A program made the translations under genes and the position numbers. The notes beneath the pieces are model-generated. The model saw nothing but the letters and a program-made list of their open reading frames with translations, was not told where the DNA came from and did no database searches. Positions 1 through 64,000 of a stretch of 64,000 nt of DNA are shown here, piece after piece. Location of the stretch: NCBI GenBank assembly GCA_902634185.1, contig CACPJC010000002.1, positions 1 through 64,000 of the forward strand, in the 5' to 3' direction. Each line of letters opens with the position of its first letter. Within the stretch, counting starts at the first letter, position 1. Source of the stretch: an uncultured Candidatus Actinomarina sp. (lineage in GTDB: Bacteria > Actinomycetota > Acidimicrobiia > Actinomarinales > Actinomarinaceae).

Positions 1-1
1 C

Positions 2-241
2 AGTACTTCAATCGACCAATCTATGAGTACAAATCAAGAGGTTCAGTTTGTGACAAAATTGCAAGAAACAGAAATTTTAGAAGGAACTGATGTTGCTACA
101 AATTCTGTAACGACAGTTCAAGAAGTGCTGGGAGATATGATGGGTGATGCTCCTGCATGTAATGAGTGTGGTCATATAACAATAAGAAATGGATCTTGTT
201 ATAAATGTTTAAATTGTGGTAACTCATTAGGATGTAGTTAA
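2..241 (+). CDS. nrdJ: Class II (B12-dependent) ribonucleotide reductase, C-terminal fragment (gene starts before window)
   Basis: Frame is open from base 2; C-terminal zinc ribbon DAPACNECG...RNGSCYKCLNCGNSLGCS is typical of actinobacterial NrdJ. Confidence 0.8.
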   Translation, partial: STSIDQSMSTNQEVQFVTKLQETEILEGTDVATNSVTTVQEVLGDMMGDAPACNECGHITIRNGSCYKCLNCGNSLGCS

Positions 242-242
242 T

Positions 243-965
243 TTATTTAAATATTTTAAATAAACTTTTGAAACCTAGGCCAAGAACTAAAATCAAAGCT
301 TCGTAAATGATTTTTCTTTCAAGCTTTGATTTTCCTTTTCTTCTTTCATAAAAAGTTATAGGTATTTCATTTACTGATAAGTTTTTATATAAAATTCTTG
401 CCAAAATCTCGATTTGAAAAGCGTATCCATTACTTCTTGAGGACTCGTAATCTATATCAACAAGGGCTTTACAATTAATAATCCTAAAGCCACTTGTCAT
501 ATCATTGATGGGTGATCTACTCATAAATTTTGCAAATTTATTGGCAAATGTTGATAATAAAAGTCGACTTTTTTCCCAACCAATAGTTTGTCCACCATCA
601 ATATACCTACTCCCAATAAGAGCACTTACATTAGAATAATTGTTTATCATGTTGAGTAAATCATCAAAAGAATGGGAAAAATCTGCATCCATTTCAATAA
701 TATTTTCAAAGTTGTTATTAATCGCCCACTCGAAACCTGTTCTATAAGCTGACCCTAATCCAAGTTTTTCTGGTCTTTCAATTAAGAAAATTTTGCTTTC
801 CGTATCCATATATTCTTTTATTAAATGCGCAGTTCCATCTGGTGAGTTATCGTCAATAAAAAGAACGGGTAAGTCAGCTTTTAAAATGCTTTGAATAAAC
901 TCTTTTATATTTTCTTTTTCGTTGTATGTTGGTGTTATAACTAAGAATTTTTTTTCATTAATCAT
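243..965 (-). CDS. Polyprenol-phosphate mannosyltransferase-like GT2 (Ppm1/DPM1 family)
   Basis: PTYNEKENI, IDDNSPDGT, KLGLGSAY, EMDADFSH, DMTSGFR, GYAFQIE motifs. Confidence 0.9.
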   Translation of the reverse strand: MINEKKFLVITPTYNEKENIKEFIQSILKADLPVLFIDDNSPDGTAHLIKEYMDTESKIFLIERPEKLGLGSAYRTGFEWAINNNFENIIEMDADFSHSFDDLLNMINNYSNVSALIGSRYIDGGQTIGWEKSRLLLSTFANKFAKFMSRSPINDMTSGFRIINCKALVDIDYESSRSNGYAFQIEILARILYKNLSVNEIPITFYERRKGKSKLERKIIYEALILVLGLGFKSLFKIFK

Positions 966-2487
966 TTATAACCAGTATCGTCTTTGTAAATAAATAACAA
1001 AATAAAAGTATCAACAAATTTATTGTCAAAAGATAACCTAAATTTGTTTCGTAATAAATATTTGCGTAAGAGGATAAAGTTGAAATCTTTTCTACAGGCA
1101 AAAATTCAAAATTTTTAAAATATACCTCAATATCATTAAATTTAATAAAATGAAATAAATTTACAGTAGCAATATTTCTAGAAAGGATTGATAAGATATT
1201 TTCTAGATTAGTAAGGTTTTGAAACAAATAAAGAAAGTAATCTTCACCAGAATATCCAACTACATTACCCCATAAAGTCTTACCTTTTCTTAAAGTTAAA
1301 ACTTCAGAGGAATATAAATATAAATAACCTAAATAAGTTGAAAATAAAAATGGAGTAAGATAATACTTCGAACTTATAAAATTATTTGCTAATTCTGATG
1401 TTCTAATAGTAAGAAATGGAATTAGGCCTATCAATAATCTCTGACCAAATGAAACATCTCTGCCCTGCCATGCAATTACAACTACTAGTGCCCCAATAAT
1501 ATATAAAAAAAGAAAAGATTTTGATAAAACGTTCAAATTACTTAGAAAATTTGTTCTAAAAAATAAAGCAATCAAGCCAAAAAAAATAATTGGGCATACC
1601 CAAACAATTCCCATAGAAAGTGAGAAAAATAAATTTGGTAATTTTGAAAAATTACTCAAAATAAATTCAAAATTAATTTCGTTAGAAAAATTTTGCTGAT
1701 CAAGAACATTGGAATAATTAAAGAAGAAGTTTGAAGATTTGTAAAGTTTCATTGATATCAGATAATGAAAGTATGAAAACAATAAAAGGAAAAAAGAATA
1801 AAACTTAATATTTTTTTTATCAAATTTGAATTTAAACAGATAAATTCCCAATAAGCATAGTGAATAAATGAAAGTTGATGGACGAGTAATTGATAAGAAA
1901 AAATAAGATATAAATAAATAAATTATATTTATTTGATCATATGGATATTTTTTTGTCTCAAAAATATAAATTAAAATAGTACACAAAAGAAACTCTGCAG
2001 CATGTGCCATCATAAAACGAGTAGTAACGTAATGAACGAGGGTTCCTACAAAAGATATAAGTAAAACTAAATCTGAATTATTTTTAAATCCTTTTTTTTG
2101 AATTATTTTTCTCAACAGATAAAAAGAAATAAGTATAAATACAAGATTGGAGGCAAAGTAACCGGCATAAGCATATGATCCCGTAGGATTTATTCGATCT
2201 ACACCGCCAGTATCAAAAAAACTAAACAAAATAACAATTGGTAATGATAAAATTGAAGATCCTGGAGGGTGGTTTGGTGCATTTGTTAAATTATTGAATA
2301 CATTCTCTTGCATTGGATAATCGTCAATATAGTCTAAGTCAAAATCATTTATCAGACTTGATACGTGAAGCCAATATGATAAATCATCATTTCCAAAATT
2401 TCCAAGGCTTTGATTGTTAAATAACCATAATGGCTTGAAAAGTAAAAATAGTAGCAGGAAATAAAAGACTGACTTTTTTGTTCTCAC
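958..2487 (-). CDS. Polytopic membrane protein, putative GT-C glycosyltransferase
   Basis: 509 aa with many TM segments; DDxSY acidic motif after TM1, HPPG, late FGQR; overlaps the GT2 start. Confidence 0.6.
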   Translation of the reverse strand: MRTKKSVFYFLLLFLLFKPLWLFNNQSLGNFGNDDLSYWLHVSSLINDFDLDYIDDYPMQENVFNNLTNAPNHPPGSSILSLPIVILFSFFDTGGVDRINPTGSYAYAGYFASNLVFILISFYLLRKIIQKKGFKNNSDLVLLISFVGTLVHYVTTRFMMAHAAEFLLCTILIYIFETKKYPYDQINIIYLFISYFFLSITRPSTFIYSLCLLGIYLFKFKFDKKNIKFYSFFLLLFSYFHYLISMKLYKSSNFFFNYSNVLDQQNFSNEINFEFILSNFSKLPNLFFSLSMGIVWVCPIIFFGLIALFFRTNFLSNLNVLSKSFLFLYIIGALVVVIAWQGRDVSFGQRLLIGLIPFLTIRTSELANNFISSKYYLTPFLFSTYLGYLYLYSSEVLTLRKGKTLWGNVVGYSGEDYFLYLFQNLTNLENILSILSRNIATVNLFHFIKFNDIEVYFKNFEFLPVEKISTLSSYANIYYETNLGYLLTINLLILLFCYLFTKTILVIND

Positions 2488-2574
2488 AATATCACTTTAA
2501 TAGTTTTTAACTTTCAAAGTTAGATGATTTATTGAGGATGATAAATTTCATTTAAATAATTAGAATTATACCAA

Positions 2575-3264
2575 ATGAAGATTTCAGTATTAATACCAGT
2601 TTTTAATGAAGAAAATACAGTCATACAGATACTTGAAAAAGTAAATAAACAGAATAATCTAAATTTCTCTCTTGAAATAATAGTTATTGATGATGGATCT
2701 ACTGATAGATCACGAGATTTATTATCAAATAGAAATGATTTATACACTCACTTTATAGAGCTGGGTAAAAATTTAGGTAAAGGTGGAGCAATTAAGGAAG
2801 GATTGAAGATTGCAACAGGAAATTATATTCTTTTTCAAGATGCAGATTTGGAGTATGAACCAAATGATTATTCTAAGATTTTCTATGCTATTGAGCATTT
2901 TGACGCTGAAGTAGTAATTGGTAGCAGGAACTTATCCCCACAATATGTAAGAGTTTACAATTTCTTTCACAAATTAGGCAATAGTGTAATCACTGGAATT
3001 TTTAATCTTTTAAACAACACAACCTTCACGGATATTTATTCATGTTATTTATGTATAAAAAAAGAAAATATAGAAATAGAAAAAATCAAATCAAATGGAT
3101 GGGAACAACATGCTGAAATTCTGTCTCTAGCAATTCAAAATTCTACAATTCATTATGAAGTGCCTATTTCATATTCTGGAAGAACTTTTGAAGAAGGTAA
3201 GAAGATTAGAGGGAGGCATGTTTTTAAAGTAATTTATATGATATTTAAAAAGAGACTATTTTAG
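2575..3264 (+). CDS. GT2 glycosyltransferase, polyprenyl-phosphate sugar synthase-like
   Basis: IPVFNEE, IDDGSTD, NLGKGGA, QDADLEY, EVPISY...RTFEEGKKI. Confidence 0.9.
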   Translation: MKISVLIPVFNEENTVIQILEKVNKQNNLNFSLEIIVIDDGSTDRSRDLLSNRNDLYTHFIELGKNLGKGGAIKEGLKIATGNYILFQDADLEYEPNDYSKIFYAIEHFDAEVVIGSRNLSPQYVRVYNFFHKLGNSVITGIFNLLNNTTFTDIYSCYLCIKKENIEIEKIKSNGWEQHAEILSLAIQNSTIHYEVPISYSGRTFEEGKKIRGRHVFKVIYMIFKKRLF

Positions 3265-3265
3265 A

Positions 3266-3949
3266 TTAACTTTTTCTAGCCACTACAAGAATATTTTTTC
3301 CTATTATATTTTGAAAAATTATATCAAGATATTTTAAGAATTTAAAAAAGAACCTATCATAAAAAATAATTAGCTTTCTATTAAATTTTGGTGTTACATT
3401 AAAAATTTTAAAAATTATTAATGTAAACCATCCTATGAAATCTACATATCTAGAGTCCAGTACCTCAAAATTTGCTGATTTAAGTTTTGAATGTAAATCT
3501 TTTTTTGAATATCTTCTAAAGTGATTTACATCATCATCCATTTTTGTCCAAACCATTTGTGAAGCTGGTAAATAAAGAATAAGAATACCTTTATCAATAA
3601 GTAATGATCGCATTTCGTTTATCGTACTTACATCATCCTCAATATGTTCTAATACATTTGAAGATGTAATTGACTCATACTTTTTATCAATTTGATTTAG
3701 TTCAGAATATGTATTTATACCTCTTTTCTTTGACTCGATAACTGCTGTCTTATTAATTTCAAATCCATCAATTTCATAGCCACTTTGTGCCATATACTCG
3801 CAAAAAAGTCCAAACCCTGAACCAAAGTCTAAAATGTCTTTTCCCGAAATTCTTTTAGATATAAGATCAAATGTATATCCGTTGTAATGCTCCAGTTCAG
3901 CAATTGTCTCTAAAGCTGAAATATCTTTATCATTTGGACTACATGTCAT
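3266..3949 (-). CDS. Class I SAM-dependent methyltransferase
   Basis: ILDFGSGFG, NVLEHIEDD, HFRRY motifs. Confidence 0.85.
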   Translation of the reverse strand: MTCSPNDKDISALETIAELEHYNGYTFDLISKRISGKDILDFGSGFGLFCEYMAQSGYEIDGFEINKTAVIESKKRGINTYSELNQIDKKYESITSSNVLEHIEDDVSTINEMRSLLIDKGILILYLPASQMVWTKMDDDVNHFRRYSKKDLHSKLKSANFEVLDSRYVDFIGWFTLIIFKIFNVTPKFNRKLIIFYDRFFFKFLKYLDIIFQNIIGKNILVVARKS

Positions 3950-3956
3950 TAATTAA

Positions 3957-6500
3957 CTACCTTAATTTAATAAACTTACTATTTGGGAAATTTTTTTGAT
4001 TGTTTAGTTTAATAGAGTTATAAAAATTCCATGCTAAAACAAGAACATAATCATAACTTTCTTTATCAACCCGATTAATATTTTTAATTTGAATGCCTGT
4101 GCCAGGAATAAATTTTTCCTGCTTAAGTTTATTATCGTCAATTGTAAAATCTAAATAATCAGAATTTATTCCAAAATAATTTAATACAGTTGTTGCTTTT
4201 GCTGGTGCTCCGTATCCAATAATTTTTTTATTATTTAAATTTATTTCCTTAATTTTTTTTAAAGAGCTTAGTTTTATTTTTTCCACATCATTCGCAAACT
4301 TATAATAAGTTTCAATCTTATCCAGTTTATTTTTCTTTTCTAATTCAATATATTCTCTCAAACTTTTGTGAGCTCTTTTATTTTTATTCATTGTTGCATA
4401 AACTCTTAATGATCCACCATGAGTATCAACTTCTTCAACTTTATAAACCTTCATCTCAGAATCTTTGAAAAAATGAAGTATAGATAGTAAACACCAATAG
4501 TTAACATGCTCGTGATAAATATTATCAAATGTTAAGTCTTTAATTGTTCTCAGTAAATATTGTATTTCAAAAATAAATTCTCCATCTTTCTTTAAAAGCT
4601 TTTTTACATTATCTAAAATATCTCTAAGTCCATCACTGTGAGCAAAAACGTTAAAAGCTGTAACAACATCTGCTTTACCGTGCTGTTTTGTTATCTTATT
4701 TACTGTTTTATCACTGAAATATTCTGTAAATGTTTTAAGTCCATTTGAATTTGCAATTTTTGCAACATTTTTTGCTGGCTCTACTCCAACAGATGTTATA
4801 CCAAGTTCTTGAATTGGTTCTAGGAATATTCCATCGTTACTTCCTATATCTACAAGTGTTGAATTTTTATCAAGATTTAAATCTTTCTTTAATTTATGTG
4901 CAAAATCTATGAAGTGACTTCTAAACAATTCGGAAGTAGATGATAAATAAAGATATGTATCAAACATTTTTTCTGGTGGAACTACGACACTTAATTGAGA
5001 ATTAAAACATTGTTTACAAAAGTTTAGATCTAGTGGATACATTTCATCATCTGCTTTTTTCTCATTGTTTAAATTGTTTGCCAAAGGTGAAAGACCTAAT
5101 GATAAATAATGATTTAAACCGCCTCCACATACTCTGCAATCAGTTTTATAGCTTTTAATTAAAAGGTCTCCTAGTTTTGTGTCTACTAATTCATATTTTA
5201 AAGTGTGTGTCATTCCATAGTTTTCATGTTCTCTTTCACCATTGACTAAATTTAAAAAAACTGAATCCTCCAAAAAAACCATTGTATGAGCAACATTGGG
5301 AGGTATTGTTGAAAGATCTCCATCCTTGATTAATCTAGTTTCAACAACAGAACTTGGGTTTAATAAGTCTTTTGTAACACTTATATATTTTCCTTTGATT
5401 AATAAGCATTTCTGAGTTTGTACAGGATGGTAATGGTTGCCTCTTATTGAACCTTTTTTTGACTCTACGTAGCCAATCATATTAATTGAATCATCTACAT
5501 AATAATTTGAAATAATTCCTCTTTCATCTACAAACTCATCAGCGCCGGATTCAATAATTTCATTTGATAATACTTGTGATTGATCGCTCCAAGATTCTAT
5601 CATTTCTCTAAAAGAATCCTCAACATTATATAAGAATTTAAAGCCATTGCTTCTGATTTTTTTGTTAGTTAACGTATATCCTTCGTTTGGGACAGGATCA
5701 TCTGTAATTACCAGGTCAGTCTTCTTATTGATTTTTTTACATAAATCTGCAACATCTTTTACAGATAAATTTTCATTTACACAATTAAATATCTCTTTGT
5801 TAATTTTTTTATTTTCACCAACAAACTCCATACATCGCACAACATCATTTATAGAAACTAAACTTTTAAGCTGTTTTCCACCAGAATATAATGTAATCTT
5901 TCCATTAAATGATGAGATTTTTGCAAATAAATTTGGCATTATATTTAAACGAGTAGAATCAAAAGATTTACCATATAAAGACCCAAGTCTAAGAATTACA
6001 AAATTTTTATTTGATTTGATTAAATCGTTTTCTGATTCAAGTTTGCCTTTTGCATAGTCTAAAACAGGGCTTGGTTCATGTGTTTCATCGATATTATATT
6101 TAACTTTTTTAAGACCTTCAAATATTACATGAGTTGATGGAAAAACTATTTTCGCACTTTCTGACGATAAATTAATTATGTTTCTTGTTCCTTCAACTCC
6201 TACTCCAAAAACTAACTTTTCATGATTAATATTTATATCTTCTTTGACAGTCGCAACGTCTGATATACCTGCAAGATGATAAATGATATCAGCATCACTG
6301 ATCTCCTTATTAAGATTATTTGAATCAAGAATGTCAATTTGTCTATACTTAATACCCCATCTCTTTAATTGTTCAACTCTTGATGAGTGAAATTTATTAT
6401 CAATTACTGTTATATTTTTTGTTCTTGACTGGCCAGAATAAATTTTACATAGCTCCATGCCAATATATCCAAGACCCCCTGTGATAACAATTTTTTTCAT
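3957..6500 (-). CDS. Three-domain fusion: NDP-sugar epimerase/dehydratase + cupin + NDP-hexose C-methyltransferase
   Basis: GGLGYIG and YAKGK (SDR); FVDERG/RGNHYH/AHTM (cupin); CRVCG...CKQC, DIGSNDG, IYHEH, YGAPAK, VLAWNF (C-methyltransferase). Confidence 0.85.
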   Translation of the reverse strand: MKKIVITGGLGYIGMELCKIYSGQSRTKNITVIDNKFHSSRVEQLKRWGIKYRQIDILDSNNLNKEISDADIIYHLAGISDVATVKEDININHEKLVFGVGVEGTRNIINLSSESAKIVFPSTHVIFEGLKKVKYNIDETHEPSPVLDYAKGKLESENDLIKSNKNFVILRLGSLYGKSFDSTRLNIMPNLFAKISSFNGKITLYSGGKQLKSLVSINDVVRCMEFVGENKKINKEIFNCVNENLSVKDVADLCKKINKKTDLVITDDPVPNEGYTLTNKKIRSNGFKFLYNVEDSFREMIESWSDQSQVLSNEIIESGADEFVDERGIISNYYVDDSINMIGYVESKKGSIRGNHYHPVQTQKCLLIKGKYISVTKDLLNPSSVVETRLIKDGDLSTIPPNVAHTMVFLEDSVFLNLVNGEREHENYGMTHTLKYELVDTKLGDLLIKSYKTDCRVCGGGLNHYLSLGLSPLANNLNNEKKADDEMYPLDLNFCKQCFNSQLSVVVPPEKMFDTYLYLSSTSELFRSHFIDFAHKLKKDLNLDKNSTLVDIGSNDGIFLEPIQELGITSVGVEPAKNVAKIANSNGLKTFTEYFSDKTVNKITKQHGKADVVTAFNVFAHSDGLRDILDNVKKLLKKDGEFIFEIQYLLRTIKDLTFDNIYHEHVNYWCLLSILHFFKDSEMKVYKVEEVDTHGGSLRVYATMNKNKRAHKSLREYIELEKKNKLDKIETYYKFANDVEKIKLSSLKKIKEINLNNKKIIGYGAPAKATTVLNYFGINSDYLDFTIDDNKLKQEKFIPGTGIQIKNINRVDKESYDYVLVLAWNFYNSIKLNNQKNFPNSKFIKLR

Positions 6501-6607
6501 ACTTTGTATAGTTTATTAGAGATATAACAAATTAATAGAGAAAAGAAAATACACTTATCCTTAAAGTTGCGAGAGAATTAATTTTCTATCTATTTAAATA
6601 TTTAATA

Positions 6608-6613
6608 TATAAT
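6608..6613 (+). promoter_or_regulatory. Putative -10 box for tRNA-Val
   Basis: TATAAT ending 8 nt before the tRNA 5' end; AT-rich background weakens the call. Confidence 0.4.
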
Positions 6614-6621
6614 TTACCAAA

Positions 6622-6695
6622 GGGCGCTTAGCTCAGTCCGGCAGAGCGCTTCCCTTACAAGGAAGAAGTCACAGGTTCAAATCCTGTAGCGCCCA
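6622..6695 (+). tRNA. tRNA-Val(TAC)
   Basis: Acceptor GGGCGCT/AGCGCCC, anticodon arm CTTCC-CTTACAA-GGAAG, T-loop GGTTCAAATCC; CCA not encoded. Confidence 0.95.
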
Positions 6696-6731
6696 CAAAG
6701 GTTTTTCAGAAATCTACCCTACGAAAATACA

Positions 6732-6753
6732 AAAAACCGCACAAAAACCGCAC
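6732..6753 (+). repeat. Tandem 11-bp doublet AAAAACCGCAC x2 (putative integrase arm-type sites)
   Basis: Read directly; begins 37 bp after the tRNA discriminator base. Confidence 0.8.
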
Positions 6754-6768
6754 ATTTATAGATAGCGC

Positions 6769-7425
6769 TTAAGCTTTTTTAGCTAACTCTCTTCTTGAGA
6801 AATAAATAATAATAGGGGTTCCAACAATAGTTGGGGCAACCCAGTTCAACCAAAGTGTAGCAAACGGATCTAAAGTCACAATAAACGCGGTTGTGGTTGC
6901 AATAGTTCCAGCAAGCATAAGATTTAGATGAAGATTAGTTCTGTCATAGAAATTTGGTCGCTCGACTATCTTCATACGACGAAAATCATTAAAACCTAAA
7001 GCTAGAGCTATAGACCCAAAAAGTATAGAGGTAATCCACATAGAATCTTTGATTAAAAATAAACTTATAGCCATAGAATAAAAAAGAATGCCAGTAGTGG
7101 TAATGAATACACCTAGCACTTTATCTATTTTCTCTCGTGCTCCATTTCTATCTCTTCCCTGACGATATCCCGAAAATGCTAAGTAAAAAGAAAAGATAGC
7201 AATAACAAACAGGAATGGGTTAAACTCACCTAACAAACTTAGTGGAATTGCTGTCACAAAAATAGTTGACATCCCATATACATAAATCATCCCTAATTTT
7301 TTATGTCTTTTATTGCCTTTTTTAATAAACAAAAGAAAATATGCAATACCTAAAGAAATAAACCCTGCAAGGATATGAATATAAAGAAGTGGTAGTTCAA
7401 TGTCTAAATAATCATTATTGACCAT
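6769..7425 (-). CDS. DUF2306-like membrane protein (cassette cargo)
   Basis: About 6 TM helices; HILAG...HKKLGMIYV...HLNLMLAG pattern. Confidence 0.7.
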   Translation of the reverse strand: MVNNDYLDIELPLLYIHILAGFISLGIAYFLLFIKKGNKRHKKLGMIYVYGMSTIFVTAIPLSLLGEFNPFLFVIAIFSFYLAFSGYRQGRDRNGAREKIDKVLGVFITTTGILFYSMAISLFLIKDSMWITSILFGSIALALGFNDFRRMKIVERPNFYDRTNLHLNLMLAGTIATTTAFIVTLDPFATLWLNWVAPTIVGTPIIIYFSRRELAKKA

Positions 7426-7445
7426 AAAGAAAATTCTAGTTATTT

Positions 7446-7467
7446 AACCGCACAAAAACCCCACAAA
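7446..7467 (+). repeat. Internal doublet AACCGCACAAA-AACCCCACAAA
   Basis: Read directly; hybrid of the 6732 and 8487 doublets, followed by TTTTCTAA as at 9297-9304. Confidence 0.8.
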
Positions 7468-7509
7468 TTTTCTAAGATAAATTTATAAATATAAAAATTA
7501 TTATTTGAT

Positions 7510-8031
7510 ATGAAAAAAAATTATTTTCAATACATATTAATTATTCAATTCATATTGATATTTATATGTATTTTTTTTATTTATCAAAATAATTTAAAGA
7601 TTTCATCTCAAAATATAGAAATTAAAAATTTAGAAGAATCAAATAAAAATTTGAACATTTCTCTTGAAGCATATATCACATCTCTTGAAGCAAATATCAC
7701 TTCTCTTGAAAATAATATAGATAATATTCCTTCAGGACCAAGAGGTCCAAAAGGAGATACAGGTCCTACTGGTCCACAAGGTGAACCAGGAAAAGATTCT
7801 GGCTTAAGTTCCAAACAGATACAGGACATAAGTAAAATAAAAACACTTGAATTGCGGGTAGACTCACTTTGGGACAGAATCCACAAGGTAGGATCAATTA
7901 ACTATACTTGGTATCAATATAAAAGTCTTATTCAGTTAAATAAATGTGTTGATATTTTAACTGACTATGTACTTTATCCAAATCTTTTTGGTGGAATCAC
8001 TGGTTTTGTAGAGATGGAATGTAAAGATTAG
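7510..8031 (+). CDS. Membrane-anchored coiled-coil/collagen-like protein (cassette cargo)
   Basis: N-terminal TM, heptad repeat ISLEAY-ITSLEAN-ITSLENN, seven G-X-Y triplets GPRGPKGDTGPTGPQGEPGKD. Confidence 0.75.
   Translation: MKKNYFQYILIIQFILIFICIFFIYQNNLKISSQNIEIKNLEESNKNLNISLEAYITSLEANITSLENNIDNIPSGPRGPKGDTGPTGPQGEPGKDSGLSSKQIQDISKIKTLELRVDSLWDRIHKVGSINYTWYQYKSLIQLNKCVDILTDYVLYPNLFGGITGFVEMECKD
7660..7710 (+). repeat. 21-bp period coding repeat (TCTCTTGAA at 7660, 7681, 7702)
   Basis: Read directly; encodes the heptad repeat. Confidence 0.8.
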
Positions 8032-8087
8032 TAAATATTTAATTGCATATAAGCTTTGTAAAATTGATTAATATTAATTAAGAATTA

Positions 8088-8480
8088 ATGAAAAAAACCT
8101 TAAAGTATTTACTTTTTTTACTGCTAATCGTATCGTGTACAAATTATCAAACTGAGTATAAAGATGATGCAATTAGAGAGCATAAAATTCTTTACGAATT
8201 AGAAAATATAGATTTTGATGAAGAAAAAATAATTGAATATATAAATCTTGAGTGTGAGTTTATTGAAGAAGGTATAGATGACCATATTGCTGATGATTTA
8301 CCAATTTATTACTTTATAGATTTTTATTACATTATTAAAAGAAATACAGTAGCAGATGCTCAAGCGGTTGAAAATTATATGGAAGCGATATTTAATTATT
8401 GTAATTTTTCTAGTGAGTTGGAAGACAATTGGGAGTCCTTAGAAGCTAGAGAAGAATCCTACAAAAAATTTAATTCTTAA
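8088..8480 (+). CDS. Acidic putative lipoprotein (cassette cargo)
   Basis: Signal peptide MKKTLKYLLFLLLIVSC with lipobox Cys. Confidence 0.65.
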   Translation: MKKTLKYLLFLLLIVSCTNYQTEYKDDAIREHKILYELENIDFDEEKIIEYINLECEFIEEGIDDHIADDLPIYYFIDFYYIIKRNTVADAQAVENYMEAIFNYCNFSSELEDNWESLEAREESYKKFNS

Positions 8481-8486
8481 CTACTT

Positions 8487-8508
8487 AACCCCACAAAAAC
8501 CCCACAAA
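8487..8508 (+). repeat. Doublet AACCCCACAAA x2
   Basis: Read directly; starts 7 bp after the cargo stop and ends about 120 bp before the tRNA core. Confidence 0.8.
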
Positions 8509-8514
8509 TTATTC

Positions 8515-8687
8515 AAAACTGTAGATACTCTTTGATAACCTCTGATATCTTTTTGATAGGGCTTAATTTCATTGACTCTATAAATTGATACTCTGTGATA
8601 CAACCTAGTATTTAATGGTTCTTTCCTTACAAGGAAGAAGTCACAGGTTCAAATCCTGTAGCGCCCACAAGGGTTTTTCAGAAATCT
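8515..8687 (+). repeat. att-like repeat copy 1: 110-bp spacer + tRNA-Val 3' half + 20-bp tail
   Basis: Ungapped match to 9303-9475 (11 mismatches in the 110-bp spacer by manual alignment); 8625-8667 is identical to tRNA 6653-6695. Confidence 0.9.
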
Positions 8688-8703
8688 TTACATATATATA
8701 CTC

Positions 8704-8724
8704 AAAAGACACCTAAAAGACACC
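8704..8724 (+). repeat. Doublet AAAAGACACC-T-AAAAGACACC
   Basis: Read directly; begins 37 bp after the tRNA-fragment discriminator (8667). Confidence 0.85.
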
Positions 8725-8762
8725 GCTTCTGTAGAGTTTCATTTGGTAATATACATTTAGTT

Positions 8763-9284
8763 ATGGAATTAGATTTTGAATTTGAGTTAAGCAAAGGAAA
8801 ACAAAACTCACTTGGAGAGACGTTAAAAGTAGTAGAACATATTCAAAACAATATAAAAGAAATTGATAAATTATTCTTATGTTTTTTTTCTAACAATTCT
8901 TTAGTTGCAATGAGAGCTATGAATGCAACAAAAAGAATAATAAAAGGTGATAATCATATTTTTGTTGAAAATAAAAAAAGATTCATAGATGAGTTTTCAG
9001 AGTCTGAACATAATGTAGTCAAACTTGGGCTTATTACAATTTATTATGATTTCATTTCATATTTTGACGATAAAGAATACAAAGTTATTAGTAAAAATGC
9101 AATGAGTTGGGTGGAAAATAGTAAAGACTGGATGATACTTGCTCAAGGTTTAAAACTTCTAGAAAAATTATCCAATTCAGACGAAATATTGAAGTCAAAT
9201 GTTATAAGTATCGCAAGACAGTTAAAGAATGATGAAAGAAAAGCTGTTAGATCTCAGGCACAAAAAATTTTAAAAGACACCTAA
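8763..9284 (+). CDS. HEAT/ARM-repeat-like helical protein (cassette cargo)
   Basis: Predicted all-helical; HEAT-like ends such as NNSLVAMRAMNA and DERKAVRSQAQKIL; stop codon lies inside the right doublet. Confidence 0.55.
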   Translation: MELDFEFELSKGKQNSLGETLKVVEHIQNNIKEIDKLFLCFFSNNSLVAMRAMNATKRIIKGDNHIFVENKKRFIDEFSESEHNVVKLGLITIYYDFISYFDDKEYKVISKNAMSWVENSKDWMILAQGLKLLEKLSNSDEILKSNVISIARQLKNDERKAVRSQAQKILKDT

Positions 9285-9292
9285 AAGACACC
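9272..9292 (+). repeat. Doublet AAAAGACACC-T-AAAAGACACC
   Basis: Identical to 8704-8724. Confidence 0.85.
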
Positions 9293-9302
9293 AAAATTTT
9301 CT

Positions 9303-9475
9303 AAAACTGTAGATACTCTCTGATAGCCTCTGATATCTTTTTAAAAGAGCTTGAGTTCATTGACTCTATGAATTGATACTCTCTGATACTACCTAGTATT
9401 TAGTGGTTCTTTCCTTACAAGGAAGAAGTCACAGGTTCAAATCCTGCAGCGCCCACAAAGGTTTTTCAGAAATCT
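9303..9475 (+). repeat. att-like repeat copy 2: spacer + tRNA-Val 3' half (one T>C change) + tail
   Basis: Matches 8515-8687 at a constant offset of 788 bp. Confidence 0.9.
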
Positions 9476-9507
9476 TTACATATTGACTAATCAATTATTA
9501 TGAAATT

Positions 9508-9675
9508 ATGAAATATAAAAAAGAGTTAAGTGTTTTACTTATTTTTGTAACTTTTGCTTGGCCAGTATTTGACATTCTTGACTCTAGTTACACTCCAACT
9601 CAAGTAATTTTAACTGTTATATTTGCTTATCTTGGAATACGTTTTACTTACTTCGTTTATTTTAAAAATAACTAA
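9508..9675 (+). CDS. Small 55-aa two-TM membrane protein (absent from the ORF track)
   Basis: Manual translation MKYKKELSVLLIFVTFAWPVFDILDSSYTPTQVILTVIFAYLGIRFTYFVYFKNN*; TATTAT-N6-ATG; fills the gap before the convergent gene. Confidence 0.65.
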   Translation: MKYKKELSVLLIFVTFAWPVFDILDSSYTPTQVILTVIFAYLGIRFTYFVYFKNN

Positions 9676-9685
9676 TTGTCTAAAA

Positions 9686-11347
9686 CTAATTCCTAATCGC
9701 TTTTTTAAAAATTCCATCTTGTTCAATCGTGATATCACTCTTGGTCATAGTGCATTCGAGATTAATCCAGCACTGGTCCCCAATATCTGGACCAACCCAT
9801 CCATTGCCACGATCTACATACTTAGCAATTGGTCGTGGATCAAATAATTCAGAAGCATTATCGCCAAAGATTGCAACGTAGCTAGTTGATCTGACTAATA
9901 ATGCAACCGAAAGAATAACTAGTGAAATACCTGCAAAATTAAATAGGTTTTTAAATTTAGATTCATCTACAAAAAATCCTAGTAGGGAAATTATTACCAG
10001 CATTATTCCCATTAAGTAACGTGGCGTAGGACCGTAAAGAACAAGATAGATTATATTTATTAAAATAAATAAAAATACTGTAATCTTTAAATTGTTATCA
10101 ATATGTGTTTTTTTAAAAAATACAATTTTTATAAAAAGCAAAAACATAAGCGATAATAAAAAATTAATTAATATTGCATAATTTTCTTCTACTGAAATAA
10201 ATCCTGAAATCCAATCAGATAGTTTGTAATCATATAAAGATAACGAGTAACTCCAATTTCTTGTTGCTAATTCATACTCTAAAGTAGAACCTGGCAAGTA
10301 CCAATCAAAATTGTTTAAACAAGAGAAATTTACTGGAAAAATAAAACAACCGGTTGTTATGTATTGCTTGGCGATCCAAATGCCTGCAAAGATTGTTGTT
10401 ATTAAATTTACATTAAACAACTTTTTAAATTTTACCTTTTGGTTCTTAATTAAAACAAAATAAAAATAAATTAAAAATAACGCAACTGGAAAACTACTAA
10501 GTTTTATCTGTAGACTAAATAAGGTTAGAAATGAAATTAAAGAAATATCTTTAAAATTTACATTTTTATCTTTTAAATGAATAAGAAGGGACCTTGAAAT
10601 CAATAAAAATAATATTGCCACAGAAGTGTCTTGCTTTGTTACGCCTTGAATGAATAAAAAACCATTCCTACCACCATAAATACCAAAATTATCCAGCAGT
10701 GAAAACACTAGTAGAAAAAATGATGAATTTTTAAGAACTTTATTGTCACTTAAGATATCTCCTAATAAAACAATATAAAAGGAATGAATAAATAATAAAT
10801 TGAGAAAGTGCAATAAAAAGAAATTATTTCCAAACCATAAAATTGCTGAGAGGTATTCATAAATTGAGGACATTCCAAAAGTCCAGTGTATGTTCACCAT
10901 TCCTTCAATTATGTTTGACTGTTGAAGCCAATGTTGATGGTTTAAATGGTAAAATCCTGCATCATAATGCCAACCAGTGTTGAACGTGCTGACAATTAAA
11001 ACTCCAGGAATTAAAAAGTAGTTTATAAACTTTTGAAAGTCTATATTAAAACTAAATTTATCTATTTTTAGAAAATTTGGAATTAACAACAAAATAAGTA
11101 AAAAATAGGTCAAATTGTTCTCAAGTCCAAAAAAGAAATTTATTAAGATTAAAAAATTTCCAACGAATGCACATCCAATTATTGGATATAGGTAATTTGA
11201 TTTAGTGAAAATTACTTTATTAGGAATGCTGGATGATTTAAAAATAATTCTATTTTCCAAAATGTGAAATGACCTACCTATAAAATAAAAATAAATATAA
11301 AAAATTACATAAATTAGAAAATAATTTAAATATGGAAAAATTTGCAT
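9686..11347 (-). CDS. Polytopic membrane protein, LIC_10190-like (putative GT-C), paralog 1
   Basis: HYDAGFYH, DNFGxxGGRNG, TGCFIFP, C-terminal GDQCWINLEC. Confidence 0.65.
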   Translation of the reverse strand: MQIFPYLNYFLIYVIFYIYFYFIGRSFHILENRIIFKSSSIPNKVIFTKSNYLYPIIGCAFVGNFLILINFFFGLENNLTYFLLILLLIPNFLKIDKFSFNIDFQKFINYFLIPGVLIVSTFNTGWHYDAGFYHLNHQHWLQQSNIIEGMVNIHWTFGMSSIYEYLSAILWFGNNFFLLHFLNLLFIHSFYIVLLGDILSDNKVLKNSSFFLLVFSLLDNFGIYGGRNGFLFIQGVTKQDTSVAILFLLISRSLLIHLKDKNVNFKDISLISFLTLFSLQIKLSSFPVALFLIYFYFVLIKNQKVKFKKLFNVNLITTIFAGIWIAKQYITTGCFIFPVNFSCLNNFDWYLPGSTLEYELATRNWSYSLSLYDYKLSDWISGFISVEENYAILINFLLSLMFLLFIKIVFFKKTHIDNNLKITVFLFILINIIYLVLYGPTPRYLMGIMLVIISLLGFFVDESKFKNLFNFAGISLVILSVALLVRSTSYVAIFGDNASELFDPRPIAKYVDRGNGWVGPDIGDQCWINLECTMTKSDITIEQDGIFKKAIRN

Positions 11348-11363
11348 TTTGTTCCCATATTTT

Positions 11364-11750
11364 TCAATTACTTATAATTCTTTTTGACAGAACTAAAAAA
11401 ACAGAGGATGTTAAAACATAAATTAATAAATATAATCGTGAATATCCATAAACTCTAAAAATAATATATACCGAAGATAGGGATATTAAATTAACCAAAA
11501 TATAGAAACTAAAGCGAAAATAATGCAATAGATATATTTCGATGAAAGGTTTAAATGTATGTATCAAAACTAATGTAACTAAAGATACAGTTAAGCAAAT
11601 TAAGTAATAAGTAAAAATAACTTCGCTTTCACTTAAATCAATTATTGGTCTTAAATCTTCAAGTAATTGTTGGGTATCAATGCTAACACTTTGATTTATA
11701 GTAAAAAAATTTAATATAAACAAACCAACAAATCTAAATAATAAAAGCAT
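11364..11750 (-). CDS. Small membrane protein resembling the N-terminal TM domain of the WcaJ-like gene at 53534
   Basis: About 4 TM; IIFRVYGYSRLYLLIY versus TIFRISSLISRGYLLVF. Confidence 0.5.
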   Translation of the reverse strand: MLLLFRFVGLFILNFFTINQSVSIDTQQLLEDLRPIIDLSESEVIFTYYLICLTVSLVTLVLIHTFKPFIEIYLLHYFRFSFYILVNLISLSSVYIIFRVYGYSRLYLLIYVLTSSVFLVLSKRIISN

Positions 11751-11844
11751 ATTTAAAAGATACTAATCAAAAAAAAATAAAATTTTATTTATTATCAAAT
11801 ATGGAATTTGGCTTTTTTTAATTGTTATAATTATCACCTAAATC

Positions 11845-12276
11845 ATGAAAAGAAATAAAAAAACTTTTACACTTTGTATATTTTTATTATTTTTGATTTC
11901 TTGTTCAGATAATTTAGATACTGATCAAAATGGTTACATAAAACCAAATGTAGATTTTTTAAACTGTCCTACTAATGTTCATATTGAAGATACATTAATT
12001 CTCGATTATGAAATAAATACTGGAAGTGGCAGTATTCAAGAAGTAGACATAAAAATATTACAAGAAGCGGATGTAGTTGTATCATATAAAGTAAATTCAA
12101 GAGTAAATTCAAAAAACTATAAATTTTTAGATCCTTTTGAAAATCACATATATTCATACGAATTAAACAATAGTGCAAAAATTGAGCAAGAAAATTATCT
12201 ATTCACGATAAAAATAACAGATAACTTAGATCAGGTTGCAGATGCAGAATGTCAATTCGCTATGAAATCTGGATGA
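11845..12276 (+). CDS. Putative lipoprotein with beta-rich (Ig-like) domain
   Basis: Lipobox FLISC; beta-strand pattern ending YLFTIKITD. Confidence 0.6.
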   Translation: MKRNKKTFTLCIFLLFLISCSDNLDTDQNGYIKPNVDFLNCPTNVHIEDTLILDYEINTGSGSIQEVDIKILQEADVVVSYKVNSRVNSKNYKFLDPFENHIYSYELNNSAKIEQENYLFTIKITDNLDQVADAECQFAMKSG

Positions 12277-12323
12277 TTGGTATTTTTGAAAAATAAATAC
12301 AATCTAAACTTATTATTTAACAT

Positions 12324-13982
12324 ATGACAATTTTCTTAAATGTTCTTTTTTATAATTTTTTATATTTTCTGGGGAGAGGAGTTTTCCTACTTCCTAATTT
12401 CATTACAGACAGAAAGAAACAAATTAAGGAGCGGATATTAGGCTTTCCTGTTTCAACTTTTTATGTAGTTTTTGGATTAATTGTTTTAGGAAATCTTGGG
12501 TTCATTTTGAACTTTTTTATAAAACTTGATTCAATAATTCCATTTTTTTTTGTTACGCTACCTTTAGTAATTAATTTGTTTTACAAACTCGATATTAAAG
12601 ATAAAACTACAAAGTTTATTACAAACATAATAATTCCATCAATCCTCTCAATTTCATCGTACAATATTGGGTTCCATTATGATTCTGGATACTATCACTT
12701 AAATTTTCAAAATTGGCTACAAAAGGAAAAAATTGTCCTTGGGCTATCAAATATATTTCAGCCTTTTGGCTTAGGCTCAATTAACGACTATATCTCTTCA
12801 CTGTTGTGGTTAGATAACAATTTTATTTTGTTACATTTTGTACAGCTTGCTTCAATTGCTGCATTTTATACTTTTTTAGTTCACTTATTTATCTATAGTG
12901 AAAATCTAATCGATAAAGTTATCTCAGTAAATATTTTAATTTTCTCAATTTTAGACAATTTTGGATTTGGTGGAGGAAGAAATGGATTTATTTATATACA
13001 AGGAGTTGGTAAACCAGATATAACATTTTCAATTATCTTTTTTACAGGATTCTTGTTAATTTTTAGATTATCCTCAAGTGAAAAAATTAAATCAACAGAC
13101 TTTTTATATTTAAACTGGATTGTTTTATTTTGTTTTCAACTTAAAGTATTTGGAGCACTTTTAATAATTCCATATATATATCTTTTATTTGTACATAAAG
13201 AAAAGATTTTGAAAATAATAAAACAAACAAGAACTTTTTACATACAAGTTTTTGTTTTGATATCTTGGTCTCTAAAAAGTTTACTTTTATCTGGTTGTAT
13301 AGTTTTTCCGGTCTCTCAAACCTGTATTGAAAATTTAAATTGGTTTACCCCCAAATTATTTAACGATTTTTATATTGAGACAAAAATATTTAATAAAGCG
13401 TTTTTAGTAAATGATGGATTTATAAATTGGTTTACGAGTTGGTATGCTGTTGTTGAAAATAGGAATATTTTACTTAATTTTATAACTTCATTTCTAATAA
13501 TTTATATTTTAAATTTATTATTTTTAAAAAGAAAGATCAAAATCTCAAGAGAAAATTTTTATGTTTATATTTTTCTAACAATTTGTTTTATTGCACTGAT
13601 ATTTACATCTCCACTTCCACGATTTTTAATTCCAGTTTTTTTGATCACAGTTTCTGCAATAAATATGAGCGAGAGTTTTAAAATTAAAGGAATAAAATTT
13701 TTAACACATAACAATTTCAAATTAATGTTTCTAACTTTAGTGCTTATATCAAATATTTTATTAGTTCCATTAAATTCTCACAAAAGTTTTATAAGATCAC
13801 CTATTGATTCAATAAAAATTAACTTAAGTGAAATTAATTATATTGAAAACAAACACTGGGGTGTTGGTCCTGAAAATGGTGATAGATGTTGGATAAATTT
13901 AGAATGTACAAATCTTGAATATATCAATCCAAGATTTTCGACTGTTTTTGGTTATACAGTTATTAAAGAAGCTGATAAATAA
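12324..13982 (+). CDS. LIC_10190-like membrane protein, paralog 2
   Basis: HYDSGYYH, DNFGFGGGRNG, SGCIVFP, GDRCWINLEC. Confidence 0.65.
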   Translation: MTIFLNVLFYNFLYFLGRGVFLLPNFITDRKKQIKERILGFPVSTFYVVFGLIVLGNLGFILNFFIKLDSIIPFFFVTLPLVINLFYKLDIKDKTTKFITNIIIPSILSISSYNIGFHYDSGYYHLNFQNWLQKEKIVLGLSNIFQPFGLGSINDYISSLLWLDNNFILLHFVQLASIAAFYTFLVHLFIYSENLIDKVISVNILIFSILDNFGFGGGRNGFIYIQGVGKPDITFSIIFFTGFLLIFRLSSSEKIKSTDFLYLNWIVLFCFQLKVFGALLIIPYIYLLFVHKEKILKIIKQTRTFYIQVFVLISWSLKSLLLSGCIVFPVSQTCIENLNWFTPKLFNDFYIETKIFNKAFLVNDGFINWFTSWYAVVENRNILLNFITSFLIIYILNLLFLKRKIKISRENFYVYIFLTICFIALIFTSPLPRFLIPVFLITVSAINMSESFKIKGIKFLTHNNFKLMFLTLVLISNILLVPLNSHKSFIRSPIDSIKINLSEINYIENKHWGVGPENGDRCWINLECTNLEYINPRFSTVFGYTVIKEADK

Positions 13983-13984
13983 CT

Positions 13985-15085
13985 TTAAATGAGTGTATTT
14001 AAAAGTGTTTTCACAATAAAATTTTGATCACTTTTTTTTAAATGATTCCCAAGTGGGAGATATAAACCATTTTTTCCTATATTTTCAGAGACTGGTAGTT
14101 TCAAATTATTTGAAAATTTTTTGGGGAGGGCATCTTGTAAATGAAGGGGGTGAAAGAAAGGCCTTGTTTCTATCCCTTGATTCATTAAGTCGTTTATCAA
14201 TTTGTCTCTTATGTCCTGTTTCTTTAGAACAATGCCATAAACCCAATAGTGGTTTACAGATCCCTTATATGACAACTCAGGAATTTGTAGAATGTCTGAA
14301 TAATCTTTTAATAATTCATTGTAATAATTACCTTGTTCAATTTTTTGACTAATTGTTTTCCTCATGTTGTTTAACTGTGAATTTCCAAGTGCTGCTTGAA
14401 GACCACCTAACCTATAATTCCAATATAAATTTTTATGTTTAAAGCGATCTTGAGAAAAATCTAAATTTTTCATCTGATTTATTAATTTATATATATCTTC
14501 ATCGTTTGTAAGTATCATTCCTCCCTCGCCTGAGGTAACATGCTTATTTGCATAAAAACTCATTGTTGAGATCTTGCCAAATGACCCACATTTTCTATTT
14601 TCATAAAATTGACCGTGTGCTTCTGCTGAATCCTCGATAAGCTCAATATTGTTTTCTATACAAAGTTTTTCAATTTCTGATGCATCTGCAGGTAACCCAT
14701 AAGTGTGGACAAGAAGTATAGCCTTAGTATTTTTAGTTATTAGCCCTTTTACACTATCTATGGTCATATTCCAAGTTTTATGATCAACATCGCAAAATAC
14801 TGGTTTTCCACCAGATCTTATAACAGCTGCTAAAGCTGAAATTATTGTGAATGATGGAATAATTATTTCATCCTCATCAGAAAGATCTAATGATTGAAAT
14901 GCCAGATCTAATGCTACAGATCCATTCGAAACAGCGGAGGCATATTTTCTATCAAACTCTTTGGCTGTATTTTCTTCAAATTTTTTAACTATTGGGCTAC
15001 TACCAGAAATTTCATTTTTCATTATTGAACTAAATACAGCTAATTTATCAGAAAATGATAATCTAGGTTCAAAAACTTTTATCAT
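13985..15085 (-). CDS. DegT/DnrJ family aminotransferase, GDP-perosamine synthase-like
   Basis: SNGSVAL, EDSAEAHG, SFYANKHVTSGEGG (PLP lysine), ETRPFF. Confidence 0.9.
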   Translation of the reverse strand: MIKVFEPRLSFSDKLAVFSSIMKNEISGSSPIVKKFEENTAKEFDRKYASAVSNGSVALDLAFQSLDLSDEDEIIIPSFTIISALAAVIRSGGKPVFCDVDHKTWNMTIDSVKGLITKNTKAILLVHTYGLPADASEIEKLCIENNIELIEDSAEAHGQFYENRKCGSFGKISTMSFYANKHVTSGEGGMILTNDEDIYKLINQMKNLDFSQDRFKHKNLYWNYRLGGLQAALGNSQLNNMRKTISQKIEQGNYYNELLKDYSDILQIPELSYKGSVNHYWVYGIVLKKQDIRDKLINDLMNQGIETRPFFHPLHLQDALPKKFSNNLKLPVSENIGKNGLYLPLGNHLKKSDQNFIVKTLLNTLI

Positions 15086-15484
15086 TTAAAATCTTTTTTT
15101 GTCTGTTTCTGGATCATATGGGCCCTGTTTGACTTCAATAAACTTTGTATCTTGTTTTACATCAATGCCGTGACCTCCACCAAACAATGCTATTGTATCG
15201 TGTTGAAAAATATTCACCGTTTCTACTAAATCTAGCTCATAATCAAAAATTTCAACCCTCAATTCCCCTTCTAAAACTATAAGAACTTCAGATGTTGTCT
15301 TAATATTTCTGTTTTGTTCATTATGGATATGTGTTTCTATTACAGTCTTATTTTTTAAATTAAAAGCAGCAAGTTGGAAATCATAATGGTTTTCTGTTGC
15401 AAAATGCTTTTCTTTGACAATTTCGTTATCTCTTATTACTAAAGCTAATAAGTTATTTTTTTTGTCTCTTATTTCCATACCCAT
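15086..15484 (-). CDS. Cupin-fold protein (WbuC-like)
   Basis: HIH...EVL...GGGHG...EVKQGPY. Confidence 0.7.
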   Translation of the reverse strand: MGMEIRDKKNNLLALVIRDNEIVKEKHFATENHYDFQLAAFNLKNKTVIETHIHNEQNRNIKTTSEVLIVLEGELRVEIFDYELDLVETVNIFQHDTIALFGGGHGIDVKQDTKFIEVKQGPYDPETDKKRF

Positions 15485-16292
15485 CTATTCTACATTGAAC
15501 AACTGCCTTTAGATAGGGAATACCTCGTCTGAATAACTGGGCAATACTTGATGCCGTCTTTGTTTCACCAAATATTCTAGTTTCACAAATGTAACCAACC
15601 TCTATTATGTCAACTTTATTTTTTCTTAGATCATTTACGAGGTAGATAAAATAATCACCATAATCCGCTATTAAAAATGGTTCTTCATTGAATACTTCTT
15701 TTTTTCCAATTATGAAACCACTAGTTATATCTTTAACTCCAAGGTTTAATACAGCTATTAAGAATTTATTAAATAAGTTTGAAGCAATCATTCCTAAAAC
15801 AGAATCATTTGAATCATTGACATTTCTCATTGCACTAAATATCGATGTTTCACTTAAGTCTTTCACACCTTTGTAACCTCCACCTTCCGTAAACCTGGAA
15901 CCAATTACAACCGAATCTTTTTTTTCATTAATTTGTTCAATTAACTTTTTTACAGACTTTGCATTCATAGAGTTATCAGCATCTAACCACATTACATACT
16001 CTGATTGTGATTTTGTTATTCCTTCCAAAATAGATAATGGGAGTGATGGATTTTTAGTTCTCTTAATAAGTTTGAGATTATGATCATTTATTCTGAGTTC
16101 TTCGACTAACTCAAATGTAGTATCTGTGGAACCATCATCGACAACTAGAATTTCGTAATTCTCTAATCCCATACTTTGAATAACCATTGTAATTTCGGGA
16201 ATTAAAATTTTTAGATTCTCGGATTCGTTAATTGTTGGTAAAACAATGCTAAGGCTTGATATATTAGAACTCACGTTAATTGATGATAACAT
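15453..16292 (-). CDS. GT2 polyprenyl-phosphate sugar synthase-like
   Basis: LPTINE, VDDGSTD, WLDAD, DITSGF. Confidence 0.85.
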   Translation of the reverse strand: MLSSINVSSNISSLSIVLPTINESENLKILIPEITMVIQSMGLENYEILVVDDGSTDTTFELVEELRINDHNLKLIKRTKNPSLPLSILEGITKSQSEYVMWLDADNSMNAKSVKKLIEQINEKKDSVVIGSRFTEGGGYKGVKDLSETSIFSAMRNVNDSNDSVLGMIASNLFNKFLIAVLNLGVKDITSGFIIGKKEVFNEEPFLIADYGDYFIYLVNDLRKNKVDIIEVGYICETRIFGETKTASSIAQLFRRGIPYLKAVVQCRIDGYGNKRQKK

Positions 16293-16323
16293 TTTGAAAG
16301 TAATTAAATTGATATGTTTTTGA

Positions 16324-17040
16324 TTATTTAGTAATTTTGATTAATAATAAATAACCAAAAAACCCATTGAATATTCTTTCAATCAATTCTTCAATATACT
16401 GTCCAAAACTTATGCTCAAAATAGAAAATACTATACCAAAATTTAAAAATTTACTAACCTTAACATTTTGAAAATTTGAATCATTCATAAACTTTTTTAC
16501 ACTTGGTACAGTAAATCTGTTTATATGTTGATTCTTATAACCAACTTCCCCAAACCTATTTAGAATTTTTTCCAAAAAATACATAAAACTTCTATAGTTT
16601 GGCGTTGTAAGTAACAACTGACCGTTCTTATTTAGGCGATTATATAAATTTTTTAAAATTTCAAAATTATCTTCATCCTCTAGGAACTCTAATAAACCGA
16701 GAACAGTGATTTTGTCATATTTTTTCTCTTCATTGGATTCCAAAAATTCAGTTACTGTGATAAATTTTCCTTTATCCCCATAATTGTTTTTAGCAAATTG
16801 GATTTGTCCATCTGATATATCAACACCTTGTGAATTTTTATATAGATAGAGGCCAATAAAAGTTCCTGGCCCACAGGCGTAATCTAAGTGTTTATCATTT
16901 GGATGAATTAATTTCTGAATTTTAGTAAATGTTATATTGTGCCAGTTAGCTTGGATTCCCCTTGATTTTTGTAAACCATCTTTTAAAATTTTGTCATAAT
17001 ATCCAGGTGGCATGTTATCGTTCCAAAAATCTTTACTCAT
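16324..17040 (-). CDS. Class I SAM-dependent methyltransferase
   Basis: LDYACGPG, GVDIS, LLTTPN, HINRF. Confidence 0.85.
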   Translation of the reverse strand: MSKDFWNDNMPPGYYDKILKDGLQKSRGIQANWHNITFTKIQKLIHPNDKHLDYACGPGTFIGLYLYKNSQGVDISDGQIQFAKNNYGDKGKFITVTEFLESNEEKKYDKITVLGLLEFLEDEDNFEILKNLYNRLNKNGQLLLTTPNYRSFMYFLEKILNRFGEVGYKNQHINRFTVPSVKKFMNDSNFQNVKVSKFLNFGIVFSILSISFGQYIEELIERIFNGFFGYLLLIKITK

Positions 17041-17276
17041 CTAAAACTCCGGTAAATATGATTTAATTTATAATCACTAGTTAAAAAATTTTTTATTCTT
17101 GATGTTTAATATCATCAATAAACAGGATAATCCTATTAAAAATTTTGATTAAAATAATTATAAAAAGGTAAATTATTTCAAAAGAAAAATTAATTTTAAC
17201 TTCAGAGATAAATTCTAAAAATTATTTATTTGTAGCATTTGTATCTTCTATAGTCGCTTGTTTCTTAATATTTACA

Positions 17277-18851
17277 TTGGAATTCTTCACAAATATGACT
17301 GGCTTCTTTTACTTTGCTGATCATATTTTTGACATGACAAGCTATAAGGCATTTATGAATAGTAGCTGGCAATTTCCTCTTTCTGAAGTAGATAATATTT
17401 ACCCTCAAAAAGACTTTTCAATTATTTTATTAAACTTTATTCCTGCATATTTGTTGCCAATTAAAATAATAAAATCAATTTTTGGTATATATTTTATTAA
17501 TCCATTTCCTTTTTGGTACCTTATTTGCTTTGTGCTTAGTGCAATTTTTACAGGAAAAATACTTGTTGCTTTTAAGATTAAAAATCCAATTGTTTTTTTT
17601 CTATCTATTTTTTTGGTTATAACTAATCCACTGATGATAAATAGAATGGTTTATCATATTGCTTTAAGTTCTCATTGGATAATAATTGGATGCTTATATT
17701 ACTACTTATTAACTGAAAAAATTGATAGTAAAAACTTTATTAAGTTTTCAATTCTTACAGGGTTTTCTCTTTTTGTTCAACCTTATATCACTTTTATGCT
17801 TTCTGTTTTTTTAGGTTTTTTATTTATAAAACTTATTTATACAAAAAACACAAAGAATGCTCTTAAAGGTCTGGCAACATATTTACTCATTATTATTAGT
17901 TATTTTGTTTTTATTTATTCACCATTTAAGTATGTAAATAATGCGGATTCTTATAGAGGAAGGTGGAGTGCTGAATTTAATTCATTTTTTTGTAGTAGAT
18001 ATCCAATTGGCTTTATTAATGATAGATTCTTTTGCTATGAACCTTACATTAAATATGATCATGAAGGTTATGCATATTTAGGTTTGGGAATAATATTGAG
18101 TTTATTCGTTTTTTTAGTAAAACCTCGTTATTTAGTAAACAAATTAAGGACATATAAAACCCTTGTAGTCAGTTCGTTAGTTTTATTACTTTTATCTTTT
18201 GGAAATCATTGGAAAATTGCTCATAAACAGATATTTGAATTTGAGTATCCAATAATTTTTAGAGAAATTATTAGTGTTTTTAGATCAAATGGTAGGTTTT
18301 CTTGGATTTTTTATTACTCACTGTTTTTTTGCATATTAATCACAATTGCAAAATTGAAAAAAAATATTTCGATTTTTTTATTTATTTTGATTTCTTTATT
18401 TCAGTTAACTGACATTAGTAATTTATATAATAACTACGAAAAATATTGGTTTAATGACTTGGAAAAACCAATACATTTAATCGATGAATCAAAAAATATT
18501 ATAAATCCTGATAATGGGATTCTTTATATTTTGCCTGACGAAAGGTGTTTTCATAAAGAAAATCTTTACTATGTTGACGATCCTTTAATATTTTCAATGC
18601 ATTATTTAGATATGGGTGGAAAAATAAACAGTATGAGAATTGGAAGATATAGTGGCGAATTTGCTGATAGAGAATTCTGTGATACATATTCAGTCCAAAA
18701 AGAGATTGATGATGAAAAACCAAACCATTTTGTAATAAGTGATTTAAATTTAATCAGAAATAGTAATGTAGAAAATCTATATACTTGTATAAAAATTGAT
18801 CCTTATTTAAATCCAGAATTTGATTTAGGTTATTGTGAAATTTATAAATAG
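17277..18851 (+). CDS. DUF6311/YfhO-like polytopic membrane protein (putative GT-C); start uncertain, frame open from 17172
   Basis: HIALSSHW, EGYAYLGLG, FRSNGRF motifs. Confidence 0.65.
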   Translation: MEFFTNMTGFFYFADHIFDMTSYKAFMNSSWQFPLSEVDNIYPQKDFSIILLNFIPAYLLPIKIIKSIFGIYFINPFPFWYLICFVLSAIFTGKILVAFKIKNPIVFFLSIFLVITNPLMINRMVYHIALSSHWIIIGCLYYYLLTEKIDSKNFIKFSILTGFSLFVQPYITFMLSVFLGFLFIKLIYTKNTKNALKGLATYLLIIISYFVFIYSPFKYVNNADSYRGRWSAEFNSFFCSRYPIGFINDRFFCYEPYIKYDHEGYAYLGLGIILSLFVFLVKPRYLVNKLRTYKTLVVSSLVLLLLSFGNHWKIAHKQIFEFEYPIIFREIISVFRSNGRFSWIFYYSLFFCILITIAKLKKNISIFLFILISLFQLTDISNLYNNYEKYWFNDLEKPIHLIDESKNIINPDNGILYILPDERCFHKENLYYVDDPLIFSMHYLDMGGKINSMRIGRYSGEFADREFCDTYSVQKEIDDEKPNHFVISDLNLIRNSNVENLYTCIKIDPYLNPEFDLGYCEIYK

Positions 18852-20463
18852 TTTGAAAACCAATAATGTAATCCCTTTACTGTTATTTATAAGCTCATCC
18901 GTTATCACCTTTAGTCTTGGTAATTTATATTACATTTCTACTTCTGGTCCTGACTTTGATAGATACAAAGTATATATTGAATATTTTTATGGATTTCATG
19001 ACGTAACTAATCTTGAACAAGGTGTATTCTACTTTTTCGTTATTTCATTGATAACAAAATTAAGAGATGGGGATAGATTTTTATTTTTTTATGATGAATT
19101 CCTTAGCAATACGTTACAAATAGGTAATTTTATCTTTTACGTATTTGGATTGTTAGGTATGTTTTATCTATTAAAAAAATATAGATTTAAATCAAATGCA
19201 ATCTTTTTAACATTTACATGTTTGAATTTTTTTCCTCCTATGCTTGCAACTCGACTTATTTTCAAACCTGAAATATTGTGTTTTAGCTTGTTGCCATGGG
19301 TATTATTTTTAATTAAAAAGTATGAAGAACAAAAAGATTACAAATATCTTTTAATTTCAATACCTCTTCTCTCAATAATTGTAAATTCGAAAGCAACTGT
19401 ATCCCTCATGATTTTTATATACCTTATTTTAAACTACACACACTTATTAAAAATAAACAAAAGAGAACTTATTGTAATTTTTATTCTTGGAACGATATTT
19501 ACCGCTGGTATTTTTATTGAAAGTCAATCACATAATAGTTTATATACTTTTCAACATCAATCACCTGAGGGATATAAGAACAATGCTGAAATGAGTTTCG
19601 CTTATAATATTGATCCCGTAAGAATTTATACTAATCCATTTTCAAACAACCATAAAGATTCTTTTATTGGTATAACTTTACTTGATACTTTTGGGGATTA
19701 TTTCAATATATATTGGAATAACGATGAAAGTGGTTTTAAACAAAATAGGCACGTATTAAATAATTCTAAAGACAGAGCTCATATAGGCCTATTGCTAACT
19801 ATTGTATTTTATTTCTTTCTTATTGTTTCTGCTTTTACACATAAAAGATACAGAAAATACACTACTTCTGTTTTTATTGGTTCTCTCACAATGCTGTTTA
19901 TTTCTTTATTTATACAATTTGATCCAACTAGTGGTGACATGGTTAAAACCTATTATTATTCTTTTTTTCTTTCATTGAGTTTTACTTTTGTAACTATTAA
20001 CTATCTAAGCAAAATGAATTTTTCAAAATACCTGTTTGTATTAATTTATATAGTTACAGTTTCTTATTTACTTGGTTTTCCAAAAGAAGTAAATGATTTA
20101 AGAAATGATCTCATTTCAACTCAAAATGAAACATCATTATTGTGTGAATTGAATAATAGTTTGTTTGATGTTGATTCAGATTGTACTGATTCAGTAAATA
20201 AATTATGTGATGTAACTTATAGTAAAGAATCAAGGATTGAATTAGTAAATGGTGAATTAGAAGTATTTGTAAACGCAGATACTATTGAAATATTTTCATT
20301 AGATGATAATCAAATTATAAATGTGTCATCTATGGAGGAATGTCTTAAATATTTTGATGATATTAAAAATAATCAATTTCCTTTACCCGTACCCTACTTA
20401 AATATTTTCTTTGTTCTATTACCATTTACCTACATATTCCTTAAAAAAAGCTCAAAATATTAA
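18835..20463 (+). CDS. Polytopic membrane protein, putative GT-C
   Basis: TM1 followed by GPDFDRY; KPE motif; many TM segments; Cys-containing C-terminal domain. Confidence 0.5.
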   Translation: MKFINSLKTNNVIPLLLFISSSVITFSLGNLYYISTSGPDFDRYKVYIEYFYGFHDVTNLEQGVFYFFVISLITKLRDGDRFLFFYDEFLSNTLQIGNFIFYVFGLLGMFYLLKKYRFKSNAIFLTFTCLNFFPPMLATRLIFKPEILCFSLLPWVLFLIKKYEEQKDYKYLLISIPLLSIIVNSKATVSLMIFIYLILNYTHLLKINKRELIVIFILGTIFTAGIFIESQSHNSLYTFQHQSPEGYKNNAEMSFAYNIDPVRIYTNPFSNNHKDSFIGITLLDTFGDYFNIYWNNDESGFKQNRHVLNNSKDRAHIGLLLTIVFYFFLIVSAFTHKRYRKYTTSVFIGSLTMLFISLFIQFDPTSGDMVKTYYYSFFLSLSFTFVTINYLSKMNFSKYLFVLIYIVTVSYLLGFPKEVNDLRNDLISTQNETSLLCELNNSLFDVDSDCTDSVNKLCDVTYSKESRIELVNGELEVFVNADTIEIFSLDDNQIINVSSMEECLKYFDDIKNNQFPLPVPYLNIFFVLLPFTYIFLKKSSKY

Positions 20464-21413
20464 AGCTTTTTACTTTTTCGAAGAAAAAGTGAAATTACAG
20501 AGTAATAAAAAAGGCTTAGAGGATATCGAGCTGAGAGGATTTCTCCATTAAAAACTATTGTGAGTAACTGTTTGAAGGTATTCATTTTCCAATTGTTATA
20601 AATGTGATATTTTTTCCCATTTATTCTTCTATAAGTATCATGATAAGGATCTGAGTTTTTCTCTAAAGCACCTCTTACAGACCAGGGTTTAAATTTTCCT
20701 GAATAATGAATGAAAAATATTTCTTCTTTTGTTTCGTAACTACTCTCAGTTTTTTTAGATAAAATATATTGAAATTGATAATTTAGATTTTTTTCTAATT
20801 CTAAGAAGTCTCCATAAAAATGAATATTTAATAAATCTTGATCCCAGTATTTTAAATTAAAAGAGTTTTGATTTAATTTATCTATTAAATTTGCTGAGGT
20901 ATTAAATTTATTCCATTTTTGATAATCGATAATCATAAAACCTGCATTAAAATACTTGACCGGATCAAGTCCAAACCGATTTAAATTCTCTGGTGAATCA
21001 AGCCCAAATTCTGTAGTACAAGCAATAATTGAGTCTGACTTTGATAATAAATTAATTTTATTTTTTAGGACAGGAACTGGATCATTTACACATATAAAGT
21101 CAGCATCGAGATATATAAGTGAATTTATTGTGTTATCAATATAATCAGATAAGAATAATCGAAAATAGGTTGCTGAGGAAACATGTACTTCCTCAAGATT
21201 CGGGTAGTCATGTGTTCCCTTAAATTTTTTTAAAAAGATATTATTTAGGTTTTTATGTTCAAGAATTTTTGTATCAAGAAAACCTGTATCTTCTGAGTCT
21301 GAATGAATGATAAAAATATTAATTTTTTCTGTCACATTTTCTAACAATGAAAATATTGAATTATTACCTTGTATTCTATAATTTTTATCAAAACAGTAAA
21401 GAAAATTTATCAC
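20460..21413 (-). CDS. GT8 glycosyltransferase
   Basis: ATYFRL, YLDAD, YFNAG, DQDLLN, HYSGKFKPW. Confidence 0.9.
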   Translation of the reverse strand: MINFLYCFDKNYRIQGNNSIFSLLENVTEKINIFIIHSDSEDTGFLDTKILEHKNLNNIFLKKFKGTHDYPNLEEVHVSSATYFRLFLSDYIDNTINSLIYLDADFICVNDPVPVLKNKINLLSKSDSIIACTTEFGLDSPENLNRFGLDPVKYFNAGFMIIDYQKWNKFNTSANLIDKLNQNSFNLKYWDQDLLNIHFYGDFLELEKNLNYQFQYILSKKTESSYETKEEIFFIHYSGKFKPWSVRGALEKNSDPYHDTYRRINGKKYHIYNNWKMNTFKQLLTIVFNGEILSARYPLSLFYYSVISLFLRKSKKL

Positions 21414-21479
21414 TCAAAATAATGTTAATTATAAAAATATATAATGGAATGACATAAACTGAGTTTTATAAATAAACAA

Positions 21480-22514
21480 ATGAACCAAGAAATAATATTT
21501 TCTAACAATTTTGCTGAAAACTGTGATTTAATATTTTCCCAATCGGTTTCTGAGGAACAATTCAACACATTTAGTAGTCAAAACAAAAAAATTATTTTTA
21601 AAACAATAAATGATCAATTTTCTTCAATTACTTTTTCTTTAGATACATTCACACTCTATGAAAATGATCTTGTTTATTGCCACTCAGATTTGTTAGAAGA
21701 ATTTTTCTTAAAGGTTAGAGAATGTAAGTTTAAAAATATAAAATTAATTTCTAATCAATCAGATAGGATTATTCAAAATAATTTGTATAGAAAAAAACCA
21801 TCATGTATCTCAACTTGGTACGCTATCAATATAAATGTCAATAGAGATGATTTAATTCCTATACCACTTGGTTTATCAAATCCATTCTCAAAGAAAAACT
21901 TATCGTTTAATGACTTTGATAATCCTTTTGATAACAACAATTTTGAACAAAAAAAACATGCCCTTTATATCAATTTCAATAAAAATACAAATTACAAGGA
22001 GAGAGCAAAACTTTACGAGAAATTCAAGAATAAAGAATGGTCTATTATTAAAAACCCAATTCTAAATAATGAGGGTTATAAAAAAGATCTAAGTGAATAT
22101 AAGTTTGTTTTATGTCCATGGGGTAATGGAATTGATACTCACAGAATATATGAATCACTTTATTCAGGATGTATTCCAATAATTAAAAAACATAAAACTT
22201 ATAATAATCTTGAAGGGCTTCCAATTTTATTTGTAAATTCTTATGATGAAATAAATCTTGATTTACTAAATGAGTTTTCAAGTAACTTAAACCTTGAAGA
22301 AATAAATTTAGAAAAACTAAATATTAACTGGTGGATTAATAAAATTAGACAAACTGAAATTAGCTCAACAAATATAAAATTTACTTCGAAACCAAAAAAA
22401 ATACAAACAATGTACCTAGTTAATAAATTAAAGCTTAAGTACAAAATAAAAAGTTTGAATAAAAAACTGTATTTCTTTTACGTAAGAGTCTTGAATAAAT
22501 TAACTATAAATTGA
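21480..22514 (+). CDS. Exostosin/GT47-like glycosyltransferase
   Basis: PIPLGL; FVLCPWGNGIDTHRIYESLYSGCIP. Confidence 0.7.
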   Translation: MNQEIIFSNNFAENCDLIFSQSVSEEQFNTFSSQNKKIIFKTINDQFSSITFSLDTFTLYENDLVYCHSDLLEEFFLKVRECKFKNIKLISNQSDRIIQNNLYRKKPSCISTWYAININVNRDDLIPIPLGLSNPFSKKNLSFNDFDNPFDNNNFEQKKHALYINFNKNTNYKERAKLYEKFKNKEWSIIKNPILNNEGYKKDLSEYKFVLCPWGNGIDTHRIYESLYSGCIPIIKKHKTYNNLEGLPILFVNSYDEINLDLLNEFSSNLNLEEINLEKLNINWWINKIRQTEISSTNIKFTSKPKKIQTMYLVNKLKLKYKIKSLNKKLYFFYVRVLNKLTIN

Positions 22515-22555
22515 TAAAGAATTCTAAAAAATTATTATGTTATTATTCGTAGATA

Positions 22556-23329
22556 ATGGAAAACCTAGACTCAATTAATAAGATTCTTCAATTAGGTACC
22601 TGGTATCACACGTTTGAGATAAATAATATAAAAACTAAAGGAACATACGACTACACAAGTCTTGTAAATGAACTATCATTTCCAAAATTAGACAACATGA
22701 AAATACTTGACGTTGGTTGTTCAGATGGTTTCTTTTCTAAATATTTTGTAGAAGAGCTTGGGGCAGACTATGTATTAGGGGTCGATATTAATAAATATGA
22801 CAGCTCTATTGCTTTTGAAGTTCTTAATTCTTTCGAAAATGAATATTCAGCAAAATATGAATCACATAACGACTTTGACCTTCTCTCTGGAGAATATAAA
22901 GAATTAGGTTTAGAAAATTCAAATAAATATCTTTTTATAAAAAAAGTTTTAGGTTTAAACATAGATTTTGAATATGGCTCTATCTACAATCTATCAAAAT
23001 TCGATAATTTTGATGTTACTTTCTGTGGTTCATTACTCGAACATTTGAGAGATCCCATAACTGCAATAGAACAATTATATTTTAAGACAAACAACTTTTG
23101 TATTATTGATATTTCAAATACAATCAAATCATCTTTTTTTCAAAGAAGAAAAGCTTTACTAGAGTACACAGGAGCAGGAGGTAATTTCTTTAGATACACA
23201 AATGACTCAGTAAAACTAATGATGGAAACTATTGGGTTTAAAAATGTAAAGATTTTAAATAACTATAAAATTAAAATAGAAAAGTATGATTATCATATTC
23301 CCCATTCGTTAATTATTGGATATAAGTAA
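22556..23329 (+). CDS. SAM methyltransferase (CmoB/DUF1698-like)
   Basis: WYHTFEI, LDVGCSDGFF, FDVTFCGSLLEHLRDP. Confidence 0.8.
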   Translation: MENLDSINKILQLGTWYHTFEINNIKTKGTYDYTSLVNELSFPKLDNMKILDVGCSDGFFSKYFVEELGADYVLGVDINKYDSSIAFEVLNSFENEYSAKYESHNDFDLLSGEYKELGLENSNKYLFIKKVLGLNIDFEYGSIYNLSKFDNFDVTFCGSLLEHLRDPITAIEQLYFKTNNFCIIDISNTIKSSFFQRRKALLEYTGAGGNFFRYTNDSVKLMMETIGFKNVKILNNYKIKIEKYDYHIPHSLIIGYK

Positions 23330-23330
23330 T

Positions 23331-24446
23331 TTAGGGTTTTAACACATTCCAGTTTGACTCATCAGGGTTAATCGTATTAAAAATCATTGATAACGCCCAA
23401 ACTAGTAGAGTTGTACCATGAAGATCAGGTAAATTTGGCCCATTCGAGATCTTCAAGCCGTAATAATGGGTTTGACTTTTATTAATAAAATAAGAAAAAC
23501 CTCCATCTTCAAAACTATGGTGTTTAATCAAAGATATTAAATCCTTTAAATAATTTATTACATCATCTCTTTTATAAGTTGTTTGAAGAGAGCACCGATA
23601 GAGTACATAAACAATGTCAACTAAATCACACCCCTCTTGTGATGGTTTACTAGTTAAACATAGATCAATTAATTTCTCAGGAAAATGTATTTCTTTATCA
23701 ATCCAGTCAAGACCAGTTAATACTTTCATTACTCCATTTATTGTTTCACTAGAATTTGTTATTTTGCCTTTTTGATATATTCCATATTCCGTATTTACCA
23801 ATTTATCAGAAAATTCTCTAAGGTAATTTATTGTTATCTCTTTTTCTTCATATTGTTGTGTTTGAGCAAATACACAAATTCCAGCATACTGAGCCCCGGA
23901 AGACCATGGTAAGTTCCAATCTAATCCACTTAAAAAGTCTTCTATATCTTTAGGCTTTTTTGGGAAATCAATATAAGGTTTCAAGTTTGTAGATTCTACC
24001 TCATATAAACTTGATATTGCTTGTTTCGTTTCTGCCCTTATCGAAGTTGCAATCTTTTGATTTTTCAATTCATAATTTTTTTTTGAAACCATGTTGATTA
24101 GTTTCTTTAATTCAAATTTAACATTTTGTGAAAATTCTAATTTTTCATAGCCATTTAAAAACTCATCATCAATAAATGAATTTAATGGATAAGATTTATA
24201 ATTTTTTTGAAAACTATTTAAGTAGAGCTTCCACCCACTTGAATCTTTTTCATCAAGTTCATTCCAGATATTTAATATATGAAACAATTTAAGCGCATAA
24301 CAACTAAATCCTAGATTTAGCTTTCCTCCAACCTCTGTAAAGTCTTTTTTTAAAGGATAGAATGTAAAACTATTTTCTTCTTTTTTAATTGAGTTTAAAA
24401 AATTTACTGTTCTTTCGTGAAGACCCTCTAGCCATTTATCATTCAA
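23331..24446 (-). CDS. Hypothetical protein with prenyltransferase/terpene-cyclase-like helical repeats
   Basis: DGGFSYF, PWSSGA, DLHGT motifs; helical repeat character. Confidence 0.5.
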   Translation of the reverse strand: MNDKWLEGLHERTVNFLNSIKKEENSFTFYPLKKDFTEVGGKLNLGFSCYALKLFHILNIWNELDEKDSSGWKLYLNSFQKNYKSYPLNSFIDDEFLNGYEKLEFSQNVKFELKKLINMVSKKNYELKNQKIATSIRAETKQAISSLYEVESTNLKPYIDFPKKPKDIEDFLSGLDWNLPWSSGAQYAGICVFAQTQQYEEKEITINYLREFSDKLVNTEYGIYQKGKITNSSETINGVMKVLTGLDWIDKEIHFPEKLIDLCLTSKPSQEGCDLVDIVYVLYRCSLQTTYKRDDVINYLKDLISLIKHHSFEDGGFSYFINKSQTHYYGLKISNGPNLPDLHGTTLLVWALSMIFNTINPDESNWNVLKP

Positions 24447-24452
24447 AGTAAT

Positions 24453-25334
24453 TTACTCCTGAATTTTGTTATTTTTATATAAACCTACAAATCTATATTC
24501 GCTAAATGCAACGAGACTAAAATTGTTGTCATACAGCATTTTATTTACGGGAACAATTGTCATTTCTTCATTAGTACCCCTTTCAGCACCAAAATCAATA
24601 GAAATATATTCAATTTTTTCAAAAAGATTTTTTGCTCCTATTAAAACTTCTGGTTCATGGCCTTCTGCATCAATCTTGAGCAGTTTAATTTTTCCAAAAT
24701 TAAAACTGTCAAGTCTTGAAGTTTCAATTTCGATAAAATTATTTTCTCCAAAGTACACCAATGAAGAATTTCCACCAAAGTTATCGAGATAAAATTTATT
24801 TACACCTTCTATGTTTGATAATCCCTTGTTAAATAATTCAACCGAATCATCTGAGCAATTCTTTTCTAGACATTCAAAGGTCTCTTTGTCAGGCTCAAAT
24901 CCAAAATACTTAAAATTAATATTTTTTAACTTTAATGCTCTTGATAATTCACCAACATTAGATCCACAATCAACAATTACATTCTCTTTGTCAAAATCTA
25001 CTTTATGCAAGCAATAAGTTAAAAATAGACGGTCTAGATTTGATTTATAGTCAACTACTGATCGGAGTATTCTTTTATTTGGATAACAAATGTTATCTTT
25101 ATTTTTACTTATTTTATAATACTTTCCATCCTCATAAAATATTTTCCCATCTGCTCTGAACAAAAGATTAATTAAAGAACAAAACAATTTTCCATCTGTT
25201 TTGTTTACTATAAATCCTACTAATTTACCTTTAATAACAAATAAAGATTTCTTCAATACATTTAAGGAATCTAAGTCTGTGTCCTTTTGCATAAAAGGAG
25301 GTAGATTGATTAAATAAGGAAGAGTGTCTTTCAT
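24453..25334 (-). CDS. FkbM family methyltransferase
   Basis: DCGSNVG, FEP, LLKIDAEGHE. Confidence 0.9.
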   Translation of the reverse strand: MKDTLPYLINLPPFMQKDTDLDSLNVLKKSLFVIKGKLVGFIVNKTDGKLFCSLINLLFRADGKIFYEDGKYYKISKNKDNICYPNKRILRSVVDYKSNLDRLFLTYCLHKVDFDKENVIVDCGSNVGELSRALKLKNINFKYFGFEPDKETFECLEKNCSDDSVELFNKGLSNIEGVNKFYLDNFGGNSSLVYFGENNFIEIETSRLDSFNFGKIKLLKIDAEGHEPEVLIGAKNLFEKIEYISIDFGAERGTNEEMTIVPVNKMLYDNNFSLVAFSEYRFVGLYKNNKIQE

Positions 25335-25433
25335 AGCTCAATTATAAAATACAATCAATATTTATATTTGTTTTAATTTAAAGAGTGAAAAATCATAACT
25401 TAAATCTGTAATAGTTATTATTGAATAAAGATA

Positions 25434-26363
25434 ATGTCTGAGTTAAACGTTTTAGTTTTAGGTGGTAATGGTCTCGTTGGATCTGCGGTATGTCGAAATC
25501 TAGATGTATCACCAAAAGTAGGTAAATTAATTAAATCTACAAGAGAAGATACTGATTTGTTTTCTATCGAAGAAACAAAAAAACTTATTTCAGATGTAAA
25601 ACCTGATGTACTAATTAATGCAGCCGCAAAAGTTGGTGGTATTTATGCAAATGATACTCAAAGAACATCATTTATCATTGATAATTTAAAAATAAACATG
25701 AACATTCTAGAATCTTGTATTGAAAATAATCAAATTAAAATTTTAAACCTTGGATCAAGTTGCATCTATCCATTAAATGCTGATAATCCAATAAACGAAA
25801 AATCAATAATGTCTGGCACTCTAGAGCCTACTAACTCTCCATATGCCATGGCTAAATTATCTTCGATTGAAATTGGTGATGCTATGACAAAAGAGTATGG
25901 ACATAAAATAATCAATCTTATGCCAACTAACTTATATGGTCCAAATGATAATTTTTCGGAAACTACAAGCCATGTTATCCCAGGATTAATTTCGAGAATG
26001 TATAAGTCTAAAATGAATAATGAAGAAACTTTTGAGATTTGGGGGACAGGAGATCCACTTAGAGAATTCCTATACGTTGACGATTTAGCAGATGCAATAG
26101 AATTCATCCTTGATCTTGATACGGAAGAGACTTTAATAAACGTTGGATCTGGTGAAGAAATTTCAATAAATGATCTTGCAACAAATATTAAAGAAATTAT
26201 TGGATACGAAGGGGAGCTAACATACGATGAGGAAAAACCAGACGGTAATCCAAGAAAATTACTTGATAGCTCTTTAATAAACAGTTTAGGTTGGGAAAGC
26301 TTTACAAAATTGAATGATGGACTTTCCAAAACTTTTGATTGGTATAAAGAAAATTTTATTTAA
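25434..26363 (+). CDS. fcl: GDP-L-fucose synthase
   Basis: GGNGLVG, AAAKVGGI, GSSCIYP, YAMAK, MPTNLYGPNDNF, KPDGNPRK. Confidence 0.95.
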   Translation: MSELNVLVLGGNGLVGSAVCRNLDVSPKVGKLIKSTREDTDLFSIEETKKLISDVKPDVLINAAAKVGGIYANDTQRTSFIIDNLKINMNILESCIENNQIKILNLGSSCIYPLNADNPINEKSIMSGTLEPTNSPYAMAKLSSIEIGDAMTKEYGHKIINLMPTNLYGPNDNFSETTSHVIPGLISRMYKSKMNNEETFEIWGTGDPLREFLYVDDLADAIEFILDLDTEETLINVGSGEEISINDLATNIKEIIGYEGELTYDEEKPDGNPRKLLDSSLINSLGWESFTKLNDGLSKTFDWYKENFI

Positions 26364-27397
26364 TTCTTTTCAGGATGCTCCCAAGTAGGTTTTAGGAGAC
26401 CTTCTTTAAAAAGTACGCTTTCTTTTTTTGCTTGCTCTAAATCACTATCAACCATTAGGTTTACCAATTCTTCAAAGGAGGTTTTTGGCTGCCACCCTAA
26501 TTCTTTTTCAGCCTTTGAGTAATCACCAAGTAAATATTCAACTTCATTTGGTCTAAAGTATTTTTCAGATATATCTACGTACTTTTCCCATTCAAGATTT
26601 AATCTGCCAAACGCGTGTTTAAGAAATTCTTTAACTGTGTGTGTTTCACCAGTAGCTAGGACCCAATCATCAGCTGATTTATGTTGCATCATTAGCCACA
26701 TTCCCTCAACATAATCACCTGCAAAACCCCAATCCCTTGATGCATCCAAATTGCCAAGTGTAAGTTTTTTTTGTAAACCGTAGTGGATTCTTGTAACCGC
26801 TTTTGTTATTTTTCTTGTAACGAATGTTTCCCCTCTAAAGGGTGATTCATGATTAAAAAGAATCCCATTTACACAAAATAAATCATATGACTCTCTATAA
26901 AGTTTTGTAATATTATGCGCAAAAACTTTTGATGCTGCATATGGACTTTTTGGATCAAATAAAGATTTTTCATTCAACTTTTCTTTTGTGGCTCCTCCAT
27001 ACATTTCAGAAGAGGATGCTTGATAATATTTTATTTGTTTGTCAGCATGCTTCACTGCCTCTAGTAAGGATACTGAACCTAATGTTCCAGTTTGTGTTGT
27101 AAATATTGGATTTTTAAATGAGACTGCTACATGAGATTGTGCAGCAAGGTTATAAACTTCATCAGGACCAATGGAACTCACTAAATTATATAAAGAGGCC
27201 GAATCAAGTAGATCAGAGTAATGAAGATGTAATTTATTTTTTGGAGAGTACTCTGATATTAAGTCATCAATTCTGAGAGTATTAATATTTGATGATCTTC
27301 TAACAGTTCCATGAATTTCATAATCTTTTTCAAGTAAAAATTTAGCTAAATAATAACCGTCTTGACCCGTAATTCCAGTAATTAATGCTTTTTTCAT
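26360..27397 (-). CDS. gmd: GDP-mannose 4,6-dehydratase
   Basis: ALITGITGQDG, YNLAAQSHV, GILFNHESP, RGETFVTRK, RDWG. Confidence 0.95.
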   Translation of the reverse strand: MKKALITGITGQDGYYLAKFLLEKDYEIHGTVRRSSNINTLRIDDLISEYSPKNKLHLHYSDLLDSASLYNLVSSIGPDEVYNLAAQSHVAVSFKNPIFTTQTGTLGSVSLLEAVKHADKQIKYYQASSSEMYGGATKEKLNEKSLFDPKSPYAASKVFAHNITKLYRESYDLFCVNGILFNHESPFRGETFVTRKITKAVTRIHYGLQKKLTLGNLDASRDWGFAGDYVEGMWLMMQHKSADDWVLATGETHTVKEFLKHAFGRLNLEWEKYVDISEKYFRPNEVEYLLGDYSKAEKELGWQPKTSFEELVNLMVDSDLEQAKKESVLFKEGLLKPTWEHPEKN

Positions 27398-27427
27398 TTA
27401 ATAACTATCTTTAGTTTCTAAATCTAA

Positions 27428-28789
27428 TCATAAGCCTTTTCTTATAAAGTATCCATAGAAGGAATAAAAAATAAGTGGAAAATTTACACCCTCCATTGTC
27501 GCATCAAAGTTTGCTAATAACATTAAAGGAAATACATAAATTAAGATTTTGTAATTTGAATTCTTTTTTACATATGTCTGAATTAAAAGTAAGTGCAAAG
27601 CAATAAAAAATAAGACATTTGGTAATCCTCCTCTTGCTAAAATATTTACAAAATAATTATGAACATTTTCATTTAAACCATCTCTACCTAATCTTCCTGG
27701 TGCAGAAGGATCTTTCATAACCGGTATTATCTCTTTGTATCCATATCCCTTTAAAACTAAATTTTTATTTCCTAGGTCTTCAAATACATCTTGCCATATA
27801 TCGAGTCTCCAGTCAGTGGTTGGATCACCCGAATAAAGTCTTCCATCTTCAAAATAGAAAAGTAAAGAATCTCTCGTATTTTTTTGATCTGAAATACCAC
27901 CAAAAGTATCAGTTATTTCTTGTAATCGAGACACTTCGGGATCTTTTTCAAAACTAAAATTTCCATATACGCGATATCCTGAAAAGATAAATAAAGGTAT
28001 TGATATCGCCAAAGTAACAAAAAATGTAAGATGATTTTTTCTTATTGCTGGAATAAAATAAGGAAGGCTGATAATTAAATAGATCGTAGCCGCAACAAAA
28101 GAGGCTCTACTATTAAATAGCAGTAAAGGTAAAAAAAGACTGATAATCCCAAAAAAATAAATTATTTTTAATTTTTCATTTTTTAATAAAACATTCAATA
28201 GAAGAGTACAGGAAATTAATGCAATGGTTAAATCTGAACCTTTAATAAACACAAATTTATCAGAAAACGATATAAAGAAATCAATAATAAAATTTGGATA
28301 ATTTCCAGTAGAAATAATGTATATTGAAGGAAGAATTGCTAATAAAGCCCAAGATGTTAATTTATCAAAATTAAATTTTGATAAAAAATAATATCCAAAA
28401 AACAAAAATGATACTGTCCATATATAAGAACTACTCCTAAAAGTATACGGGTCAAGAATAGAAGTTTCTCTTAAAAATAGTGTCAAAATGAAGTAAGTAA
28501 TTACAAGTTTGTAAATATAAATTAAATAATTATTTTTTAATTCAAAAAAATATTTTGTAGGGGTAAAAAGAATTAATAGTGAAAATAATAAACTTAATAA
28601 AATTAAAATTTCTCCAAGCCTGTAGTCAAATAGATAAATACCGACTACAGGTCTTGAAAAAAATAAAGACAAAAAAATTATTGCATGAATAATAAAACTA
28701 AATATATATTTAGCACGTAAAGGAACCTTTCTATATACAGTTAAAAAGTTAAGAAACAACTTATCGTAGATTTTCTTTAAAGATACCAT
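27428..28789 (-). CDS. O-antigen ligase/Wzy_C-like membrane protein
   Basis: SRA motif, WRLDIW, GYG, HNYFVNILARGG. Confidence 0.75.
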   Translation of the reverse strand: MVSLKKIYDKLFLNFLTVYRKVPLRAKYIFSFIIHAIIFLSLFFSRPVVGIYLFDYRLGEILILLSLLFSLLILFTPTKYFFELKNNYLIYIYKLVITYFILTLFLRETSILDPYTFRSSSYIWTVSFLFFGYYFLSKFNFDKLTSWALLAILPSIYIISTGNYPNFIIDFFISFSDKFVFIKGSDLTIALISCTLLLNVLLKNEKLKIIYFFGIISLFLPLLLFNSRASFVAATIYLIISLPYFIPAIRKNHLTFFVTLAISIPLFIFSGYRVYGNFSFEKDPEVSRLQEITDTFGGISDQKNTRDSLLFYFEDGRLYSGDPTTDWRLDIWQDVFEDLGNKNLVLKGYGYKEIIPVMKDPSAPGRLGRDGLNENVHNYFVNILARGGLPNVLFFIALHLLLIQTYVKKNSNYKILIYVFPLMLLANFDATMEGVNFPLIFYSFYGYFIRKGL

Positions 28790-29481
28790 TCGTTTAGTTC
28801 TTTCATCTTAGGAATTTTTTTAGTGCTATCAAGATAATTAAAATGAATAATAGCTGGATCTAAATTTTCTTTATAAGAATAGAAATGGGGTCCGTTAGGA
28901 AAATCATTTAATGATAATATTTCATATTTAAATTTAGATAAATTTCTGTTTATATGTGTTTGATCGTGAGTTTTATATCCCAATATCTTTTCTACAGGTA
29001 ATTTTTGAGGATCAAAGAATTTAATCATTTTTTTGTTTGACTTAATCATCATAAATCCTGCACAGACATTTATTAGATTTGGTTTTGAGGGTCTCTTATC
29101 ATTTTGAAAAACTATATCATTTTTCTTAATTTTATTTAATAAAAAATTTTTTATGTTTTTTTTAATTACTATATCACCATCAATGTAAAGAACATACTCG
29201 TTCTCTAATAGCGTTGAGTGTATAACCTTTAACTTTTGAATCATGACTTTTGCAAAATTTTCAGAACCATATGGTAATAAATTATTTAATTCCACTACAT
29301 TTTGTTCATCAAACTTATTTATATTTTTAGTATGTTCTTGAAAAAAAATTTCAGATTTATTGTCTGGTACAAATACTTCTATATCGAGATCTATATTATT
29401 CTTTTCAATTGACTTGAGTAAATTCAATGTAAGGTCTTTGTATCCATACGTTGTTGTCGTAATTGCTTTGAAGTTAGCCAT
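28777..29481 (-). CDS. Nucleotide-diphospho-sugar transferase (GT77-like)
   Basis: VLYIDGDIV, FQND, CAGFM, DQ, FPNG, IHFNY. Confidence 0.75.
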   Translation of the reverse strand: MANFKAITTTTYGYKDLTLNLLKSIEKNNIDLDIEVFVPDNKSEIFFQEHTKNINKFDEQNVVELNNLLPYGSENFAKVMIQKLKVIHSTLLENEYVLYIDGDIVIKKNIKNFLLNKIKKNDIVFQNDKRPSKPNLINVCAGFMMIKSNKKMIKFFDPQKLPVEKILGYKTHDQTHINRNLSKFKYEILSLNDFPNGPHFYSYKENLDPAIIHFNYLDSTKKIPKMKELNEWYL

Positions 29482-29526
29482 TTACATTATGTTACTTAAA
29501 GTTGAAATATAAACTTTAGGATATTT

Positions 29527-30669
29527 TTGAGTCTATTATCAAATAAGATGAAAAATCAAAATGTAACTTATGTCTTTGAAATTGGCAGAAAAGATAGACT
29601 AGCAGACGAAGATTCATCAAAAGAATTTTATTATGGATATCATCATTTTTCTAAAGAGTTTAAGAGCGTAAATTTAATTGAACTAAAAAACATAAACTTC
29701 AAAAATAATAATTTCATTTATTTCTTTGATAAATTACTTAGAAAATTAACTAATTTGCCATTTCATTTTTCTAGAGTGAATAACAAAAAAATATATGGAG
29801 ATTTTAAAAATGCTGACATCATTATTTTTAGCACAGAAAGATCAGCTATGTCATCTATGCTCATAATAAAAAAACTTAAAAAGAAGAAAAATGTAAAAAC
29901 ATTAGTCATCGTAATGGGACTGTTTGTAAAACCAGTAAATAATTTTATTAGTAAATTTCTACAGAAAGTCTCTATAAATTTTTTTCTTAATATTTATGAC
30001 AATATAGTCTTTCTTAGTAGAACAGAATTTGAGATTGCTAAAACCAAGTATCCAAAATTTAACAACAAGCTTTTCTATTTACCTTTTTCCGTTGATACAG
30101 ATTTTTGGAAAGTAGAAAAAGAAATGAATTTTACTAAAAAAGATAAAATTATTTTTATTGGTAATGATGGAAGAAGAAATTTCGATAAGGTCATTGAAAT
30201 AGCTAAAAAATTACCGCAATATAACTTTCTCTTTGTCACTGAAAAAATAGATGAGGAAAAAATTCAATCTTCAAATGTTACGTTAATCAAAGGTCACTGG
30301 AATTTAAATTTATTAAGTGATAATGAAATTAAGAAAATGTATTCCCAATCACGAATTTCACTAATTCCACTTATTAATAGTCTTCAACCATCAGGTCAAA
30401 GTGTAGCTCAACAATCAATGGCAATGGGGGTACCGGTAATCATTTCAAAAACTGATGGTTTTTGGGATTATGAAAAATATCAAAATAATGAAAATATAAT
30501 TTTTCAAGATAATGAAGATGTTGATTCATGGATTAAAGCTATAGAAGATCTCTATGAAAATCAAGATAAAGTAAGTTATATATCAACAAATGGACTAAAT
30601 CTTATTAAAGAAACAAACAATTTAGATAATTTTTATAAGAATCTTAAAAAAATACTAGCTCTTGACTGA
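29527..30669 (+). CDS. GT4-like glycosyltransferase
   Basis: SVDTDFW, QPSGQSVAQQSMAMGVPVI. Confidence 0.8.
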   Translation: MSLLSNKMKNQNVTYVFEIGRKDRLADEDSSKEFYYGYHHFSKEFKSVNLIELKNINFKNNNFIYFFDKLLRKLTNLPFHFSRVNNKKIYGDFKNADIIIFSTERSAMSSMLIIKKLKKKKNVKTLVIVMGLFVKPVNNFISKFLQKVSINFFLNIYDNIVFLSRTEFEIAKTKYPKFNNKLFYLPFSVDTDFWKVEKEMNFTKKDKIIFIGNDGRRNFDKVIEIAKKLPQYNFLFVTEKIDEEKIQSSNVTLIKGHWNLNLLSDNEIKKMYSQSRISLIPLINSLQPSGQSVAQQSMAMGVPVIISKTDGFWDYEKYQNNENIIFQDNEDVDSWIKAIEDLYENQDKVSYISTNGLNLIKETNNLDNFYKNLKKILALD

Positions 30670-31713
30670 ATTCTTTTTTAGTTTTCTTTTGTATAGAAAC
30701 AAAAATTTAAGAAATTTATTTATTGGATAGGTGTTTGTTCTTGAATTTACAATATCCATTTTTTTAGAAATTAGAGTTTCAAACATTCCTAAATAATCCA
30801 GACACATTTTTTCTGAACTGAAATGATAGGAGTTAATATTAGATTGATATTTAGAGTAATCACGGATAATTTCTTTTAACTTTATTTCAAAATTTTCTTC
30901 AACAAAACTTACTCCGTAGCCTTGACAATACTCAGGTATTCCCCCGCTATCAATATAAAGTATTGGTAAACCACACTGTGCAGCCTCAATGTGATGATTT
31001 CCAGATGGTTCATTTCTTGATGCGGTGACATATATATGATTTTTTTTAATTTCGTCAGCAAGTTCTTTTCCAGACAATGGTTGGATTAAATTTGTATTTT
31101 TAAAATCGATGTTTTTTGGAATATTTCCAATGTAAGTAAATTCAATTTTGTTTTTCCAGTATTCATCATCCAGCATCTCATCAATTTTCTTATAAATATC
31201 AAACCCTTTATTCCAGTTAGCTCCCCAATGATGAGTTGTGATTTTTAATGTGTCATTTTCATTCCAAATTTTATAATTGTCATTATTAAAAATTTCATTA
31301 TCTGCACCAGCAAGTATTACTTCATTACTTTTTGAAACCTCACCCTGATCTAAGAATAAGTTTCTCAACCATTCACTTACAAAAATTGAATGATCTGCAA
31401 CTTTATTTGCTTCTAAAAGATACTTATTTACAAATTTAGTATTTTTTCTTTCGTCACACTCATTGAATCTATGAACAACTATTACATCTTTCTTAATAAA
31501 TGTTTTGTAATACCAAACATCTATGTGCGTATATGCAGAAGATTCGGAAGTTTTTCTAGGTTCTGTCAATAATATAATGTCAATGTCATCATCGTCTAGA
31601 TTACTTAATACGATATGACCTCTTTGTTCAAGATAATTTTTAAGGTTTATAGCAAAAAGGTTTCCACCACCCCAAGGCCCTTCTTTAATGTTTGTTCCAA
31701 TACTAACTTTCAT
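30655..31713 (-). CDS. GT-B (GT4-like) glycosyltransferase
   Basis: GPWGGGN, FVSEWL, NKGF, EPSGNHHIEAAQCGLP. Confidence 0.8.
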   Translation of the reverse strand: MKVSIGTNIKEGPWGGGNLFAINLKNYLEQRGHIVLSNLDDDDIDIILLTEPRKTSESSAYTHIDVWYYKTFIKKDVIVVHRFNECDERKNTKFVNKYLLEANKVADHSIFVSEWLRNLFLDQGEVSKSNEVILAGADNEIFNNDNYKIWNENDTLKITTHHWGANWNKGFDIYKKIDEMLDDEYWKNKIEFTYIGNIPKNIDFKNTNLIQPLSGKELADEIKKNHIYVTASRNEPSGNHHIEAAQCGLPILYIDSGGIPEYCQGYGVSFVEENFEIKLKEIIRDYSKYQSNINSYHFSSEKMCLDYLGMFETLISKKMDIVNSRTNTYPINKFLKFLFLYKRKLKKNSVKS

Positions 31714-32626
31714 ATATCTCTCTAAATAATTTATTGAATTCTTTAAAGCCTTCCGGAATTAAATATCTTTTTGCATTTTCATAAGAAATATCTGTATTAG
31801 GGATTGCATCTTTATAATTATTCATATTGAAAATTGATTTCTTATCAAGTATCTCACTAGCTATACCTACATCAGTTGAAATAATTGGAGTTCTTGTCAT
31901 TGCAGTTTCAAGAATTGATTGTGGACCTCCTTCATACCTTGATGAGACAATATATAAATCTAAAATGTTGTACAACTCATTCAAATTTTGAAATGAAGTC
32001 ATTTCAAAATATTTATAATTAATCTCTCTTCTTGATAGTTCATCTAAAATGTAATTTCTTCTTTTTCCAGTCAAGATTATCTGAAGGTTTTCATTTTTTG
32101 TATTTAAGTATTCAACAATTTCTAAAAATCTGTCAGGGCCTTTTGATAATTTTGGAGATACTAAGTCATTCCCTTCTGTATCTCTTTGAAATGAACCAAC
32201 AAGGTAAGAATTAAGATCTACACTATACTTTTCTCTAAGTTGTTCTTTGTTTTTGATCTCAAACCATAAATTCTGATTAACCCAAAAAGGAATTTTATGA
32301 ACTGGCTTATCTGTAAGTTTAATTACCTGATCGAAAGTTTTATTTGATATAACGTGATAGTAATCAACAAATTTATCACGATCTTTAAATTCTATTTCTT
32401 CATTACTCTTAAATTTATCTTCGTCGATATGGTGTATGGTACAAACTACTTTATTTTTAATTAAATATTTTTTAGGAATTTTTCTCCATGTCCATGGAGC
32501 AATTAACCAAACAATTTTATCTCCAAATCTAAAGTTTTTTGATTGTTTGAAATTGAACTTGTTCCACTCATCAATGAATCTATCAACGACCCAATTTTCT
32601 TTTGCAGAGTTAATGTAAATTTTCAT
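31703..32626 (-). CDS. GT4-like glycosyltransferase
   Basis: KGPD, SSRYEGGPQSILETA...PIISTDVG. Confidence 0.85.
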   Translation of the reverse strand: MKIYINSAKENWVVDRFIDEWNKFNFKQSKNFRFGDKIVWLIAPWTWRKIPKKYLIKNKVVCTIHHIDEDKFKSNEEIEFKDRDKFVDYYHVISNKTFDQVIKLTDKPVHKIPFWVNQNLWFEIKNKEQLREKYSVDLNSYLVGSFQRDTEGNDLVSPKLSKGPDRFLEIVEYLNTKNENLQIILTGKRRNYILDELSRREINYKYFEMTSFQNLNELYNILDLYIVSSRYEGGPQSILETAMTRTPIISTDVGIASEILDKKSIFNMNNYKDAIPNTDISYENAKRYLIPEGFKEFNKLFREIYES

Positions 32627-33324
32627 ATTTTATATTGTGGCTTTATATTTTTCCTTACACAATTTGCGTAATAATTTTGTTCTGATTGTTTATTGGTTGA
32701 AATATTATTTTTCATATTAAGTTGGTATAAAGGATTTTTGATTATTTCATATCTATAATCTTTGCTAATTAAATCTTTCATTAATTTGTAATCTTGAGCG
32801 TAGTAAAAACTTTCATCATATTTTCCTACATCTAAAAGAACGGTCTTTTTAATAAATAAGGTACCGTGTATAAAAGGATTTTTATATTTCATAACCAATT
32901 TTGTTGGCAAAAAATATGAGAAACCAGGTATTTTTTTTTGGGAGTTTAAGATTGTTGCTCTTGAAGAACAGAAATCTAATTTCTGGTTTTCAACTGATTC
33001 GTACTGAAACAATATTCTATCTTTACTGCTAATATCATCAGCATCTTGTCTAGCTATATATTCACCTGTTGATTTATCAATTAACATGTTTAATGACTTT
33101 GTTAATCCAAGATTTTTAGAATTTCTATATACCTTTATATGTTTGTTTGTTTTTTCAAATTTGGAAAGTACATCATATGTGTTGTCTGTAGAGCCATCAT
33201 CAATAATCAAGAATTCAATATGGTTATAAGTCTGATTTAAAATACTTTTTATAGAATCATCGACGGTGTTTTCACAATTGAAGCAGCTCATCAAAACTGA
33301 AACTAATTTATTATTAAAGTTCAT
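32623..33324 (-). CDS. GT2 glycosyltransferase
   Basis: IDDGSTD, NLGLTKSLN, ARQDADD, AQDY. Confidence 0.9.
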   Translation of the reverse strand: MNFNNKLVSVLMSCFNCENTVDDSIKSILNQTYNHIEFLIIDDGSTDNTYDVLSKFEKTNKHIKVYRNSKNLGLTKSLNMLIDKSTGEYIARQDADDISSKDRILFQYESVENQKLDFCSSRATILNSQKKIPGFSYFLPTKLVMKYKNPFIHGTLFIKKTVLLDVGKYDESFYYAQDYKLMKDLISKDYRYEIIKNPLYQLNMKNNISTNKQSEQNYYANCVRKNIKPQYKI

Positions 33325-34462
33325 TAATTATTTTATTGAATATATCTATAAGTCTATCTTCATTTAAATTAGATTTAAGATATTCTTTATTTTTAATTCC
33401 TATATCTTCAATATATTCATTATTCTCCAATAGATTTATTTTTTCCGTCAAGTTCCTTATTTCATTTCGATCATACATAAGTTCATAATTAGATGGAAAA
33501 AACTCGCTTATTCCTCCGGTATCTGGAAAGATTGAAGGTACGCCAAAAGATGAGGCTTCACATAATAGAGTAGGTTGACCTTCAAAAAGTTTAGTTGCTG
33601 TTAAAACAGCTTTCGATTTTTTTATGATTTCTAAAGTTTCATAATTAGATTTTTGTCCACAAAATTCAATTAAATTTGTATTGTATTTATTCATTGCTTC
33701 GTTTAAATATGGCCCATCTCCAACAATCTTTAGTTTTGTATCTTTCAAATTACTAGCTAAAAATGCTTCAATTAAAGTTGCTATTCCTTTTTCATGGCTT
33801 ACTCTTCCTGCGTAGACTATATAGTTTTCAGAGACGTTTGATAAATCTTTTTCGATTTGAATATAGTTTTGAAATACATTTATTTTTTCTTCTTTAAAAC
33901 CTAAATTAATGAGATAATTTTTGTGAAATTTTGTCAAAACAAGTATTCTGTCTATGTCTTTTTTTAAAATTTGAAAATATTTTTTACCGTATCTATTTAC
34001 TAAAAAAGACTTTAAATAAGACTCTGTGAAGTATTTATTAAATATTTGAAATTTGAATTTCTCTCTTCCACATTTTCGACAAATTTGACCTTTCTCTTTA
34101 TTACATTGGATAAAATAACCTTTCGTACAGTCGTATCTAAAATTATGCAATTTTACAATCGTTTTTATATTTTTACTTTTTAGTATTTTAAATACTCCTA
34201 ACGAAGCTTTAAACCATGTGTTATGAACATATGCTAAATCAGGATTGAAAGAGTTTATTGTATCAGTTAATATTTTCATACTTGAGGTGTCTTTATTTAG
34301 TAAAAAACTTAAAATTTGAGATAAAAAATTGACTTCTTTATTTGAGAAATAAAGTGTGTGGACGTCGTATTGTCTTTCCAACAATTTTATTTCGTTCGTA
34401 ACCGCTATATCTTCACCACCCATATTTCTATAAGTGTTGTGTATCACAAGTATTTTTTTCAT
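33314..34462 (-). CDS. GT4 glycosyltransferase
   Basis: GGED, GRVSHEKG, EGQPTLLCEA. Confidence 0.9.
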   Translation of the reverse strand: MKKILVIHNTYRNMGGEDIAVTNEIKLLERQYDVHTLYFSNKEVNFLSQILSFLLNKDTSSMKILTDTINSFNPDLAYVHNTWFKASLGVFKILKSKNIKTIVKLHNFRYDCTKGYFIQCNKEKGQICRKCGREKFKFQIFNKYFTESYLKSFLVNRYGKKYFQILKKDIDRILVLTKFHKNYLINLGFKEEKINVFQNYIQIEKDLSNVSENYIVYAGRVSHEKGIATLIEAFLASNLKDTKLKIVGDGPYLNEAMNKYNTNLIEFCGQKSNYETLEIIKKSKAVLTATKLFEGQPTLLCEASSFGVPSIFPDTGGISEFFPSNYELMYDRNEIRNLTEKINLLENNEYIEDIGIKNKEYLKSNLNEDRLIDIFNKIINEL

Positions 34463-34495
34463 ATTTGTTAATCTATAATAGATTAATTTAAATAT

Positions 34496-35629
34496 TTGGA
34501 TTTAGAACAAATAATGAATGTAATTTTATTTTTCACATATGGAGTTTCCTTAAAAACATGGGAATCAACAGGTCTGTTAAGTAGAGAAATGGAATTTTAT
34601 AATCAGCTATCAAAAAAATATAATATTAGATTTACATTTGTGACATATGGTGACAAAGATGACTATCAGTATGAGAATTATTTTGATAACTTAAAAATTT
34701 TACCAATTTATGCATTATCGAAATATTCTGGATCAAAAGCTATTCGAATTTTAAAAACATTAATTATTCCATTCAGACTCAAGAAATTGATAAATAAAGA
34801 AAAAGTAATTATTAAAAGCAATCAAATGTATGGCGCCTGGGTTCCAATAATTTTTAAATTAATTACTAGAAACCCTCTTCTAATACGAACTGGTTATGAC
34901 CTCTTAGAATTTAGTATTCAAGAAAAAAAGAATTTATTAAAACTTTTTATTTATTACCTACTTACTTTTTTTGCATTAAATGTTTCTGATATTTTTGTCT
35001 CAACCTCAAAATACGATATAAAAAATTTAAGGAATAGATTTTTATTTAATAGAAGAAAAATATTTCATATACCTAATTGGGTTCCAACATTAGAAAATGA
35101 TTCTCAAGTCGCTCTAAATAAAAAAATAATTATGGTTGGAAGGATTGAGCAGCAAAAGAGGTTTGATTTAGCTTTAAAACTATTAAGCGATACTGATTTC
35201 ATTGTTGATATTTATGGTGAAGGCACCTTAAAAAATAGATTTATCCAAGAATCAAAATTTACAAATAATATTAATTTTTATGAAAAAGTAAACAATAAAA
35301 ACTTATTAAAAAAATATAAAGAATATGGTTTTTATTTATCATTGTCAGATTATGAGGGAAATTCAAAAACAATTCTAGAAGCATTGGCATCAGGTTGTAT
35401 AGTTATAGCCTCAAATATTTCAAATAATCTTGAAATAATAACTAATGGAAAAAATGGATTTATATTTGATAGAAGCAATGATAACTTAATTGAATTACTT
35501 AATAATATTTTTAGTGATCATGAAATTATGAAACAAATTTCAAGCGAGGCAAGGCTATATATTCAAAAAAATAATTCGATCGAAGTAATTACAGATAAAG
35601 AATTTGAAATATTAACTAAATTAATTTGA
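34496..35629 (+). CDS. GT4 glycosyltransferase (likely start ATG 34514)
   Basis: GRIEQQK, EGNSKTILEALASG. Confidence 0.85.
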   Translation: MDLEQIMNVILFFTYGVSLKTWESTGLLSREMEFYNQLSKKYNIRFTFVTYGDKDDYQYENYFDNLKILPIYALSKYSGSKAIRILKTLIIPFRLKKLINKEKVIIKSNQMYGAWVPIIFKLITRNPLLIRTGYDLLEFSIQEKKNLLKLFIYYLLTFFALNVSDIFVSTSKYDIKNLRNRFLFNRRKIFHIPNWVPTLENDSQVALNKKIIMVGRIEQQKRFDLALKLLSDTDFIVDIYGEGTLKNRFIQESKFTNNINFYEKVNNKNLLKKYKEYGFYLSLSDYEGNSKTILEALASGCIVIASNISNNLEIITNGKNGFIFDRSNDNLIELLNNIFSDHEIMKQISSEARLYIQKNNSIEVITDKEFEILTKLI

Positions 35630-37235
35630 ATTCTCGTTTGTTTTTTTCAACAAAAATTTTTAATTCAAAATCATAGTCAAAGTCATTTTTATTGTGTGTT
35701 GAGTTAATAATTGTAATATTTTCATCTTTTAGAATATCAAAAATTAGCTTTTTAGTCCTATCGTCTAGATTTGAAGTTGCTTCGTCCAGTAGTAAAATTT
35801 CTGAATCATTGAGCAGGGACCTTATAAAGGAAATTTTTTGCATCTGTCCAGACGAAAGCGTTTTATTATTAATTTGCTTATCCAAATCTATTTTATCTTC
35901 TTCGGTATAGAGTGAAAATTTGTTAACAATGTCATAGATTTCATCATCTGGTATTTCATTATCATTACCATAAAGTAAATTCTCTTTAATTGAACCATCA
36001 ATTATGAGAGGAGTGACACCAACATAACCTAATTTATTTGAATTAATATTTATATTTCCAGAAGTAGGTATATATAAACCAGAAATTAATCCCAACAATG
36101 TACTTTTACCAGACCCATTTGGACCTGTAATAATTGTGTGCTTGTTTTTTGGAAAGTTTAAATTAAGCTTATCAAAAATTGGTTCTTCAGAATTAAAATA
36201 TGAGAATTCAACATTTTTGAATTCAACAGATCCAGCCATTGATTCATCAACCTTATAATTTGAAATGTTTATGATCGGGCTTTCTTTATCAAGTTTATAT
36301 AGCTCTACAACATGAACGCTTGAATTTACAACCAAATTTAATCCATTATTCAATGTGCTAAGTGATTGAAAAAGTCTGAGTAAAACACCGATAAACTCAA
36401 TCGTAATTGCAGTTATAAATATAGAATTTGTAAACAATATTGATAATATAAAAATTGTTGCAAATGTTGGCATAATACTATTTAATGATCCAAATATTAT
36501 ATTTTTTGTTTGTCCTTCGGTATAGCCTTTGAGAGATTGTCTAAAGTTACTAAACTCATATTTCATACTTTTTAGTATTTTTACTAAAAATATATTGTCA
36601 ATTATTCGTTGAATTTTTGCATTTACATCCTTTGCCTCTAAAAAGGATATGTGTTGATAATGTTTTCCTCTGCTTAATAAATATTTAGTTGGAAAAATTA
36701 ATAGAATTGCTCCTCCTAGAAAAACAAGAAAAATACTGCTGTTAGATATAAACAAAAAGATTGAATATCCCAATATTTGAAGACAGCTATTAATAAAAAT
36801 TGCAAAGTACCTATAAAATGTCGATACATGTCCACTTACTTGATTTATATAAAAATAAGCATCGTTGGTTGATAAATTCCCTTTTTGAAATGCTTCTTGC
36901 ATAAGATGAAATTTTAAATTTTCAGCGACTGACAAACTTAGAGTTTCAATATTAAGTTTTTCAAAAAATAAAAAAACAAACCTAAATAATACTAAAACTG
37001 GAAGTAAAAACTTACTGTTTAAAAAATAATCAATTATATTTACGATTAATTTGTTTTCATAAAGTATTTCATTTGTGATTAATGATGAAAAAATAACAAT
37101 AATTGTTACATCAAGTAGTACCGCTAGATTTGATAAAATTATAGAAATAAAGACTCTTATTTTTTTGTTTGCAACTCCTGTTAGTTTTGAAACATATAAC
37201 GTTTTACCGTAAAGGTCTTTTACTTGTTCAAACAT
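35616..37235 (-). CDS. ABC exporter, fused TM + ATPase (PglK/Wzk-like glycan flippase candidate)
   Basis: GPNGSGKST, LSSGQ, LLLDEATS; N-terminal TM helices; island context. Confidence 0.8.
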   Translation of the reverse strand: MFEQVKDLYGKTLYVSKLTGVANKKIRVFISIILSNLAVLLDVTIIVIFSSLITNEILYENKLIVNIIDYFLNSKFLLPVLVLFRFVFLFFEKLNIETLSLSVAENLKFHLMQEAFQKGNLSTNDAYFYINQVSGHVSTFYRYFAIFINSCLQILGYSIFLFISNSSIFLVFLGGAILLIFPTKYLLSRGKHYQHISFLEAKDVNAKIQRIIDNIFLVKILKSMKYEFSNFRQSLKGYTEGQTKNIIFGSLNSIMPTFATIFILSILFTNSIFITAITIEFIGVLLRLFQSLSTLNNGLNLVVNSSVHVVELYKLDKESPIINISNYKVDESMAGSVEFKNVEFSYFNSEEPIFDKLNLNFPKNKHTIITGPNGSGKSTLLGLISGLYIPTSGNININSNKLGYVGVTPLIIDGSIKENLLYGNDNEIPDDEIYDIVNKFSLYTEEDKIDLDKQINNKTLSSGQMQKISFIRSLLNDSEILLLDEATSNLDDRTKKLIFDILKDENITIINSTHNKNDFDYDFELKIFVEKNKREFKLI

Positions 37236-37358
37236 TCCATAATCATTCTAGATAAAAGAAAAGAGTAAAAATTAATTATCTTTTTAATTCTTAAAATAAA
37301 CCATAAACCAAAAAATATCGAAGTTTTTTATCACTATATTGCGTACTAATATATATGT

Positions 37359-38387
37359 ATGTCAAAAAATGTACTCTTAACCGGAGGTCCTGGCTTTATT
37401 GGCCATCAAGCTGTAAAGAAATTATTAGAAAAAACTGACTGGAAGATTACAGTTATTGACAGACTAAGTTATGCGGGTGATTTAAATAGAATTGAGGAAA
37501 TTCTTTTAGAGTTGGGTGATGATAGTAGAAAAAGATTAGAGTTTATATTTTTTGATCTAAAGTCACCCTTTAATGATCAAATAATTAAAAAGCTTGGAAA
37601 TATAAATTATATAGTTCATATTGGGGCCTCTTCTCACGTAAATAGATCTGTCGAGGATCCTTCATTGTTTATTCAAGACAATATTGTGGGAACTTTTAAT
37701 CTGCTAGAAGCAGCAAAAAAATTTGAACAACTTGAGCTATTTTATTATTTTAGTACTGATGAAGTTTTTGGGCCGTCTGATGAAGACTCTAAATTTAAAG
37801 AATGGGATCGTTACAATTCTAAAAACCCATATGCAGCAACGAAAGCTGCTGGAGAAGAGCTTACGATATCCTTTTCAAATACATACTCTATTCCATCTTT
37901 AATAAGTCATTGTTGTAATGTTTATGGTGAAAGACAACATTTCGAAAAGTTTATTCCAAATACCATAAAAAAAGTACTCAACAATGACGAAGTTATTGTG
38001 CATACTGATGATAACAACATTCCAGGAAGCAGATATTATTTACATAATGAAGATCTCGCAGAAACGATTCTTTTTTTATTAGAAAATTATCAAATGGTTA
38101 TGAGTGAATCTGAAAAACTTTTTAATAAAAAACCTGCAAAAGTAAATATTACTGGAAATAGCCTCATTACAAATCTAGAAGTTGTCGAAAACATTCAGTC
38201 TCTTCTCAAAAAAGAAGTAAACTATAAACTCATCAATAATGATCCAGATAGACCGGGACATGATATAAAGTATGGGCTTGATAACTCTTTTCTTAAACAA
38301 ATTGGTGGAGAGTTTGATAGGGGTTTTGAAGCTGGTATAGAACAGACAGTAAATTGGTTTCTAGATAATAAAGAGTGGTTACAATAG
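37359..38387 (+). CDS. rmlB: dTDP-glucose 4,6-dehydratase-like
   Basis: GGPGFIG, SHVNRS, STDEVFG, YAATK, EKFIP, DRPGHD. Confidence 0.8.
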   Translation: MSKNVLLTGGPGFIGHQAVKKLLEKTDWKITVIDRLSYAGDLNRIEEILLELGDDSRKRLEFIFFDLKSPFNDQIIKKLGNINYIVHIGASSHVNRSVEDPSLFIQDNIVGTFNLLEAAKKFEQLELFYYFSTDEVFGPSDEDSKFKEWDRYNSKNPYAATKAAGEELTISFSNTYSIPSLISHCCNVYGERQHFEKFIPNTIKKVLNNDEVIVHTDDNNIPGSRYYLHNEDLAETILFLLENYQMVMSESEKLFNKKPAKVNITGNSLITNLEVVENIQSLLKKEVNYKLINNDPDRPGHDIKYGLDNSFLKQIGGEFDRGFEAGIEQTVNWFLDNKEWLQ

Positions 38388-38397
38388 TTAAAAATAA

Positions 38398-39279
38398 GTG
38401 ATAAAAAATATAATTAAAAAATTTAAGATTCGTTTTTTTTGGATAACTTTGGAAAGATTCCCTAATTTATTTAGACCATCTAGCAAACCATATTTATCAG
38501 GTGATACTTTAAGGAATTTCTCAGATCATGTCTTTGATGAATCAAAGTCTATAAAGCCAAATAGTATAAAAAAGAAAGATGTTGTCTTTGTAAGCTCAGA
38601 TGTAATAGACATTTTTTTTAACACTGTTTATATGGATATAAAAAACGAATTTGTTCTAATAACACACAATTCTGATACAAATATAAATAAACATCATCTT
38701 GAAAAAATTGATTCTCGAGTTATCCACTGGTTTGCACAGAATTTAAGTCAACAATCATCAGAAAAAGTCTCATTTATACCAATTGGTTTGGAAAACCTAA
38801 GAAGATTAAAGCATGGAAGAAGAAAATGGTTTGCAAATCCTACAAATAGTAAAACAAAAAATATTTTGTCATCATTTAACGAATTTACAAATTTTAAAGA
38901 AAGAGGAGAGATAAATTCTTTTTTTGAACAAAATAAATTAGTAGATAACAAAACATATGATCAAGTTGAAAACTACTTTACTGACTTACGAAAGTATAAA
39001 TTTGTGGTCTGCCCTGAGGGTAACGGATGTGACACACACAGAATATGGGAAGGCATTCTACTAAACACATTTCCAATATTTAAAATTTCAAATTTTACAA
39101 AAATGCTTGAAAATGAAGGGATTCCAGGTGTTTATATCAATAAATGGAGTGATTTAAATAAATTTACGAAAGAAGATTTGAACGAAATTTATCAAAATCT
39201 TTTAAAGAAAAATAAAAAAGATTTAGTATTTTTCAACTTTTGGGAAGACAGGATTAACAATATTCGGAATAGTTTTTAG
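38398..39279 (+). CDS. Exostosin/GT47-like glycosyltransferase (paralog of 21480)
   Basis: THNSD, WFAQN, IPIGLEN, CPEGNGCDTHRIWEG. Confidence 0.7.
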   Translation: MIKNIIKKFKIRFFWITLERFPNLFRPSSKPYLSGDTLRNFSDHVFDESKSIKPNSIKKKDVVFVSSDVIDIFFNTVYMDIKNEFVLITHNSDTNINKHHLEKIDSRVIHWFAQNLSQQSSEKVSFIPIGLENLRRLKHGRRKWFANPTNSKTKNILSSFNEFTNFKERGEINSFFEQNKLVDNKTYDQVENYFTDLRKYKFVVCPEGNGCDTHRIWEGILLNTFPIFKISNFTKMLENEGIPGVYINKWSDLNKFTKEDLNEIYQNLLKKNKKDLVFFNFWEDRINNIRNSF

Positions 39280-40138
39280 GTAAAAACTTTTTCAAATTTT
39301 TCGAGTGTATATGTAAGTTTGAAACCTCTATTTTTTTATTTTTATATTCCACATATGGAAAACTATTCAAGAATTTTGGAATTATCCTTTTTGCTTTAAT
39401 TTCTCGACCAACAATATCTTTAGTGTTTACCCACCTTCTTTTGAAAATATAATTACCACGTCTATGATGCATTCCATTAAAAAATTGGCCATAAGCTGCT
39501 GGATCAAAAATAATGTTTGAATCTAAATCATAAGGTAAAGTCGGTAAAATATTAAATAATTCATTATTCTTTTCTTTTATGATATTTAACATTCTCATTT
39601 CATGTAATGGGTTACCTCTTCCATAATGATCGGTGTAAGGTTTTATATCATCTAATATTTTATCTAAACCTTCTACTAGGTATTTAGTCAATATTTGTTT
39701 TGGAAAATACGAATATCCAAATATTAAATCGTTGAAATTATTCTGAGTTATGTTGATTTTATTCTTTGCAAATAAATTATTGTTGTCTAACTCTTTAAAT
39801 GATTTATAGATTAAAACATCATTGTCGAAATGTATAAAAGATTCTATATTTAATTTTTTCGATACCTCGTATAAAGAAAAAATTCTTAAGACAGATGTAT
39901 AAAATAATGGATATTTTTCTTTTGAATAGGGAGTATCTTCATAGTAATTTATTAGAAAATCTTTTTTTTCTTTTAATATCGGGAAATCCTCAAATGATAA
40001 ATTATTAATATTTTTATAGCTATTTTTTTTATTACTGAGAAAAAAAATCTCAGAATTTGTATCGACACTCTTTATAGTGTTGAATGTATATTCGATGTAA
40101 TCAGGAGTCTTTCCGTAATTGAATAATAAATATTTCAT
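39254..40138 (-). CDS. Putative GT-A glycosyltransferase of uncertain family
   Basis: HFDNDV (DxD), FDPAAYGQ, NLHIHSK. Confidence 0.55.
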   Translation of the reverse strand: MKYLLFNYGKTPDYIEYTFNTIKSVDTNSEIFFLSNKKNSYKNINNLSFEDFPILKEKKDFLINYYEDTPYSKEKYPLFYTSVLRIFSLYEVSKKLNIESFIHFDNDVLIYKSFKELDNNNLFAKNKINITQNNFNDLIFGYSYFPKQILTKYLVEGLDKILDDIKPYTDHYGRGNPLHEMRMLNIIKEKNNELFNILPTLPYDLDSNIIFDPAAYGQFFNGMHHRRGNYIFKRRWVNTKDIVGREIKAKRIIPKFLNSFPYVEYKNKKIEVSNLHIHSKNLKKFLPKNYSEYC

Positions 40139-40169
40139 TGAATACTCTACAATATTTTACCAATATTGA

Positions 40170-41072
40170 TTACGAATTTAAGACCTGATTTAAAAACTTT
40201 AAAACGCTCTTGGGTCGAACATAATCTGGAAATTCATTGTTTTTAAACCATGGTTGTCTAAGAAGCTCCACATATTTTTCTTTATCTTTTTCTAAATCAA
40301 GAATTTTTTCAATTAACGCTTCGTCATTTTCATAGTTTGAAGCATTGATAAATGATTTTGGATTAAAATCTTGATTAACAAAGTCAGATCCCCAATAAAT
40401 AGGAATACTGTTAACACTCATTGGATGAAGTATTTTTTCAGTAACGTAACCTTCGCCAATTTCGTTTTCAAAAGCAATATTAAATCTAAATTTTGATATA
40501 TACTTTATTTTCCATTTTTGATCTCCTCTACCCTTTATCTTTTTCCCAGTATTATTTAAAAGAGTTCCACCACAGTCAACATATTTTCTGGATTGTAATT
40601 TTGGTACAAAATCGAGGCGTCTTCCAGACGGATTAGTTGCAACAAATGAACAAAACTTATTATTTATTTTTAAATTTTTGTTATTTTCCAATAAACTTTC
40701 TTTATTAATTAAATATGATTGATCACGCTTTTTATTATATGGAACATCAAACCAATTTATAAATAGACTCCAAAGGGGAAGTCTATAATTTTTAGAATCT
40801 TCATTTTTTAGAAATGAAAATGATGCATCACATTCTTCATAGTTAGGTACAATATTTTCCCCAGTATAAAATATTTTTTTTGTATTTGAATTATCGTAAT
40901 ATCTGTGTTCTCTTTTTTTTGCATAGTCAACTGAAAAAAATAGAAGGTCGGGATTTTCTTGATCTATAACAACCTTGAAGTCATTACTTAGTAGATGAAA
41001 AAAATAATTGTCATCTTTAAAAAAATTTGGCCAAAAATCTACAAAATTAATTCTTAATACATCTTTATTCAT
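40170..41072 (-). CDS. Alpha-1,3/4-fucosyltransferase (GT10)
   Basis: FYTGEN, FCSFV, FNIAFEN...YVTEKI...IPIYWG. Confidence 0.9.
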   Translation of the reverse strand: MNKDVLRINFVDFWPNFFKDDNYFFHLLSNDFKVVIDQENPDLLFFSVDYAKKREHRYYDNSNTKKIFYTGENIVPNYEECDASFSFLKNEDSKNYRLPLWSLFINWFDVPYNKKRDQSYLINKESLLENNKNLKINNKFCSFVATNPSGRRLDFVPKLQSRKYVDCGGTLLNNTGKKIKGRGDQKWKIKYISKFRFNIAFENEIGEGYVTEKILHPMSVNSIPIYWGSDFVNQDFNPKSFINASNYENDEALIEKILDLEKDKEKYVELLRQPWFKNNEFPDYVRPKSVLKFLNQVLNS

Positions 41073-41096
41073 ATGCCGTCTAATACCACTTCCAAT

Positions 41097-42041
41097 TTAA
41101 TTGTTTTTATTTGTTTTTTTTAAAACATTTAAAAAATTCAAAATATAAAGCAAAGGCTTATCAATACTTAAAATGTTAAGATTCAAGATACTCTTGATCA
41201 GAGTAGTAATGTCACCTTTTTTAAACTCTATTTTTATATGATATTTATTAAAAGCATCTAAATGCTGCCTGTGGTAAAAGTTTGAAACTTTATCTAAACC
41301 ACCATAAGGGGTCCATGGTTTAGTGCTTCCCACATAATGTAAAAAGCTTACGTTTCTATCTATATATTGTATAGTCTCATTGTTAGCATCATGCTTAGCG
41401 TAATAATTTAATTCCTCTCCAATTTCATAAAATTCACCATCAAAATAAGAATTAAGTGCATCCTGATCAGCAAGAGACAAATTATCACCTAATTCAAGGA
41501 TTTTATTTTGAAGCTTTTTGGTTAGGCCAATTTTTCTCCATTCATTCAAGTTAATAAACATTACTCCAGCATTAAAATATTTATTTTTAATATTCAATTT
41601 TTTAAAAAGTTCAGGGGCATCTTTTTGTTCTCCATCAGTTTTTGCACCTAAAACATACTTGTTTACTATTAGTTTTTGAATTATATCATCATAATTTCTA
41701 CTGACATTTTTAAGGCATATTGTGTCTGGATCTAAATATAAAATGTGTTCAGTTTGATAATCAAGATAATCTTCTAAAAATATACGATAATAAGTAGCTT
41801 CTGAATAATGAGCATCAGCTACAGTAAGTGGTATCTTTTTTTTATTCTCAAATTTTTTTATTCTAAGACTTACATTTGTCAAATTCGATATTTTATCTTT
41901 GTATTCAATAAATGTAGAAGGTTTGTTGTGGATCACATTTATATTTATTTGTTCTTCATTGTTGTGTTGAATAAAACTTTTCATAGATAAAAAAGCTTGG
42001 ATATTGTAATTTTCATCAAAGCAATAGAGTAAATTAATCAT
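41097..42041 (-). CDS. GT8 glycosyltransferase
   Basis: ATYYRI, YLDPD, YFNAGV, DQDALN, HYVGSTKPW. Confidence 0.9.
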   Translation of the reverse strand: MINLLYCFDENYNIQAFLSMKSFIQHNNEEQININVIHNKPSTFIEYKDKISNLTNVSLRIKKFENKKKIPLTVADAHYSEATYYRIFLEDYLDYQTEHILYLDPDTICLKNVSRNYDDIIQKLIVNKYVLGAKTDGEQKDAPELFKKLNIKNKYFNAGVMFINLNEWRKIGLTKKLQNKILELGDNLSLADQDALNSYFDGEFYEIGEELNYYAKHDANNETIQYIDRNVSFLHYVGSTKPWTPYGGLDKVSNFYHRQHLDAFNKYHIKIEFKKGDITTLIKSILNLNILSIDKPLLYILNFLNVLKKTNKNN

Positions 42042-42089
42042 TGTTAGAATAAATAATCATTTTTTAATTGTGTTTTTAGTACAATACTC

Positions 42090-42800
42090 ATTATTAGTAA
42101 TAAGAATAACCAACTAAATGTTTATGTTGTTCACTATACAAAGTTAAGTGAAAGAAAAAAATCTATAATTTCTACTTTTAGTAGTGAACTTTTTAACTTG
42201 AGGTTTATTGATGAATACAATAAAGAAGACCTTGAAACCATAAATATGAATCAATATTATCAAAATGATATTGAATCGTATGAAAATAAATCTATTCTTT
42301 GGGATAAAGAAAGATCGTACAGAGAACTTACAAAAGCTGAAATTTCTTGTCAACTTAAACATATAAAGGCACTCGAATTGGCGGCAGTAAATGAGGGTAG
42401 CATAAGTTTAATTGTCGAAGATGATGTAATACCAAGTAAAAAAAATTATCAAAAAAAATTAGAAAAATTTTTAACAAAAGATAATGACTGGGATATTTTA
42501 TTTATAGGAGAGGGAATAGGAAAAAATTTTATTCTTAAAAAAATAAATAAAAAATTTAAAATCATCTCTAAAGAGTTTGATGTATCTGACCCTGCTACAA
42601 ATTGTGCTGAGTCTTATCTAATAAAAAGTGAGGCAGCAAAAAAATTATTTGAAAATTTTTATCCTTTTAGCCTTCCTTACGATTGGGAACTTGCTTACAA
42701 AATTAAAAGTGAAAAGATAAATGTTAAGTGGCTATACCCACCAATTTTTTTCCAAGGATCAATTTCTGGTAAATTTAAATCTGAAAATAGAATAAATTAA
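42090..42800 (+). CDS. GT25-like glycosyltransferase, probable non-canonical ATT start upstream of the TTG at 42198
   Basis: In-frame upstream VYVVHYTKLSERK; EISCQLKH, VEDD, SYLI...AKKL, PYDW. Confidence 0.7.
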   Translation: MISNKNNQLNVYVVHYTKLSERKKSIISTFSSELFNLRFIDEYNKEDLETINMNQYYQNDIESYENKSILWDKERSYRELTKAEISCQLKHIKALELAAVNEGSISLIVEDDVIPSKKNYQKKLEKFLTKDNDWDILFIGEGIGKNFILKKINKKFKIISKEFDVSDPATNCAESYLIKSEAAKKLFENFYPFSLPYDWELAYKIKSEKINVKWLYPPIFFQGSISGKFKSENRIN

Positions 42801-42805
42801 ATTTT

Positions 42806-43687
42806 TTAATTTATATAACGTTTAATTTTTGCTGATAGTCGAAGATAAAAAATATAAATTTTGTATACAAAATTTTTAAATAAAGAATAATCTTCTAAAA
42901 GCTCTCTAAAGTATAAAGGGATTGGTTGAAGTTTTTTAGATCTATATTTTAAAAAATGCCATCTGAAGTTTATCTCATTTTCAGTAAAAATTAAGTCACC
43001 GTTATATCCATAAAATACGTTTATTCTAATTTCCTGGTCATCTCTTGATTCTTTAAGATCTAATTCATAAAAATTTGATTCATTAAAAATTTCATCTGTA
43101 ATTAAAAATAGATTTGTATCTGTAATAGCAACCGGTTTGTAACCTTTCTCGATACCAAGCATAATTAATGATTTAGCACTAGATCCATGTCTTCTTTTAA
43201 AATTTTCTGGTTGAATATATTCAACATCATTAGGAATAGTTGGATTATATTCAATAATTACAATTTTAGGCCTATATGACTGTAGGCTTCTAAAAATTTG
43301 ATAATCGTAACCATCAATGTCAATTGATAATATATCAAAATTTTCTGAAATATTATTTTCTTTAAGAATATTGTTCAAAGAATAATCTCCTTGTACAGAA
43401 ACAATTGAATTTATATTTTTACAGTTCATATTTTGAGTATTTGAATTCAATTTCTGAAATCTTTTTTTATCCGGTTCAATAAATAACCCAAAATATTTTT
43501 TTTCTTTTAGCAAATTAAAACAGTTTGAATTTGTTTTTCCATCATGCGCACCAAATTCTACAAATTCATTTGATTTTTGAACTTGGATATTTTCCAAGAT
43601 TTTTTTAATTATCCCATCTTCGCCAGATTGTGAATAAATATTATTTTTAAAATCGTGTAAATTTATATGTTTACTTTTTTTTGTCAT
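42806..43687 (-). CDS. FkbM-like methyltransferase
   Basis: YSQSGEDG, VEFGAHDG, LSIDIDGYD, IEYNP. Confidence 0.8.
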   Translation of the reverse strand: MTKKSKHINLHDFKNNIYSQSGEDGIIKKILENIQVQKSNEFVEFGAHDGKTNSNCFNLLKEKKYFGLFIEPDKKRFQKLNSNTQNMNCKNINSIVSVQGDYSLNNILKENNISENFDILSIDIDGYDYQIFRSLQSYRPKIVIIEYNPTIPNDVEYIQPENFKRRHGSSAKSLIMLGIEKGYKPVAITDTNLFLITDEIFNESNFYELDLKESRDDQEIRINVFYGYNGDLIFTENEINFRWHFLKYRSKKLQPIPLYFRELLEDYSLFKNFVYKIYIFYLRLSAKIKRYIN

Positions 43688-43717
43688 AATCTTTTTAGAA
43701 GTGAAAGGGGAAGTTTT

Positions 43718-44437
43718 TTATAATTTTTTATTTTTAAATAATACATTTCCACCATTTTCCCATCTTATATCTTCAAAAACTATTTTAAAATTTTTTGAAA
43801 TCAGAAAATCTTTGAGTTCCGGATATAAAATCTGGTCTTTATAATTTTCAATTAATGAAACTTCCGTATATATATAATTGATTAAATCTAAACTCTTACT
43901 TTGCATTAAAATTTCTGGTTCTTTACCTTGGAGGTCGAACCAAAGTAAATCTATTCTTTCAATTTTATTTTGATTAAGAAAATCATCAAATGTAATTGTT
44001 TCTACTTCTTCTTTTTCATCAAAAGTTATGTCTGGATAAAGTTCTAAAACTTTTTCTGGCATCATTAAACTTGATGCTCCATAATATACTGAGTTAAGAT
44101 CTGTAGTAAAAATATTTGATTTGCCTGTAGAAGTATCGAAAGCAATTTTTTGTAAATTTACATTACTATATTTTTCAGTCTTAATTATTAATTCGTTAAA
44201 TAATTTTTCAACTGGCTCTAGAGCATATATTTGTGATTTAGAATATTTTTTAGCAAAAAATAATGTATCTCTACCGTCCGCTGCACCTGCTTCAATAATT
44301 AATGGATTCTCGTTAAGATTTTTACTCAAAAAATTATGAATATTAATCGGAAAATTTTTCTTTTTTTGTATGTGTTTTTTTAACCATATATATAAATTGG
44401 GATAATTATTATAAATTTTGCCTTTAATCTTTTTCAT
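43718..44437 (-). CDS. FkbM family methyltransferase
   Basis: IEAGAADG, LEP, LWFDLQGKE, YTEV. Confidence 0.85.
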   Translation of the reverse strand: MKKIKGKIYNNYPNLYIWLKKHIQKKKNFPINIHNFLSKNLNENPLIIEAGAADGRDTLFFAKKYSKSQIYALEPVEKLFNELIIKTEKYSNVNLQKIAFDTSTGKSNIFTTDLNSVYYGASSLMMPEKVLELYPDITFDEKEEVETITFDDFLNQNKIERIDLLWFDLQGKEPEILMQSKSLDLINYIYTEVSLIENYKDQILYPELKDFLISKNFKIVFEDIRWENGGNVLFKNKKL

Positions 44438-44456
44438 AATATAAGCACCTCTTTAA

Positions 44457-45215
44457 TCATCCTAGTTTCTTTGATAGATATTTTTTAAAGATGTTTTTTA
44501 AATGAAAATTTAATTTCTTTAAGTCCTTGAAATAGTTTAAAAATATAAAAAATTTGGAAGTTTCGAGTAACGATTTAAATTTGTAAAAAGTAATCATGTA
44601 TTTAGACACAAGATTCTTATTAACATATAACGCATCTCCCATTGGGATATTACTTACTAGAGATGTTTTAACTCTAATGAAATTGTTTAAATCTAAATAA
44701 TCGTCTAATTCATTTATCAGTACTCCACCCTGATAGAACTCAACTAAATTTATTTCGGAGAAAATAAAATCTATCTCTTTCAATCTACGTTCAAATCCTC
44801 TAAGGACTTCTAGCTCATATCCTTGAACATCTATTACGAGAAAATTACCGACAATGTCATATAAAGATGAAAATTTTTTTATTGTAATTTTGGTTTTCTT
44901 ACTGAAAGTATATTCTGGAAAGAAATCTTTATGTAGTTTTGGCTCTAGTAATGATGAAGAAACTCCTTCTTTTATATCTGAGACATAAATATTTTCGATT
45001 CCATTTTTGTTTCCTAATCCAAAATTGAAACAAAAAACATTTGAATGTAATTCATATTTTTCTAAAAGTTTATAAGCCTCTTCCTGCGGTTCAAATAAAT
45101 AAATATTCTTATCTGTGTTTTCAAGAAATAGATTTACTTGTTGGCCAATATGGGCTCCAACCTGAATTATTCCGTTTATTTGATTACTATATTTCTTTAA
45201 GATTTTTGAAAGCAT
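44457..45215 (-). CDS. FkbM family methyltransferase
   Basis: QVGAHIG, FEP, IDVQGYELEVL, GDALY. Confidence 0.9.
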   Translation of the reverse strand: MLSKILKKYSNQINGIIQVGAHIGQQVNLFLENTDKNIYLFEPQEEAYKLLEKYELHSNVFCFNFGLGNKNGIENIYVSDIKEGVSSSLLEPKLHKDFFPEYTFSKKTKITIKKFSSLYDIVGNFLVIDVQGYELEVLRGFERRLKEIDFIFSEINLVEFYQGGVLINELDDYLDLNNFIRVKTSLVSNIPMGDALYVNKNLVSKYMITFYKFKSLLETSKFFIFLNYFKDLKKLNFHLKNIFKKYLSKKLG

Positions 45216-45278
45216 TTGTGATTTATTAAATATGGTAACTGGTTAATTTTGTGAAAGAGTTTAAATATTCTCATAAAC

Positions 45279-45989
45279 TTAATTAATAATCTTATTTATT
45301 TTATATAAATCTTTCAACATTTTAAAAGTATCAGAGAATATGCTGACTTTTGATTCTTTATTATGAACATATCTAACAGGTATTTCTAAAACTTTGATAT
45401 CACTATTAATTGCAAGCATAATTAATTCAATATCAAATGAAAATCCATCAGTCTGAAATTCTGAGCAATTTAAAAATAAATTTTTATCGAGTGCCTTAAA
45501 ACCACATTGTGAGTCCTCAATTTCGACTTTAAAGAGGAATTTAATGAGTTTTAAATATAGCGTACCCGAAAGATTTCTAATAATTGGTGAATTAATATTT
45601 TCAGATTTTTTGTTTTTTCTATTTCCAATTACAAATCCAGATTTTAATTTTCCTCCAGAGACAAACTTTTTAAATTCTTTGATATCTACAGAACTGTCAG
45701 CATCAGTAAATAAAACATTATTAAACTTACTGTGTTTAATTCCAGTTTTAATTGCCAAACCTTTTCCAGAAGTTTGAATTGTTTTATGTGATATGAAATC
45801 AAAATTATAAGTTAGTTTGTTTATTGAGTCTACTGAATCAACAGTAGATCCATTTGAAACAATAATTATTTCATACTGTTTTATATTTTCACTTAAAAAT
45901 TGAATAATTAAATCTAAGTTTTCTTTTATACGTATATGATCATCTTTTGTTGGAATTACCACAGATAAGTTATCTAATATAAAATTCAT
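45279..45989 (-). CDS. GT2 dolichyl/polyprenyl-phosphate glycosyltransferase-like
   Basis: GKGLAI, FTDAD, DSQCGFK, FSFDIE; ATG 45989 abuts the upstream gene stop. Confidence 0.85.
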   Translation of the reverse strand: MNFILDNLSVVIPTKDDHIRIKENLDLIIQFLSENIKQYEIIIVSNGSTVDSVDSINKLTYNFDFISHKTIQTSGKGLAIKTGIKHSKFNNVLFTDADSSVDIKEFKKFVSGGKLKSGFVIGNRKNKKSENINSPIIRNLSGTLYLKLIKFLFKVEIEDSQCGFKALDKNLFLNCSEFQTDGFSFDIELIMLAINSDIKVLEIPVRYVHNKESKVSIFSDTFKMLKDLYKINKIIN

Positions 45990-45990
45990 T

Positions 45991-46695
45991 TCAAGTTTTC
46001 TTCTTTTTAAGTTTTGCATACAATGAAATTCCAAACTTTGGATTAATACCAATTTTTCTTAAAGCTGATTCAATAATTGAGACAGAGTAAAGAATATTGT
46101 TTGTAAGATTTCCACCTTCATTTGTAGTGGAGGTTTTGTTTAATAAAATTTGAAGATATCTTATTGGTAATAATAAATAATTAAATCCGTATCGCTCAGC
46201 GATATCAAATGAATTGCAATCAGAATAAATCATTTTCCAGTTGTATCTTCTGTAGTGATCGAGTTTTTCATCATGTGAACTCCACAATTGAGAGTAGGCT
46301 GGAACACCAAGTATAACTTCACCAGAGCTTTTTAATATTTGATTAACACTCAACATAAATTCTTGTGAATTTTCAATATGTTCTAAAACGTCAAGCATCA
46401 CAATAAAATCGTACTTTTCCTCAATTTTGTCAATATTGTTATAAATTTTATTAATATAATTTTCTCTATTCAATTCAATATATTTTATAAATTCTGGTTC
46501 TGTTTCAAGAATATCTACAACCCCTAATGAACTCAGATATTTTAAATTGTTTCCTAGGCCAGGACCAATTTCTAATATTTTATTAAAGCTTCTATCAATA
46601 GTTTGTCTTTTATTTTCAATAATAAATTTCAAAAGATTTGTTTTGGCTTTATACCACCACCAGTCAAGATTTTCTTCTAAGGGGATAGGGCTCAT
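45991..46695 (-). CDS. Class I SAM-dependent methyltransferase
   Basis: WWY, LEIGPGLG, DVLEHIE, LWSSHD, HYRRY. Confidence 0.85.
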   Translation of the reverse strand: MSPIPLEENLDWWWYKAKTNLLKFIIENKRQTIDRSFNKILEIGPGLGNNLKYLSSLGVVDILETEPEFIKYIELNRENYINKIYNNIDKIEEKYDFIVMLDVLEHIENSQEFMLSVNQILKSSGEVILGVPAYSQLWSSHDEKLDHYRRYNWKMIYSDCNSFDIAERYGFNYLLLPIRYLQILLNKTSTTNEGGNLTNNILYSVSIIESALRKIGINPKFGISLYAKLKKKKT

Positions 46696-46729
46696 TCTTA
46701 TATTTTATTTTATAAACAAAGGTTAAGGT

Positions 46730-47941
46730 TTATCGAAATAAATGAATTATTTTTTTTGTAATCTTGACTATCAGTTTAAGAAAATTTGAAGAATAAAAAA
46801 ATATAGTATTCCTTATATTCTGAATATAGTGAAGAAAAAGCTCATATTTTGAATAATCTTTAAATTCAATAGCTTCATCAAATAAATTGATATATTGTTT
46901 CATAACTGCATCCAATGAATAAATTGAATTAAATCTATCTTTTGAGTTTTGAACACATTGATTATAGAAGTCTTCCTTCTCCATAAATTTTTTCATAATT
47001 TCTGCATAATGAATTGATGATTCTGCAATTACACCTGCATTACTTATTTGCTCAACCTGACCCATACTTGGGGCAACATGACTTATCAATGGTAATCCGT
47101 GTGACATAGCCTCAATGATAGCGGTTGAACATTGCTCACCGTCTTTACGACCATGAGCGTAAACGGTCAAAGAATTTAAAAATTTGTGAATTTCAATAAT
47201 ATCCGGAGTTGTAGGAAGAAACATAATATTTTTAATATTAAGGTTTTGTGCTTGTTCTTTATATTTATCATTACCACCAAGCAATATAAAAAGAGTTTCA
47301 TCAGATTCAATCTTTTTATAAGCTTCTAAAGGTATGTGAGAAAATATATTTTCATCATCTCGTTGATGCATTCCAAAAACAAATTTATTATTTGTTTCAA
47401 GCTTCTCATCAGTTGAAACCGTATATACCGGATTTGGAATAATTGTCGACTTTTTTTTCCGACCACCAGATTTTATCCATTTTTTTCTTTGCTCAGATGA
47501 TATAAGAACTGTTTTATATACATTCAATTTATTTTCAGCAAATCCAGCAAGATGAATTGTGTCAATTATTTTTGTATCTTTGATTTTAGTAAATGGGTAT
47601 TCTGGATGGCCAGCTCTACCTGTAACAATTAATTCATATTTTCTTTCATCAAAATAATCCCAAAAATCAGTATTAATCCAATCATGTGTTGGGGTCGTAA
47701 TGTCCTTAAACTCAACATTAAATTTAATAACATTAACTCCATTTTCTAAACAATATTCAATTCTTGTTGGATCGGTGTCTATGTGTTTATAGTCTGACCC
47801 TATATAAGGTGCAGCATCACAATAGAAATAATCTACTTCGTATTTGTTTTTTGGAAGTTCAGATGCAATCGTTTGAAGAACTTTTTCAGTACCACCAAAT
47901 GCCATCCCACCAAATTTAATAAATGCTATCTTTGGTTTCAA
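46730..47941 (-). CDS. GT4 glycosyltransferase
   Basis: GGTEK, GEQCSTAIIEAMSHGLP. Confidence 0.8.
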   Translation of the reverse strand: MKPKIAFIKFGGMAFGGTEKVLQTIASELPKNKYEVDYFYCDAAPYIGSDYKHIDTDPTRIEYCLENGVNVIKFNVEFKDITTPTHDWINTDFWDYFDERKYELIVTGRAGHPEYPFTKIKDTKIIDTIHLAGFAENKLNVYKTVLISSEQRKKWIKSGGRKKKSTIIPNPVYTVSTDEKLETNNKFVFGMHQRDDENIFSHIPLEAYKKIESDETLFILLGGNDKYKEQAQNLNIKNIMFLPTTPDIIEIHKFLNSLTVYAHGRKDGEQCSTAIIEAMSHGLPLISHVAPSMGQVEQISNAGVIAESSIHYAEIMKKFMEKEDFYNQCVQNSKDRFNSIYSLDAVMKQYINLFDEAIEFKDYSKYELFLHYIQNIRNTIFFYSSNFLKLIVKITKKIIHLFR

Positions 47942-48038
47942 ACTTTACCCCAATGATTTATTTAGAGAAGTAATAATTATTTCTCTACTTTAAATACTAC
48001 AACGAAAACGAAAATCGAGATGTTACTAATGTCCTGAA

Positions 48039-48632
48039 TCAGTCAACAGTTTTCCAAAGATGTAATGCTGCAATTGTCCTATATGGTGACCATTTTTTTG
48101 CATATTCATCATATTTAATCCAATCACTATCAGGCTGAACCATTTTTGAATTATTCATTGCTAATCTTAGGCCTGCATCTTTTGAAGAAAAAATATCTAA
48201 TCTACCGAGACAAAATATTTCAAACATATTTACAGACCAAGGGCCGATGCCAAAAACAGATACCAATCTTTTATTAAGTTCTTCATTATTTAATGTTGTT
48301 AAATCTTTGAAAGAACCACTTAAATATAGATTAGATAATTCTTTTATCGTTTTTGCTTTGTTGAGACTTAAACCTAGTTTTTGAATCTGACTAATTGTTA
48401 AATTTTTAAAATGTTTTTCATTTAAACTATCGGTACTAAAATTTTTTTTAATTTTTCGAAATATTGTATTTGCAGCATTTGTAGAAATAAATTGAGATAT
48501 AACTATGCCAACAAGGCTATCGAATTGGTTATCCATAGAATAGCTAAATGTTATGTGACCATTTTTTTCAATAATTTTTTTTAATTTTTTGTCTTTTTTT
48601 ATTAAATATTTTTCTTTTTTTGAAAATTTCAT
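48039..48632 (-). CDS. alkA: DNA-3-methyladenine glycosylase II (AlkA/HhH-GPD family)
   Basis: ISQ...AA, GIGPWS (HhH), D, WSPYRT...LW; start placed at MKFSKK. Confidence 0.85.
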   Translation of the reverse strand: MKFSKKEKYLIKKDKKLKKIIEKNGHITFSYSMDNQFDSLVGIVISQFISTNAANTIFRKIKKNFSTDSLNEKHFKNLTISQIQKLGLSLNKAKTIKELSNLYLSGSFKDLTTLNNEELNKRLVSVFGIGPWSVNMFEIFCLGRLDIFSSKDAGLRLAMNNSKMVQPDSDWIKYDEYAKKWSPYRTIAALHLWKTVD

Positions 48633-48695
48633 AACACAAATTTTATAACTAAATTCATTCAATATGGTGTGATAAGATAACAATCAAGAAACAAT

Positions 48696-50390
48696 TTAAG
48701 ATTTTTTTATATAAACTCGAAGTTCTTTATAGGGATCAAAAAAATATTCTCTACTGCGATTTATTTCATAAATGCTTGTATCTAATTTAAAATAATTTTT
48801 CTTGTAATCTGATACTTCGCAATTGTAATCATCAAGCTTTACAACATTCCCGCTAACAATTGATTTTGAGTTACATATTATTACATCTGGTTCTTTTTCG
48901 ATGTAATAGCTGAAATGAGATGATTCGTTAGTTTGTAGAAGATTCAAATTAATTAATTCGTTCAGTATGTAATCTTCAAAATTATTAGAAGGATGAACCA
49001 AGTATGAAAAGTTCTGCTTTTGTAGATAGTGTAAAACTAATACATGATCAAATGCTAAAACTGTATAATTATCGTCCTCAAAATATGAATCAATGTCCTC
49101 TGAAAGTTGATAAAGAGGATACTGTTCTTGTATATCATCAATATTTGAAAGATTATTGAATGATGGTAAGAGACTATAACTTAAAATCTGAATAGAGGTT
49201 AAAACTATAAGGACTGCTGCTAAAGTAACTTTTTTATTGTTTGTCAATACTTCTGATAATAAAGCTAAAAAATAAAGGGTATAAAAGAGATGATGCTCAT
49301 AACTATGTCCAGCAATGACATAAATTAAAAACGCAGGAATTAAATAAAAAATAACATCAATAAATTCACTATTGCTATAAATTTTTGTTTTGGATAAAAA
49401 GCTCTGAAATAAAAATGAAATAAGTAAGAATATAAGCAAAAAATAAAGTAATTCTGAATATTCAAAATACCTCCTTGACCAAACAAGCAATTCATTAAAC
49501 TCAAATCTATCCGACCCAACATAATTAATTGGTAATACAAAGTAATTTGATAAATAAATGTTTAGAAGGCCAGAATTAAAATAAATAATAAGAAATACAA
49601 GATGCGGCATAAACATTCCAAGAAAAATTGATATTAGTTCTTTAATGTCTGGAAATGATTTTTTGCTTTTCACTAAAAAAAGAAAGAGACTTAAGTAAAA
49701 AATAAATGTTGCTTGATTAATTAATGTTGATAAAGAAAGTAAAACAGAAGCAAGAAAAATATTTTTAAGGGTCATTTCCTTATTTTTAACAAAATAGAAA
49801 TGCAACGATATAAAAACGAGACAATAAATCTCTGAAAACTCTGAGTGATACCAAACATAGCTAATTAAACAGATAAAAAATAATGAACCAAAAAATGCGC
49901 TTTGAACATTTTTATTAATAAAAATTGTCAAAAAAAGTATCGAAGCAATGAAGAATAGTATCACATCATTTAGGATCTTGAAAAATACAAAGTTTTCATT
50001 TGATAGAAACGAAATAAAATTGTACATATACATGAACAAAGGGCCTTTTGACTCCCATTGGGTTTCAAATGGTAATTCATTCATTCCAACTTTTTGAGAG
50101 GCAACCAGATATGAAGGGGTATCAAGTGAAATCATTTCATAATTTAGAAATTGATTCTGTGTAATTATTGTGACTATGAAAATTATAAATAAAGATACCT
50201 TAAGGTTTTTAAATGTTAAGAAAGGTAATTCAATATCATATCTCATATAGATTAATGAGAAAAGTACAAACAATAGTGTTTTAATCTCTATAGATACTTG
50301 AAGAAAATTTAGAATTAATATAGAAAAAATAATCAATGAAAAGTTTTTTAATATTGTTGGTTCATTAAGTTTATTTTTTATATCTACCAT
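48696..50390 (-). CDS. GT-C glycosyltransferase (PMT/ArnT-like)
   Basis: DTPSY...WESKGPL, polytopic, HH motif, extracytoplasmic C-terminal domain. Confidence 0.65.
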   Translation of the reverse strand: MVDIKNKLNEPTILKNFSLIIFSILILNFLQVSIEIKTLLFVLFSLIYMRYDIELPFLTFKNLKVSLFIIFIVTIITQNQFLNYEMISLDTPSYLVASQKVGMNELPFETQWESKGPLFMYMYNFISFLSNENFVFFKILNDVILFFIASILFLTIFINKNVQSAFFGSLFFICLISYVWYHSEFSEIYCLVFISLHFYFVKNKEMTLKNIFLASVLLSLSTLINQATFIFYLSLFLFLVKSKKSFPDIKELISIFLGMFMPHLVFLIIYFNSGLLNIYLSNYFVLPINYVGSDRFEFNELLVWSRRYFEYSELLYFLLIFLLISFLFQSFLSKTKIYSNSEFIDVIFYLIPAFLIYVIAGHSYEHHLFYTLYFLALLSEVLTNNKKVTLAAVLIVLTSIQILSYSLLPSFNNLSNIDDIQEQYPLYQLSEDIDSYFEDDNYTVLAFDHVLVLHYLQKQNFSYLVHPSNNFEDYILNELINLNLLQTNESSHFSYYIEKEPDVIICNSKSIVSGNVVKLDDYNCEVSDYKKNYFKLDTSIYEINRSREYFFDPYKELRVYIKKS

Positions 50391-50406
50391 ATAAGCAACT
50401 CACACA

Positions 50407-52086
50407 TTATTTTCTGTAGGCAACTTTAAATACTCCGTCATCAATAATGATTATATCCTGACTAGACATAGTGCAATTCAAATTTGCCCAACATTGATCG
50501 CCTTCACTTGGTCTAACCCAGTTACCAATGTATTTTTCATATCCAATATTTTCGTTAATCATCACATTTGCTCTTGGATCATCCAAAAATATTTCATTAT
50601 TAAAAAGAAGGGCTTCATACGACTGAAGTCTGACGACAAAAAATACTGATATAAAAATTAAAAAATATTTAAAGTATGTATTTATTGTAACTTTTGGGTT
50701 TCCTGAGAGAAAGCCAATTAATGATACTGCTAACAAACATACTCCAATTGCATATCTTGGAAGAGGCCCGTAAAACAAAAGATATAAGAAATTTAAAAAG
50801 ACAAATCCTACAGAGGTAAATTGCGTAACTAGTTTATTTTTTTGTCTTGAAAAGAAAATATATTTGAGAAAAAAAATTACCAACACAGATCCTATAAAGT
50901 TGTAAAAGATCTGAACACGTGCTTCAAAACTATTTTTAACTATACTCGCAATCCAATCCGCAAAGTTTGTTCCAAAAACATAGCTTCTACTTGTAAGCTT
51001 TGTATAGTTTTCAACCTCTGCTGTTGATCCACTTATATACCAATCAAAACTTGATAAACAAGTAGAGTCAACTGGATAAACCAAACATCCTGTTGTAAAA
51101 ATCGACTTTATAAACCATATTGCTGCAATGACTAGAACAGGTAAATGAAGATAAATATAGTCTCTCATCTTAAAAATATTGCCTTGAAAAATACTTACTA
51201 TAAATATGAAATACAATATAAAAATTAATACACCGGAAACTTTAATTTCATAAACAAAAAAACATAATAAAGAAATAAATACTATTTCACTTTTTGTTAT
51301 ATCTTTTTCTTTTATTTTTTTTAATAAAACAATTGCAATAAACCAAAATAAAATTCCAACAGTTGTGTCCTGTTTTGTTACATTTTGAATAAAGGGAAAT
51401 CCATTTCTCCCACCACCAATTCCAAAGTTATCAAGAAGAGAATATATTAATAAAACAAGGGCAATGTTGTACAAATCATTGTGTTTTTTGCTTATAAAAT
51501 AAGCTTTGATAATTAAATAAAAAAAATGAAAAAAATAGATATTAATAAAATGTAAAAATATAAAAGAACTATCAAACCACAAAATTGCTGATAGGTACTC
51601 ATAAATAGATGACATGCCAAAGGCAAAGAAAATGTTTACCATTCCAATAATTGCTTCCGAGTCACGTAACCAACTCTGATGTAAAATGTGATAGTATCCT
51701 GCATCATAATGAAAAGTGATATCAAGAGCTGAAACTAAAAGCAATCCAGGTATAAACAAATAGTTAAAAATATAATCAAATTTTTTTATTTTTTTTATTT
51801 CTATTTTGAAAGTTTTTAAAGTAAAGAGAGGCAGTAACAGCAAAATAATAGCTAGAACATTGTTACCTAAGGGAACAAAGAAATTAATTAATATAAGTAA
51901 ATTTCCAAAAACTAACAATCCAAAAAGTGGAGATAAATATTCAATTTTTGTAAACAGTAAATAATTATTTTTTTCTTCTTTAGTAAAGATAAAAATTTTT
52001 TCTATTGCATATTTTCCAAACAAATAGAAATACATATAAAAAAGTGTGTATTTCAAGTAGATGATTAGATATGTAGAAATTAACAC
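50407..52086 (-). CDS. LIC_10190-like membrane protein, paralog 3
   Basis: HYDAGYYH, DNFGIGGGRNG, TGCLVYP, GDQCWANLNC. Confidence 0.65.
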   Translation of the reverse strand: MLISTYLIIYLKYTLFYMYFYLFGKYAIEKIFIFTKEEKNNYLLFTKIEYLSPLFGLLVFGNLLILINFFVPLGNNVLAIILLLLPLFTLKTFKIEIKKIKKFDYIFNYLFIPGLLLVSALDITFHYDAGYYHILHQSWLRDSEAIIGMVNIFFAFGMSSIYEYLSAILWFDSSFIFLHFINIYFFHFFYLIIKAYFISKKHNDLYNIALVLLIYSLLDNFGIGGGRNGFPFIQNVTKQDTTVGILFWFIAIVLLKKIKEKDITKSEIVFISLLCFFVYEIKVSGVLIFILYFIFIVSIFQGNIFKMRDYIYLHLPVLVIAAIWFIKSIFTTGCLVYPVDSTCLSSFDWYISGSTAEVENYTKLTSRSYVFGTNFADWIASIVKNSFEARVQIFYNFIGSVLVIFFLKYIFFSRQKNKLVTQFTSVGFVFLNFLYLLFYGPLPRYAIGVCLLAVSLIGFLSGNPKVTINTYFKYFLIFISVFFVVRLQSYEALLFNNEIFLDDPRANVMINENIGYEKYIGNWVRPSEGDQCWANLNCTMSSQDIIIIDDGVFKVAYRK

Positions 52087-52091
52087 TTAAG

Positions 52092-52304
52092 TTAAATTAT
52101 TTTAAGAACTCTAAGCACTCTAAAGACTAAAAAGATTATTACAAGACAAATAGTCCAACCCAATATTATATCTCCCAAATCAGCGCCTACACCTATCTGT
52201 TTTGCGCTACCTGCACCTCCAATAAAAGCACAAAGGGAATAGCCGAGTACTTTATAAAGTTCTAATTTTTGTTTTTTATCTAAGTTTTTGAATCTATGAA
52301 ACAT
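52092..52304 (-). CDS. Small two-TM membrane protein
   Basis: Two hydrophobic segments; TAAGAT-N6-ATG; C-terminus LVFRVLRVLKII. Confidence 0.6.
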   Translation of the reverse strand: MFHRFKNLDKKQKLELYKVLGYSLCAFIGGAGSAKQIGVGADLGDIILGWTICLVIIFLVFRVLRVLKII

Positions 52305-52322
52305 ATATGTATCTTAATTGTT

Positions 52323-52571
52323 TTAAATAAGTTTAAAGTATTTTAAAGCCCGGAATACCACATATAAAGTTATAAAAAGAATTCCTAGAGCATAAATAAC
52401 TTCACTGACGCTTACATTTGGAGGTATATGAAGTCCGCCATATCCTAAAGCAAGTACAATTCCAAAAACTATTTTGATCCATTGTTTTTTTCTTTCATCC
52501 GAATCTTCTATTTCTTGAACGGTTTTAAGATTTTTTTTTATATAAGCATAAATAAGCTGAAAAAAATTCAT
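52323..52571 (-). CDS. Small two-TM membrane protein
   Basis: TATAAT-N6-ATG; C-terminus VVFRALKYFKLI. Confidence 0.6.
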   Translation of the reverse strand: MNFFQLIYAYIKKNLKTVQEIEDSDERKKQWIKIVFGIVLALGYGGLHIPPNVSVSEVIYALGILFITLYVVFRALKYFKLI

Positions 52572-52620
52572 AAGTAAATTATATAAATTTGGACGACATA
52601 TCGCACGATGTTTTGTTTTT

Positions 52621-52654
52621 AAAGAAAGCTAGTAAGAAGTAACCCTTTTAGCTA
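52621..52654 (-). terminator. Possible intrinsic terminator after the displaced tRNA-Phe 3' end
   Basis: Minus strand AGCTA...TAGCT imperfect hairpin followed by TTCTTT. Confidence 0.35.
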
Positions 52655-52655
52655 T

Positions 52656-52701
52656 TGGTGGCCAGAGGCAGAATCGAACTGCCGACCCCTTGTTTTTCAG
52701 A
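52656..52701 (-). repeat. tRNA-Phe 3' half duplicate with encoded CCA (attR-like)
   Basis: 52658-52701 is identical to 53311-53354 (44 bp). Confidence 0.9.
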
Positions 52702-52819
52702 TAAAGGCAGACCACTTGACCTTATCTTATTGTAACTTATTCGTTGTTAGTTTTCGCTCATTACCTAGAGCTTGTATCAAGTAACGAGCAGTAAATAAAT
52801 CACAATAAAGAAACCTAAG

Positions 52820-52841
52820 TGGCACAGTTTTGGCACAGTTT
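52820..52841 (-). repeat. Doublet TGGCACAGTTT x2 (AAACTGTGCCA x2 on the minus strand)
   Basis: Read directly; abuts the cargo stop codon and lies 119 bp from the core. Confidence 0.85.
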
Positions 52842-53225
52842 TTATTCTTTTTCAACTAACTTGTTAACCAGAATAAACAATGATCCACCTATAAGAGTCC
52901 ATAGTATATCATTCCAATCAAAAACACCTCTTCCAGGTGTGTATTTTGCAATGAATTCGTTACCTATTAGGCCAACCATAGAAATCACTACTGACCACTT
53001 CAATCTATTTTTGTAAACTGATGAATTAGATTTAAATACCTCTGGAATGCTTACATAAAAAAAACTTGGTATGCCGATGCCTGGAAAGAAGTTAGGAGCT
53101 ACTCCAAGAAAATAAATTACAAGATCGTTTCCACCAACATAACTGGGTCTAATGTAGCTTTGAACCAAGCCAAATAAAAAAAATGAGATTCCAAATATTG
53201 TGTAGTACAGAAAGTGTTTCTTCAT
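52842..53225 (-). CDS. Small membrane protein, VanZ-like C-terminus (cassette cargo)
   Basis: About 4 TM; APNF, GNEF, GVFDWNDILWTLIG. Confidence 0.6.
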   Translation of the reverse strand: MKKHFLYYTIFGISFFLFGLVQSYIRPSYVGGNDLVIYFLGVAPNFFPGIGIPSFFYVSIPEVFKSNSSVYKNRLKWSVVISMVGLIGNEFIAKYTPGRGVFDWNDILWTLIGGSLFILVNKLVEKE

Positions 53226-53311
53226 ATATTGAATATATTACTTTATTGGCTATTACAAGTGTCTGTCGAGAAGTTTTGTGACAAAAGTCTTTAATTTGTT
53301 TAAAAACCTTG

Positions 53312-53384
53312 TGGCCAGAGGCAGAATCGAACTGCCGACCCCTTGTTTTTCAGACAAGTGCTCTACCGACTGAGCTATCTGGCC
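53312..53384 (-). tRNA. tRNA-Phe(GAA)
   Basis: Acceptor GGCCAGA/TCTGGCC, anticodon arm CTTGT-CTGAAAA-ACAAG, GTTCGATTC. Confidence 0.95.
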
Positions 53385-53389
53385 TAAAG

Positions 53390-53464
53390 CGGGGACGACG
53401 GGATTCGAACCCGCGACCTCCTGCGTGACAGGCAGGCGTAAACTCCAGACTTTACCACGCCCCC
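53390..53464 (-). tRNA. tRNA-Asp(GTC)
   Basis: Acceptor GGGGGCG/CGTCCCC, anticodon arm CCTGC-CTGTCAC-GCAGG, GGTTCGAATCC. Confidence 0.95.
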
Positions 53465-53533
53465 ATTAGGTATAAAAGATTATAATCCCAAAAAAACTCA
53501 AACCAATATATTTCATTACAATAATATAAGGAA

Positions 53534-54997
53534 ATGAAGTTAAGTAGTTTATTAAAATACTCGTCTAGATTTTTAGTTCTTCAGGTTGTTCTCACTTATA
53601 TAACAATTTTCTTTTTTAACAGTTTTTTAATTCCTACAAAATTTTGCGAATTGTGTATTGGTAATAGTTTCAGATTACAAATAAATAGTAATCTATGGGA
53701 AGATCGAAATAGATTTTTTACGTTCTTACCTGAAAGATTTACAGAAATTGAGTATTTTTTAGGTTTTTTTATTTTCATTTTTTTAATTATTCTCTATTCG
53801 ACTAAGTTTTACACTTATGTAAACGAATTAAGTTATTCACTTGATAGAAACTATCTAGACGAGTATATTTCAATATATTTATTGTGGACAAGCACATTCT
53901 TTATTTTCATAACAATCTTTAGAATTTCAAGTTTAATCTCTAGAGGATATCTTTTAGTATTTACATTTTTGATTCCAATAATTTTATTATTATTCAGAAA
54001 CAGCGAATATCTATCTTCTTTACTAGGAAGATCGGTAACTAATGAAAATTTCATAACTTTTAATTTAGAGGAAGACTCTATGTTTAGAAATTTGAGGATA
54101 ATGACATTTAGGAAAAATATAGGAAATTTCAATGTTGATAATACAAACGATACAAATTCAATTATCGAAAGAATTGATAGATTAAATAAAGAAATAAATG
54201 TTAACTTGATAGTTCTTAATATAAATTTTTCAAATAAGATCGATGAGAATTTAGAAAACTACTTAATAAAACTTAATAAAAAAGTTCTTATTATTTCAAA
54301 GGAAGAACTAAGTTTTAAAAACTACTTTATAAATCGAAAAGAAATCTTGTCAGATTATTATTTGACCTACTTTAATAATGATATCCAGTACGGATCGAAG
54401 TATATACTTAAGAGATTTCTTGATATAATTCTTGCTGTTATTGGTATAATTTTGTTTTCACCTCTGTATCTAGTAATAATGATTTATATTTATTTTCTTG
54501 ATGGTTCAGAAACCATAATTAAGCAGGACCGGGTTGGACTTCATGGTAGACAGTTTAAAATGTACAAATTCAGAACTATGAAGAAAGGTTCTCACAAATT
54601 GAGAGAAGAGTTGGAAGAATTAAATCAAAACGACAAAGCTATTTTTAAAATTGAAAATGATCCAAGAATAATTAATGGCACACAGTTTTTAAGAAATTAT
54701 AGTTTAGATGAATTACCACAGTTCTTTAATGTATTAAAAGGTGAAATGTCAATAGTTGGACCTAGGCCTCTATTTAATGAAGATACTAAATTATTTGATC
54801 GTAACTACATGAGAAGATTAAATGTAATGCCTGGTATTACGGGCCTACTGCAAATAAATGAGAGAAATACTTCAGATTTTGAAAGGTGGTACAAATATGA
54901 TATTGAATACATTGAAAATTGGTCATTGTTTCTTGATTTTAAAATAATTTTGAAAACCCCTTTCTCATTATTTAATAGCAGGTCAAAAGGAGTCTAG
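53534..54997 (+). CDS. Priming polyprenyl-phosphate sugar-1-phosphate transferase (WcaJ/CpsE family)
   Basis: KRFLD, FKMYKFRTM, DPR, SLDELPQ, GEMSIVGPRP, PGITG. Confidence 0.9.
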   Translation: MKLSSLLKYSSRFLVLQVVLTYITIFFFNSFLIPTKFCELCIGNSFRLQINSNLWEDRNRFFTFLPERFTEIEYFLGFFIFIFLIILYSTKFYTYVNELSYSLDRNYLDEYISIYLLWTSTFFIFITIFRISSLISRGYLLVFTFLIPIILLLFRNSEYLSSLLGRSVTNENFITFNLEEDSMFRNLRIMTFRKNIGNFNVDNTNDTNSIIERIDRLNKEINVNLIVLNINFSNKIDENLENYLIKLNKKVLIISKEELSFKNYFINRKEILSDYYLTYFNNDIQYGSKYILKRFLDIILAVIGIILFSPLYLVIMIYIYFLDGSETIIKQDRVGLHGRQFKMYKFRTMKKGSHKLREELEELNQNDKAIFKIENDPRIINGTQFLRNYSLDELPQFFNVLKGEMSIVGPRPLFNEDTKLFDRNYMRRLNVMPGITGLLQINERNTSDFERWYKYDIEYIENWSLFLDFKIILKTPFSLFNSRSKGV

Positions 54998-55070
54998 TGG
55001 GTCGGGTGGGAATCGAACCCACGACCTTGAGCTTAAAAGGCTCCTGCTCTGCCGATTGAGCTACCGACCC
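54998..55070 (-). tRNA. tRNA-Lys(TTT)
   Basis: Acceptor GGGTCGG/CCGACCC, anticodon loop CTTTTAA, GGTTCGATTCC. Confidence 0.93.
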
Positions 55071-55109
55071 TGAATTATAATAATAATCTAAAAACGAAGT
55101 AAGTTAGTA

Positions 55110-55310
55110 TTATTCTTCTTCTGAAAATTCATAATTTTTTAAATCGTTTAATTGTTTAAAAGTTTTCTCAAGTACATTTGATATTTCTTGTAGTTCAGTA
55201 GCTTCATCAAATTTTTCACCTATTTCTTTTAAGTATCTTTTAAGTAAGTCTTCAGATTCAGATATGTTATCAAGTAATTTTTTGAGTAGCTCATCATTTT
55301 CACTTTTCAT
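55110..55310 (-). CDS. Small acidic coiled-coil hypothetical protein
   Basis: 66 aa with heptad pattern; fills the intergenic space. Confidence 0.5.
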   Translation of the reverse strand: MKSENDELLKKLLDNISESEDLLKRYLKEIGEKFDEATELQEISNVLEKTFKQLNDLKNYEFSEEE

Positions 55311-55323
55311 AATTCACCTTAAA

Positions 55324-56166
55324 CTAAATTCGTGATTTATCTTCGAATTTTAAATTTGGTTTTTTATTTAATCTTTGCCTAGCCCACCTGGCAGGAGGAA
55401 TAAGCCTAAAAAAAGGTGGCAAAAAGGGTCTTGTAAATTTTAGTAAGTTTAAGTTAAATGAAAGAACAAGTGACTTAAATATATTTGAATTAACACCATA
55501 AATCTTTTTGAATTCTGGAGGTAAAGTGTTGAAAGCAGTGAAAGAAATAAAGGGCCAAATAGGTTTAATGTGTTTAGGTACTGGTCCTCCTGAAATAATT
55601 TCTTGAACGTCTATGGCAACATCAGTTAATTTAAGATAGTTTTCAGTTCTGCTTTTTTTGGTTACCCATGTCTTTAAATCTTTGTGAGTTTGAGGCATTT
55701 TATCAATATCAACTAATACAAGTTTTGCAGCAAGCATATTTTCTTTGTGATATAAATTTTTTTCTTCATCGGTCAATTTTTTAACTGTTTTTTCGTAAAA
55801 ATATATCGAAGACAATTGCAAACATGCATGAACCCACAAAAGTTGTTCATGATCTAGTGCATCGTAATATCCACCTGTAATAGGGTCTTCACCTTTAATT
55901 ACTTCGTGTAATCTATTTATTCTTGTAGCACTATCATCAGCCTCATCTTTTGTGCCAAATGTTACGGAGTTCTGTAATGATAATGTTCTTATAAGTCTTT
56001 TCCATGGGTCTCTCTGGTAAAAAGAAGTTTGACGTGCTCCTGCAGCAATTAATGGATGAGCAGCATGCATTAATAAAGCTCTCGCTCCTCCAAAGAGTAC
56101 GGTAATTTCCTTATTTATTTTCCACATCATGGAATTTGGACCAAAATAGCCTGGATCACCTTTCAT
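55324..56166 (-). CDS. Oxygenase MpaB/DUF2236 family protein
   Basis: GYFGPNS.MW, GGARALLM..AHP, INRLH, YDALD...LLWVHA. Confidence 0.85.
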   Translation of the reverse strand: MKGDPGYFGPNSMMWKINKEITVLFGGARALLMHAAHPLIAAGARQTSFYQRDPWKRLIRTLSLQNSVTFGTKDEADDSATRINRLHEVIKGEDPITGGYYDALDHEQLLWVHACLQLSSIYFYEKTVKKLTDEEKNLYHKENMLAAKLVLVDIDKMPQTHKDLKTWVTKKSRTENYLKLTDVAIDVQEIISGGPVPKHIKPIWPFISFTAFNTLPPEFKKIYGVNSNIFKSLVLSFNLNLLKFTRPFLPPFFRLIPPARWARQRLNKKPNLKFEDKSRI

Positions 56167-56272
56167 ATTAATAAATTTTATCAATATAAAAAAAGAATGA
56201 TTACATGAATAATGAAATTAATTATTACTCATCAATGAATACATTGATAATATAATTTAATTTAATAAGAAA

Positions 56273-56581
56273 ATGGAAATTGATTTAAATTTAATTGAAG
56301 AAAGCTGTGGTAAACAGCCTGAAAATCAAGAATTCTTTATTGTTGGAAATGATCCTAATTTTGTCTTTGAAAATGATCCTAATTTTGAAACTCTAAGATT
56401 GTTTGATATTGATGGAAATATAATTAACGTAAATTCATGGTTTGAGTGTGCAAATTACGTGAATGGTGGATGGACCTTAAATTATAGTAGCTTTAGTGGT
56501 GATGTATTTTTCTTTGGTGCTACGTGTGGATTGCTGCTTCTGTATTTTTCTATAAAAATATTTGTAAGTAAAAAAACATGA
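56273..56581 (+). CDS. Hypothetical protein with C-terminal TM
   Basis: Coupled to the next gene (ATGA overlap); short NDPNF duplication. Confidence 0.55.
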   Translation: MEIDLNLIEESCGKQPENQEFFIVGNDPNFVFENDPNFETLRLFDIDGNIINVNSWFECANYVNGGWTLNYSSFSGDVFFFGATCGLLLLYFSIKIFVSKKT

Positions 56582-58599
56582 GAACAAAAACAATATCTGG
56601 TTTTATTTTTTTTCTTATAATTTTATTGCCATTTACAATTTCTGATAGAAGTGATGATATTGCCCCTAAAACTTTAGACGAATCTACTGTAGGTTTTTAT
56701 CAATCTACTACATGCAGTATTTCATTATTTGAATTTGTTATCAAAAATTTAAATAATGAAATATCAATTTATTACAACAATAATGATTACGTTGATATCA
56801 ATTGCTATGGAAAGATTACAGGTGTTGACTTAAACGGTGAAACTTTTTTTGTTTCAATTGGAACAAACACAGCGATAAACCTAATATTACAGTCAAGTAT
56901 TTGGTTGCTACTATTTTATTTGATTCCAAAACACAAAAACAGCAATACATTAAATTTCTTATCTTCCCTCCTCATACCTTTGATTTTTATATTTCAATTA
57001 ATTTCAGAGGAAAGGTTCTATAGTAGAACGAACGTGTTGTATGATTCTAAATTAGAAATCAATAACTATTACATTTTTGGAAATCTAATTATATTCTTAC
57101 TTATTGGATTAATTTGTTACGATCTTTTGTCTTGGAGATATAAAAACTTAATAAATTATTTGCCATTTACATTTATTTTTGTAGGTACATATTCAGGTAT
57201 GAACTTGAATATATTTTTGATCATTCTTTCATTCTTTGGGGTAAATAGTTTACTCTCAAAAAAGCTAAACAAATATGACTTTATATATTTTTTATTTTCA
57301 ATATTTTGGATGTTAAATATAGAATCAAATGATTATTTCTTTGATGGAGATAAATTAAGAGGATTTATTAATTCAAACTATACAATTTATTCACAATTTT
57401 TTTGGTTAGTAATTTTCTACCTATTTGTTAAAGGATTAAATTTTCTTATTGATGAGGGTAAGCAATATTTTAATAATAAATTATTTCTTAATAATCTATT
57501 GATATCTGGATCATTGGTTCTCTTTTTTGGAGTTTTAGGTTCTAACAGTTCAGTTATAAATTTTTTAAATTTCTTTGTTTTTGGTCAAAATAAAAGAGGT
57601 ATGAAGACCTTTGAAAGTGTAGATGGAAATACTTGGAGAGGCTTTTCGGCAAGTGCGGAATCTGTAGGTGAATTTTATGGATTTATTATTTTGTTCTTTT
57701 TTATATTTTCGTTTATTAAAAAAGAAACTTATGATTCAAAAATGATTGTTCTTTTGATTCCAATTATTTATGGACTTTACAAATCAAATAATTTTGCTTC
57801 GTTTTCATCTTTGACAATTTTTATCATTTTAATTGTTTCGTATCAATTTTTAGCTAAAAGAAACCTTCATAATCACTTTTTTAAAATACTCATATTTTTT
57901 ATAATTTCACTAACAAGTGTATATCTAATTAATTCAGATTATAAATATCTAAGTACAGAACTACTATTTGAGTCAACTTTACATCAGGGTTTTTACGAAA
58001 ATCCTGGTACTTACGAAAATTATCAAGTTATTGAAAAGAAAATGTATGAGAGAGATTTGAAAACAATATTGTTAAATGAAAAAAACTTTAATGAAGCTTC
58101 CAATAGTTATAAGTTTCTTGTAAGTAGATTTACAAGCAACTTTAATCTCCCAATGGTCCCAAATTTAGTTGCTTTTATCTCAGTGATATCGCTATTAATA
58201 AATAGAACAGAAATGTGGGGGATATTTATTGCCAAATACGATCCAAATTTAATAGAGACAATTTTTGGAAATGGACCTTTTCAGCTTAATGAATATCTTT
58301 ATGGAGAGAAGGTTTTTCTGGATGTTCCATATTATAAATTAGAATCTTTATTCTTACCCCATTCCTCTTTATTAGATGTACTTATTTTTTTTGGATCTGG
58401 AGGACTGTTTATCCTTGTTTCTTATATTCTTTTTGCTTTATATAGATCAAGCAAAGTAAATATATTCTTTTTCCCATCGATTTTTTTGATCATAAATTTA
58501 TTAAAAAGTGACTCAATTCTTTACTTAAATTCATTTCTATTAATTGCATTTTGCATAAACACGCTATCAAGAAATTTGGAGCAAAGTAATGAAAACTAA
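56578..58599 (+). CDS. Large polytopic protein with O-antigen ligase-like C-terminal region
   Basis: NRTEMW, FGNGP, PHSSLLD...G motifs; many TM segments. Confidence 0.6.
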   Translation: MRTKTISGFIFFLIILLPFTISDRSDDIAPKTLDESTVGFYQSTTCSISLFEFVIKNLNNEISIYYNNNDYVDINCYGKITGVDLNGETFFVSIGTNTAINLILQSSIWLLLFYLIPKHKNSNTLNFLSSLLIPLIFIFQLISEERFYSRTNVLYDSKLEINNYYIFGNLIIFLLIGLICYDLLSWRYKNLINYLPFTFIFVGTYSGMNLNIFLIILSFFGVNSLLSKKLNKYDFIYFLFSIFWMLNIESNDYFFDGDKLRGFINSNYTIYSQFFWLVIFYLFVKGLNFLIDEGKQYFNNKLFLNNLLISGSLVLFFGVLGSNSSVINFLNFFVFGQNKRGMKTFESVDGNTWRGFSASAESVGEFYGFIILFFFIFSFIKKETYDSKMIVLLIPIIYGLYKSNNFASFSSLTIFIILIVSYQFLAKRNLHNHFFKILIFFIISLTSVYLINSDYKYLSTELLFESTLHQGFYENPGTYENYQVIEKKMYERDLKTILLNEKNFNEASNSYKFLVSRFTSNFNLPMVPNLVAFISVISLLINRTEMWGIFIAKYDPNLIETIFGNGPFQLNEYLYGEKVFLDVPYYKLESLFLPHSSLLDVLIFFGSGGLFILVSYILFALYRSSKVNIFFFPSIFLIINLLKSDSILYLNSFLLIAFCINTLSRNLEQSNEN

Positions 58600-59704
58600 C
58601 TTAAAGTATGTAACTTATCAAAGTTTTCCTTCTGAAAAAGCAAATACAATTCAGACTATTGATAATGTGAACTATTTAACAAAATATTTTCAAGTTGAAC
58701 TCATTTTTCCGTTAAGAGAAAAAAATAGCTCTGATGATATGAATATATTAAAAAATTACTATCAAATAGACAAAAATGTGAAAGTTCGTGGAGTATTACA
58801 TAATTATCCGTTTGGGAAAATTAAAATATTTCAGAACCTTTTATTTATTATCAGTCAGTTACTGTGGTCAAAAAAAATAGTAAAAAAAATAGGAAGTAGT
58901 AATAAAGACTATTTTTTTACTAGATCTGACTGGGTTTTTTATTTCCTTGCTAGAAAAAACAAAAGAGTGGTTTTTGAATGTCATCAATTATCAAAAACAA
59001 GAAAGTTCGTAATGAAAAAATCTATTGAGTATGATCATTCAAAAATAATTTTTCTAAATAACTTATTGAAAGCTGATTCTGGGATCGATAATAAAAAGTT
59101 TGAAGATAAATTAATAGTTTTACATAATGGTGTCGATTCTAATTTATTTAAGTCGAATACTGCTAAAGATAAAAAAAGAGTAATTTTTATTGGAAACCTA
59201 AAAAGATTTGGAGAGAATAGAAATCTTGACTTCTATATCTCTACATTCAAAAATAAAAATATGCCAATCGATTTTAAATTCACAATAATTGGGACACCAA
59301 GAGCTGAAGTTGATAGATTAAATAAATATATAAAAAAAACTGGGTTGCAGAAAAATGTTGAAGTAAAACACTGGGTCAAACGTCAAGAAGCAATTGAAGC
59401 ATTGAATAAATCAAGTATTGGGTTGTTACTAAATACAAAAAATAATGAACATTCAGTAAAATATACTTCTCCTTTAAAATATTTTGAATACATTTATGGA
59501 AAACTAAAAGTAGTAGCAACTAACTATCCAGCACATAATGACTTACCTTTTTCAAATAAGATATGTTTTTTTGAAAATGAAAATGTGGAAAGTTTTATAT
59601 CATCTTTGAAAAAAGCTGATCAAGAAGATCCCTTAAATCCTGAAGAATTGGAATCAGTAACTTTAAGAAAAAGAGCTGAGGAAATATTTAAATTTATTCT
59701 TTAG
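58589..59704 (+). CDS. GT4-like glycosyltransferase
   Basis: KANTIQ, FECH, HNGVD, TSPLKYFEY. Confidence 0.85.
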   Translation: MKTNLKYVTYQSFPSEKANTIQTIDNVNYLTKYFQVELIFPLREKNSSDDMNILKNYYQIDKNVKVRGVLHNYPFGKIKIFQNLLFIISQLLWSKKIVKKIGSSNKDYFFTRSDWVFYFLARKNKRVVFECHQLSKTRKFVMKKSIEYDHSKIIFLNNLLKADSGIDNKKFEDKLIVLHNGVDSNLFKSNTAKDKKRVIFIGNLKRFGENRNLDFYISTFKNKNMPIDFKFTIIGTPRAEVDRLNKYIKKTGLQKNVEVKHWVKRQEAIEALNKSSIGLLLNTKNNEHSVKYTSPLKYFEYIYGKLKVVATNYPAHNDLPFSNKICFFENENVESFISSLKKADQEDPLNPEELESVTLRKRAEEIFKFIL

Positions 59705-59778
59705 CACGCCTGGAGGGATTCGAACCCCCAACCCTCTGATCCGAAGTCAGATGCTCTATCCAGTTAAGCTACAGGCGC
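59705..59778 (-). tRNA. tRNA-Arg(TCG)
   Basis: Acceptor GCGCCTG/CAGGCGT, anticodon arm TCTGA-CTTCGGA-TCAGA, GGTTCGAATCC. Confidence 0.93.
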
Positions 59779-59835
59779 AAGGCAAAATAAAAAATATATT
59801 CTTTGCATATTTTTATTTCTATAATAGTTTCAACA

Positions 59836-60570
59836 ATGAATAGTGTATTAGTACTAAAGACAGAAATCACTTCAACTACTGTTGAATTTATCTCAAAATA
59901 TTTAAAAAATGAAAATTCGAAAACAGTCGCTATTTGTAATGCCAATACACTAGTAAGATCCTATCGCAATTCTGAAATTCAAGAAAAGATAAATTCATTT
60001 GATATCAAGGCACCTGACGGATTTCCAGTTGCAAAAGCATCTAAGATTTTATATAAAAATAATCAAAAAAGAGTAGACGGTTATAAAGTTTTTCATGAAA
60101 CAATAAAAAATGGAATTGATTCAAACTTATCTCATTATTTTTATGGAAGCAATGAAAAGGTTATTACTTTGATGACTAAAAATTTAAAAAAAGAATATCC
60201 CAAAATAAATATCTCTGGTTACAAATGTCCCCCAATAAAGACCTACAAAGAGCTTTGTGAAAAAGAGTATGTAGAGGACATGATAAAGCAAAATCCTGAC
60301 ATAATTTGGGTGTCTTTAGGATTTCCAAAACAAGAAGAATTTATATTAATGTTAAAAAATAAATACAAGATAAATTCAAATATTGTAGGAATAGGAGCTG
60401 TTTTTGAATGGGTTGCTGAAACAAAAATAAAAGCTCCTGAGTGGGTTGCTAATATTGGTTTTGAGTGGATATTGAGATTAATGCAAGAACCAAAAAGATT
60501 ATTTAGACGTTATTTGATTGATAACTTTTTATTTATAATTTATTTTATAAGACAATATTTAAGTAAATAA
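59836..60570 (+). CDS. WecG/TagA/CpsF family glycosyltransferase (GT26)
   Basis: PDG, RVDG, VSLGFPKQE, GIGAVF, EWILRLMQEPKRLFRRY. Confidence 0.9.
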   Translation: MNSVLVLKTEITSTTVEFISKYLKNENSKTVAICNANTLVRSYRNSEIQEKINSFDIKAPDGFPVAKASKILYKNNQKRVDGYKVFHETIKNGIDSNLSHYFYGSNEKVITLMTKNLKKEYPKINISGYKCPPIKTYKELCEKEYVEDMIKQNPDIIWVSLGFPKQEEFILMLKNKYKINSNIVGIGAVFEWVAETKIKAPEWVANIGFEWILRLMQEPKRLFRRYLIDNFLFIIYFIRQYLSK

Positions 60571-62214
60571 ATGTATCTACTAAAAAATTTAATAAGAAAT
60601 TTAGAAAATGATTTAAGCGATAAAGGTGTATCAGAGTCCATTGTTTTACGAACATCAAACGTACCAAACTTTGATTTTCAAATTAATAATTTAGTTAAAC
60701 TCGAAAAAAGTAGTGAGATAGAAGATATTGAAAAATCATTTTCAAAAATACTTCATGATGACCCAATAATAAAAAATTTTGAATTTACAAAGAACTATTT
60801 TATAAACCTTGAAATTAATATTCAAATGTATTTAAGTAATCATGAAAATTTAATTGAAAATATTAAAGTTTCTCATCAAAAAAATATAATTCTTGACTAT
60901 GGAGGACCAAATATTGGAAAACCTTTACATGTAGGTCATCTAAGATCATTAAATATTGGAAGAAGCCTTTATAACATTAATAAATTGGCTGGACATAATG
61001 TAGCTAACGATATACATCTGGGCGACTGGGGAATGCCAATCGCTCAAATTATTTGCTTTATCAATGAAAATAATATTAACTTAGAAGATATAAAAATAGA
61101 AGATCTAGAAGAAATTTATCCTAAAGCATCAAAACTATATCAACAAGATGAGGATTTTAAATCTTTGGCTCAAAATATAAATAAAGAATTAAACGAAAAT
61201 AAAGCTGATCTTATAAATAAATGGGAATTTATAAAAGAAGTTTCCATAAAAGCAATAAAAGAAACTTTGTCGTTACTCGATCATAATTTTGATCTTTGGA
61301 TGGGTGAAAGTGATGTCAATAGATTAATTCCAGAAATGATTGTCAACTTAAAAGATAATGAAAAAATATCCTTAGATAATGGAGCTTATATTTCTAATCT
61401 GGATACTGATCCAAAAATTCTTATTACAAAGTCAGATGGATCTTATCTTTATTTAACAACCGATCTTGCAACAGTTCTAAAGAGAAAAAAAGAGAATGAG
61501 GTTGATAAAACCTTATACATTGTCGACAAAAGACAAAAATTACACTTTGAACAACTTTTCGATTCCATAAAGTATTTTGAGTTAGGCAAAGAAGAATATA
61601 CTCATGTAGAATTTGGAACCGTAAATGATTTGAATGGCAATCCATTTAAAACAAGAGATGGGGATACAAAAAAGTTGATGGATTTGTTTGAAGAAACCTT
61701 ATCTAAACTAAAAACTATAAATAAAGATTTAGACGAAGAAACAAATAAAGTGCTTGCAAATACTGTTTTAACTTTTAGCGATCTAATAACCAATAGAAGG
61801 ACTGATTATAAATTTGATCTCGATAAATTTACAAACATTAGTGGTAAAACCGGTATCTATGTTCAGTACGCTTATGTCAGAGCTAGAAAACTTATTCAAG
61901 ATTCAAATATAGATATAAGTACTACAAATTTAGTTTTTTCAGAATTAGACGAAACAGACAATAATTTGTTAAAAAGTTTTCTAAAATTTGAATATTACTT
62001 TATCCAAGCTTTAAATAACAATGAACCTCATCATCTTGCTGACTATTTGTATGAGTTATCAAATCTTTTTAATTCAATGTATCAAAATGAGAGTATTTTA
62101 GAAAATAAAAATGAAACAAAAACGTTTAATAAACTTAAAATCACTCATTACTTTCAAAATTATTCAAAATTACTTATGAAATCATTAGGGATTCAACCAG
62201 TGGAAAAAATGTAG
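60571..62214 (+). CDS. argS: Arginine--tRNA ligase
   Basis: PNIGKPLHVGHLRS, HLGDWG, KSDGSYLY, FKTRDG, YVQYAY, C-terminal EKM. Confidence 0.95.
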   Translation: MYLLKNLIRNLENDLSDKGVSESIVLRTSNVPNFDFQINNLVKLEKSSEIEDIEKSFSKILHDDPIIKNFEFTKNYFINLEINIQMYLSNHENLIENIKVSHQKNIILDYGGPNIGKPLHVGHLRSLNIGRSLYNINKLAGHNVANDIHLGDWGMPIAQIICFINENNINLEDIKIEDLEEIYPKASKLYQQDEDFKSLAQNINKELNENKADLINKWEFIKEVSIKAIKETLSLLDHNFDLWMGESDVNRLIPEMIVNLKDNEKISLDNGAYISNLDTDPKILITKSDGSYLYLTTDLATVLKRKKENEVDKTLYIVDKRQKLHFEQLFDSIKYFELGKEEYTHVEFGTVNDLNGNPFKTRDGDTKKLMDLFEETLSKLKTINKDLDEETNKVLANTVLTFSDLITNRRTDYKFDLDKFTNISGKTGIYVQYAYVRARKLIQDSNIDISTTNLVFSELDETDNNLLKSFLKFEYYFIQALNNNEPHHLADYLYELSNLFNSMYQNESILENKNETKTFNKLKITHYFQNYSKLLMKSLGIQPVEKM

Positions 62215-62216
62215 AT

Positions 62217-62759
62217 CTAAAGAAATATTTGGGAAGATATTATCCAGGCAAAATAAATTAGACTGTATGAAAAAGTGTCAGAAAAATCTATGGTTCTTTT
62301 TAAATTATGCTGTAAAAACAAAATTAGGGGAATTGCAATGAATCCAGAAAAAGAAACTGCTTTTCCGATGTCAATGATGTCACTTATTATTAAATTAGAA
62401 GGATTTAAAAAGAATTGAAAGAAAATTAACGTAATAAGTGAAGTCAAAATAACAAAAATAATATTGATTATCAAGTCTTTAAAAGTTAGGTTATAAATTT
62501 TGAATACATTTAAAAATTCTACAGGCACAAACAAAACGAATAAAGCAACACAAAATAAAATTAAAAACCAAAATAAACCTTGAGCATTCCAGGTAATTAC
62601 TGATTTGTCTACTATACCAATTGATTCAAGTAAAAGATATACAGAATAACCCAAGATAGTGGTTCCCAGAGAAAATAAATATAATCCAAAAATACTAAAG
62701 AAATATTTTTTTTGAAAATTTAAACTGTTTAATTCCTGATTTAAATTTTGATAATTCAT
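62217..62759 (-). CDS. Hypothetical membrane protein
   Basis: About 5 TM segments. Confidence 0.6.
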   Translation of the reverse strand: MNYQNLNQELNSLNFQKKYFFSIFGLYLFSLGTTILGYSVYLLLESIGIVDKSVITWNAQGLFWFLILFCVALFVLFVPVEFLNVFKIYNLTFKDLIINIIFVILTSLITLIFFQFFLNPSNLIISDIIDIGKAVSFSGFIAIPLILFLQHNLKRTIDFSDTFSYSLIYFAWIISSQIFL

Positions 62760-62803
62760 ACTGTCATATATTAATGATTTTTATATTAAAATTAACTATA
62801 TAT

Positions 62804-63007
62804 ATGGAATTAATTGATACACCAAATCCAAATGCTAAAAAGATTGAAGTGGATATTCTAGATGATGAAATAATGAACAGTCTTAATAGTATCGAAGGTG
62901 TATCTTCAGTATTTTTAGGTCCCGGCTTTGTAACAATTACAAAATATGAAGATGTTGATTGGGAATTAATAACTCAAGATATTACCAACATCTTTGATAA
63001 ACTGTAA
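62804..63007 (+). CDS. NifU N-terminal (scaffold-like) domain protein
   Basis: TPNPNAKK, IEGVSSVF...FVTITK...DW. Confidence 0.8.
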   Translation: MELIDTPNPNAKKIEVDILDDEIMNSLNSIEGVSSVFLGPGFVTITKYEDVDWELITQDITNIFDKL

Positions 63008-63009
63008 AC

Positions 63010-63621
63010 ATGGAAACATTTAACGAAGACCCTAAACCAGGAAGATTAGTTTTACCCTTAGTCCTTATAGGTATGATTGCAACAACTTATACCTTCATAA
63101 ACAGAGTTTCATCAAACAATGATTTAGAAATTCAGCCTGTTACTGAAGAGGTTGTAGAGACAATAGTAGAAGATTCTACCCCAGAAGATACCACTACAAC
63201 TACTACTACAACTCTTCCAGATGAAGTAATTACCTATTTAGAAGAAATATCATCAGAAAAAATTCAATCTATAGATTTAGCAACTAAAGTTTTAGAAGCC
63301 AATGATAATTGGGACAATGACTCGATTACATATCAAGAAGCAAAAGACGAATTTGCCGAATTCATAGAAGATGCTCAACAATTTGTTGAGACAGTAGCAG
63401 AACCTGGTCCTCCATCAACTTTTGCTGGTCTAGTAAAAAGTCATGAAGAATTAAAATCTCTAGCTGAGCTAATATATGCCGATACTCAAGAGCTTTTAGA
63501 GGGACTAACTTCTTCAGACACAGGAGAACAAAGAGCTGCTGCTCTTGAATCATTTAATAATAATATAAATGGTTTTCAAGAAAAAATTGAAGAAATAGTT
63601 GCTATAAATACTTCAGGTTAA
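63010..63621 (+). CDS. Membrane-anchored acidic protein with Thr-rich linker
   Basis: N-terminal TM, DTTTTTTTTLP linker, helical acidic domain. Confidence 0.7.
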   Translation: METFNEDPKPGRLVLPLVLIGMIATTYTFINRVSSNNDLEIQPVTEEVVETIVEDSTPEDTTTTTTTTLPDEVITYLEEISSEKIQSIDLATKVLEANDNWDNDSITYQEAKDEFAEFIEDAQQFVETVAEPGPPSTFAGLVKSHEELKSLAELIYADTQELLEGLTSSDTGEQRAAALESFNNNINGFQEKIEEIVAINTSG

Positions 63622-64000
63622 GCTGAAGCGGCTGAACAAACTGTATCAATCATTACAGTTGCAATAACGTATGGATCTGCATTAGCATTTGGTCTTCTAT
63701 CTTCTAAATAGCCTTTTTTATCAACTTCTACTTGCCATGGTATACGTATTGATGCACCTCTATCACTGACACCGTAAGAAAAAGTGTCAAATCTTTGTGT
63801 TTCGTGGTCACCAGTTAGACGATCTTCTATTCCAGCACCATAGTTTTGTACATGAAATTCAGCGTTTTTACCTAGTGCTTCACAGCCGGCAACAATTGCA
63901 TCATAACCACCATCTTCTCTCATTTGCTTGGTTGAAAAGTTAGTGTGCATTCCAGCTCCATTCCAATCCCCTTTTACAGGTTTTGGAGTGAGAGTTGCTG
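63618..64000 (-). CDS. glnII: Glutamine synthetase type II, C-terminal part (gene starts beyond window)
   Basis: PKPVKGDWNGAGMHTNFST, RLTGDHET, DRGASIRIP, YLEDRRP. Confidence 0.9.
   Translation of the reverse strand, partial: ATLTPKPVKGDWNGAGMHTNFSTKQMREDGGYDAIVAGCEALGKNAEFHVQNYGAGIEDRLTGDHETQRFDTFSYGVSDRGASIRIPWQVEVDKKGYLEDRRPNANADPYVIATVMIDTVCSAASA

Follow-up and report, generated by a model that had tools for sequence, protein, structure and literature searches.

Few free-living marine bacteria are as small or as abundant as Actinomarina, whose genomes reportedly lack ordinary mobile elements. How are genes gained in their hypervariable island? The stretch analysed here (the window, 64,000 nt from an uncultured Candidatus Actinomarina sp.) has low GC, glycosyltransferase genes and five tRNA genes (Val, Phe, Asp, Lys, Arg), and is the cell-envelope glycosylation island (fGI1) of this group. 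Cassettes bounded by tRNA fragments are an already known phenomenon in Actinomarina: Lopez-Perez et al. 2020 (PMC7771536) describe, for fGI1 of 'Ca. Actinomarinales', cassettes inserted at island tRNAs and bounded by partial-tRNA direct repeats, as well as a prophage in the tRNA-Val of one genome. In the available text of a 2026 preprint (10.64898/2026.04.03.716425), the integration mechanism of the Actinomarina island is still called unidentified.

Partial tRNA-Val copies bound two recombinase-free units

A full tRNA-Val(TAC) gene was predicted at 6622-6696 on the + strand (ARAGORN; Rfam tRNA, 73.8 bits). As a reading of the letters alone had noted (the sequence-only reading), its 3' half recurs downstream: a 67-nt block, extending from the anticodon arm to 19 nt beyond the tRNA 3' end, occurs three times at 97% identity (6649-6715, 8621-8687, 9409-9475). 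The core-to-core spacings of 1972 and 788 delimit unit 1 (1972 bp) and unit 2 (788 bp), and the reported tail CAA(A/G)GGTTTTTCAGAAATCT follows all three cores. The conserved, ungapped, roughly 90% identical spacer is likewise real, since core copies 2 and 3 lie inside an ungapped 201-nt repeat (8495-8695 vs 9283-9483, 90% identical), but it spans about 126 nt (8495-8620) and not 110. These repeats are not a product of chance, because the 201-nt query matched only the three array positions in the whole 974-kb assembly. The array is composed of the following features.

6622..6696, +: full tRNA-Val(TAC) (ARAGORN; Rfam tRNA)
6649..6715, +: core copy 1, including the GGG-TTTTT tail (repeat family D2, 3 copies at 97%)
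6735..6754, +: left 10-mer pair of unit 1a, AACCGCACA twice, 11 nt apart (repeat D3)
6769..7425, -: unit 1a cargo, 218-aa multi-pass membrane protein (weak DUF2306 match)
7446..7476, +: decayed junction, a hybrid 10-mer pair (CCGCAC then CCCCAC) and the first 11 nt of an arm
7510..8031, +: unit 1b cargo, 173-aa protein, membrane-anchored at its N terminus, with a short collagen-like G-X-Y stretch
8088..8480, +: unit 1b cargo, 130-aa predicted lipoprotein without family match
8487..8506, +: right 10-mer pair of unit 1, AACCCCACA twice (repeat search)
8507..8620, +: arm of unit 1, family A (read from the sequence)
8621..8687, +: core copy 2, partial tRNA-Val (repeat; Rfam tRNA partial match 8602-8659)
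8704..8724, +: left 10-mer pair of unit 2, AAAAGACACC twice (exact 21-nt repeat D12, shared with 9272-9292)
8763..9284, +: unit 2 cargo, 173-aa protein with no family assigned
9272..9292, +: right 10-mer pair of unit 2, 100% identical to the left pair (D12)
9293..9408, +: arm of unit 2, family A (repeat D1, 90% to the unit 1 arm)
9409..9475, +: core copy 3, partial tRNA-Val, attR of unit 2 (repeat; the match to genome G029 ends exactly there)
9476..9675, +: leftover of a further unit (truncated linker, 55-aa membrane-peptide ORF), lacking a closing core

The core corresponds to an anticodon arm with 5+7+5 symmetry, as read from the window. The 3' half of the full tRNA-Val gene is the first att core and serves as attL of the array, and core copy 2 is both attR of unit 1 and attL of unit 2. 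As in other tRNA-targeting elements, direct repeats of the tRNA 3' part bound the inserts while the full tRNA-Val remains intact; the window holds no element-encoded tyrosine integrase beside the att site. The claim that no recombinase is present held in a Pfam scan of the 65 window ORFs of at least 70 aa, among which no integrase, excisionase or transposase family was detected. PF00589 matched only two genes in the window's genome (G000), both Xer-like, about 300 aa long and on other contigs, and neither this genome nor any of the 62 genomes searched yielded a resolvase or serine recombinase.

Cargo numbers agree with the earlier description: three ORFs in unit 1 (218 aa on the - strand, 173 aa and 130 aa) and one in unit 2 (173 aa). 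That both units are att-bounded and without recombinase also stands, but unit 1 is not one minimal element: it is two fused cassettes (1a and 1b) with a dead internal junction at 7446-7476, where everything from the remaining arm through core and linker to the next left pair is deleted. In three metagenome runs, a contig passes from 7464 into an intact arm (joint 7464->9294). The 173-aa protein of unit 1b has weak collagen and tail-fibre-like matches and nothing else, and the 8088-8480 part is matched in just one family genome (G044, 84%). In unit 2, the stop codon of the 173-aa ORF falls within the right 10-mer pair, and its arm shows 3 differences, counted by hand, from the one that follows this cassette in G029.

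The units at 8621 and 9409 are as described, but the array extends beyond core copy 3, with the truncated linker TTTACATAT at 9476-9484 and the 55-aa ORF at 9508-9675. In other genomes this ORF forms a bounded cassette of its own, in G053 a core copy comes after a similar peptide-gene tail, and in one metagenome contig position 9671 is joined to a 10-mer pair and an arm. With a dead junction inside unit 1 and a last unit without closing core, the array in the window is certainly decaying in part.

The earlier description did not include the 10-mer pairs that lie at either end of a cassette; the pair motif of the array has no other occurrence in the 974-kb genome. The unit 1 arm carries GATA repeats starting at 8524, 8534, 8544 and 8555, and GATAC/GATAC/AGTAT at 8587, 8597 and 8607, start positions that amount to a 10-11 nt phasing.

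A shared end module frames diverse cargo

The arm was detected in 25 of the 61 other family genomes, adjoining the tRNA-Val 3' half in every case inspected, and 16 loci contain arrays in which a full tRNA is followed by 1-3 partial copies. Genomes and metagenome contigs together yielded 56 distinct complete units of 442-6198 bp (median ~1.4 kb), organized as core, linker, 10-mer pair (11 nt apart), cargo, the same pair, arm and core. As anticipated, the frame surrounds other cargo in relatives, whose 89 cargo ORFs fall into 75 clusters. About 89% of unit sequence is coding, 78% of ORFs are co-oriented, and most cassettes hold one to three genes.

The arm (~115 nt) has 10-nt-phased GATA repeats, with motif columns conserved across 40 aligned arms, and two diverged arm families both keep the phased motifs and the paired 10-mers. 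Among the 43 units in which both 10-mer pairs were detected, left and right share at least 15 nt in 29, and the others mostly have the same 10-mer class with one mismatch, whereas pairs compared across junctions matched in 0/33 cases. Between units, the 10-mers vary strongly, with at least 15 classes named. No conserved RNA structure was found in the 40 aligned junctions (0 compensatory pairs), and all 12 base pairs predicted for the junction alignment lie in the proximal arm or the tRNA part.

The attP sites of mycobacteriophage L5 and lambda type span about 250 bp, with a core overlapping a tRNA, ~10-bp arm-type integrase site pairs on both arms, and phased accessory-protein sites between these and the core. 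By analogy, the unit ends resemble a full ~250-bp attP, although the putative 10-mer sites differ between units far more than the arm sites of one phage.

Units are exchanged at the core, shared across species and rapidly replaced

Arm identity was associated with the class of the upstream pair (+0.145, reached in 0/500 shuffles) and not with that of the downstream pair (+0.063, 43/500), and linker identity with the downstream class (+0.131, 0/500) and not the upstream one (-0.022, 469/500), in tests that left sequence relatedness uncontrolled. Arms thus follow the upstream cassette and linkers the downstream cassette, and therefore exchange occurs inside the core.

Whole units are shared between distant species. 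Positions 8621-9475 match G029 at 98.8% over 855 nt, exactly core to core, and 6649-7475 match G035 at 97.6% over 830 nt, while rpoB is 80% identical in both comparisons. Conversely, arrays differ among G038, G048, G049 and G025 at 98-100% rpoB identity, so that the possibility of the same genes persisting unchanged at this locus, which would have counted against mobility, clearly does not apply even among such close relatives. In genomes at 79-83% rpoB identity, the non-coding arm reaches 85-93%, and in close relatives it is just 86-87% identical. The cores show an age gradient: those of rank 1 (n = 16) differ from the tRNA 3' half by 0.12 mismatches on average, against 2.1 for rank 2 (n = 10) and 2.0 for rank 3 (n = 3). 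The anatomy and its conservation, the core breakpoint, the sharing of whole units across species and a rapid turnover are thereby established. The assembled contigs, which break at repeats, showed neither an excised circle nor an empty site nor a junction between tandem copies of one unit.

A phage satellite at the same tRNA is a candidate helper

Only one of the 56 units contains an integrase. In G048, the tRNA is followed by a 5971-bp integrase satellite, a 784-bp unit and a 2418-bp unit, the latter two without integrase. The satellite encodes a 366-aa tyrosine integrase (PF00589, 5e-19; phrog_1, 1.5e-50), an Xre regulator (HTH_3, E 1.4e-4; its 22.3 bits are slightly below the 23-bit cut-off), a small terminase (phrog_4102, terS, 6e-17), a replication-associated DUF3631 protein and an ORF with weak likeness to excisionases, and has matched 10-mer pairs at each end. 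The suggestion that the frame might be found beside an integrase is thus borne out in end anatomy, but the arm of this element belongs to a different family, C, unlike the A and B families of the window.

With integrase, regulator, replication module, packaging-hijack gene and fixed att site, the G048 unit qualifies as PICI-like; at ~6 kb it is smaller than classical PICIs, which are roughly 10-15 kb, and it has no known helper phage. The PICI likeness applies only to this unit and to that of metagenome contig L150, which shows the small terminase alone and whose terminal arm aligns with the arm family of the window. Judged by shared end anatomy and site, the G048 satellite appears linked to the window cassettes.

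Integrases with 42-100% identity to the G048 enzyme formed 24 clusters in metagenomes. Integrases are otherwise scarce here: one of 62 species genomes has one at the tRNA-Val site, none lies within 2 kb of a junction in 70 non-redundant metagenome loci, and none was found accompanying the A or B arm families. IMG/VR viral contigs yielded no arm-core junction, no tRNA-Val core and no integrase of the G048 family. A tblastn search with the satellite's seven proteins recovered no fragments at other loci except the L150 terminase.

Cassettes are probably mobilized in trans

The array is probably an accretion of non-autonomous cassettes at tRNA-Val, similar to the cis-mobilizable elements (CIMEs) discussed below, on which phage or satellite integrases most likely act in trans. 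Each cassette would retain both halves of a ~250-bp attP-like recombination module whose core is the tRNA-Val 3' half, with crossover in or beside the anticodon loop. The 10-mer pairs at the cargo ends are best read as putative arm-type sites for a heterobivalent tyrosine integrase. A tRNA-Val-specific enzyme of this kind, with an excisionase, would insert and remove cassettes in trans, and could be supplied by a small phage satellite like that of G048 at the same tRNA or by a temperate phage; alternatively, cassettes may after accretion move together with such an element, as CIMEs do. Newcomers would insert at the functional tRNA and displace older units outward, whose junctions would decay or be lost between 10-mer pairs, fusing cassettes. 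We infer the identity of the acting enzyme, its action in trans and the protein binding by 10-mers and GATA repeats. Counting against this explanation, a single integrase could hardly recognise all 10-mers, because they vary across at least 15 classes.

In a bolder version, possible but doubtful, the system would have three tiers (phage, satellite and cassette), with the cassettes as keyed hyperparasites. Each minimal cassette would contain a full ~250-bp attP-like module whose four matched 10-mers key it to one variant within a diverse family of satellite or phage integrases, and a visit of the matching helper would let the cell gain, lose or export that cassette. If so, such keyed, recombinase-free cassettes would be the main vehicle of restriction-modification and surface genes in Actinomarina.

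The same loci could also be inert scars, that is, formerly autonomous phages or satellites stripped to a few genes and immobile, with variation reflecting independent old insertions and deletions. The dead junction in unit 1, the decayed distal cores, the empty or fused units (empty ones occur in L051 and L052) and the near absence of integrases would all fit, and tycheposon islands are described as containing degenerate remnants and scattered partial tRNAs (10.1101/2020.12.28.424599). We nevertheless consider it unlikely, as searches recovered no piece of an integrase or other satellite gene in 55 of the 56 units, most units have intact, matched ends, and their coding density is 0.89; moreover, units are 98-99% identical core to core at 80% rpoB identity while near-clonal relatives differ, and between distant species arms are more conserved than rpoB.

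Turnover without any site-specific recombinase appears rather less probable still. Every unit is flanked by direct repeats of 67-200 nt at 90-100% identity, so the ~190-250-bp arm-plus-core junctions could act as portable homology for RecA-dependent exchange; no resident integrase was found, and deletions between 21-nt pairs did occur (window position 7446, G049 and the empty units of L051 and L052). Yet linkage breaks within the core and not anywhere along the ~190-nt homology, homology by itself would not select for the phased motifs and paired 10-mers kept by two diverged arm families, and the same tRNA hosts an integrase-bearing element with the same end anatomy. The host's own XerC/XerD could act on the cassettes as with IMEX elements, which would explain the absence of a dedicated integrase: the two Xer-like genes are the only tyrosine recombinases in G000 and most relatives, and the 62 genomes yielded no serine recombinase. 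This is very improbable, however, given that the core has the symmetry of an anticodon arm rather than the 11-6-11 layout of dif, that paired sites on long arms are a typical feature of heterobivalent integrases and not of Xer, and that we know of no Xer system targeting a tRNA anticodon arm. When G000 was scanned with a rough pattern for dif-like sites, only scattered matches were returned.

Relation to known systems and significance

fGI1 as described in PMC7771536 represents the same organism group, island and phenomenon as the window array, which matches it in low GC, glycosyltransferase content and the five tRNA genes. In the available text of that paper, the word 'integrase' is absent and there is no arm, paired 10-mers or helper; its Figure S4 and supplements may show more. 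Our results add the docking anatomy, the core crossover, horizontal transfer and a likely helper element.

According to the account in PMC5704250, CIMEs keep attL and attR, lack integration and transfer genes, and are found beside autonomous elements, arranged in tandem at the 3' end of a target gene; in accretion-mobilization, an autonomous element enters one att site and the composite can move. Actinomarina units likewise keep attL and attR without integration and transfer genes, and in G048 cassettes lie in tandem with an autonomous element using the same att site; the window's genome has no such element. The CIMEs of ICESt1/ICESt3-type islands are described there as derived by decay from ICEs or IMEs moved by conjugation (PMC5704250). 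In contrast, Actinomarina units, at a median of 1.4 kb, are far smaller, show no remnants of genes and greatly outnumber autonomous elements (55/56), and their candidate helper is a phage satellite and not a conjugative element.

Tycheposons of Prochlorococcus (Hackl et al., 10.1101/2020.12.28.424599) are presented as tyrosine-recombinase elements at tRNA genes that leave partial tRNAs, also between tandem elements, with newcomers driving older ones deeper into the island; they include PICI-like and cargo-carrying forms and are defined by their own recombinase and hallmark genes. The Actinomarina array resembles them in its streamlined marine host and its tandem elements separated by partial tRNAs, whereas the window units have neither a recombinase of their own nor hallmark replication or mobility genes. 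In the available text of that preprint, the terms 'arm-type', 'iteron' and 'direct repeat' do not occur.

The proposed label 'integron-like' serves only as an analogy, in that the array, as in integrons and CALINs, consists of mostly one- to three-gene cassettes with largely co-oriented ORFs, diverse cargo including defence genes and no cassette recombinase. The differences are that IntI, attI and a Pc platform are all missing, that a tRNA gene provides the anchor, and that the junction is a tRNA half plus a ~115-nt arm without attC-type hairpins.

Gene gain in this hypervariable island is now split into testable parts, namely a ~250-bp module, a crossover at the tRNA core and a candidate enzyme family comprising the G048 integrase and its relatives in the 24 metagenomic clusters. 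Among the cargo at the tRNA-Val site are restriction systems of types I, II and IV, further nucleases, proteases that are secreted, and surface proteins, which makes the array a trading post for phage-defence and cell-surface genes.

A cassette array at tRNA-Val

The recurrence of the tRNA-Val 3' half behind a conserved spacer, proposed from the sequence alone, was confirmed by ARAGORN, a repeat finder, and alignment, and the ORFs of the array were the same as those first described. The tRNA gene and the repeated core, i.e., the tRNA 3' half plus 19 nt, lie as follows:

6622-6696, tRNA-Val(TAC), predicted by ARAGORN
6649-6715, 8621-8687, and 9409-9475, three copies of the 67-nt core block, 97% identity (repeat finder)

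The block begins at the anticodon arm and stops 19 nt downstream of the tRNA, and its three copies are spaced by 1972 and 788 nt in the repeat finder output, which delimits unit 1 and unit 2. A 201-nt repeat (8495-8695 vs. 9283-9483), 90% identical and ungapped, encloses core copies 2 and 3. In the alignment, identity to the full tRNA begins at the anticodon arm, and a different sequence of ~126 nt precedes both partial copies. In the assembly as a whole (974 kb in 16 contigs, 83% complete, for a genome of ~1.1 Mb), the 201-nt query matched at these three array sites only. As first reported, the window encodes no integrase, excisionase, or transposase family (0 of 65 ORFs of at least 70 aa, Pfam). 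The genome has two PF00589 matches, both to Xer-like genes of ~300 aa (contigs C4 and C5), and resolvase-type (serine) recombinases were found in none of 62 family genomes. A pattern search of the genome for a dif-like site returned nothing but scattered hits.

In its GC content of 24-32%, its genes for glycosyltransferases, sugar epimerases, methyltransferases, a Wzy-like protein, and an ABC exporter, and its five tRNA genes (Val at 6.6 kb; Phe, Asp, Lys, and Arg at 52-60 kb), the window corresponds to fGI1, the flexible island described by Lopez-Perez et al. 2020 (PMC7771536). For the Actinomarina group, then, the phenomenon has in its essentials been published before; the term "integrase" is absent from the searchable text of that article.

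The flank upstream of tRNA-Val varies among relatives; here, an 847-aa fusion protein (3957-6500, minus strand) with NAD-dependent epimerase/dehydratase, zinc-binding, and C-methyltransferase (Methyltransf_13/23/14) domains lies directly upstream. A small gene pair immediately downstream of the array is bracketed by two paralogs (9686-11347, minus strand; 12324-13982, plus strand), both multi-pass membrane proteins of ~552 aa without a Pfam family. These paralogs have in common the C-terminal motif ...GP(D/E)xGDxCWINLEC and may be polysaccharide polymerase- or ligase-like.

Cassette anatomy and similarity to attP

Each cassette end carries a pair of 10-mers 11 nt apart, and the stretch preceding each partial core, hereafter the arm, contains phased short repeats:

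8704-8724 and, identical, 9272-9292, pair of two AAAAGACACC 10-mers (repeat finder)
6735, 7446, and 8487, AACCGCACA/AACCCCACA pairs
8524, 8534, 8544, and 8555, then 8587, 8597, and 8607, starts of GATA(C)/AGTA(T) repeats in the unit 1 arm

Within this genome, both kinds of pair are confined to the array. Nearly all of the sampled loci (20 from relatives and 78 metagenome-contig stretches with an arm-core junction) had the same order, namely core, a 17-25-nt linker, pair, cargo, the same pair, ~8 nt, an arm of ~115 nt, and core. The GATA(C)/AGTA(T) repeats of the arm are phased at 10-11 nt, and in an alignment of 40 junctions from the diverged arm families A and B, conservation falls on the columns of these GATA-type motifs.

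A census of 21 genome loci and 70 non-redundant metagenome loci listed 60 units, 56 of them distinct, with sizes of 442-6198 bp and a median of ~1.4 kb. Where both pairs were detected (43 units), left and right pairs were common over at least 15 nt in 29, and most of the remainder had one class of 10-mer on both sides with one mismatch. True left/right mismatches, as in unit 1 of the window and in locus L041, correspond to fused units. Comparison across junctions served as a control, and there the upstream and downstream pairs matched in 0 of 33 cases. The 10-mers follow a loose consensus (…C-N-C-A-C-A) and fall into at least 15 classes.

The attP sites of lambda and mycobacteriophage L5 have paired arm-type sites in both arms, phased sites between them, and a tRNA-derived core. 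The pair-to-pair span over one cassette junction, ~250 bp, has a similar layout and may by analogy be an attP-like module. The arm was also considered as a structured RNA and rejected, as RNAalifold on 40 junctions gave −4.78 kcal/mol with 0 compensatory pairs and Rfam matched tRNA only. The Rfam tRNA model hit 8602-8659 (33.8 bits against a gathering threshold of 29, model positions 9-63), spanning the second partial copy and the final ~20 nt of the preceding arm, and a degenerate trace of the tRNA's D-arm region may survive at the end of the arm.

Transfer between species, turnover, and decay

Single units are nearly identical between genomes that are otherwise distant. A stretch of the window that spans exactly one unit, core to core (8621-9475), is 98.8% identical to the first unit after the tRNA in relative G029, for which rpoB is only 80% identical, and unit 1a (6649-7475) is 97.6% identical to the second unit in G035 (rpoB 80%), where the linker is different. 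Conversely, close relatives (rpoB identity of 100% for G038, 99% for G048, and 98% for both G049 and G025) have differing arrays all the same, and unit 2 of the window reaches only 95% identity in G038. For the non-coding arm, identity is 85-93% where rpoB identity is 79-83%, and 86-87% in the close relatives; on these comparisons arm identity is out of step with genome phylogeny. Partial cores carried on average 0.12 mismatches at rank 1 (n = 16), 2.1 at rank 2 (n = 10), and 2.0 at rank 3 (n = 3), and such decay away from the tRNA fits with entry at the functional tRNA.

Several units are fused or lack cargo. At 7446-7476 of the window, a hybrid pair is followed by 11 nt of arm, which indicates that unit 1 consists of two cassettes, 1a and 1b, fused by deletion. 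Among assembled contigs from four metagenome runs, some in three (X2, X3, and X6) pass from 7464 into an intact arm; other cells thus have unit 1a with its right end complete, in a form of about 940 bp. One metagenome contig links the end of the 55-aa ORF (9508-9675) to a 10-mer pair and arm. Contigs of the four runs also show cores preceded and followed by many differing sequences; unit 1b is partly uncovered in some of these contig sets, although assembled contigs cannot prove absence. Neither a circle junction nor an empty-site joint appeared in the contigs of the four runs, which could not be expected to reveal one. A lone pair separates two cargo modules in G049, and empty units, with a linker and single pair leading directly into the arm without cargo, were found in L052 (after core 10776) and L051 (after core 10071, both in tRNA-oriented coordinates), the pair in L051 being a hybrid of two classes. 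Together, the fusions, lone pair, and empty units identify the 21-nt pairs as deletion hot spots, with deletion occurring either through short homology or through a second activity.

A candidate helper satellite

The majority of family genomes have two Xer genes only. The exception is G048, in which the first unit behind tRNA-Val (5971 bp) encodes the following:

366-aa integrase (PF00589, 5e-19; phrog_1, 1.5e-50)
Xre-type HTH protein
103-aa excisionase-like ORF (weak match)
DUF3631 protein
small terminase subunit (phrog_4102, 6e-17)

Its predicted gene content makes this unit a PICI-like satellite. It is followed by integrase-less units of 784 and 2418 bp, and has matched pairs at its ends, each with two copies of TTTCCCCCAC, and an arm of a third family, C. 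An integrase-less 1642-bp unit in G046 apparently has an arm of the same family and 10-mers near-identical to those of the satellite. A metagenome contig, L150, carries a small-terminase unit assigned to the same PHROG as the G048 terminase (4.9e-17); the right end of this unit can be aligned to the window's A/B family of arms, and its other end lies beyond the contig. L150 was unconvincing as an excised attP, since its upstream and downstream 10-mers both contain CACACACA but have different spacers (ATT vs. AAA).

Among 62 species genomes, the G048 integrase itself occurred in G048 alone, and a class-wide genome search added just relatives of at most 36% identity in other families. In metagenomes, it belongs with 24 clusters (90% identity) that are 42-100% identical to it, the longest contigs of which reach ~1-10 kb, lengths that are silent on circular forms as repeats break contigs. 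When the G048 and G006 integrases were searched by tblastn against the 21 genome and 70 metagenome loci, only G048's own gene stood, and no integrase was linked to A or B arms among these junction loci; a match at the end of L150 (26 residues, E = 0.006) was rejected, no open frame supporting it. As first expected, the same frame surrounds other cargo in relatives and metagenomes. IMG/VR viral contigs gave 0 matches to the arm-core junction pattern and 0 to the tRNA-Val core. There, the G048 integrase had one distant match (27%) as a single protein and none as a 20-sequence alignment, and no phage or packaged satellite with a tRNA-Val att site was found.

Site of exchange and probable mobilization of cassettes

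Arm similarity followed the class of the upstream cassette (mean identity difference of +0.145, reached in 0 of 500 label shuffles) without tracking the downstream class (+0.063, 43/500), and linker similarity followed the downstream class (+0.131, 0/500) without tracking the upstream one (−0.022, 469/500), figures that are indicative only since the shuffles ignore relatedness among sequences. This double association implies that linkage is broken inside the tRNA-derived core, an indicative result that an integrase crossover would predict. Homologous recombination, in contrast, predicts exchange anywhere in ~190 nt of homology, whereas the break is seen inside the core, and we consider it improbable that this process alone moves the cassettes. 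Action of the host Xer on the cassettes is very improbable, and it is unlikely, if somewhat less so, that the units are inert scars. The mechanism of the sequence-only reading is the best supported and, in our judgment, probably correct: we infer from the compared sequences that site-specific recombination, provided in trans or by accretion with satellites or phages, likely moves the cassettes.

The array is real and of a known kind, that of tRNA-anchored additive islands or att-bounded accretion arrays without a recombinase, and at the island level it is already published for the order Actinomarinales (PMC7771536). CIMEs are also accretion arrays of att-bounded elements without a recombinase (PMC5704250), and tycheposon-built islands are likewise tRNA-anchored and additive (10.1101/2020.12.28.424599). 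Added here are a defined attP-like module with matched 10-mer pairs, a crossover placed in the core, figures for cross-species transfer, and a concrete helper-type satellite with its integrase family.

Cassette cargo

The 89 cargo ORFs, 69 of which are oriented like the tRNA, formed 75 clusters. A Pfam scan of 59 cluster representatives (excluding G048 satellite genes, three window cargo ORFs, and five short ORFs) yielded a match at E ≤ 1e-5 for 24 and none for 35, and no convincing family was found for the four window cargo proteins. Restriction and nuclease functions included type I restriction-modification, NgoPII with a C5 methylase, GmrSD_C, N4/N6 methylase, NucS_C, HNH, and T5orf172; other matches included an Hsp70-like ATPase, mucin-like proteins, and fn3-containing proteases resembling trypsin and subtilisin. 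The tRNA-Val site works as a defence-gene hot spot.

Units with restriction cargo occur at tRNA-Val of relatives in loci L039, L052, L036/L037, and L047. Complete restriction-modification systems are carried as single cassettes: one unit of 6198 bp holds type I hsdRMS, and another, of 5277 bp, a ResIII plus methylase/specificity fusion. A third combination, NgoPII with a C5 methylase, occupies a unit that agrees between two genomes in length (2129 bp) and in cargo proteins. A GmrSD-like gene is likewise cassette-borne. The 173-aa gene of unit 2 (8763-9284) has ~72% identical DNA at other chromosomal sites in at least nine relatives (e.g., G055:C1:364142 and G047:C2:133999), and several genomes also have the unit 1a gene, at 84-86% identity, in places other than tRNA-Val, so these cassette genes have resident relatives outside the array.

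Other tRNA sites and integrases

A second, similar cassette lies at tRNA-Phe (52658-53384, minus strand):

53311-53384, minus strand, full tRNA-Phe
52658-52701, 44-nt copy of its 3' half

ARAGORN miscalled the 44-nt copy and upstream arm sequence as an 82-nt tRNA-Phe. The partial copy is preceded by an arm of ~113 nt and a pair of two AAACTGTGCCA 10-mers (52815-52841), and the 653-bp unit, in which no matching left pair was seen, has one ORF for a 127-aa membrane protein.

In G006, an extra tyrosine integrase of 336-339 aa adjoins tRNA-Leu(TAA) (L057, G006:C1:219000-238999, ~6844-11882). It is flanked by two full tRNA-Ile(GAT) copies ~5 kb apart and hence represents a separate element, at a tRNA site other than tRNA-Val. 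Loci with tRNA-Ile repeats are mentioned by Lopez-Perez et al. (PMC7771536). Neither a tRNA (Aragorn) nor a tRNA-Val core or arm (blastn) was detected beside the integrase matches of G019, G013, G061, and G050, and an integrase fragment in G015 lies ~4.4 kb from a tRNA-Phe/Asp/Lys cluster.

Follow-up and report, generated by a model that had tools for sequence, protein, structure and literature searches.

Paired 11-bp repeats at the ends of tRNA-Val cassettes in Candidatus Actinomarina as putative integrase arm sites

Introduction

The attP site of phage lambda includes five arm-type sites for a heterobivalent tyrosine integrase. Lambda and HK022 have common arm sites and different cores, and arm and core specificity are separable. 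The mycobacteriophage L5 reportedly needs pairs of arm sites, a finding attributed to Pena et al. 1997. Cis-mobilizable elements (CIMEs) have functional att flanks and no recombination genes, lie beside autonomous elements or descend from them, and presumably move by means of the integrase of a relative.

Similar sites are described for mycobacteriophages. In passages of a comparison of their attP regions (PMC3203893), paired 11-bp repeats flank the core left and right as putative arm-type sites and are directly oriented in L5 and Giles. Arm sequences can differ between phages with the same core, and the arm consensus co-varies with N-terminal residues of the integrase. Tycheposons and VEIMEs integrate at tRNA genes and form tandem elements split by partial tRNAs, as described in passages of two sources (preprint 10.1101/2020.12.28.424599; PMC9618062) in which Actinomarina is unmentioned. 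For Ca. Actinomarinales, the cassettes of fGI1, a tRNA-bounded hypervariable region, end in tRNA fragments (PMC7771536; 2026 preprint). The words integrase, attP and recombinase are absent from these texts, their supplementary figures apart, and the 2026 preprint states that the mechanism of integration at the Actinomarina island is still to be identified.

The two accounts of the island name no mechanism; the present analysis gives a concrete, testable candidate: a tyrosine integrase family on small, probably satellite-like elements with an attP of defined limits, and integrase-less mini-cassettes that retain exactly the same limits. The paired repeats (doublets) at the cassette ends are probably arm-site pairs for the N-terminal domain (N-domain) of a heterobivalent tyrosine integrase, and the units in which they occur here are probably miniature, integrase-less derivatives.

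Cassettes beside tRNA-Val

The window is the whole stretch of DNA that was analysed, 64,000 nt of Ca. Actinomarina sp. (GCA_902634185.1, contig CACPJC010000002.1, positions 1-64,000). Its tRNA-Val gene is followed by tandem cassettes (Table 1).

Table 1. Features of the cassette array downstream of tRNA-Val in the window.
Feature	Coordinates	Strand	Basis and remarks
Intact tRNA-Val(TAC)	6622..6696	+	ARAGORN; Rfam tRNA 73.8 bits; discriminator at 6695
19-nt block directly after tRNA end, same in all three copies	6697..6715	+	Repeat search, 97%
Left (P' arm) doublet of cassette 1a, type 1, two 11-bp units	6732..6753	+	Read directly; repeat and pattern search
Cassette 1a cargo ORF, 218 aa, membrane-protein-like	6769..7425	-	Weak DUF2306 match below cut-off
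Middle doublet, right (P arm) doublet of cassette 1a, type 1	7443..7464	+	Repeat and pattern search
11-nt remnant of sequence normally 3' of right doublet	7465..7475	+	Compared with other right ends
Cassette 1b cargo ORF, 173 aa, short collagen-like Gly-X-Y stretch	7510-8031	+	ORF list, family search
Cassette 1b cargo ORF, 130 aa	8088-8480	+	ORF list, family search
Right (P arm) doublet of cassette 1b, type 1 (C variant)	8484..8505	+	Read directly; repeat and pattern search
Spacer (core-proximal P arm), short phased internal repeats	8506..8620	+	Repeat search
tRNA-Val 3' fragment (48 nt) and 19-nt block; attR of 1b, attL of unit 2	8621..8687	+	Repeat search
Left doublet of unit 2, type 2	8704..8725	+	Repeat and pattern search
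Unit 2 cargo ORF, 173 aa, no assigned family	8763..9284	+	ORF list, family search
Right doublet of unit 2, type 2	9272..9293	+	Repeat and pattern search
Unit 2 spacer (core-proximal P arm)	9294..9408	+	Repeat search
Second tRNA-Val 3' fragment and 19-nt block, one T-stem change; attR of unit 2	9409..9475	+	Repeat search
55-aa ORF	9508..9675	+	78-82% DNA matches at other loci

The 3' 48 nt of tRNA-Val, from the anticodon stem onwards, are the common recombination core and the attL of the first cassette; they recur at the end of each unit, in a 67-nt block with the following 19 nt (two downstream copies, 97%). The 48-nt part is the identity block common to attP and attB, and the tRNA is restored on integration. 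Since the intact tRNA has its own anticodon-stem base and the fragments have the variant of the element, the crossover lies at or 3' of the anticodon loop, and its exact position would be within the loop. The 19-nt block is the start of the element-derived P' arm; it follows most tRNA fragments in relatives, while the arm family typified by the element G080 has other sequence there. A 201-nt repeat (8495-8695 and 9283-9483, 90%) contains the spacer, which is found at 85-93% identity in many genomes. The 3' end of the spacer scores weakly as the D-arm side of a tRNA (Rfam, 8602-8659), and its phased repeats are possibly sites for accessory proteins.

The initial annotation described two units with doublets at both ends, and direct reading and a repeat search locate the doublets as described. 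The left doublet starts 37 bp after the discriminator in both units (6695 to 6732; 8667 to 8704), and the second copy of the right doublet starts 20 bp before the shared spacer in both (8495 to 8515; 9283 to 9303). The left and right type-2 doublets have 21-nt cores that are 100% identical, and the stop codon of the unit 2 cargo ORF falls within the right one. Pattern searches of the 64 kb return three and two matches, compared with 0.00 expected (100 shuffles), and the tandem doublet form was found nowhere else in the 974,068-base genome.

Unit 1 consists of two fused cassettes, a third type-1 doublet (7443-7464) having been overlooked. The stretch 6697-7475 is a stand-alone cassette with its own left and right doublets in another genome (L075; 97.6%, 782 nt), where the counterpart of the middle doublet is followed by the start of a spacer; the middle doublet is therefore the right doublet of cassette 1a. 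The doublet at 8484-8505 is that of a second cassette (1b) that lost its left end; by sequence comparison, the left arm of 1b is deleted together with the tRNA fragment and what remained of the spacer. The doublets at the two ends of unit 1 thus derive from separate cassettes that are similar in type. The 55-aa ORF beyond unit 2 is likely the remnant of a third, decayed cassette; its counterpart lies between tRNA-Val cores with degenerate or diverged doublets around it (L018/L041, L008).

Match and geometry among related elements

The doublets were compared in 35 distinct elements from Ca. Actinomarina genomes and marine metagenomes, each with tRNA-Val or tRNA-Ile fragments as its boundaries. 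Thirty score above the doublet cut-off at both ends, all with a period of 11. The left doublet follows the tRNA end at 34-39 nt in one arm family and at 56-57 nt in the other, and the right doublet precedes the tRNA fragment by 133-142 nt; the elements therefore carry, at fixed distances on both arms, repeated sites unlike the core, as an attP does. The proposed co-variation of left and right doublets is found in this sample (35 elements, 22 types), with matches inside an element and differences between elements. An element's own right arm is the unique best partner of the left doublet in 17 of the 22 types (with one further tie), and the mean match is 17.0/20 for self compared to 11.3 (sd 2.1) for non-self, a value as high occurring in 0 of 100,000 permutations. 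Four types show no left/right match and are read as decayed units.

Core and spacer, by comparison, had been regarded as constant. This is correct for the spacer only within a family, of which there are at least six, and the core is either tRNA-Val or tRNA-Ile; core and arm type assort separately. Each element has its own 7- or 8-mer that is almost confined to the arms (two copies left, two right), with only three strays (one each in L143, L145 and L160) elsewhere in the 4-12 kb on either strand. Eight larger elements also have a fifth copy of this arm word, at -249 to -255 relative to the right end. Most integrase-bearing elements retain this distal site; the small cassettes do not, and one direction of the reaction may be impaired in them. 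Where cassettes have the same doublet type and unrelated cargo, their similarity is limited to the doublets and the sequence outside them.

Integrase-bearing relatives

An integrase of one family is encoded by ten of the 35 elements, sized 4-12 kb, and is missing from the other 25 (0.38-4.1 kb), which include both units of the window. The same-site relatives thus encode a tyrosine recombinase with a catalytic domain, absent from the window units, and have the same arm architecture. The window units carry both att sites of the autonomous family, arms and cores, without a recombinase, as cis-mobilizable elements do. The suggestion of arm-type sites around a constant core stands for the behavior of the doublets, the window units themselves having no integrase. 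The further suggestion that each window cassette may be served by a different integrase variant is not borne out, as neither window doublet type occurs among the 22 non-redundant integrase-bearing elements sampled.

The integrase of G080 matches PF00589 (E 5e-19), a SAM-like domain and phrog_1 (E 2e-50). Besides this integrase, the element encodes an Xre HTH regulator and two proteins that are primase-like (DUF3631) and small-terminase-like, and so is similar to a phage satellite; the satellite-like gene content is that of this one annotated element. In the window units, the family search returned only small cargo ORFs and no PICI/tycheposon hallmark genes. Four contigs (L138, L140, L145 and L164) have terminal overlaps, as in circles or concatemers, and show the order of an attP, in L145 on doubled sequence.

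The integrase model (pLDDT 81.5) begins with a three-strand sheet and helix (predicted for residues 3-52, pLDDT about 80), followed by core-binding and catalytic domains, and full-length lambda Int aligns to it over 373 columns at about 16% identity. The G080 integrase has no match to a Pfam arm domain. The N-domain model alone has no significant structural relative: Foldseek gives E values above 1, with the arm-binding domains of Tn916 and HPI only in weak rows, and the highest Z from VIA, 5.2, is for an unrelated fold.

The N-domain is linked to the doublets by divergence among close relatives. In 13 integrase pairs that are less than 25% divergent outside the N-domain (the pairs are non-independent), doublet distance correlates with N-domain distance (rho 0.75), compared to a rho of 0.01 for the rest of the integrase. 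In a 1.5-kb comparison of L160 with L165, identity per 60-column block is 87-100% outside two separate divergent islands, which are the left doublet (41/60) and the first ~60 integrase codons (37-46/60). L134 (Val) and L136 (Ile) have N-domain type and doublet type in common and different cores. Over all 22 integrases, doublet distance correlates with the rest of the protein (rho 0.64) and with the N-domain (rho 0.55), and the partial correlation is 0.14 for the N-domain (174/5000 permutations) and 0.30 for the rest (0/5000). As the rest correlates at least as well, the deep signal is one of common descent, and the expectation that doublet type follows the N-domain holds at the level of close relatives. 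This co-variation of the sequences supports an arm-binding role of the N-domain.

Proposed mechanism and alternatives

Based on the left/right match, the fixed geometry, the integrase-bearing relatives and the tracking of the N-domain, the doublets are most likely arm-type integrase sites. The parent family would be integrase elements of Ca. Actinomarina of roughly 4-12 kb, which would insert in the part of tRNA-Val (in relatives, tRNA-Ile) from the anticodon stem to the 3' end. The circular form would comprise the right doublet, a spacer of about 115 nt, the 48-nt tRNA core and, 37 (or 56) nt on, the left doublet, giving an attP of about 240 bp with the doublets as its limits. The miniature units of the window retain precisely these ends and have from one to three cargo genes inside the doublets. 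The two doublets of a unit would match because one protein domain, presumably the integrase N-domain by physical binding, reads both, and doublets would vary among cassettes because the family diversified into many arm specificities on a common core. An incoming element that brings an integrase of fitting arm specificity would mobilise the orphan cassettes in trans; for the window cassettes this would be the integrase of a relative. The arm sites of such orphans suggest how the variable island of a tiny genome is built.

In a more speculative and rather unlikely extension, the cassettes form an address-coded system in which satellite-borne, transient integrases capture and release cargo and ~240-bp attP circles at tRNA genes, the doublet deciding which integrase is cognate. 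If so, dozens of arm specificities would split one tRNA site into independently exchangeable slots, an integron-like system would have been made from lambda-type parts, and the turnover of hypervariable islands in genomes without an integrase of their own would be explained; such a system would probably also operate in other streamlined marine bacteria.

It is possible, if doubtful, that the cassettes are instead inert fossils, in which the doublets are ancestral arm sites that are now unaddressed, the cassettes having been stranded after loss of the integrase and internal genes; the arrays would then grow only as new elements enter at the tRNA and push older ones inward. The integrase family is present in one of the 62 genomes of the order and is absent from the window genome (83% complete), where the only two tyrosine-recombinase family matches are read as XerC/D. 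The arrays decay distally (spacers cut short, a T-stem mutation, the fusion in unit 1 and the third-cassette remnant), and the missing fifth site of the small cassettes also fits. No excision joint with a long side was found in four metagenome runs, the contig joints seen being ambiguous, and the tycheposon model, as given in passages of the preprint (10.1101/2020.12.28.424599), explains island growth likewise.

Against this reading, most integrase-less units keep both arms intact and matched despite unrelated cargo. The copies of unit 2 vary at positions in the A/T linker of the doublet and at none in the C-rich core, and homologous cargo is found on different chassis. Unit 2 is 99% identical over 740 nt in the genome G028, whereas core DNA of that genome and the window genome is 74% (3.4 kb) and 70% identical. 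The unit 2 cargo ORF is 99% identical in G028, G027 and G081, and the unique part of the unit occurs with 2-4 differences in metagenome contigs of 4/4 runs from four studies. Thus, one integrase-less unit has spread recently across species, although transfer by other means is possible.

Binding of the doublets by another protein of the element, as iterons of the primase-like protein, a pac site of the small-terminase-like protein or operators of the Xre regulator, is very unlikely. Candidate binders of all three kinds are encoded by G080, direct repeats with an 11-bp period also fit iterons and terminase sites, and doublet type is correlated with the lineage of the element as a whole. The distance to the core is nonetheless fixed on both sides regardless of element size (0.4-12 kb) and gene content, and the conserved ends reach inward as far as the doublets. 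The repeats are placed by the att core rather than by the primase-like gene and are present in 0.4-kb units without such a gene. The 3.9-kb L165, which may also have primase- or terminase-like genes, retains the doublets, and between L160 and L165 the integrase N-domain is the sole diverged coding stretch in the 1.5 kb compared. A pair per arm plus a distal site is, moreover, the layout of attP described in passages of PMC3203893.

The most improbable reading, in which the doublets are crossover sites of a second, nested system that excises cargo by left x right recombination for integron-like cargo exchange, draws on homology between cargoes of different chassis that stops at the doublets (ORF 8088-8480 and cargo of L037, which has other doublets and another spacer family, share 91.8% identity) and on internal doublets in two composite units (7443-7464 in the window; L051), but empty chassis (core, one doublet, spacer) number 0 among 46 cassettes, the repeat search returned no attC-like inverted repeats or hairpins, and the 1a/1b fusion looks like an ordinary deletion because a truncated spacer follows the middle doublet. 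Integron gene cassettes were rejected as a class for these units, whose ends are direct repeats with no inverted repeat (repeat search), whose platform is a tRNA gene, and whose related integrases are phage-type with an extra N-terminal domain.

Comparison with known systems

The arm-site reading places the Actinomarina units beside several described systems. Like CIMEs and the accretion arrays of ICEs and IMEs, the units are att-flanked, recombinase-less and arranged in tandem. They differ in that they are not conjugative and are much smaller, their parents resemble phage satellites, and the diversity of their arm sites would limit which integrase can act. With tycheposons, PICI-like satellites and VEIMEs, as described in the passages cited above, they share island growth from the tRNA end and, in G080, genes for integrase, primase and small terminase; the window units differ from tycheposons and PICI-like satellites in the absence of hallmark genes.

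Similarities to lambda include an integrase predicted to have three domains, a ~240-bp attP with arm sites as its limits, an arm word that occurs five times in the larger elements, and arm and core specificities that are separable in the Actinomarina family too. By contrast, the Actinomarina P arm has its sites in a 1+2 arrangement and the P' arm has 2, the core is in a tRNA gene, integrase identity is about 16%, and the N-domain model has no significant match to the lambda N-domain.

There is also a close likeness to the mycobacteriophage attP sites (L5, Giles and Cluster K, e.g., CrimD and Pixie), which, in the passages cited, also combine an actinobacterial host, a core in the 3' end of a tRNA or tmRNA gene and 11-bp pairs. 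The "specificity code" of the initial annotation is an extension of this known biology and no new principle (passages of PMC3203893). Since co-variation of arm pairs and N-domain is known from mycobacteriophages, the advance is in context and scale, not in kind. Unlike the mycobacteriophage sites, those of Actinomarina persist in arrays of stacked 0.4-4 kb cassettes that have no integrase, the autonomous relatives are not phages but elements of 4-12 kb, and at least 20 arm types, known here from sequence alone, occur on one or two cores. This natural series includes a pair (L160/L165) that differs only by exchanged arm sites and N-domain in the 1.5 kb compared and is, therefore, a ready data set for the reading of DNA by arm domains and for orthogonal integrase/att pairs.

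Doublet-Bounded Cassettes of the Window

Downstream of tRNA-Val(TAC), the window carries two cassette units (1 and 2), each closed by a copy of the tRNA 3' end (the core) that is preceded by a spacer of ~115 nt; spacer plus fragment make up a 201-nt repeat of 90% identity. Doublets, i.e., two tandem 11-bp repeats, lie near the cassette ends and are of type 1 in unit 1 and type 2 in unit 2. The window sequence exactly confirms the registers reported in the initial annotation (left doublet 37 nt after the tRNA discriminator, second copy of the right doublet 20 nt before the spacer). The paired end doublets described for unit 1 are likewise in place, but a third, middle doublet was overlooked. 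Pattern searches find no further copies of either doublet in the 64 kb (shuffles expect 0.00), and the tandem form is absent elsewhere in the 974-kb genome. Chance or low complexity is ruled out as the doublet origin by the pattern searches, shuffles, genome scan and permutations.

The units encode small ORFs only, without clear families, and no integrase gene is found within them. The spacer matches only tRNA-like families in Rfam and no other known RNA. Both spacers contain a short motif in several copies ~10-11 nt apart, and integrase-bearing elements have related motifs in their P arms. The motifs may be excisionase or bending-protein sites. A cassette of the same build is present at tRNA-Phe, where the intact tRNA is followed by one membrane-protein-like ORF, a doublet, a spacer and a 3' tRNA-Phe fragment, the latter called by ARAGORN as an 82-nt tRNA-Phe. 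No left doublet matching the right one is evident in this cassette. Directly upstream of tRNA-Val is a gene for a protein of 847 aa in which an NAD-dependent sugar epimerase/dehydratase is fused to a C-methyltransferase, in keeping with the envelope-glycosylation island reported in this order.

Features of the tRNA-Val and tRNA-Phe cassettes and their surroundings in the window
Feature	Position	Strand	Remark
847-aa epimerase/dehydratase-methyltransferase fusion	3957-6500	-	
tRNA-Val(TAC)	6622-6696		
Repeat copies of tRNA-Val last 48 nt + next 19 nt	8621-8687, 9409-9475		97% identity
Type 1 doublets	6732-6753, 7443-7464, 8484-8505		
Type 2 doublets	8704-8725, 9272-9293		
Spacers with repeated motif	8506-8620, 9294-9408		
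Stretch of unit 1 matching locus L075	6697-7475		97.6% identity
ORF of unit 1 found on another chassis	8088-8480		91.8% identity
tRNA-Phe cassette	52656-53384	-	
Intact tRNA-Phe	53311-53384		
tRNA-Phe fragment	52656-52737		
Doublet of tRNA-Phe cassette	~52820-52843	-	then ~85 nt of spacer

Doublet Pattern across Elements

Related genomes and metagenome contigs yield 35 distinct elements, each with two bounding tRNA cores or located on a contig whose ends overlap, as in a circle or concatemer. Thirty elements exceed the doublet-score cut-off at their two ends, and in these the period is 11. The distance from the tRNA end to the left doublet is 34-39 nt in one arm family and 56-57 nt in another, and the right doublet is located 133-142 nt ahead of the tRNA fragment. 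When the elements are conservatively grouped into 22 doublet types, the left/right co-variation foreseen in the initial annotation is borne out: the own right arm is the best match in 17 types, plus one tie, with a mean match (of 20) of 17.0 for self vs. 11.3 for non-self, and none of 100,000 permutations reaches the observed value. The four types that fail look decayed and are read as such. An element's own 7- or 8-mer is nearly confined to the arms. Where cassettes have a doublet type in common but differ in cargo through lack of relatedness, their similarity is limited to the doublets and the sequence outside them; thus, the doublets delimit the conserved ends (the chassis) on the inner side.

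In eight larger elements (L044, L138, L140, L151, L160, L164, L165 and L174), the arm word has a fifth, single copy at a distance of 249-255 nt from the right end. A conserved G+C-rich module lies between this copy and the right doublet, which follows ~115 nt downstream. Small cassettes, including those of the window, have neither the fifth site nor the module. Of 31 stretches with the same tRNA-fragment junction as the window, 28 belong to records titled Candidatus Actinomarina. Loci L052, L057 and L077 carry the exact Actinomarina tRNA-Val fragment junction and are filed under Pseudomonadota, Actinomycetota and Flavobacteriaceae MAGs; the labels of L052 and L077 likely reflect mis-binned island contigs.

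Integrases Associated with the Cassette Ends

Nearly all of the 61 genomes of the genus encode one or two matches to the tyrosine-recombinase family (284-329 aa; two in the window's genome), which are read as the XerC/D pair. XerC/D was considered as the cassette recombinase, since most genomes show only Xer-like matches, and is not retained because relatives that share these ends encode a dedicated integrase. This enzyme is found in one of 62 genomes of the order (G080), as a 366-aa tyrosine integrase directly adjoining tRNA-Val. The G080 element (5.9 kb) has matched doublets on both arms and also encodes an Xre-type regulator, a DUF3631 primase-like protein and a small-terminase-like protein. 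The integrase has 24 metagenome relatives of 42-99% identity, and a metagenome scan returns 48 loci, many of which display an attP order on a single contig (right doublet, spacer, core, left doublet and integrase gene 3' end) with a doublet sequence individual to each locus. Terminal overlaps are noted in four contigs. In IMG/VR, the integrase query finds one distant match only, and the core pattern and integrase alignment give none, so that this collection yields no virome evidence. Overall, the integrase is present in 10 of the 35 elements and missing from 25 (0.38-4.1 kb). Cases exist in which a cassette and an integrase-bearing element share their doublet type.

Some members of the family target the 3' part of tRNA-Ile(GAT) instead and keep the doublet layout and geometry (loci L136, L139, L140, L142, L143, L145, L148, L150 and L151). 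Arm type and core type assort separately between tRNA-Val and tRNA-Ile loci, as exemplified by L134 (tRNA-Val) and L136 (tRNA-Ile), which have the N-terminal integrase domain and doublet type in common and differ in their cores.

Coupling of Doublets to the Integrase N-Terminal Domain

The integrase is modelled (AlphaFold, pLDDT 81.5) with a three-strand sheet and a helix (residues 3-52) that precede the core-binding and catalytic domains, and the model matches Tn1549 Int and, over 373 columns, full-length lambda Int (Foldseek). The N-terminal domain (N-domain) modelled alone has no Foldseek match at E 0.001 or better; the arm domains of Tn916 and HPI come up only at E values above 2. In a VIA wide search, the N-domain scores highest against a PH domain (Z 5.2), with AP2/GCC-box domains at ~3.7. 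Two cysteines and one histidine (residues 6, 11 and 32 of protein P0001) are invariant in the N-domain of 20-22 integrases and could bind metal. Metal binding is not a known feature of the lambda or Tn916 arm-binding domains.

The N-domain of the linked integrase is singled out as the counterpart of the doublet among close relatives but not globally. Over 22 non-redundant integrases, doublet distance is correlated with distance in the N-domain (Mantel rho 0.55) and in the rest of the integrase (rho 0.64). In partial Mantel analysis, the N-domain given the rest retains an r of 0.14 (174 of 5000 permutations), and the rest given the N-domain an r of 0.30 (0 of 5000). As the doublet tracks both parts of the enzyme, common descent is the signal at this depth. 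By contrast, in close pairs (<25% divergence outside the N-domain; 13 non-independent pairs) doublet distance follows the N-domain (rho 0.75) but is unrelated to the rest (rho 0.01). The clearest mosaic of this type is formed by loci L160 and L165: over the 1.5 kb that start at the core, identity per 60-column block is 87-100% except for two islands, the left doublet (41/60) and the first ~60 integrase codons (37-46/60). The two islands are separated by the conserved catalytic part, and identity is 100% over the next 180 columns. Outside the N-terminal ~60 residues, the two integrases are 95% identical. Since the islands are not adjacent, linkage alone is insufficient to explain both replacements.

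Cargo Reassortment and Spread of Unit 2

The first part of unit 1 closely matches a stand-alone cassette (L075) that has its own left and right doublets plus the start of a spacer. Thus, the middle doublet of the window is the right end of that cassette, followed by 11 nt of spacer, and the second cassette within unit 1 (to 8620) has lost its left end. Doublet-by-doublet recombination is disfavoured as the origin of the fused unit, as the 11-nt spacer remnant fits an ordinary deletion better. An ORF of unit 1 recurs in a cassette with different doublets and a different spacer family, which shows that cargo is reassorted between chassis.

Over 740 nt, unit 2 is 99% identical to its counterpart in genome G028, where the core DNA is 74% identical to that of the window's genome over 3.4 kb (70% in a second gene). 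The unit 2 cargo is 99% identical in two close relatives (G027 and G081) and 93% in two distant genomes, and the unique part of the unit occurs with 2-4 differences in metagenome contigs from four runs of four studies. These matches point to a recent spread of this integrase-less unit. A relative of the cargo (71-73% DNA identity) is present in nine other genomes (e.g., G009:C5:834739 and G020:C1:364148), ~30 kb from tRNA-Val in the two genomes checked, and the window's own genome shows the gene as the cassette copy only. Metagenome joints sought as excision or circle junctions in four runs all have short sides (22-37 nt) and are best read as other cassettes with a common core, spacer or similar doublet, with contigs breaking at repeats.

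Interpretation and Comparison with Known Systems

The doublets are best explained as putative pairs of arm-type sites for a heterobivalent tyrosine integrase. The window units are miniature integrase-less derivatives that keep the complete proximal arm-site set, and a possible separate addressing of cassettes by integrase variants, as suggested in the initial annotation, would fit the comparative data. With regard to this idea, no cognate integrase of either window doublet type is found among the 22 non-redundant integrases, the small units lack the distal fifth site, and no excision product is seen in the four metagenome runs. That the cassettes are inert fossils is possible, if doubtful, the near-identical copies of unit 2 in divergent genomes standing against this reading. 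Sites for another protein of the elements are an improbable account of the doublets, and a nested cargo-exchange system is highly improbable. The doublet finding, read as putative arm sites, is real and well explained by a known mechanism; its novelty lies in context and scale.

This Actinomarina island is described by Lopez-Perez et al. 2020 (PMC7771536), in whose text the word 'integrase' is absent. A 2026 preprint with 84 complete genomes (10.64898/2026.04.03.716425) confirms a tRNA-bounded hypervariable region and states that the integration mechanism is still to be identified. The accessible literature on Actinomarina with integrases or phage satellites, supplementary files aside, gives no account of doublet sites, and the main text of Eppley et al. 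(PMC9618062) mentions neither Actinomarina nor tRNA. The arrangement resembles that of the attP of mycobacteriophages, in which, according to PMC3203893, 11-bp repeats flank the core as two pairs (in direct orientation in L5 and Giles), phages with a common core can differ in arm sequences, and the arm sequences co-vary with N-terminal residues. The Actinomarina doublets similarly place 11-bp repeat pairs on both sides of the core. In being integrase-less, the window units are comparable to cis-mobilizable elements.
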